Of a stretch of DNA of 27,443 nt, positions 1 to 27,443 are shown one piece after another; positions within the stretch are counted from its first letter, which is position 1, and every line of letters starts with the position of its first letter. The DNA comes from Gammaproteobacteria bacterium (lineage in GTDB: Bacteria; Pseudomonadota; Gammaproteobacteria; GCA-001735895). Below the pieces are notes generated by a model. It was not told the origin of the DNA. It made no database searches and saw only the letters and a program-made list of their open reading frames with translations. The stretch spans positions 1 through 27,443 of the forward strand of contig JBNKUM010000086.1 in assembly GCA_050298595.1 (NCBI GenBank). The letters run 5' to 3'. Position numbers and translations under genes: made by a program.

Positions 1-314
1 GTCAATTCACCGCCATTAAGAATTAATATGTGCTCGCCGGTTTCGCGATCAAAAAGCACATAGGTTGAGGAAATCGCTGGTAAGCCTTTAGCTGAATTGC
101 CAGGGTGCACATTAACCAGCTTGATACCGCCCCAGCCTTCATTGCGCCAGGCCGGCATCAGTAATAACACATCATCAGCCTGCCCCGGGGTCTGCATAAA
201 ATGATGGTGACGCAGCGGTGAAGTGCAATCGCTACCAAACCCTTCGTCAATGGCCTGAATCAGCAAATCAAAAGGTAGCGCAGCCCTGGTTTGTTCGAGG
301 GAAAGTACTTTCAT
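1..314 (-). CDS. Ornithine cyclodeaminase/mu-crystallin family protein (Pyr2C/Pip2C ketimine reductase-like); 3' end runs off the window
   Basis: Manual translation from ATG at 314: MKVLSLEQTRAALPFDLLIQAIDEGF...SPLRHHH...LLLMPAW...GIKLVNVHPGN..KGLPAISSTYVLFDRETG..ILNGGEL, the typical OCD N-terminal domain. GGAGG RBS at 319-323. Not in the ORF track. Confidence 0.85.
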   Translation of the reverse strand, partial: MKVLSLEQTRAALPFDLLIQAIDEGFGSDCTSPLRHHHFMQTPGQADDVLLLMPAWRNEGWGGIKLVNVHPGNSAKGLPAISSTYVLFDRETGEHILILNGGEL

Positions 315-324
315 GTTGCCTCCG

Positions 325-1620
325 TTAAGCGGAATCTAACCAACGCGCCTGCGCTGATAATCCAGTAAGTGTAGGTGAGATACCGCTCATCAACTGCGCG
401 ATAATTTCGCCACAGCCTGCTGACATAGTCCAGCCAAGCTGACCATGCCCGGCATTAATCCAGAGATTAGGTATGTGACGTACTCTGCCAAGATAAGGAG
501 CGCCTACCGGGGTGGTCGGGCGCATGCCGGTCCAGAACTCGGGGCTATCCAGATCAACCGCTGAGCTCATGTTTCGGCGCACATAATTTTCGATAACAGC
601 AATACGATCTTCCGGTAAACTCGTATCTCGGCCTGCGAATTCGGCAGTTGCAGTGACGCGCAACCGGTCTCCGTAATTTCCAACAGCCAGAAATTCGGTC
701 TCGTCCACAAAGGGTATTTTTGGTAGCTTTGCTCCATCAATAATCCGCCAGGTACCTGAATAGCCCTTTACCGGATAGATCAGCGGTTTGAAGCCGAGGG
801 AACGAGTGAGATCGACAGTCTCTACACCAGTGGCAAGGACTACCTGAGCGCAGGGTATAGAGCCGTGATCAGTTATCACTGCATCAATACCTGATTCACT
901 TCGATTAAAACCAGTGACTGCTGTATCAAACAGAAAATCTACTTTCCCGCTTTGCTCAAGATAGTCACAAGTACGTATGGTAAACAGGCGGCAATCACCG
1001 ACGGCGTCGGTCTCACTCAAAAGTCCACCCACAAACCGATCCTGCATATGCGCTATAGCAGGTTCATAATCAATCAGCCCTGCTCGATCAAGAACCTTCA
1101 ACTGAGCATCTGCATGATCTGCCAGAGACGCAATATGAGCATGAAACTGAGCTTCATCACGGAACAGATATAAACCACCCTCATGCCGGATTTCCTTCGG
1201 CAGGCTCATATCGGCTTCGATACCTTCAAGAAGTTCGCTGCTAAAGCTGCTAAGCTTTTTAAGTTTTTGACTATTAGACTGATTCGCTGATGAAGAGCAG
1301 TTAACAAGGAATTGGACTCCCCAACGCCAAAGTTCAAGATCCCATAATTTAGACACCCGTACCGAGGTGTCTCGTCCCATTAAGGCGCGCAAAATAGTTG
1401 CAATCGCTTTAGGTTCGGCCCATGCCTGTGCATGCCCGACCGCCACAATCCCTGCATTGGCATGGCTACACAATTCAGCTGGCGCAGGCAGTCGATCTAT
1501 TACCGTTACACGATGACCTCGCTTCGCTAGAGCATAGGCGCTCATCATGCCGATAATGCCCGCACCGATTACAACAATCGGCAGATTCGTATCAAGCTGG
1601 TGTTGCCCTGCTAAATGCAT
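325..1620 (-). CDS. FAD-dependent D-amino acid dehydrogenase (DadA/DAO family)
   Basis: VIGAGIIG Rossmann motif, SHANAG, IYPVKGYS, WTGMRPTTP, NAGHGQLGWTMSAGCG. Confidence 0.9.
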   Translation of the reverse strand: MHLAGQHQLDTNLPIVVIGAGIIGMMSAYALAKRGHRVTVIDRLPAPAELCSHANAGIVAVGHAQAWAEPKAIATILRALMGRDTSVRVSKLWDLELWRWGVQFLVNCSSSANQSNSQKLKKLSSFSSELLEGIEADMSLPKEIRHEGGLYLFRDEAQFHAHIASLADHADAQLKVLDRAGLIDYEPAIAHMQDRFVGGLLSETDAVGDCRLFTIRTCDYLEQSGKVDFLFDTAVTGFNRSESGIDAVITDHGSIPCAQVVLATGVETVDLTRSLGFKPLIYPVKGYSGTWRIIDGAKLPKIPFVDETEFLAVGNYGDRLRVTATAEFAGRDTSLPEDRIAVIENYVRRNMSSAVDLDSPEFWTGMRPTTPVGAPYLGRVRHIPNLWINAGHGQLGWTMSAGCGEIIAQLMSGISPTLTGLSAQARWLDSA

Positions 1621-1675
1621 TCAAGAGCACGCAAGTGTTCATAACTACCCTGCAATAGCTCAACAGCTGTAGACA

Positions 1676-2260
1676 TTATGTATTCCTGGTCCAGGTAAAA
1701 TCCATTTGCTGTGCCGTCTTTTCCGCCAGATCAAAACTATGCAGTTTGCTCACCAGATGAAGACTCATATCTATCCCTGCTGATATACCGCCTGAAGTGA
1801 CGACATCTCCTTCGTCTACCCAGCGCACATCTCTAACCACGGTTAATTTGGGAAACATTTTTCTCAGGCTCGGGATATCTTCCCAGTGGGTAGTGACCAC
1901 CTGCTGTTGTAGCACTTTGGCTTTGGCCAGTATAAAAGCACCGGTACATACAGAAGCCACTATCGATGCTGCTTTTGCCTGTTGTGCAATCCACTCTAGA
2001 ACCTGTGGTTTAGTCATTTCATGAGTATGCACACCACCTACGACTATGAGTACATCAAGCGGCGGATGCTTGTCAAAAGCATAATCAGACATCACCCTGT
2101 AGCCTGCACGAGCCGTTACCTCACCACCGGTTTCGCTAATTAAAAAAACATCGAAAGGGTGGTTGTCATCACACACTCGCGAAGCCGTGCTAAACACTTC
2201 AAATGGCCCGGAAAAATCCAGTACCTCGGCCTGTTCATAAATATAAATACCTATGTTCAC
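1676..2260 (-). CDS. DJ-1/PfpI family protein (isocyanide hydratase/InhA-like, no AraC domain)
   Basis: VLDFSGPFEVF, LIVVGG, nucleophile elbow SVCTGA, TTHW, VTSGGISAGID. GTG start. Confidence 0.88.
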   Translation of the reverse strand: MNIGIYIYEQAEVLDFSGPFEVFSTASRVCDDNHPFDVFLISETGGEVTARAGYRVMSDYAFDKHPPLDVLIVVGGVHTHEMTKPQVLEWIAQQAKAASIVASVCTGAFILAKAKVLQQQVVTTHWEDIPSLRKMFPKLTVVRDVRWVDEGDVVTSGGISAGIDMSLHLVSKLHSFDLAEKTAQQMDFTWTRNT

Positions 2261-2721
2261 TCAATCTTCCCCTGATACTTAACAAAAAATAATAATTATT
2301 TAATCATTATCCTATTCTGATAAATCTCAGGCTAGAGGTCTAACCATTCTTAGTACTATGGAAAGTTACTATCTATATATCAAAACGAAAAGATTCTGAC
2401 GCTTGCCATGCCTTCTTCCAGGCAGTAAAGAGCTTACTTAACAAGGATAGATAACTAGCGAGCTACAAGCTAATCTCGATCAATATTTGGCTAACTAATG
2501 GCCCGTGCCTGTACATCTACTCTCAGGAATGATCAAAATATACTTCTTTTTTAGTTTAATTGCCTATAATCCACTACTGGAATAAACGGAAAATAGGGGT
2601 TAGTCGTTATATTCAGTACTAATCATTATTCCAAAGCAGATGGAAGGCACTTAAGCTAAATAAAAGAAGGCTGTTCACTCTGTAAACATTCCATAAAAAA
2701 TAATGTTTAGAGAATTTACTC

Positions 2722-5700
2722 ATGCAAAATATATTTAGCGCGTTTATTTTTCTTCTGCTTATAACCTTGCTTTCCGCCTGCGGCGACTCTGGTTTATTTA
2801 ACACATCAGAAACCTATACCGACACCGACAAGGATGGGATCATAGACATCTTCGATACCGATGATGATGGCGATGGTGTTGACGACAGCAGTGATGCCTT
2901 TCCACTGGATGCTACCGAAACTCTCGATACCGATGGTGATGACATTGGTAACAATACCGATACCGACGATGATGGCGATGGCATTGACGACACCAGTGAT
3001 GCCTTTCCACTGGATGCTACCGAAACTCTCGATACCGATGGTGATGGCATTGGTAACAATGCCGATACCGACGATGATGGCGATGGCGTTGACGACAGCA
3101 GTGATGCCTTCCCGCTAGATGCTAGCGAAACTATCGACACCGATGGTGACGGCATCGGTAACAATGCCGATATCGACGATGATGGTGATGGCGTTGACGA
3201 CAGCAATGATGCCTTCCCGCTAGATGCTAGCGAAACTATCGACACCGATGGTGACGGCATCGGTAACAATGCCGATATCGACGATGATGGTGATGGCGTT
3301 GTCGATACCAGTGATGCATTTTCACTGGATGCTACCGAAACTCTCGACACCGATGGTAACGGCATCGGTAACAATGTCGATACCGACGATGATGGTGATG
3401 GCGTTGACGACAGCAGTGATGCCTTTCCACTAAATGCTAGCGAAACTCTCGACACCGATGGTGATGACATTGGTAACAATGCTGATACCGACGATGATGG
3501 TGATGGCGTTGTCGATACCAGTGATGCCTTTCCACTAAATGCTTCCGAAACTCTCGACACCGATAGTGACGGCATCGGTAACAATGCCGATATCGACGAT
3601 GATGGTGATGGCGTTGACGACAGCAGTGATGCCTTTCCACTAAATGCTTCCGAAACTCTTGATACCGACAGTGATGGCATCGGTAACAATACAGATACCG
3701 ACGATGATGGCGATGGCGTTGACGACAGCAGTGATGCCTTCCCGCTAGATGCTAGCGAAACCCTTGATACCGATGGTGATGGCATTGGCAACAATGCCGA
3801 TACCGATGATGATGACGATGGCGTTGATGACAGCAGTGATGCCTTTCCGCTAGATGCTAGCGAAACCCTTGATACCGATGGTGACGGCATCGGTGACAAT
3901 ACCGATACCGACGATGATGGCGATGGCGTTGACGACAGCAGTGATGCCTTTCCGCTAGATGCTAGCGAAACCCTTGATACCGACAGTGATGGCATTGGCA
4001 ACAATGCCGATACAGATGATGATGACGATGGCGTTGACGACAGCAGTGATGCCTTTCCGCTAGATGCCACCGAAACTCTCGACACCGATGGTGATGGCAT
4101 TGGTAACAATACCGATACCGATGATGATGGCGATGGTGTTGACGATACCAGTGATGCCTTTCCACTAGATGCTAGCGAAACCCTTGATACCGATGGTGAC
4201 GGCATTGGTAACAATACCGATACTGACGATGATAACGATGGCGTTGACGACAGCAGTGATGCTTTTCCACTTGATGCTACCGAAACTCTTGATACCGACA
4301 GTGATGGCATTGGTAACAATGCCGATACAGATGATGATAACGATGGTGAGCCCGACGTAACCGATATAGATGATGATAATAACACCTTAATCGAAGTACG
4401 TAGCCTGGCTGACTTAGATGATATCCGCAATCATCCTGCTGGCGATCAACAATACTCTAGCAACGCAGGCTGCCCTGGTACCTGTCTTGGTTTTGAACTC
4501 ATGGCCGATCTGGATTTTGACACTAATAGCGATAACGTTATGGATGCATCAGATACCTATTACGACCACGATGCTGATGGCAGTAATAACGGATGGCTCC
4601 CTCTGGGAAATCTCGCCTCACCTTTTCGCGCCATTTTTGATGGCAACAACCATTCAATTAGCAATCTTTTCATAAACAGGATACTTGGCGATTCTGAAAC
4701 CAATGGAGGTGGTATCGGACTTTTCGGTGTCGTTGGCAATACGACAAGTGGTTATAGTGCTGAAATCAGAAACCTGTCGCTGACAGGTCACTTACTTTCT
4801 ATAACAGGACGAATTCATACAGGTGCTCTAGCTGGTTGGGCACAAAACACCACTTTTATAAACTGCTCAATTAACAGCTCACTGGCCTCTATTACTGGAA
4901 TAGATGAGATTACCGGTGGCCTGATAGGCGCGATAGAGGATGGAGTTATTAATAACAGTTTCTCTAATGGAAGTGTTCAAAATAGTCTGTTTGGGGCTGG
5001 AGGGCTAGTGGGGTATGTCTATAACAGCAACATAAGCAATAGCTATTCAGCAGCTGAAGTATCGAATTTCGGTGCCGGCTCCCAACAATATTTCGGCGGT
5101 TTGGTGGCTGTGATAGATGGCACTTCAGAAATTAATGATAGTTATGCCTCTGGCAACCTGACGACTACTGCCGACACTGTTGGGGGATTAGTTGGTTATA
5201 TTTACAATGCTGGTACCACCATTACGAACAGCTATGCGACAGGTTCCGTTAGTGGCAGCTATAGTATTGGTGGCCTGATAGGTGAAGCATACACCGGAAC
5301 CATAAAAAATAGTTTTGCAACTGGAAATACTTCTGGAAGCTCTGTTTACGTTGGCGGCCTGTTAGGTTATGCATCCGAGAGCATTTTTATCAGCTCCAGT
5401 TATGCGACTGGTAACGTCACAGGAAACGGTTATGCAGGAGGTCTTGTTGGCTCATTAGACTATGCTACCTCCCCCCATATTATAAGTGCCAGTTATGCAA
5501 CGGGCTCTGTCAGCGCAAATAACCGGGTTGGTGGAATTATTGGTGTAGCCTCATCGGGAGACGCTCTCATTCAAGCCAGTTATGCTAGCGGAGCCATTTC
5601 GGGCTCAAGTGATATAGGTGGACTGCTAGGTTTTGTTGATAGCGGCATCACCGTTAACATCAATAACAGCTACTGGGCTAGTGATACCACAGGGCAAAGT

Positions 5701-5928
5701 ACAATTGCTGGCACTATTGCTGGAACCCTTAACGATACTAACACCTTTGCTGCGTTACTGACAGAACTGCAATGCCCTACCACCGCTAATACGACAGCTT
5801 GTGTTGCCTCTGATTCATTGATAGAACTCTACACAGGTTGGGATGCTATTGATGATGACGACGATGTGGCAACCCCCACTATCGCCCCATGGAATTTCGG
5901 AACTTTCCTGCAGCTACCAACTTTATAG
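2722..5928 (+). CDS. Large lipoprotein with thrombospondin type-3-like Asp-rich repeats and C-terminal GLUG-like repeats (putative Ca-binding surface protein)
   Basis: Hydrophobic signal with lipobox LSA-C20, 14 repeats of DDDGDGVDDSSDAFPLDAxETLDTDGDGIGNNxDT, then FELMADLDF..GWLPLG..FDGNNHSISNL and repeated GGLVG...SYATG units. Confidence 0.85.
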   Translation: MQNIFSAFIFLLLITLLSACGDSGLFNTSETYTDTDKDGIIDIFDTDDDGDGVDDSSDAFPLDATETLDTDGDDIGNNTDTDDDGDGIDDTSDAFPLDATETLDTDGDGIGNNADTDDDGDGVDDSSDAFPLDASETIDTDGDGIGNNADIDDDGDGVDDSNDAFPLDASETIDTDGDGIGNNADIDDDGDGVVDTSDAFSLDATETLDTDGNGIGNNVDTDDDGDGVDDSSDAFPLNASETLDTDGDDIGNNADTDDDGDGVVDTSDAFPLNASETLDTDSDGIGNNADIDDDGDGVDDSSDAFPLNASETLDTDSDGIGNNTDTDDDGDGVDDSSDAFPLDASETLDTDGDGIGNNADTDDDDDGVDDSSDAFPLDASETLDTDGDGIGDNTDTDDDGDGVDDSSDAFPLDASETLDTDSDGIGNNADTDDDDDGVDDSSDAFPLDATETLDTDGDGIGNNTDTDDDGDGVDDTSDAFPLDASETLDTDGDGIGNNTDTDDDNDGVDDSSDAFPLDATETLDTDSDGIGNNADTDDDNDGEPDVTDIDDDNNTLIEVRSLADLDDIRNHPAGDQQYSSNAGCPGTCLGFELMADLDFDTNSDNVMDASDTYYDHDADGSNNGWLPLGNLASPFRAIFDGNNHSISNLFINRILGDSETNGGGIGLFGVVGNTTSGYSAEIRNLSLTGHLLSITGRIHTGALAGWAQNTTFINCSINSSLASITGIDEITGGLIGAIEDGVINNSFSNGSVQNSLFGAGGLVGYVYNSNISNSYSAAEVSNFGAGSQQYFGGLVAVIDGTSEINDSYASGNLTTTADTVGGLVGYIYNAGTTITNSYATGSVSGSYSIGGLIGEAYTGTIKNSFATGNTSGSSVYVGGLLGYASESIFISSSYATGNVTGNGYAGGLVGSLDYATSPHIISASYATGSVSANNRVGGIIGVASSGDALIQASYASGAISGSSDIGGLLGFVDSGITVNINNSYWASDTTGQSTIAGTIAGTLNDTNTFAALLTELQCPTTANTTACVASDSLIELYTGWDAIDDDDDVATPTIAPWNFGTFLQLPTL
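2860..4329 (+). repeat. 14 x 105-bp (35-aa) intragenic tandem repeat
   Basis: GATGCC(T/C)TT..C recurs every 105 bp (2893, 2998, ...); 14 DAF[P/S]L motifs counted in the protein. Confidence 0.95.
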
Positions 5929-5961
5929 ATACTGGAGATTTTCAATCGCATCATCAGAACC

Positions 5962-5991
5962 AAAAAAGCCTCTAGACTAAGAGGCTTTTTT
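5962..5991. terminator. Bidirectional rho-independent terminator
   Basis: AAAAAA-GCCTCT-agacta-AGAGGC-TTTTTT between the convergent lipoprotein gene and apbC. Confidence 0.9.
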
Positions 5992-6017
5992 ATTATTTTC
6001 CGGATAAGGTATAACGC

Positions 6018-7106
6018 TTAGTTATTCTGGATCACAATGCTTGGGAATGCAGCCGAATGATCCTTTGCTTTGGTCGCCAGTCTGGCTGCCGTTTTACGTG
6101 CGATCTCACGGTAGATTTCACTGACCTTGCTTTCCGGCATGGCCGCAACGGTTGGATTGCCGCTATCAGCCTGTTCACGAATCTTGATATCCAGAGGCAG
6201 CGAGCCAAGGAAGTCTACTCCCTGCTCTTCAGCCATACGTACACCGCCGCCTTCACCAAAGATGTGTTCCGCATGTCCGCATTCGCTACAGATATGGATA
6301 GACATATTTTCAATGACACCCAGTACTGGCACTTCGACCTTGTTAAACATCTTCAGTCCTTTCCGTGCATCCAGTAATGCGATGTCCTGTGGGGTGGTGA
6401 TGATTACAGCACCACTGACAGGGATTTTTTGCGCGAGGGTTAACTGGATATCACCAGTACCTGGTGGTAGATCGATTACCAGATAATCGACATCTTTCCA
6501 GTTGGTGTCGTTGAGTAACTGTTCCAGCGCCTGGGTAACCATAGGGCCACGCCAGATCATTGGGGTATCTTCTTCTACCAGATAACCAATAGACATAGAC
6601 TGAATGCCATGACCAACCATAGGCTCCAGACTCTTGCCATCAACTGATTCTGGTTGACCGGTACAGCCAAGCATACGCGGCATACTGGGGCCATAGATAT
6701 CCGCATCCAGAATAGCAACGGTTGCACCTTCGGCCTGTAACGCAAGCGCCAGGTTAACGGCAGTAGTCGATTTACCTACCCCCCCCTTACCGGAAGCCAC
6801 TGCAATGATATTCTTGATGCCTTCCTGAGGCTTCAGGTTTTGTTGCACAGCATGGGAGCCGATTTTGCTGGAAACCTTTACCGCTACACTCTCAACACCT
6901 TCCAGTGCAGATACTGCGTCGGATACCAGCTTCTTTAAAGTATCAAAATAACCCGCGGCTGGATAACCCAGAGAGATTGTAATACTGACCTTACCACCAT
7001 CGATCTCTACACCCTTGATCGACTTGGTTGCCGACAGCTTCTTTTCGGTGTTGACGTCAATGATGTCGCCAACAGCAGTTTCAACTTCTTGTTTCGTAAT
7101 TGCCAT
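6018..7106 (-). CDS. apbC: Iron-sulfur cluster carrier ATPase ApbC/Mrp
   Basis: IAVASGKGGVGKST, DADIYGPS, WRGPM, DLPPGTGD, ENMS-x2-CSEC; divergent from metG, the usual gammaproteobacterial arrangement. Confidence 0.96.
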   Translation of the reverse strand: MAITKQEVETAVGDIIDVNTEKKLSATKSIKGVEIDGGKVSITISLGYPAAGYFDTLKKLVSDAVSALEGVESVAVKVSSKIGSHAVQQNLKPQEGIKNIIAVASGKGGVGKSTTAVNLALALQAEGATVAILDADIYGPSMPRMLGCTGQPESVDGKSLEPMVGHGIQSMSIGYLVEEDTPMIWRGPMVTQALEQLLNDTNWKDVDYLVIDLPPGTGDIQLTLAQKIPVSGAVIITTPQDIALLDARKGLKMFNKVEVPVLGVIENMSIHICSECGHAEHIFGEGGGVRMAEEQGVDFLGSLPLDIKIREQADSGNPTVAAMPESKVSEIYREIARKTAARLATKAKDHSAAFPSIVIQNN

Positions 7107-7275
7107 ATAGTTACCCTGATACAGACCAAAAATTAGAATCGCTGCATTCTACATTAGCTGGAACTAATATTTAACCTTTATTTCCGAGGAAATTGGTCGG
7201 GTATTATTAATTCCGCTATACAGTGACAGGTGCAGCACATAAAATAGCGTGCTTTTAATCAACGCATCTTAATCA

Positions 7276-9336
7276 ATGAGTTCCACCACCCCACAGTCAA
7301 CAACAAATCCTGCACGTAAAATGGTCGTAACCAGTGCGCTGCCCTATGCTAATGGCCCTATCCATATTGGCCACATGGTGGAATACATACAGACCGACAT
7401 ATGGGTTCGTTTCCAGAAAATACAAGGCAATGAATGTATCTATGTCTGTGCCGACGATGCACATGGCACACCGATTATGCTGCGCGCGCAGGCTGAGGGT
7501 ATTAGCCCACAGGAACTAATTGACCGCATGAAGATCGAGCATGAGAGTGATTTTGCCGACTTTCATATTGCTTTCGACAACTATCACAGCACTCACTCGG
7601 AAGAAAACAAATACTTCGCGACCTATATCTATCAACAGGTTAAAGCTGCTGGACATATTGCGACACGTACCATCTCGCAGTCCTATGACCCTAAAGCAGA
7701 GATGTTTTTACCGGATCGTTTCATTAAGGGCGAATGCCCCAATTGCGGTACACCCGATCAATATGGCGATAACTGCGAAAAATGCGGCGCCACCTACGAC
7801 CCCACCGAACTGAAAAACCCTCGTTCGGTAGTCACCGGTGAAACACCGATAGAAAAAGATTCTGAACAATACTTCTTCAAGCTGGGTGATTATTCTGACA
7901 TGCTGAAGACCTGGACACGCGCCGGTCACATCCAGAAAGAGATCGCCAACAAGATGGACGAATGGCTGGAAGAAGGCCTGCGTGACTGGGATATCTCACG
8001 TAATGCGCCCTACTGGGGCTTTGAAATCCCTGATGCGCCCGGCAAATATTTTTATGTATGGATGGATGCACCTATCGGATATCTGGCCAGTTTTAAAAAC
8101 TGGTGCGATAAAACCGGTCACGATTTTGACGAATACTTTAAGGCTGATAGCAGTGCCGAGCTGTATCATTTTATTGGTAAGGATATCGCGCGCTTTCACA
8201 CGCTATTTTTTCCGGCCATGCTGCATGGTGCAGGTTTTCGCAAACCCACAGCAGTTTACTGTCATGGCTTCCTCACCGTGGATGGACAGAAGATGTCCAA
8301 ATCACGCGGCACCTTCATCAAGGCACGCACCTTTCTGCAACACCTGAACCCTGAATACCTGCGTTATTACTTCGCTGCCAAGCTGGGCGCAGGCGTGGAT
8401 GATATCGACCTGAACCTGGAAGATTTTACTGCTCGTGTAAATAGCGATCTGGTGGGCAAGGTGGTTAATATCGCCAGTCGTTGCGCCGGTTTTATCGTCA
8501 AGAAATTTGATGGCAAGTTAAGCGCCAGTATAAGCAACTCCGATCTAAGCGATAAATTTATCGTCGCATCTGAATCCATTGCCAGAGCCTATGAGGGGCG
8601 TGAATTTGGCAGGGCTATGCGTGAAATCATGGCTTTGGCTGATCTGGCCAACCAGTTCATTGATGAACAGGAGCCCTGGGTACGCATCAAGGATGAGGCT
8701 CAACAGCAGAATGTACAGGATACCTGTAGCATCGGTATCAATTGCTTCCGTCAACTGATTATTATGCTAAAACCTGTACTGCCGCTACTGGCTGCTCAGG
8801 CTGAAGAATTTTTGAATGTTGACAGTCTGCAATGGAAAGACCTGCCCAACGATTTAACCGATCACGCAATTAATAAATTCAAACCACTGATGACGCGTGT
8901 CGAAAAAGAGAAAATAGATGCCATGATAGAAGCCAGTAAAGAAGCATTGAAAGAAGAACCCAAGGTAGGTCATCAACAGGAAGATACCAGCAATATCGAC
9001 CCCATAGCTGAGGAAATCAGCTATGATGATTTTGCCAAACTGGACCTGCGAGTAGCTCGTATCGTCAAGGCTGAACACGTAGAAAAAGCCGACAAGCTAT
9101 TACAGCTAACGCTGGATATAGGCATCGAGCAACGCAATGTATTTGCTGGAATAAAGTCTGCCTATCAGCCAGAAGATCTGGAAGGCAAACTGACCGTCAT
9201 GGTGGCCAACCTGGCACCGCGTAAGATGCGCTTTGGACTATCTGAAGGCATGGTATTAGCTGCCGGCCCCGGTGGAAAGGATCTATTTGTGCTGAACCCT
9301 GATGACGGTGCTACCCCAGGTATGCGGGTAAAATAA
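7276..9336 (+). CDS. metG: Methionine--tRNA ligase
   Basis: [15 protein letters not shown], Zn knuckle CPNC..CEKC, DWDISR, KMSKS, C-terminal tRNA-binding domain. An alternative start exists at 7321. Confidence 0.98.
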
Positions 9337-9346
9337 TAAAGTTCAG

Positions 9347-9378
9347 GTGATCTATACTTTTTATATCGTATAGATCAC
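9347..9378. other. 11-bp perfect inverted repeat (hairpin or operator) after metG
   Basis: GTGATCTATAC-N10-GTATAGATCAC. Confidence 0.6.
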
Positions 9379-9397
9379 AAAACCCTACGGAGGCGAA

Positions 9398-9673
9398 ATG
9401 AGACGAATTCTTGACAACTACCTGGAACAGGAAATTGGCATTAATATCGAGCGCCCGCTTCGCATCGACTCAGTAATATTAAAAGCGGTGAACGATACCT
9501 ATTTTTCCGTAGTCGATGAAAACAAGGGATACCTGCACCATTTCTCTTACACCAGCATTATTCAGATCATCGAACACCCTGAAGGCATAGACGTTGGCGG
9601 ATTATTCGAGCATAAGAAACATTTTAATCTGGTGATCAAGGTCGGGCACATTCCTGAATTTACTCCACTGTAA
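9398..9673 (+). CDS. Hypothetical protein (91 aa)
   Basis: GGAGG RBS just upstream of the ATG; globular composition; family not recognised. Confidence 0.75.
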   Translation: MRRILDNYLEQEIGINIERPLRIDSVILKAVNDTYFSVVDENKGYLHHFSYTSIIQIIEHPEGIDVGGLFEHKKHFNLVIKVGHIPEFTPL

Positions 9674-9691
9674 AACTCTCCCATTACCTCC

Positions 9692-10438
9692 TTGACCCGT
9701 CCAGAATTTAGCAGGATTTTCCTGCTCAGCCATATGCGAGCCTATAGCAGCCTGGCCGGGCATATTCTGGGATCCCATCCTGAAATCAATGGCTACTACG
9801 AACTGCATCTGGACTACCGCCAGCCCGATGCTCTCAAACAACAAACCGCCAGGTATCTTGAACACGATCAACTCAAACCCAATAGCCGCTTCCTGTTCGA
9901 CAAGCTGCTGCATAATAATTACCAGCTCACCGATAATCTAATACGAGATGATAACAACCGCATACTGGTATCAATACGCAAACCCGAGCAAAGTCTTAAA
10001 AGCATTCTCAAGCTATTTAGAACTAAACCCGCCCCCGCCCCTTTCCAGAATGCAGAAGAAGTCAGCCGTTATTATTGTGAACGACTGGATGCCTTAGCAG
10101 AATTTTGTAAGAGAAATAAAGGTCATTACTTTTACTACGATGCAGAAGAATGGGTACAGCAACCTGAAGCCTTGCTGCCAAAGCTGCAAACCTGGCTCGG
10201 GCTTAGCACTGCACTTACTGAAAAATATCAGCAGTTTTCTCAAACTGGCAAAGCCCGAGCTGGAGATTCATCCGAGAAGATCCTGGCTGGTGAAATTCAT
10301 AAACAATCTAGTGATTACAGCAAGATAACACTTGAACAGGAATGGCTAGACCTGGCATCCAAAAAATATACTGAATGCCGAATTGAATTTATTGAAAACT
10401 CTTTTACAAAACTCACCACCGAGGACACAGAGAGATAA
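9692..10438 (+). CDS. Sulfotransferase-like (P-loop fold) protein
   Basis: N-terminal FLLSHMRAYSSLAGHILGSHPEI resembles the 5'-PSB motif of sulfotransferases; DKLLHN; IRKPEQSLKS resembles the 3'-PB motif. TTG start is uncertain. Confidence 0.65.
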   Translation: MTRPEFSRIFLLSHMRAYSSLAGHILGSHPEINGYYELHLDYRQPDALKQQTARYLEHDQLKPNSRFLFDKLLHNNYQLTDNLIRDDNNRILVSIRKPEQSLKSILKLFRTKPAPAPFQNAEEVSRYYCERLDALAEFCKRNKGHYFYYDAEEWVQQPEALLPKLQTWLGLSTALTEKYQQFSQTGKARAGDSSEKILAGEIHKQSSDYSKITLEQEWLDLASKKYTECRIEFIENSFTKLTTEDTER

Positions 10439-10601
10439 GGTTCGCCTGATCATGAGGCTTTTTTAATCGAATACGCAGTTTTGACAATTGAGACACCTTC
10501 TGAAATCTAAACATAAACTTTTTTAACCTCAGTGATCTCTGTGTACTCGATAACCGCTCCTGCGTTATTCTACTTACGGGCGTCCTGCCCTAATCTGTGG
10601 T
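10415..10601. repeat. Inverted-repeat element (ACCACnGAGnACACAGAG arms) with a 47-bp double-hairpin insert in the right arm
   Basis: Left arm ACCACCGAGGACACAGAG at 10415-10432; right arm CTCTGTGTACTC|TGTGGT is split by 10549-10595. Confidence 0.65.
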
Positions 10602-10611
10602 AAGAAAGCTC

Positions 10612-12450
10612 TTAATTAATGAAAAGACTATCCCAGGCATCCCTGGCCTGTGGATACTGAAGCAATGCTTGAAGAATCTGCTCACGTCGCTGATCGCGAT
10701 GAGACCGTGACTGAATCAATCGATACGCCCTGGAGTCTTCACCAAAGTTATGCCTGACATTACAGCAGAATTGATCTAGCTGTTGCAGTGCATTGGCGGC
10801 TTGCTGATTTGTTTGCCACCAATGCTTTTTATCAGTAAGCATTTCTTCAAGACCTGTCACCCGCTCCAATACCTCCGCATGCTTTTCCCGATAGCGAACC
10901 AGCATTTCCTGTTCTATACGATGCAGGGTTTGCTCAATCAACTGCTGATCAGGGTTGTTACGCAGGTCAGTTTTTGTCACCAGCTCTGCCACGCTGAACA
11001 ACATCAGGTCTCCAAAAAACTGACGCTCAAATTCGTCGCTTAAATCTATATGCTTTGCTGTTGCTTCAACCCCGGGACGAAAATTCTTTTCATCACCCGG
11101 CAGGGTTCGTGTATGCAGCATGGGTAGATTTACCGTTGCAAAGCGCCCACCAATTTCAGCCTGTACCAGCCTACCAGCCGTTGGGCCAGACATTCTTAGA
11201 CGTAAATACCCGAAAGGGATAATGTTTTTCAAACCCTCGTAATTAATGATGTAATTGCCCGGGTAAATCGTTCGGGCTGGTGACAACTGCATAAATGAAC
11301 CGTCATATTTAAAATGCGTTTTACGCGTCGGATGTTGACCCGAAAAAAAACAGTTTAACTGCGAAGCCAAACTATTCAGGCATTGTAGATTATGGTGACT
11401 ACCCGTTAATGGGCAGGGATAATCGTAGCCCTCTTCCCGGTTTTTAAAGCCAAATAGTGTAGACATATCATGGTAGGCAGCATCATGCCCCAGGCTGAAA
11501 TCACTCTGATGAAATGCACAAGCAGACTGAGGGTCCAGTGTTGAGAGCTGGTCGATAAATCGAGAAACATCCAGTAAAAAGTTGGATGTCATCACCGCCG
11601 GTGAAACAGGTGGATCTCCGACCAGTTTTCCGGTCAGCATGATCGTATCGGTTTTCTGGAAAATCCGGTTAATAGCATAAAAATAGTTCAACGCAGGTAC
11701 AACACGCTCACCCTGTTGCGTTACGATATTCACCTGAAATGTCTGATCACTGTCGACAGGGAAAAACAGGGTACGCTCAGGATCATTAGCCATCTGTAAC
11801 ATTTTTAGATAACTCAGGTTTCGCATAGCAGCCTGCCCCTTACGATAAAATACTTCTGGCCCCTGTGTAGTCAGTATAGATCCGAGATGCTGTCGTTTTT
11901 TCTCCGGCAATTCCTGTAACATTTGATACTGTTCATATTGACCAAAGTGAATCACTCGCAACCCTTTTTTACAGTAAGCTTCTGCAAGCTCTATATCCTG
12001 CTGAATATTTTCCTGCTCACGACTGTCCTCCGCTACCACAACCCGAATTTTGCGATAACTATTACCATCCACTCCGCCATAGCCATAAAGTTCGCACTGC
12101 TGATAGATGCTCTCCAGGCAGGCACTTAAATGCTCGGGCCGATCAGCAATAGGAATAGTTAGAATAAACTCGTATCTATCGTCTTCATCTGAAAGTTGTA
12201 GCAAGGCTTCCTGCTCACGAAACAGTGACTGATATAAATCCAGCAAACGATCAAAGTCATAGGATTGCCACAGCTGCCTTTCCAGCTCTGGGTAAACCTG
12301 ATCATAAAGTGCTATCAACTGTTGCAGAGGCTCAAGATCATTTATTGATTTCAATTGTCGATACTGATGCCGAATAGCTTCCACTGATGCTTGATCAGCA
12401 GCAAGCTGTAGCAGGTAATATTCCAGCTTAGCTGTTACCACCTTATGCAC
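10612..12450 (-). CDS. Hypothetical protein with GT-A (family 2-like) glycosyltransferase motifs
   Basis: ILTIPIADRPEHLSACLESI, VVVAEDS, KGQAAMRNLS, FFPVDSD (DxD); helical N- and C-terminal extensions. Confidence 0.6.
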   Translation of the reverse strand: MHKVVTAKLEYYLLQLAADQASVEAIRHQYRQLKSINDLEPLQQLIALYDQVYPELERQLWQSYDFDRLLDLYQSLFREQEALLQLSDEDDRYEFILTIPIADRPEHLSACLESIYQQCELYGYGGVDGNSYRKIRVVVAEDSREQENIQQDIELAEAYCKKGLRVIHFGQYEQYQMLQELPEKKRQHLGSILTTQGPEVFYRKGQAAMRNLSYLKMLQMANDPERTLFFPVDSDQTFQVNIVTQQGERVVPALNYFYAINRIFQKTDTIMLTGKLVGDPPVSPAVMTSNFLLDVSRFIDQLSTLDPQSACAFHQSDFSLGHDAAYHDMSTLFGFKNREEGYDYPCPLTGSHHNLQCLNSLASQLNCFFSGQHPTRKTHFKYDGSFMQLSPARTIYPGNYIINYEGLKNIIPFGYLRLRMSGPTAGRLVQAEIGGRFATVNLPMLHTRTLPGDEKNFRPGVEATAKHIDLSDEFERQFFGDLMLFSVAELVTKTDLRNNPDQQLIEQTLHRIEQEMLVRYREKHAEVLERVTGLEEMLTDKKHWWQTNQQAANALQQLDQFCCNVRHNFGEDSRAYRLIQSRSHRDQRREQILQALLQYPQARDAWDSLFIN

Positions 12451-12455
12451 AGAGT

Positions 12456-14129
12456 TTATCTCCGCGAGGAGTAGTTGGGGTAGGCATCCCGATCAATAAT
12501 CAATTCGATGAGATTGATACCGTGATAAAAATCGATCTGATTAAAACTGTCCAGACATTCCTGCTCCGATTCAAGTTTGAAATAATTGATACCAAAAGAT
12601 TTCGCCATCAGAGAAAAATCAGGATTTTGAAAATCACAGTCCAACAGATGCTCTTCGTATAACTGATGCTGGTTTTTACGGATCAGGCCCAGTGTTTGAT
12701 TATTGATCAAAACAATATTTAGCGAAATACCATAATTCACCGCTGTCATGATTTCCATGCCGCACATTTGAAACCCGCCATCTCCCAGAATAGCAAACAA
12801 TGGCTTATCTACCTTAAACCCGGCTCCTATAGCTGCGGGTATTGCATGACCTAGTGATGACACGCCTGTATTGGGAAAGAATAGATCGTTATCACCCACT
12901 CGATAAAAGTTTTGCGCGAAGATCATATTATCGTCAAACATGACCAGTCCCTCAGGGAAACCTTCATCCAGCAATCTATAAAAGGCTTTTATCAGATCAA
13001 ATTTAACATCGAATATTTCCATCGAGTCTTCTTTAGCCAGATCATTGATCTGTTTTCTAAAGGCATTTAAGTCCGGTAATGATTTAGCTGCAATAGCGCG
13101 GGATTGACAGGTTTTATCCAGTGCCTGCAAGTAGACCTTTAAATCAGACTGAATGGCAAGGTCTGCTTTAAGCACCTTTTCAAGCTGTTGTGCATTTTGA
13201 TCGACCTGAATAATTTTCCGGTCAACGGTCAAATCTGTATTCCATACATAGCTGGTTCGTTCGTTAAAACCAGCGCCCAGTAAAATAATCAAATCCGCTT
13301 TTTCTTTAATATATTGCAAAGCATAACCGCTGGAAGTTACACCTAGACTACCGAGCGACAATGGCGAACGCTCATCTATGGCACCTTTTCCTTTAAGACT
13401 GGTTGTTACAGGAATATTAAGATTCTGGCTCAGGTTTTTTAACGCCTCTCGTGCATCCTTTGACTGCAGGCAGCCGAATCCGACCACCAGTACTGGATAC
13501 CTGGACTGACGTATAAACTCAACGCTCTCATCAACGTCGCAATGAGAAATATGTCTTTTAGGTGGATGTGTAAAGTTCGGTAATTGATCGAGGATGCTGG
13601 CATCCACCGTTTCAGTCTGCACATTAAAGGGAATACTTAATACCACCGGGCCCGGGCTTTCTGCCAGTAATTGCCTGGCCGCCTGGTTCAGCACATTAGC
13701 CAAATAATCGGTACGCTCAATCAGTTTGTGATAGCGGGTTACCCCCGAAAAAAGAGCCGTCTGATCTACACTGCCTCCTTCACCAGAACTTTCCTGAAGC
13801 CCCCCTCTGCCAAAGATATGTGTGGGTGCTTCTCCAGTTATCGCTATAACAGGTTGCTTATCAGCATAGGCGTTGGCTATCCCGGTAATCAGGTTACTGG
13901 CACCCGGCCCCGCAGTAGCAATACAGGCACCTATGCCGCCCGTTGCACGAGCATAGCCACCCGCCATAAAGGCGGCCCCTTGCTCGTGTTTAGCCAGCAC
14001 AGATTTTATTTTTGAATGATAGAGATGATCGTAAACCGGCAGAATATGCGCACCCGGCATACCGAAGATGGTGTCTATGCCCAGGTTTTCTAGAAACCGG
14101 ACGATAAGTTCACTAACCTGTATATCCAT
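12456..14129 (-). CDS. Thiamine diphosphate-dependent enzyme (acetolactate synthase-like superfamily)
   Basis: FGMPGAH, KHEQGAAFMAGGYAR (catalytic Glu), TAGPGASN, ThDP motif GDGGFQM...INNQTLG. Confidence 0.92.
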   Translation of the reverse strand: MDIQVSELIVRFLENLGIDTIFGMPGAHILPVYDHLYHSKIKSVLAKHEQGAAFMAGGYARATGGIGACIATAGPGASNLITGIANAYADKQPVIAITGEAPTHIFGRGGLQESSGEGGSVDQTALFSGVTRYHKLIERTDYLANVLNQAARQLLAESPGPVVLSIPFNVQTETVDASILDQLPNFTHPPKRHISHCDVDESVEFIRQSRYPVLVVGFGCLQSKDAREALKNLSQNLNIPVTTSLKGKGAIDERSPLSLGSLGVTSSGYALQYIKEKADLIILLGAGFNERTSYVWNTDLTVDRKIIQVDQNAQQLEKVLKADLAIQSDLKVYLQALDKTCQSRAIAAKSLPDLNAFRKQINDLAKEDSMEIFDVKFDLIKAFYRLLDEGFPEGLVMFDDNMIFAQNFYRVGDNDLFFPNTGVSSLGHAIPAAIGAGFKVDKPLFAILGDGGFQMCGMEIMTAVNYGISLNIVLINNQTLGLIRKNQHQLYEEHLLDCDFQNPDFSLMAKSFGINYFKLESEQECLDSFNQIDFYHGINLIELIIDRDAYPNYSSRR

Positions 14130-14363
14130 AGACCTGTTCGGGTAAGCGGTTCACCCAAGTAAGAAACCATCGAAGCATAGCTTTACCCCTGATTGATTGG
14201 AACCTAATTTGTCAAAATATCCATACAAATCATAGATGCTCCTATAAAATAAACCAATCTTTAAATCACTGGTCACAAAACCTATTGATTTAGCAAGTAT
14301 CCACACAGGAGCGACTCACTTCATGATAAGCATAGTAATCAGGCTCTCTTGCAGAGCCAGAAC

Positions 14364-15212
14364 ATGAACACTCCAGCAACTCTTAATCTGGGCGAATTTG
14401 ATTCTCCCGTTCTGATTTTTGGTGGTCCCTATAGTAACCAGAGCGCCACGCGGGCGATGTTGACACAAGCACAAAAGCTATCAATACCCCCAGATCGCAC
14501 AATCTGCACCGGCGATGTCGTTGCCTACGCAGCAGAGCCAGAACAGACCTGTCAGTTAATTAAAAATTCTGGCATTCATGTTTTGATGGGGAATTGTGAA
14601 GAATCACTGGCAGAAAATCGCAACGACTGCGGCTGTGGATTTGAAGAAGGTATGCTGTGCTCAACCCTTTCTGAAAACTGGTATCACTATGCGCAGAAAA
14701 AGGTTAGCGACCCAACACGCCAATGGATGAAAACCTTGCCCAGAACCATTCGTTTCTCAATAGCCGGACAGAGCTGTTGTGTCATCCACGGTGGCATTAA
14801 TCAGATCAATCAATTTATCTATGCCTCAAGCGACTGTGAAATTAAACGTCAGCAACTGCTTCAGGCCAACGCCAATATTATGATTGGAGGGCATTGCGGT
14901 TTACCCTTCGGACAGCAAATCGATGACAGGCTGTGGTTAAATGCCGGGGTCATTGGAATGCCTGCAAACGATGGTACTGTAGATGGCTGGTATATGTTAA
15001 TAGAGCCTGTGCAGGTAGGTATCAAAGTGAGCTGGAACCGACTGAGCTATGACTATCTTGACTGTTACCTGAAAATGAAGACAGTTGGCTTAAAAGACTA
15101 TGCTGACACCATTACAAGTGGATTGTGGCCCAGCATGGATGTATTACCTGATGATGAACGTCATCAGCAGGGAAATCGACTTCAATTTGAGCCAATTTAT
15201 TTTCCAGGCTGA
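14364..15212 (+). CDS. Calcineurin-like metallophosphoesterase family protein with non-canonical Cys-rich motifs
   Basis: FGGPYSN, CTGDVVAY, GNCEES, DCGCGF, IHGG, GGHCGLP, NAGVIGMP. ATG 14364 preferred over TTG 14349. Confidence 0.8.
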   Translation: MNTPATLNLGEFDSPVLIFGGPYSNQSATRAMLTQAQKLSIPPDRTICTGDVVAYAAEPEQTCQLIKNSGIHVLMGNCEESLAENRNDCGCGFEEGMLCSTLSENWYHYAQKKVSDPTRQWMKTLPRTIRFSIAGQSCCVIHGGINQINQFIYASSDCEIKRQQLLQANANIMIGGHCGLPFGQQIDDRLWLNAGVIGMPANDGTVDGWYMLIEPVQVGIKVSWNRLSYDYLDCYLKMKTVGLKDYADTITSGLWPSMDVLPDDERHQQGNRLQFEPIYFPG

Positions 15213-15458
15213 ATCTTCCCCTTAATTAATGTCAATACTAAGTATTTATTAGTTTCAGCCTTAATATTGACTCTATCATTATCCTGCACCTTCATTAAAT
15301 TTCGAAACCACATTAATTTTCTTTAAATTCAATCATTTAAATCAATTAAAGAATTAAATCCAGCCATCTTAATATTTCACAAAAAAACTCAAAGCATCAG
15401 GTTAAAGCCTTTAATATCGGCACTGCGCTTTAATAAACTCTGGTTTATTGATATGAGC

Positions 15459-15486
15459 TTGCCCCTCTACCACCAATAACTATAAT
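15459..15486 (+). promoter_or_regulatory. Putative sigma70 promoter of hppA
   Basis: TTGCCC-N16-TATAAT, about 170 bp upstream of the ATG. Confidence 0.5.
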
Positions 15487-15654
15487 CGATGCGCCAATCG
15501 ATTTCTCTTATAGCTAATGACCTTCGAAAAACGTCCCGAAGCAAATAAATAGAGAGCACTTTCCGGCATTTACTTTTTAAACCGAAGCCTCATACAACAG
15601 CAGTATGTAGATTCAGATTTTTTAATTTATGCATTAACAAAGAGGATTTTTTAC

Positions 15655-17655
15655 ATGAGTCACCTTATACCACCAGCACTCGGAATACTGGGACTGGTAA
15701 CTGCATTTTTTATTTTTCGGATAATTATGCGCTACAGCGAAGGCGAGGAAAAAATCGCCAAAATTGGGCATGAGATCCATGTCGGGGCTATGGTTTTCAT
15801 GGCTCGTGAATATAAAATGCTTTCTCTATTTTCATTAGCATTAATCATCATTTTATGGGCATTGCTAGGTCATCTTACTGCTATTTCATTTATCGTCGGC
15901 GCGGCCTCTTCAGGTATTGCTGGTTTTATTGGCATGTACACAGCAACCAGGGCCAACGTACGTACAACCACCGCTGCGCATGAAGACGGCCCTGCTCAGG
16001 CCCTCACCGTGGCTTTTTTTGGCGGCTCCATCATGGGTCTGGCTGTCGCATCACTAGGTTTAATTGGTCTCGGTACTCTATATTATTTTCTCGCTGGTGA
16101 CCTGCATGGCATACACGCTATAGAAGGATTTGGTATGGGCGCCTCTACTGTGGCTCTATTTTCTCGCGTAGGTGGTGGTATCTTTACCAAATCAGCTGAC
16201 GTAGGTGCTGATCTGGTGGGTAAGATTGAAGCAGGCATCCCAGAGGATGACCCAAGAAACCCCGGCGTAATCGCTGATAACGTGGGTGACAACGTAGGTG
16301 ATGTTGCCGGTATGGGTTCAGATATTTTTGAATCTTATTGTGGAGCGATGATCGCCACCATTGCCATGGCTGCTACCATGTCAGCAGCCGCTATCGACTT
16401 ACTGGGTGGGAATCAGGAAAACCTGATGTTTCTACCACTGGCACTCTCTTCACTCGGAATCATTTGCTCTATGATTGGCATATTCATAGTTAAAAAGTTT
16501 TCCTCCAAAGCACCCGAGGTAGCTTTACGCTCTGGCACCATTGGTGCAACCATTATCTTTATCATCACTGCATTATTGCTAGTGACTTCTATGGATATCA
16601 CCTGGAAGGTTTGGGCAGCGGTATTGAGTGGCGCTGTTGGCGGCATGATCATCGGCCTGGTTACCGAGTACTACACTGCGGGAAAACCAGTGCAAACTAT
16701 AGCTGCAGCGGGCGATACCGGCCCTGCTACCGTCATGATTAGCGGACTGGCTATAGGCATGGAATCGGTTGTTATACCTATAATATCTATCTGCGGCATT
16801 ATCTGGGTTTCTACCGAACTGGCAGGTCTTTATGGCGTAGGTATTGCTGCGGTGGGTATGTTATCCACCGTCGGTATTACTATGGCTATCGATGCCTACG
16901 GCCCGGTTGCAGATAACGCCGGCGGTATCGCTGAAATGGGCGGACTAGGTGAAGAAACGCGCAAGATTACAGATTCACTGGATGAACTGGGTAATACCAC
17001 TGCGGCTATAGGTAAAGGTTTTGCCATCGGTGCTGCGGCGCTGGCGGCACTGGCAATCATCTCTGCCTTTGGACAAACCGTTATGGTCCACAATCCAGAT
17101 TTTTCGCTTCAACTGTCATCCCCCTCTGTTTTGATTGGAATGTTTATCGGTGGACTGATTCCCTTCCTGATTGCTTCTATCACCATGAATGCAGTGGGTG
17201 ATGCAGCATTCGACATGATTAAGGAAATCCGTCGCCAATTCCGTGAAATTCCAGGATTACTGGAAGGCACTGCTGACCCAGATACAGCCAAGTGTGTTGA
17301 TATCGCCACTACAGCCGCGCTCAAGCGAATGATTATTCCGGGTATTATCGCAGTCGGCATGCCTTTTCTGGTGGGTTTTGGCCTTGGGCCAGAAAGTCTG
17401 GGTGGCATGTTAGGCGGCGCGCTGTTAGCCTGTGTGCTACTGGCACTGACCATGGCAAATGCCGGTGGTGCCTGGGATAACGCCAAGAAATACATTGAAA
17501 AAGGCAATCATGGCGGTAAGGGATCAAACAGTCATAAAGCAGCGGTCGTAGGAGATACCGTAGGCGACCCCTTCAAGGATACCTCCGGACCCGCAATGAA
17601 CATTCTGATCAACGTCATGGCAATTGTTAGTCTTGTAATTGCACCATTACTATAG
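15655..17655 (+). CDS. hppA: Membrane-bound K+-dependent (probably Na+-translocating) pyrophosphatase
   Basis: [48 protein letters not shown] (Ala = K+-dependent type), [14 protein letters not shown]. Confidence 0.96.
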
Positions 17656-17665
17656 GAGAAAGGCT

Positions 17666-17983
17666 ATGAAAACATTTTTACTTTTTACCGGAACCGGCCC
17701 CCTACTGGTACTCAGCTCGCACTCATCGGTTGAAGATAGAGTATTCCTGGAGAAACTGGCTGCTAAAGGAATTTTCAAATTTATTGCGCATGAAATACCG
17801 CTCGATGTGGTTAAGGAACGCTACGGCAATCATTACAACATAGCATCTCAGGATCTGCATGAAACCGATGATCTTCGGGTCATTGATTTCGATGGACAAC
17901 GAGCCATGAGACTCATCAAGTTTTCAGAATATGGGCCAGAGTATATGCACGAACCTGATGTGGAATACGAGAAAGACCTGTAA
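17666..17983 (+). CDS. Hypothetical cytosolic protein (105 aa), probably co-transcribed with hppA
   Basis: ATG at 17666 follows GGAGAAAGG, which overlaps the hppA stop; a terminator follows. Confidence 0.8.
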   Translation: MKTFLLFTGTGPLLVLSSHSSVEDRVFLEKLAAKGIFKFIAHEIPLDVVKERYGNHYNIASQDLHETDDLRVIDFDGQRAMRLIKFSEYGPEYMHEPDVEYEKDL

Positions 17984-17990
17984 CCATAAC

Positions 17991-18012
17991 GCCCCTCTTT
18001 GGAGGGGCTTTT
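17991..18012 (+). terminator. Rho-independent terminator
   Basis: GCCCCTC-tttg-GAGGGGC-TTTT. Confidence 0.85.
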
Positions 18013-18124
18013 TCCGCCCCTAATACACACGGATCCAACGGAACTAACCACATCATAATAATCAGCTATAATGCGCTGGATTATTTTCAGCGATAAACCA
18101 TAAGGGACTTTCTCAAAAATAGAA

Positions 18125-18273
18125 CTCCAGCATTCTGTAAGATAGCGGTCATTCAAGAAATTGATGTGTATGGCCTCTATCACCAACCTGCCAATTGCAC
18201 CGCACAATACGAATGTCTGCTTTAAGGAAAAGGAGCCATTCACATTCCGACCTTCAATGACTACTATCGACCC
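18125..18273 (+). repeat. Cluster of degenerate ~30-bp palindromes at ~44-bp period (cluster 1)
   Basis: Units start near 18125, 18169, 18212 and 18256, for example GATAGCGGTCATT, AATGTCTGCTTTAAGGAAAAGGAGCCATT, AATGACTACTATCGACCC. Confidence 0.65.
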
Positions 18274-18441
18274 AGGCTGTGTGAAAACTATTTTCCAATT
18301 TTTCAAGTGGAATATGCGGGCTTATATAGGATCAATTTTGTGTGATTTGTAGTAATTGAGTTCTAAATAATCCTGAAAAATTACCCCGTAGTGGGAAATG
18401 TTTTTGGTGTCATCAAATTGAAGCGAGTTTTCACACAGCCT
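18274..18441 (+). mobile_element. MITE copy 1 (168 bp), IS1182-like terminal inverted repeats
   Basis: AGGCTGTGTGAAAACT ... AGTTTTCACACAGCCT; non-coding; second copy at 21716-21882. The family assignment rests on recalled IR resemblance. Confidence 0.88.
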
Positions 18442-18506
18442 GTTGATAAAGCAGCCGTTTGCGTTGTGCTATGCAAAAAGGTGATTTGCTACCAGGAGCG
18501 GTCGTT
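18442..18506 (-). repeat. Palindrome-family units in reverse orientation
   Basis: Reverse complement AACGACCGCTCCTGGTAGC...TTGCATAGCAC...AACGGCTGCTTT aligns with 23159-23220. Confidence 0.7.
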
Positions 18507-18980
18507 TCCTTCAGATTTATGGAAACTACAAAAGTAAGAGCAAGCTAATCATGGAGTGATTCTTTATCTTTACTGAGCCTGTTTATTCGCTATTTATTTA
18601 AAGGGATAATTTATATGGCAAAATTAGCCTCTTAAGCCCTGAAAATAGCCTGTTTTAGTATTGAATTTAAATATAGTCAATAGCTTGCGTAGGTCAGACC
18701 CTGTCTACAGCTTATGAATGTAGACTGGATTTACTGTCGTATTGGGTGGGATACTGAAAGTCTGTTGCTGGCTCAATATGCCGGGATGTTGCGTTTATTC
18801 TTCATTATACCTATACGAGTATTATTAACCGAGCGACTGGAATATAATCATAAACATATAATCAGCGCCAAAAGTTATTTTTATACTATTCTCTTAGAAT
18901 AATAGTGTTCGCCTGCTCGATCTATAAATAATTTTAATCCAAATCCGGAATATCCGGGCCCACTCGTGGTGAGGAAGGTT

Positions 18981-20522
18981 ATGTTCAGAAGCATCAAGTT
19001 TCAGTTTATCGCTCAAATTATCCTGGTCGTTACTTTAATTCTGATAGTTTTTGGTTATTTCAACTACTCAAGCTTCAGAGACGGCTTAATCAATGATCTC
19101 AATGATTCGGTAAACGCCGCGCTTGGACGTATGCAATTAAGTCTGCCGGGACCAATCTGGAATTACAACGCAGGCTCTCTACAAGCCAACATTAAATCAG
19201 AACTGACTGCGAATGTGATCGCCGCTATCCAGGTGACCGGATCCGATGGGAAGACTTTGGCCTGGTTTGGTAAGGAAGGTGTCGATGAGAATGGTAAAGC
19301 GGTTTTTATCGAAATCGACTCAGCGCCGGAAACAACCACAAATACTTCTGAAGCAGAGCTAGTCTATATCGAATATGGAGAGAAAAACGCTGTCGGGATG
19401 GTGACCGTGTACGCCAACATGAATATCATCAAGCCTCGATTGCATACTCTTTTGATGCAACAAGTAGCGATGATTGTAGTGCTGGATGCCAGCATTACCC
19501 TGCTGATACTTGTGGTGTTAAATCGAACAATGCTCAGGCCCATCAAGGTAATTTCTGATGCGATTCAGGAAATTGCCACGGGTGAAGGTGATCTTACCCA
19601 GCAGCTTGATTTACCGCCCGGAAAGGAATTGGACCGTTTAACCAACGGTGTCAACACCTTTATAAATTCTCTCAAGGATATCGTTTCCAGCATTAGTACA
19701 GCTGCGTTGGAATTGCAGAATAAATCAAACGAAAGTCGTGAGAAGGCTATAGAAACTTCGCAACATCTAGTTGGACAGCAATCCCAGATTCAGATGATGG
19801 CGACAGCCACTACGGAGATGACCGCATCTATTTTAGACGTCGCCAATAGCGCGACCGAGGCCTCGAATGATGCTGAAGTAGCCATGAAAAAAAGCGCCCA
19901 GGGCAAGTCGATAGTCGGTACTGTTGTTCGCGATATTGATTCTCTTGCGAAAGAAATTGGCACAGTTACCAGCCAGGCATCTCAACTGATTTCAGAAGGC
20001 AAGAACATAAGCCAGGTGCTGGAGGTCATTAAAACGATTTCCGAACAAACCAATCTGCTTGCCTTAAATGCAGCGATTGAAGCCGCAAGAGCAGGAGAAG
20101 CAGGGCGTGGATTTGCGGTCGTGGCGGACGAAGTGCGTAATTTGGCGGTAAAAACCAGTCAATCTACGGATGAGATTCAAAGTAGCATTGAAACCTTGCA
20201 GAGCGTAAGCGATGCCGTAGAAAAAGGTGTGGCCTCACTGGCTGAACGTACTCAGGTAGGCGTGGAAAGAGTGAGCAAAGCTGGCGACGCGATAGAGGAA
20301 ATTAATATCGCAATCCAGGATTTGACAGAAAAGAACCTCAGCATCTCTACCGCGGCCGAAGAGCAGACTCGAGTTATCACTGAAATTAACCAGAATATTG
20401 TAGAAGTATCCGATGTTGCGAATTCTTTATCCAGGAACGCCACTGATACTGCAGGTCGTGCTGAGGATGTCAGCAAGCTAGCAGGAAAAGTTATTGGAAG
20501 ATTATCGAAATTCAAAACTTGA
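18981..20522 (+). CDS. Methyl-accepting chemotaxis protein (TM-periplasmic-TM-HAMP-signalling)
   Basis: Two TM helices, HAMP ([12 protein letters not shown]...ELDRL), [40 protein letters not shown] 18981 follows GAGGAAGG. Confidence 0.95.
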
Positions 20523-20764
20523 AGATGAAGTCTGGAGTGCAGGATTTTGATATTGAAAGCGCTCAAATAACTGTTAACAGCGTTTAATCTACATGATTTC
20601 TTCATAGTAGCAGGAGCTAAAAGAATACGAGGATGTTTTCGGCGATTGGCAGTTATTTACACTAATACAAAAATGTTCCGTTGTTCCGTGCTCTGGTAAG
20701 TCTGACTGATGCTTTCAGGGCTTTTATAACTCAAAAGTAAAAATTACTACAGAGAGGTAATTAT

Positions 20765-21490
20765 ATGAAAATCCTAAACGCTCTAGTTTTAAGTTTATTT
20801 CTTTCCTTTTCGGTGCAGGCAGAAACTGTTACTGCAGCTCAGGATCCCTGGCCCCCTTTTATTCAAAAAGGTGCTGATCCGGGGTTGTCCATCGCATTAA
20901 TCAAAGCTGCCATGGGAAAGGAGGGCTATACGGTTGATTTCAAAATCATGCCCTGGAACCGGGCTTTAAATGAAGTTAAAAATGGCAATGTGGATATACT
21001 GCCGGGTGCCTGGTATACCGACGAGCGAGCAGGTTATTTGATCTACAGTGATTATTATGCACAGAACAGTATCAAATTTATTAAGAGAAAAGGTGATAAT
21101 TTCGAGTTCAATGGTTTGGATAGCCTCAGCGGGAAAAAAGTAGGCATAGTTGCAGGCTATGGCTATGGCGAAGAATTTTCAAATGCGCCCAACTTCTCTC
21201 GGCCGGAAACAGGTAGCATTGAAGCCAATATTAAAAAACTACTGAGTAATCGGATCGACCTGACTCTGGATGATGAAATTGTGGCCAAGTCTGTCATCAA
21301 GCGGGCGGGAATGGATTTGGGTGCGATTGACTTTACCGCGAACGCGTTATCTGTCAACAACCTGCACATTGCCTCTGGAAAGGCAAATGCACGGGGACAA
21401 AAAATTATTGACGCTTTTAATAAGGGCTTAGCAGCTATCAAGGCAGATGGTACCTACAAAAAAATTCTCGCAGACTATGGTATAAAATAG
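20765..21490 (+). CDS. Periplasmic solute-binding protein, family 3 (amino-acid type)
   Basis: Signal peptide (VQA|E), DPWPPF, PWNRAL, ERAGYLIYSD, LSGKKVG, FNKGLAAIKADGTYKKILADY; GAGG RBS. Confidence 0.92.
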   Translation: MKILNALVLSLFLSFSVQAETVTAAQDPWPPFIQKGADPGLSIALIKAAMGKEGYTVDFKIMPWNRALNEVKNGNVDILPGAWYTDERAGYLIYSDYYAQNSIKFIKRKGDNFEFNGLDSLSGKKVGIVAGYGYGEEFSNAPNFSRPETGSIEANIKKLLSNRIDLTLDDEIVAKSVIKRAGMDLGAIDFTANALSVNNLHIASGKANARGQKIIDAFNKGLAAIKADGTYKKILADYGIK

Positions 21491-21607
21491 TTTTTGTTAA
21501 ACAAAAAGGCGTTGAATTAATTTAGCTCGGTTGAAAATCCCTGTGTATGCCGCACATACCAGGAGCCGATTGCCTATCTTGAGTAAGTACTACAGCGTCA
21601 ACCTCAA

Positions 21608-21632
21608 GGGGCCTGCAGTGGAGGCAGGCCCC
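21608..21632. terminator. GC-rich hairpin downstream of the SBP gene (possible terminator, no U-tract)
   Basis: GGGGCCTGC-agtggag-GCAGGCCCC. Confidence 0.45.
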
Positions 21633-21715
21633 AGTCAAGTGTAAAGTGGACCAAGTGTATAGGGGGCGGAGTGATTAAATTTTAACCAGAACCACTGGTT
21701 GTCCGCTTCGGGTCA

Positions 21716-21882
21716 AGGCTGTGTGAAAACTCGCTTCAATTTGATGACACCAAAAAATTTCCCACTACGGGGTAATTTTTCAGGATTATTTAGAACTCAA
21801 ATACCACAAATAATACGAAATTGATTCTATATAAGCCCGCATATTCCACTTGAAAAAATGGAAAATAGTTTTCACACAGCCT
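21716..21882 (-). mobile_element. MITE copy 2 (167 bp), inverted relative to copy 1
   Basis: By hand alignment its reverse complement differs from 18274-18441 by 7 substitutions and 1 indel (about 95% identity). Confidence 0.88.
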
Positions 21883-22039
21883 GGGGCGATAGGGAGCGTT
21901 CACCATAATCTGATCTCATATACCTGAACGACTGAAATGGCACACCAGAGACAATCACTCATTAACCCAGAATGACCGCTTCCAGGAAGGAGTCATTCAC
22001 TTGCTGACCTTAAATGACTTCCGACCCAAATCGGTCCTT
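21883..22039 (+). repeat. Palindrome cluster 2
   Basis: Half unit at 21883-21900, then units at 21927, 21971 (AATGACCGCTTCCAGGAAGGAGTCATT) and 22013; 21970-22027 is a degenerate direct repeat of 18211-18273. Confidence 0.7.
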
Positions 22040-22105
22040 CAATAAGGCCCGGTCTCAGTGGAGAGCAACCGAAAGGAGCGAATCCATTGAAGCCCATTGT
22101 TAGCG
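22040..22105 (-). mobile_element. Integron attC site (degenerate; R' reads CTT instead of GTT)
   Basis: Minus strand: CGCTAAC-AATGG-GCTTCAATGG...CCACTGAGAC-CGGGC-CTTATTG; R'' is the exact complement of the cassette start GTTAGCG at 22579-22573. Confidence 0.7.
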
Positions 22106-22153
22106 ATCTTTAATTTCACTTCTATCCTTCGTCCTTTCAACTTCCTTTTTGTA

Positions 22154-22564
22154 CTAATCATTGATTGGGTCTGACCGCTCTTGATTATAGTGTTTAAGAA
22201 TCCAGTCTAAAAAATTGGACTTCCTATCAATGTATAATTTATTTTCTTGCATCAATTTTGCTAGATTGTCGCTACCATCATGATGCTCCTTCCATTTTTT
22301 TACACTGACTTTTTCACCATCTATTGTATATAAAACATCGGTGTCTTTTAATTGCATCGATGTTTTAACGGCAAAGTTGTTATTCCAGATATTTACTCGA
22401 ATTGCATACTCCCTGATATTTTTCATCAGCGCTTCATTAAGAATAAATGCATTAATAAATTTCCACAGAAGGAAGTCGCGCAGGATAAGTGCCGCAGGAA
22501 AGATAACGTATGTACCTATTCCAGCCAATAGAATCTTTCCGATGGTAGCCCATGTTATTTCCAT
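22154..22564 (-). CDS. Gene-cassette hypothetical membrane-anchored protein, probably truncated by a premature TAG (original end 22100)
   Basis: N-terminal TM segment; ATG lies 8 bp after the GTTAGCG core; the frame stays open past the TAG to a TAA inside the attC R'' box. Confidence 0.75.
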   Translation of the reverse strand: MEITWATIGKILLAGIGTYVIFPAALILRDFLLWKFINAFILNEALMKNIREYAIRVNIWNNNFAVKTSMQLKDTDVLYTIDGEKVSVKKWKEHHDGSDNLAKLMQENKLYIDRKSNFLDWILKHYNQERSDPIND

Positions 22565-22572
22565 ATTTTTTT

Positions 22573-22631
22573 CGCTAACGTTGAAGCTCAGCCGCGCAGT
22601 TTACTGCATCGGCTGGGGCGCCTTGTTATGC
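22573..22631 (-). mobile_element. Integron attC site (59 bp)
   Basis: Minus strand: GCATAAC-AAGGC-GCCCCAGC-CGATGCAGTAAACTGCGCG-GCTGAGC-TTCAAC-GTTAGCG = R''-5-L''-stem-L'-6-R', the classical 59-base-element architecture. Confidence 0.9.
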
Positions 22632-23068
22632 GCTTTACACTCCAAGCCAGGATTGCTAGCGCATTGTTTTTTTGCCCATTCAAGTAATTCGTAGTTTTGC
22701 ACTTGAATGGACTCCCCTTGTTTTGATAATTCTGACTGATCTTTTAGAAGATTATTGGGCGGGTTGTCCTCCCAGAGAATACTGGCTGCATTCAGGGCAC
22801 GAATTTTTGCCTCCTCGAAGCCGTTTGCATTATTGGCGCCCTGATATTTCGCGACATACTGGAGGTGATTACTCAGATTGACATCGATTAGTTCTTGCGC
22901 TCCCTGTATATCGTTTTTTTCTAGATAATGAGCGTATCCTAGAGCCTCAAGTACATTTTGAAGTGCATAATCTTCCATAGATGCCTTCACATCAGAGGAA
23001 TCATTACCAATCCACCACCCCAAAATGAAGCTAGTAATTATCAGTAATATCGTAGCTACATATTTCAT
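22601..23068 (-). CDS. Gene-cassette hypothetical exported or membrane-anchored protein (155 aa)
   Basis: N-terminal hydrophobic helix; ATG lies 12 bp after the GTTAGGC core; C-terminus (HNKAPQPMQ) reads into the attC. Confidence 0.8.
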   Translation of the reverse strand: MKYVATILLIITSFILGWWIGNDSSDVKASMEDYALQNVLEALGYAHYLEKNDIQGAQELIDVNLSNHLQYVAKYQGANNANGFEEAKIRALNAASILWEDNPPNNLLKDQSELSKQGESIQVQNYELLEWAKKQCASNPGLECKAHNKAPQPMQ

Positions 23069-23080
23069 TTTCTATTTTTT

Positions 23081-23103
23081 GCCTAACAGCTTGATTATGT
23101 GAC
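23081..23103 (-). other. Cassette-array entry site (GTTAGGC core; possible attI remnant or secondary site)
   Basis: Minus strand GTCACATAATCAAGCT-GTTAGGC; no attC hairpin upstream of this core. Confidence 0.45.
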
Positions 23104-23158
23104 ACGCACAAATATTGACTTATGTTGCATTCTATTCTCAATCATAGGTAAAACAATC

Positions 23159-23222
23159 AATGACCGCTCCTGGTACCAACTTGTCTATTGCATTGCACCA
23201 TTGAATGACCGCTTTTACCCAG
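23159..23222 (+). repeat. Palindrome cluster 3
   Basis: AATGACCGCTCCTGGTACC at 23159 and AATGACCGCTTTT at 23204, joined by linker TTGCATTGCAC. Confidence 0.7.
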
Positions 23223-23418
23223 TAATCCATATTTAATACCTATAGAAACCTACCTGACAATCTGTAACTAACCAATCATTTCCTATCTCAGTCGATATTT
23301 TGATCTATCTAAAATTAACATCGAACAACCCGGCGATATACAGGTTTAGATAGTCCATAAATCCAAATTTAAAAGTATACTCCCCCCCATATCGAGCCTG
23401 TGAAAGGCTTAAATTAAA

Positions 23419-23658
23419 ATGGATAGGACATTTATGTGTTTTGCAATATCAACTGCGCTCATAGCGCTTCTTTGGCTTTATAGCGACTATATGCTGGAGC
23501 AGTATGCTTTATCGATTTCGACCAGTGGTAATCAATGGGCAATGGTGGCCATTGGATGGGAAATAATACCGCTTATCTGGCCCGTATTATTAATGGTAGT
23601 GGTTGCTGCCAGTGCGGCGACTTTTTTCGTGATGCGTCGCCACCAGGGCAGTAAGTGA
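23419..23658 (+). CDS. Small two-TM membrane protein (79 aa)
   Basis: Two hydrophobic helices and a basic C-terminal tail; AAGG upstream. Confidence 0.65.
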   Translation: MDRTFMCFAISTALIALLWLYSDYMLEQYALSISTSGNQWAMVAIGWEIIPLIWPVLLMVVVAASAATFFVMRRHQGSK

Positions 23659-23699
23659 CTGAAGTATAAATAGGGGCACAGACCCGCCCTCTCAGAAAT

Positions 23700-24641
23700 C
23701 TAATTCTCCTGATCATGCGTAACCTCAACAATCAGACGTCGCATCCATTGATGCGCAGGATTGTTTTGAAGCAATGGGCTCCATGCCATACTTAACTCCA
23801 GCGGTGGAATTTCAAAGGGCGGTTCACGGATGATCACGCGCGGGTTTTGTTGTTTCAATTTGGCCGCTCGGCTCGGAATAGTCACAATCAAATCCTTTTG
23901 CTCGGCCAGGGACATAGCCGCCTGATAGTGTCTGGTAAATATGGTGATATGGCGTTTCTTGCCAAGCCTTGCGAGGGCTTCATCCACCCAGCCCAGTCGC
24001 TGTACATCATCGGGGTTAATTCCTACACCTACGCCCATACCGGTTTTGCTTACCCAGACATGCTGGGCCTGTAAATAGCTGTCCAGATTAAAGTGATCCC
24101 GAATAGGATTCTGTGCACTAAACAAACAGGCAAAGCTATCTTTCCAGATAGTTGTTTTATGAAAAGACAGGGGAATACTGTCAAAGCGGTTGATGACCAG
24201 ATCGACCTTACCCTGCTCCACATCCAGAAAGCTCACATCACTGGGGGTCATGATATCCAGTACAACACCGGGGGCTTCTTCGCGCAATCGATGCAAAATA
24301 CTGGGGAAGATGGTGGATTCGGCATAGTCACTGGCCATGATGCGGAACACCCGATCAGAAGTGGCTGGCTCGAAAGCTGTTTGCGGTTGCACTGCCTTAT
24401 CCACCTTGGCCAGTACATCACGGATTACCGGCTGTAACTCAAGCGCTCTTTCGGTAGGCGTCATGCCCTCGCTAGTGCGTACCAGCAGCGGGTCATTGAA
24501 TAACAGGCGCAATCGGCGCAGACCATTACTCATCGCTGGCTGACTTAGGCCCAGATGACTGGCAGCTCGAGTAACATTACGTTCTCGAAGCAATACATCA
24601 AGATATGCCAGTAAATTTAGATCGATTCGGTCTGTCTGCAT
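23700..24641 (-). CDS. LysR-type transcriptional regulator divergent from aceA
   Basis: IDLNLLAYLDVLLRERNVTRAASHLGLSQPAMSNGLRRLR HTH, FNDPLLVR, C-terminal PAHQWMR. ATG 24641 preferred over GTG 24650. Confidence 0.95.
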   Translation of the reverse strand: MQTDRIDLNLLAYLDVLLRERNVTRAASHLGLSQPAMSNGLRRLRLLFNDPLLVRTSEGMTPTERALELQPVIRDVLAKVDKAVQPQTAFEPATSDRVFRIMASDYAESTIFPSILHRLREEAPGVVLDIMTPSDVSFLDVEQGKVDLVINRFDSIPLSFHKTTIWKDSFACLFSAQNPIRDHFNLDSYLQAQHVWVSKTGMGVGVGINPDDVQRLGWVDEALARLGKKRHITIFTRHYQAAMSLAEQKDLIVTIPSRAAKLKQQNPRVIIREPPFEIPPLELSMAWSPLLQNNPAHQWMRRLIVEVTHDQEN

Positions 24642-24655
24642 GAATAGCACCCACC

Positions 24656-24676
24656 ACTATTTGTTTAACGAATAGT
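24656..24676. promoter_or_regulatory. Putative LysR recognition site (T-N11-A dyad)
   Basis: ACTATT-N9-AATAGT, centred about 65 bp upstream of the start expected from candidate aceA promoter TTTCAA(24695)-N18-TAGTAT(24719). Confidence 0.55.
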
Positions 24677-24761
24677 AAATATAACCGTCATTTATTTCAA
24701 TTATAAAGCTTAAAGACATAGTATTGATTCCGTTCTCAATTCCAAAAAATCAGGATTAACC

Positions 24762-26357
24762 ATGACTCAATATAGAAATGATATCCAGGCAGCTGCTAAT
24801 CTCTGCGCTAAAAACGGCGATAGCTGGAATGCAATCAACCCAGAGTCTGTTGCGCGTATGCGTGCGCAGAACCGTTTCCAAACAGGGATCGACATCGCAA
24901 AATACACCGCCGGTATCATGCGTGCTGATATGGCCGCCTACGATGCTGATTCTTCGCAGTACACTCAGTCGCTGGGTTGCTGGCACGGTTTTATCGGCCA
25001 ACAGAAAATGATTTCTATCAAGAAGCACTTCGGCACTACCAAAAAGAGCTACTTGTATCTTTCTGGATGGATGGTTGCCGCGCTGCGTTCTGAATTCGGT
25101 CCTTTGCCAGATCAATCCATGCACGAAAAAACATCTGTTGCTGCGCTGATTAAAGAGCTTTACACCTTTCTGCGTCAGGCTGATGCGCGTGAACTGGGCG
25201 GTCTATTCCGTGAACTGGATGCTGCACGTGCTGCCGGTGATCAGGTTAAGGAAAAGGATATCCAGAATAAAATCGATAATTATGAGACTCATGTAGTGCC
25301 CATTATTGCTGACATCGATGCCGGTTTTGGTAACGCAGAAGCGACTTATCTGATGGCAAAACAGATGATCGAAGCCGGGGCCTGCTGTATCCAGATCGAA
25401 AATCAGGTTTCTGATGAAAAACAATGTGGTCATCAGGATGGAAAGGTTACCGTGCCTCATGAAGACTTCCTTGCCAAGGTTCGTGCCGTGCGTTACGCCT
25501 TCCTTGAGCTGGGTGTGGACGATGGCGTCATCGTTGCGCGTACAGATTCTCTGGGTGCTGGCCTGACCAAGCAAATCGCTGTATCTAACGTGCCCGGTGA
25601 TATCGGTGATCAATACAACAGCTTCCTCGATTGCGAGGAAATTTCTGTTGAAGACATGAAAAATGGTGACGTAGTACTTAATCGTAGCGGCAAGTTGTTA
25701 CGCCCCAAACGTCTACCCAGCAACCTGTTCCAGTTCCGCTCAGGCACTGGTGAAGATCGCTGTGTACTGGATTGCATCACTTCTCTGCAAAACGGTGCAG
25801 ACATGATCTGGATTGAAACCGAAAAGCCTCACATTGGTCAGATCGGGGGCATGGTGAATCGTGTTCGTGAAGTGGTTCCAAATGCCAAACTGGTTTACAA
25901 CAATTCTCCATCATTCAACTGGACCCTGAACTTCCGTCAACAGGTTTTCGATGCATGGGTTGAAGAAGGTAAAGACGTTTCAGCTTATGATCGTGATAGT
26001 CTGATGAGTGTTGATTACGATGGTACAGAGCTTGCCGATGTAGCCGATGAAAAAATCCGCACCTTCCAGGCCGATGCTTCGCGCGACGCAGGTATCTTCC
26101 ATCACCTGATCACGCTACCGACCTATCACACTGCGGCTCTGTCTACGGATAATCTTGCTAAAGAATACTTCGGCGAACAGGGTATGCTGGGCTATGTATT
26201 GGGTGTTCAGCGTAAGGAAATTCGCGAAGGTATTGCCTGTGTTAAGCACCAGAACATGTCGGGATCAGACATTGGTGACGATCACAAAGAATACTTCTCT
26301 GGTGATGCTGCTCTAAAAGCGGGAGGAAAAGACAATACAATGAATCAGTTTTCATAA
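24762..26357 (+). CDS. aceA: Isocitrate lyase (531-aa Pseudomonas-type subfamily)
   Basis: YLSGWMVAA, PIIADIDAGFG, catalytic EKQCGH, ARTD, WIETEKP, YNNSPSFNW. Confidence 0.97.
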   Translation: MTQYRNDIQAAANLCAKNGDSWNAINPESVARMRAQNRFQTGIDIAKYTAGIMRADMAAYDADSSQYTQSLGCWHGFIGQQKMISIKKHFGTTKKSYLYLSGWMVAALRSEFGPLPDQSMHEKTSVAALIKELYTFLRQADARELGGLFRELDAARAAGDQVKEKDIQNKIDNYETHVVPIIADIDAGFGNAEATYLMAKQMIEAGACCIQIENQVSDEKQCGHQDGKVTVPHEDFLAKVRAVRYAFLELGVDDGVIVARTDSLGAGLTKQIAVSNVPGDIGDQYNSFLDCEEISVEDMKNGDVVLNRSGKLLRPKRLPSNLFQFRSGTGEDRCVLDCITSLQNGADMIWIETEKPHIGQIGGMVNRVREVVPNAKLVYNNSPSFNWTLNFRQQVFDAWVEEGKDVSAYDRDSLMSVDYDGTELADVADEKIRTFQADASRDAGIFHHLITLPTYHTAALSTDNLAKEYFGEQGMLGYVLGVQRKEIREGIACVKHQNMSGSDIGDDHKEYFSGDAALKAGGKDNTMNQFS

Positions 26358-26414
26358 TAATAACGATTCAACAGTATTGTTATAAAACAGGGCATTTAGA
26401 TCCTGTATAATTTG

Positions 26415-26445
26415 AGGCGCTACCCTTACAGGTAGTGCCTTTTTT
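26415..26445 (+). terminator. Rho-independent terminator of aceA
   Basis: AGGCGCTACC-cttaca-GGTAGTGCCT-TTTTT. Confidence 0.85.
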
Positions 26446-26853
26446 GTGAGTATAATTTTTAAATATCGTATTACCAGGAAGAAACAGGCAACTTAAATAT
26501 AAAAAAATTCGAGACTGTAATAAAATTAAAAATCCGCCCAACAGACAGAATTCACGCCTGAATTGGGGCAGAGTAACCCCATCCTTCACATGGGTATAAG
26601 TCTGCACATCGGCATAAGTATGCACATCACGTTACAGGAATAGACCTTCATCGAAATCAAAACGCACCAAACGAGAGCACCTATGTCTGTTACTTAAAAA
26701 AAATCTAGCTCAAAAAAACATCTCATACAGCTAATTAATGGTCGATTTTAGGACAGAGTCGCCGCTAACTGACTGAAATACTGAGCTGAGATTGACACTC
26801 CTATCCCATTCGGATAGGGTGATCGATCACTAAAGCATTAAAATTAAATATAT

Positions 26854-27443
26854 ATGAGTGACAAGAGCGATATTCTGGTTCGTTTTGAAAACGTTCAGAA
26901 AAGTTACGATGGCGAAAGCCTTGTTGTTAAAAACTTCAACCTCGATATGCAACGGGGTGAATTCCTGACCATGCTGGGGCCATCGGGTTCCGGTAAAACC
27001 ACCTGCCTGATGATGCTTGCTGGCTTCGAACCGGCTACTCACGGTGAAATCTATTTAAATGGTGAACCCATTAACTCTGTACCTCCACATAAACGTGGCA
27101 TTGGTATGGTGTTCCAAAACTATGCCCTTTTCCCACATATGACTGTAGGAGAAAATCTTGCATTTCCTCTAGAGGTTAGAAAGATGGGGAAATCCGAGCG
27201 TGAAGAACGCGTCAATCGGGCGTTGGATATGGTGCAGCTAGGTGACTTTGCCGGTCGTCGTCCAGCCCAGTTATCCGGGGGCCAACAGCAACGTGTCGCC
27301 GTAGCACGTGCACTGGTATTTGATCCAGACGTAGTATTGATGGATGAGCCACTGGGCGCACTGGATAAAAACCTGCGTGAACAGATGCAGTACGAAATCA
27401 AGCACATACATGAGCGCCTTGGCGTTACTGTCATGTATGTAAC
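26854..27443 (+). CDS. ABC transporter ATP-binding subunit, PotA/polyamine-opine type; 3' end runs off the window
   Basis: Manual translation MSDKSDILVRFENVQKSY...GPSGSGKTT...RGIGMVFQNYALFPHMTV...LSGGQQQRVAVARAL...MDEPLGALDKNLREQMQ. Not in the ORF track. Confidence 0.92.
   Translation, partial: MSDKSDILVRFENVQKSYDGESLVVKNFNLDMQRGEFLTMLGPSGSGKTTCLMMLAGFEPATHGEIYLNGEPINSVPPHKRGIGMVFQNYALFPHMTVGENLAFPLEVRKMGKSEREERVNRALDMVQLGDFAGRRPAQLSGGQQQRVAVARALVFDPDVVLMDEPLGALDKNLREQMQYEIKHIHERLGVTVMYV

Follow-up and report, generated by a model that had tools for sequence, protein, structure and literature searches.

The window, meaning the whole stretch of 27,443 nucleotides that was analysed, carries between positions 18125 and 23222 an accessory island in which clusters of short palindromic repeats separate two blocks of cargo. 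One block encodes a chemoreceptor and a solute-binding protein, and the other consists of integron-type cassettes behind an attI-like segment (Table 1).

Table 1. Features of the island (positions in the window)
Position	Strand	Feature	Basis or detail
18141..18168	.	Lone right arm and 15-nt linker, left island edge	Arm score 12.6
18169..18196	-	Hybrid dyad, type I left part with a linker that elsewhere follows type III	Shared with G001 and two G000 copies
18212..18240	-	Type II dyad; in this lineage its centre has 9 nt	Both arms score
18256..18272	-	Type I half (GACCC), split by MITE	Arm model
18273..18442	.	170-bp MITE of IS1182 element, flanks GACC/TTGA mismatched	Inverted ends
18443..18506	+	Right half of II-like site, linker, type III site (left arm decayed)	Right arms 18450, 18497
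18507..21697	+	Cargo block between III and I	Pfam
18966..20522	.	Methyl-accepting chemotaxis protein	PF00015/PF00672
20765..21490	.	Solute-binding protein	PF00497
21698..21715	+	Type I left half (GGGTC), split by second MITE	Arm score 12.6
21716..21883	.	Second MITE of IS1182, in opposite orientation to the first; flanked by GGTC/GGGC	Inverted ends
21884..21926	.	Degenerate right half-site and longer linker	BLAST copies C75, C21, C22; weak by arm model
21927..22039	-	Complete triplet: I 22013-22039, II 21971-21997, III 21927-21956	Centres GACCC, TCCAGGA, TGGCAC
22040..22110	-	Degenerate attC (G of GTT altered), abuts type I arm	Read from sequence
22154..23068	-	Pair of integron-type cassettes (136 aa, 155 aa)	attC at ~22573-22630
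23081..23158	-	attI-like segment lacking an integrase gene, joined to the right arm of site III	Copies diverge after G^TT
23159..23222	-	Type III site (23159-23188), linker, lone type II arm at 23204, right island edge	Arm model

Repeat clusters and cargo of the island

At the left edge, homology with the relative G010 ends at 18118, ahead of the lone arm, and this arm with its linker also occurs in G001 and on contigs C32 and C85 of the source genome (G000). G001 and two other G000 copies match the window to 18181 and then continue with GACCC, whereas the window enters an extra core of ~87 bp. A 90-bp skip was also recorded in this cluster (18173-18264; depth 2.8, 24-nt side) and was not counted. 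The type II dyad is repeated on C76, C85, C100 and C22, and the II-like and III remnants beyond the first MITE are similar to C85:168043-168107. The chemoreceptor and solute-binding gene pair is found in G001, G010, G011 and G012 at 90-94% identity, with no sites seen at its ends in these four genomes.

In the right cluster, five further G000 copies match the interior of the triplet (21938-22025) at 94-97% identity (BLAST). The attC at 22040 has a match on C62 and a fold that is not significant (z -0.63), and the attC at ~22573-22630, the boxes of which were read from the sequence, folds with z -2.07; both are genuine and separate from the repeat family. Neither cassette protein matched Pfam or NCBIfam. 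The attI-like segment occurs at 16 places in G000, where the copies with a full 3' end diverge directly past G^TT, and it heads cassette arrays as an attI does; of its 12 locations in relatives, 9 follow a III-type site. The right-hand genes of the window are ordinary attI/attC cassettes. There is no intI in the window and no IntI match in the 18 relative loci examined. At the right edge, G012 matches the window from 23195 onward and its upstream DNA differs.

The first-pass annotation had listed 14 repeat units, which were scored with an arm model trained on other genomes only. Thirteen of them belong to one family, most as half-sites: the arm is strong in eight units (18125, 18212, 18442, 18478, 21699, 21971, 23159 and 23204), moderate in three (18169, 18256 and 22013) and weak in 21883 and 21927, which are supported by BLAST copies elsewhere in the genome. 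The remaining one, 21546, was rejected, being the conserved 3' part of the solute-binding-protein gene in relatives, with no junction. Only 18212 (9-nt centre) and 21971 (7-nt centre) are near-complete dyads; since the other units are half-sites, the 12-6-12 architecture that had been proposed describes the family consensus and not the window copies. Other particulars were confirmed, namely the coordinates, the cluster spacings of 44/43/44, 44/44/42 and 45 bp, the linker TTGCAnnGCAC occurring three times, the resemblance of 18211-18273 to 21970-22027 (48 of 63 alignment columns) and the presence of arms at both island edges, at all four MITE junctions and at the end of the attC array.

The 1,640 bp of DNA at the junctions contain eight arms scoring at least 8.3, which exceeds chance (expectation 3.1 at a cut-off of 6 and ~0.6 at 9). 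Across the genome, half-sites on the same strand are most often spaced by 42 (16 pairs) or 45 (18 pairs), with 0-9 pairs at other distances, and outward-facing arm pairs peak at a gap of 15 nt (25/109, against 2/94 in the reversed genome). A looser genome-wide array scan of G000 gave no excess (64 real, 62 reversed), so the support comes solely from these register-specific tests and no genome-wide count is given for G000.

Order, geometry and distribution of the dyads

Copies in other genomes display the order of which the window retains mostly fragments. Three dyads of ~30 bp each, I (GGGTCA), II (ACCCCCG) and III (GTGCCA), follow one another in fixed order, joined by linkers of 15 nt that are fixed in length and free in sequence. 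In conserved copies I and III are 12-6-12 dyads and II is 12-7-12, and both arms share one consensus ending in GCT(T/A)(T/A). Dyad centres measure 10-11 nt in 84 of 91 cases and linkers 15-16 nt in 43 of 49, and the outward arm gap is 15-16 nt in 48 of 81 GTDB matches. A further arm lies 15 nt inside in 57/96, 35/48, 32/48 and 54/83 cases, as against 3/96 outside I and 5/83 outside III, which bounds the triplet. Among 221 adjacent site pairs, I-II occurs 113 times, II-III 82 times and III-I never, the hexamer classes being partly imposed by the search patterns (allowing a single mismatch in I and III and as many as two in II).

The genes lie mostly between a III and the next I, long III-I gaps forming the largest of nine classes (104/240). 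Both cargo blocks of the window obey this rule, in agreement with the earlier proposal that the sites delimit accessory genes. Neighbouring modules are co-oriented in 337 of 369 cases. The orientation of the cargo genes is not fixed (50:50 outside I, 65:23 outside III). A polarity of the sites relative to the replichore was considered and dropped as inconsistent between genomes (26:17 in G000, opposite trends in G325 and G433).

The element occurs across alpha- and gammaproteobacteria, mostly on chromosomes in the material analysed. Some alphaproteobacterial genomes hold 51-201 modules; copy number among 121 family genomes is very skewed, with 0-7 in 118 genomes and 51-124 in three, and G433 has 124. 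ABC substrate-binding-protein genes beside sites number 26 copies in the G425 DNA examined. A strict pattern applied across the class was uninformative (2/301, control also 2). The phage collection gave no match, and plasmids gave ten weak matches with no annotated feature beneath any of them. Rfam returned no match in the window, nor, at E 0.05, in site-rich DNA totalling 60 kb; no description was found in the literature, where an earlier one is possible. The three-palindrome element is apparently undescribed and widespread in proteobacteria, in keeping with the unnamed site family first suspected.

Clusters of palindromes outside genes suggest REP/BIME-like hairpin repeats that act on single-stranded DNA or RNA and are spread by an HUH transposase. 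Two window units do fold (z -2.95 and -1.72), and REPs are likewise targets of insertion sequences (PMC12288879). However, compensatory arm changes (28 in 227 dyads) do not exceed those in shuffles (34.3 +/- 4.8), from which it follows that the arms are not selected hairpins, and this largely refutes the hairpin explanation. The window units are moreover mostly half-sites, the linkers keep their length and not their sequence, and PF01797 (Y1/RAYT) was absent from all five genomes searched, all of them other than G000 and four of them site-rich, while the control was positive in 6/14. The chance left to such hairpin repeats is very slight indeed.

Breakpoints and insertions at the dyad centres

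The proposal that sequences break at the central hexamer is supported, with breaks in or at the hexamer, by copied cores and by one cross-species cargo. Ten G425 copies share a common interior from hexamer I on, nine of them to hexamer III, and differ in outer arms and flanks, so that flanks change at both I and III. A cargo of 484 bp, 99% identical between G433 and G451, starts past the III hexamer and ends at the I hexamer, the left bound being seen in G451 only as the G433 contig begins at the start of the cargo. G001 and the window part inside unit 18169, 3 nt into the centre, and two hybrids of the form III-linker1-II were found, with a comparable one on C55. Of 137 alignment ends, 23 are no more than 20 bp from a centre (a count that includes IS30 and IS110 copies), against 4.9% for random positions; the other 114 lie away from any site.

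The centres are also targets of insertion sequences. The ends of the window MITEs are the inverted ends of two 1.68-kb elements coding for NF033551 IS1182 transposases, and 19 of 20 IS1182/MITE copies lie within the hexamer, as judged by eye. An exact 4-bp target duplication accompanies 12 of the 20 paired copies and neither of those in the window, whose MITE junctions reflect IS1182 targeting of the hexamer. IS30 and IS110 insert in hexamers as well.

These observations bear on the possibility that a core of ~91 bp is a selfish miniature element inserting at look-alike half-sites, accumulating in accessory regions and attracting insertion sequences without moving genes itself, the cargo coming in through integrons, IS and homologous recombination. 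Genome-specific bursts of one core lineage (in G425, and in G433, where the linkers have a mean identity of 9.2/15), the skewed copy number, the IS1182/MITE, IS30 and IS110 copies in hexamers and the occurrence of the window cargo without sites in relatives all accord with it. Insertion at random look-alike targets, however, would not produce the co-orientation and the III-gene-I grammar described above, nor does it fit a cross-species cargo running from hexamer to hexamer or an attI segment lying repeatedly behind III-type sites. The selfish-core reading is considered rather unlikely.

Another explanation treats the arms as the sub-terminal inverted repeats belonging to an IS1111-like family of RNA-guided recombinases; a single guide RNA would have I and III as its target and donor, and these would recombine at a shared CA. 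IS110-family sequences are present in G000, G324, G325 and G425; in G325 the copies have inverted ends with GGAC/GTCC and are inserted at the CA of site III, and related copies in G324 at the CA of site I. IS1111 elements have sub-terminal repeats of 11-13 bp and extensions of 7+3 bp (PMC11187229), which would give a 10-bp junction like the 10-nt centre here, and the break between G001 and the window is 3 nt into the centre. Against this, the GTCC-GGAC spacing at the junction is 14 nt in those IS copies and 16 here, site II is left unexplained, and no transposase element with the arms as its own ends was found in 26 long intervals from I or II to II or III. The loci examined contained no autonomous IS1111-type partner with the same ends and guide RNA. 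An IS1111-like origin is judged improbable.

Candidate enzymes, proposed mechanism and known systems

A recombinase co-occurring with the sites, which the first-pass annotation anticipated, did not emerge from searches of site-rich genomes. PF00589 matched two proteins each in G433, G327 and G328, and two plus a fragment in G325; the two proteins in rich genomes are presumably XerC and XerD. The host Xer proteins could in principle act on the repeats as on pdif modules: G433, G327 and G328 yielded no tyrosine recombinases besides the two presumed Xer proteins, and the layout of genes between sites is that of dif modules (PMC6449649). Candidate dif sites, however, have inner arms CATAA/TTATG (CATAA-N6-TTATG) that the repeats lack, both repeat arms follow one consensus, and orientation relative to the replichore is inconsistent; Xer action is accordingly rated very unlikely.

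No PF00239 resolvase was detected in G325 or G328, and no Y2 transposase in the five genomes searched (G324-G328). A recombinase-IS91 pair was rejected as the engine: four pairs in the genus adjoin arms, yet no Y2 gene was found in G000 or G324-G328, in a search that was positive in 9 of 14 genomes of the genus, none was found in 80 GTDB loci, and sites were absent from all 11 viral loci. The pair is read as another element landing in the sites. A FimB-like recombinase has sites nearby in 18 of 80 metagenome loci (0 reversed) and was likewise rejected: only 9 of the 121 genomes in the family sample have it, and none of these is rich, the query used having had no match in the sample's three rich genomes. 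The genomes are incomplete MAGs and the cognate recombinase, which was not found, may be transient.

The best reading, given roughly an even chance as a whole, is that the window repeats are worn copies of the ordered I-II-III element of ~121 bp between accessory genes, and that such repeats are site-specific recombination joints at which short gene modules and the element's own core are swapped by an enzyme supplied in trans. What stood of the earlier interpretation is the unnamed family of dyads that break in or at the hexamer and delimit accessory genes; the co-occurring recombinase and the empty allele have so far found no support. It had not anticipated the bounded, ordered triplet with its three spacer codes, the IS1182 targeting behind the MITE junctions or the ordinary cassette nature of the right-hand genes. 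No allele joining hppA to the 23419 gene through one cluster was found, G010 having another fill of 6.8 kb without a site, and no excised circle was seen, the contig joins being short and explicable by other repeat copies. These points count against recombination joints, as do the lack of a dedicated recombinase in the richest genomes, the 114 alignment ends away from sites, the partly imposed hexamer classes and the window genes, which are site-free in relatives or attC cassettes.

Each arm would bind one recombinase subunit on double-stranded DNA, strand exchange would take place in the hexamer or at its 3' edge, and II would serve as an accessory site. The repeats show the inverted arms, the conserved asymmetric spacer (6-8 bp) and the breakpoints in the spacer that characterise a tyrosine-recombinase core site, and an enzyme of this type is favoured because the spacers are asymmetric and of 6 and 7 bp. 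Exchange of like with like (I x I, III x III) would swap flanks, and occasional I x III exchange would bring in or take out cores and cargo blocks. When a cargo circle enters III, a new solo I would arise, and the entry of a core at I would leave a new III, so that each step would build the next co-oriented target. In the window the system looks old, with worn arms and sites colonised and rearranged by IS1182 MITEs, and the attI segment on site III may have collected ordinary integron cassettes.

If the repeats are recombination joints, they would account for how common proteobacteria of soil and sediment assemble their 30-100 kb hotspots of accessory genes, including large expansions of ABC substrate-binding-protein genes beside sites. 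The element offers an exact, searchable marker of hotspot boundaries and a defined substrate for finding a new recombinase. Should only the weaker reading be right, it would still be an unlisted family of repeats, which several IS families target with base-pair precision and which can carry integrase-less attI sites around the genome.

Like the sites of integron attI/attC arrays and CALINs, the repeats are co-oriented and interspersed among accessory genes, and one window module even nests an attI-like segment and two attC cassettes; unlike attC they have no RYYYAAC...GTTRRRY boxes, GTT crossover or selected hairpin, their cargo orientation is not fixed, and in the rich genomes G325 and G433 there is no additional tyrosine recombinase to serve as IntI. 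Tn3-family res has three subsites, one of them the crossover subsite, and an adjacent serine resolvase, and lambda-type cores have a 6-7-bp asymmetric spacer between inverted arms. The three dyads within ~120 bp and the 6-7-bp asymmetric spacers recall both, but differ in their equal 45-bp period, in breaking at more than a single subsite, in numbering tens to hundreds per genome and in lacking an adjacent resolvase or integrase.

REP/BIME repeats (PMC12288879) share the clustering of extragenic palindromes and a copy number that varies greatly among relatives; the repeats described here differ in lacking covariation and a RAYT, in their fixed-length variable linkers and in being concentrated in accessory hotspots. 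With IS1111 ends (PMC11187229) they share a 10-bp centre enclosed by inverted arms of 10-13 bp, and differ in having no transposase between the arms, a GTCC-GGAC spacing off by 2 nt and three site classes. The pdif/dif modules of Acinetobacter (PMC6449649) also present many short dyads with 6-bp spacers between adaptive modules of one or two genes, with no adjacent recombinase; the present repeats have accessory-gene modules between them too, but their arms are not dif-like, they form ordered triplets with three spacer codes, they are mostly chromosomal in the material analysed, and they occur across alpha- and gammaproteobacteria. Tentatively, and with somewhat less than even confidence, the element may represent a gene-cassette platform additional to the two known from integrons and dif modules, with a tripartite site conserved from alpha- to gammaproteobacteria, alternating I x III integration of cores and cassettes, self-propagating co-oriented arrays and a recombinase not yet recognised, common enough to be targeted by IS1182, IS30, IS110 and recombinase-IS91.

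Dyad triplets and their copies in the window

A scan of GTDB with two arms separated by 10 to 20 nt (arm-N10-20-arm) returned at least 122 stretches, of which 80 were examined and one duplicate was dropped. Among the matches listed, almost all were from Proteobacteria, 48 of 81 had a gap of 15 or 16, and the units were full dyads with centres of 10 or 11 nt (84/91) joined by linkers of 15-16 nt (43/49). These units form an ordered triplet of about 121 bp, I (GGGTCA), II (ACCCCCG) and III (GTGCCA), which is bounded on both sides: a further arm 15 nt outside I occurs in only 3 of 96 cases and outside III in only 5 of 83. Linker length is fixed and linker sequence nearly free (information mostly <0.5 bit). 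Deviations in paired arms are uncompensated (28 observed vs 34.3 shuffled), which points to selection on each arm as a putative binding site and not on the hairpin. The same result, together with the absence of Y1 transposases from the richest genomes, makes a reading as REP-like hairpins hardly credible. On the viral contig L290 (471-953) and in similar cases, translation of the triplet yields spurious ORF starts, e.g., MSALGQKQT, from which false hypothetical proteins probably arise.

The first-pass annotation listed 14 units in the window, with correct positions and spacings, and treated them as one family. With an arm model for which only other genomes had served as training set, 8 of the 14 showed a strong arm and 3 a moderate arm, and two more were supported by BLAST matches at other places of the source genome; the unit at 21546 was without support and was rejected. 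Only two are near-complete dyads. In the window, contig C86 of the source genome, the hppA operon (end, 17983) and the next flanking gene (23419) enclose genes for a chemoreceptor and a solute-binding protein and two small genes that belong to no family. The window lacks a recombinase gene, as had been noted. Spacings between half-sites in the source genome have maxima at 42 and 45, outward arm pairs have theirs at a 15-nt gap, where the reversed control is flat, and the repeat family is real there; a looser scan gave no excess of sites, therefore the family, worn in this genome, is not reliably countable.

Features of the window and their arrangement
Feature	Position	Strand	Remark
Triplet I/II/III	22013/21971/21927	minus	same order as the family triplet
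Partial site sets	18169-18272, 18443-18506, 23159-23222		
Cargo block 1	III(18478)-chemoreceptor pair-I(21698)	plus	obeys the III-gene-I rule
Cargo block 2	III(23159)-attI-two cassettes-I(22013)	minus	obeys the III-gene-I rule
58-bp segment adjoining site I on the left	21657-21714		repeated on contigs C4, C69, C88 and C99 (91-96% identity); possibly an IS end
Two other non-coding repeats, located from site III towards the chemoreceptor gene	18492-18812		also on contigs C16 and C17 of the source genome and in G004 and G010 (relatives)
Lipoprotein-like ORF, 1068 aa	2722-5928		~14 TSP3-type repeats of 35 aa in tandem, and GLUG motifs

Insertion elements and integron cassettes at the sites

Both MITEs of the window derive from an IS1182 element and measure 170 bp. 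In the source genome 19 of 20 paired IS1182/MITE copies sit, by eye, on the central four bases of a hexamer, with an exact 4-bp duplication in 12 of the 20; the dyad centre is here clearly the target of a DDE transposase, that of IS1182. Two intact elements (C64:12059-13740 and C67:44313-45994) are the likely source of the 18 paired MITEs. The same dyad centres are occupied by IS30 and IS110-family elements in alphaproteobacteria. The flanks of the window MITEs are unmatched and site orientation flips across them, which suggests MITE-mediated rearrangement.

Segment 23081-23158 is attI-like and has copies at 16 places in the source genome, which diverge after G^TT. In relatives, 9 of 12 occurrences come after a type III site; the two small genes therefore sit inside a module of the new system as integron cassettes of the ordinary kind. 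IntI was absent from the 18 loci examined in relatives. A complete III-attI-three cassettes-I arrangement, with MITEs in both type I sites, occurs at C32:4236-7330 of the source genome, where its neighbours are an island integrase of 523 aa and a small resolvase. Genus relatives (L063-L066 and L067, L042, L068, L048) carry two kinds of tyrosine-recombinase and IS91-transposase pairs, the first resembling an integron cassette in its packaging, with attC at the end, the second ending in an attC-like hairpin and abutting a type I site centre.

Breakpoints, site order and distribution

In G425, a site-rich genome, the sequence shared by ten copies of one core (the triplet interior) begins at hexamer I and in nine of the copies includes hexamer III, and all their outer arms and flanks differ. 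A 484-bp cargo with 99% identity between G433 and G451 starts, in G451, after a III hexamer and ends in both genomes at a I hexamer, with different DNA beyond. The relative G001 matches the window to 18181, from where it goes on into a solo type I site, and the same holds for two other copies in the source genome; relative to these, the window holds an extra core at this break. Two III-linker1-II hybrids demonstrate that I x III joints exist and that the hexamer of the left partner is retained in them. Among duplicated segments in fetched hotspots, 23 of 137 ends (IS copies included) lie within 20 bp of a centre vs 4.9% at random; most ends lie away from centres. Against a tidy cassette picture are the chemoreceptor pair, whose ends are free of sites in the four relatives that have it, the same locus in G010, filled by 6.8 kb without a site, and the empty allele sought at the suggestion of the first-pass annotation, of which none was found.

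Modules numbered 201, 85, 13, 12 and 6 in five genomes (control, 0-1). Across a family sample of 121 genomes, three had 51-124 modules and the others 0-7, single matches being near background (control positive in 11 genomes). Of 369 pairs of neighbouring sites, 337 are co-oriented. I-II (113) and II-III (82) occur as adjacent pairs and III-I never does (0/221), and the commonest long gap is III-gene-I (104/240). Sites of rich genomes are crowded in hotspots, one per 1-3 genes, with miscellaneous accessory genes as cargo; a selfish core that only marks such hotspots is a rather unlikely reading. Sixteen short viral contigs from IMG/VR (L277-L292) bear sites, nine with Pfam terminase domains and several more with terminase-like ORFs, no capsid genes being in view; their occurrence there is probably ascertainment, but one hotspot of G324 also contains a ParB-methylase/DUF5681/large-serine-recombinase block.

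Putative mechanism, candidate enzymes and known systems

The leading reading, at about even odds, is that the repeats are site-specific recombination joints served in trans. Their asymmetric 6/7/6-bp spacers, identical inverted arms and 45-bp phasing are consistent with a complex of the tyrosine-recombinase type, in which II would be an accessory site. Cores would enter I and cargo III in alternation, regenerating the targets, and such entry would account for co-orientation, solo sites and the III-gene-I rule. IS1111-like RNA-guided ends, whose geometry was taken from PMC11187229, are a decidedly improbable explanation.

A dedicated enzyme was not found in the incomplete assemblies searched, nor did the co-occurring recombinase that the first-pass annotation had proposed to look for emerge among these genomes. 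Among the richest genomes that were searched for them, Y2 transposases are absent from G324 and G325, and a resolvase from G325. G433 has only two tyrosine recombinases, presumably XerC/D; action of Xer on the sites is very unlikely, as candidate dif sites do not resemble the repeat arms. Sites occur close to a FimB-like recombinase in 18 of 80 metagenome loci, but this candidate was rejected, not being tied to rich genomes.

Rfam gave no match for the repeat family, and no description of the triplet element was found in the literature, of which coverage was incomplete. The layout is like that of integron arrays and of dif modules, the latter as presented in PMC6449649, but the triplet family fails the defining site tests of both, as it does those of REP and res.
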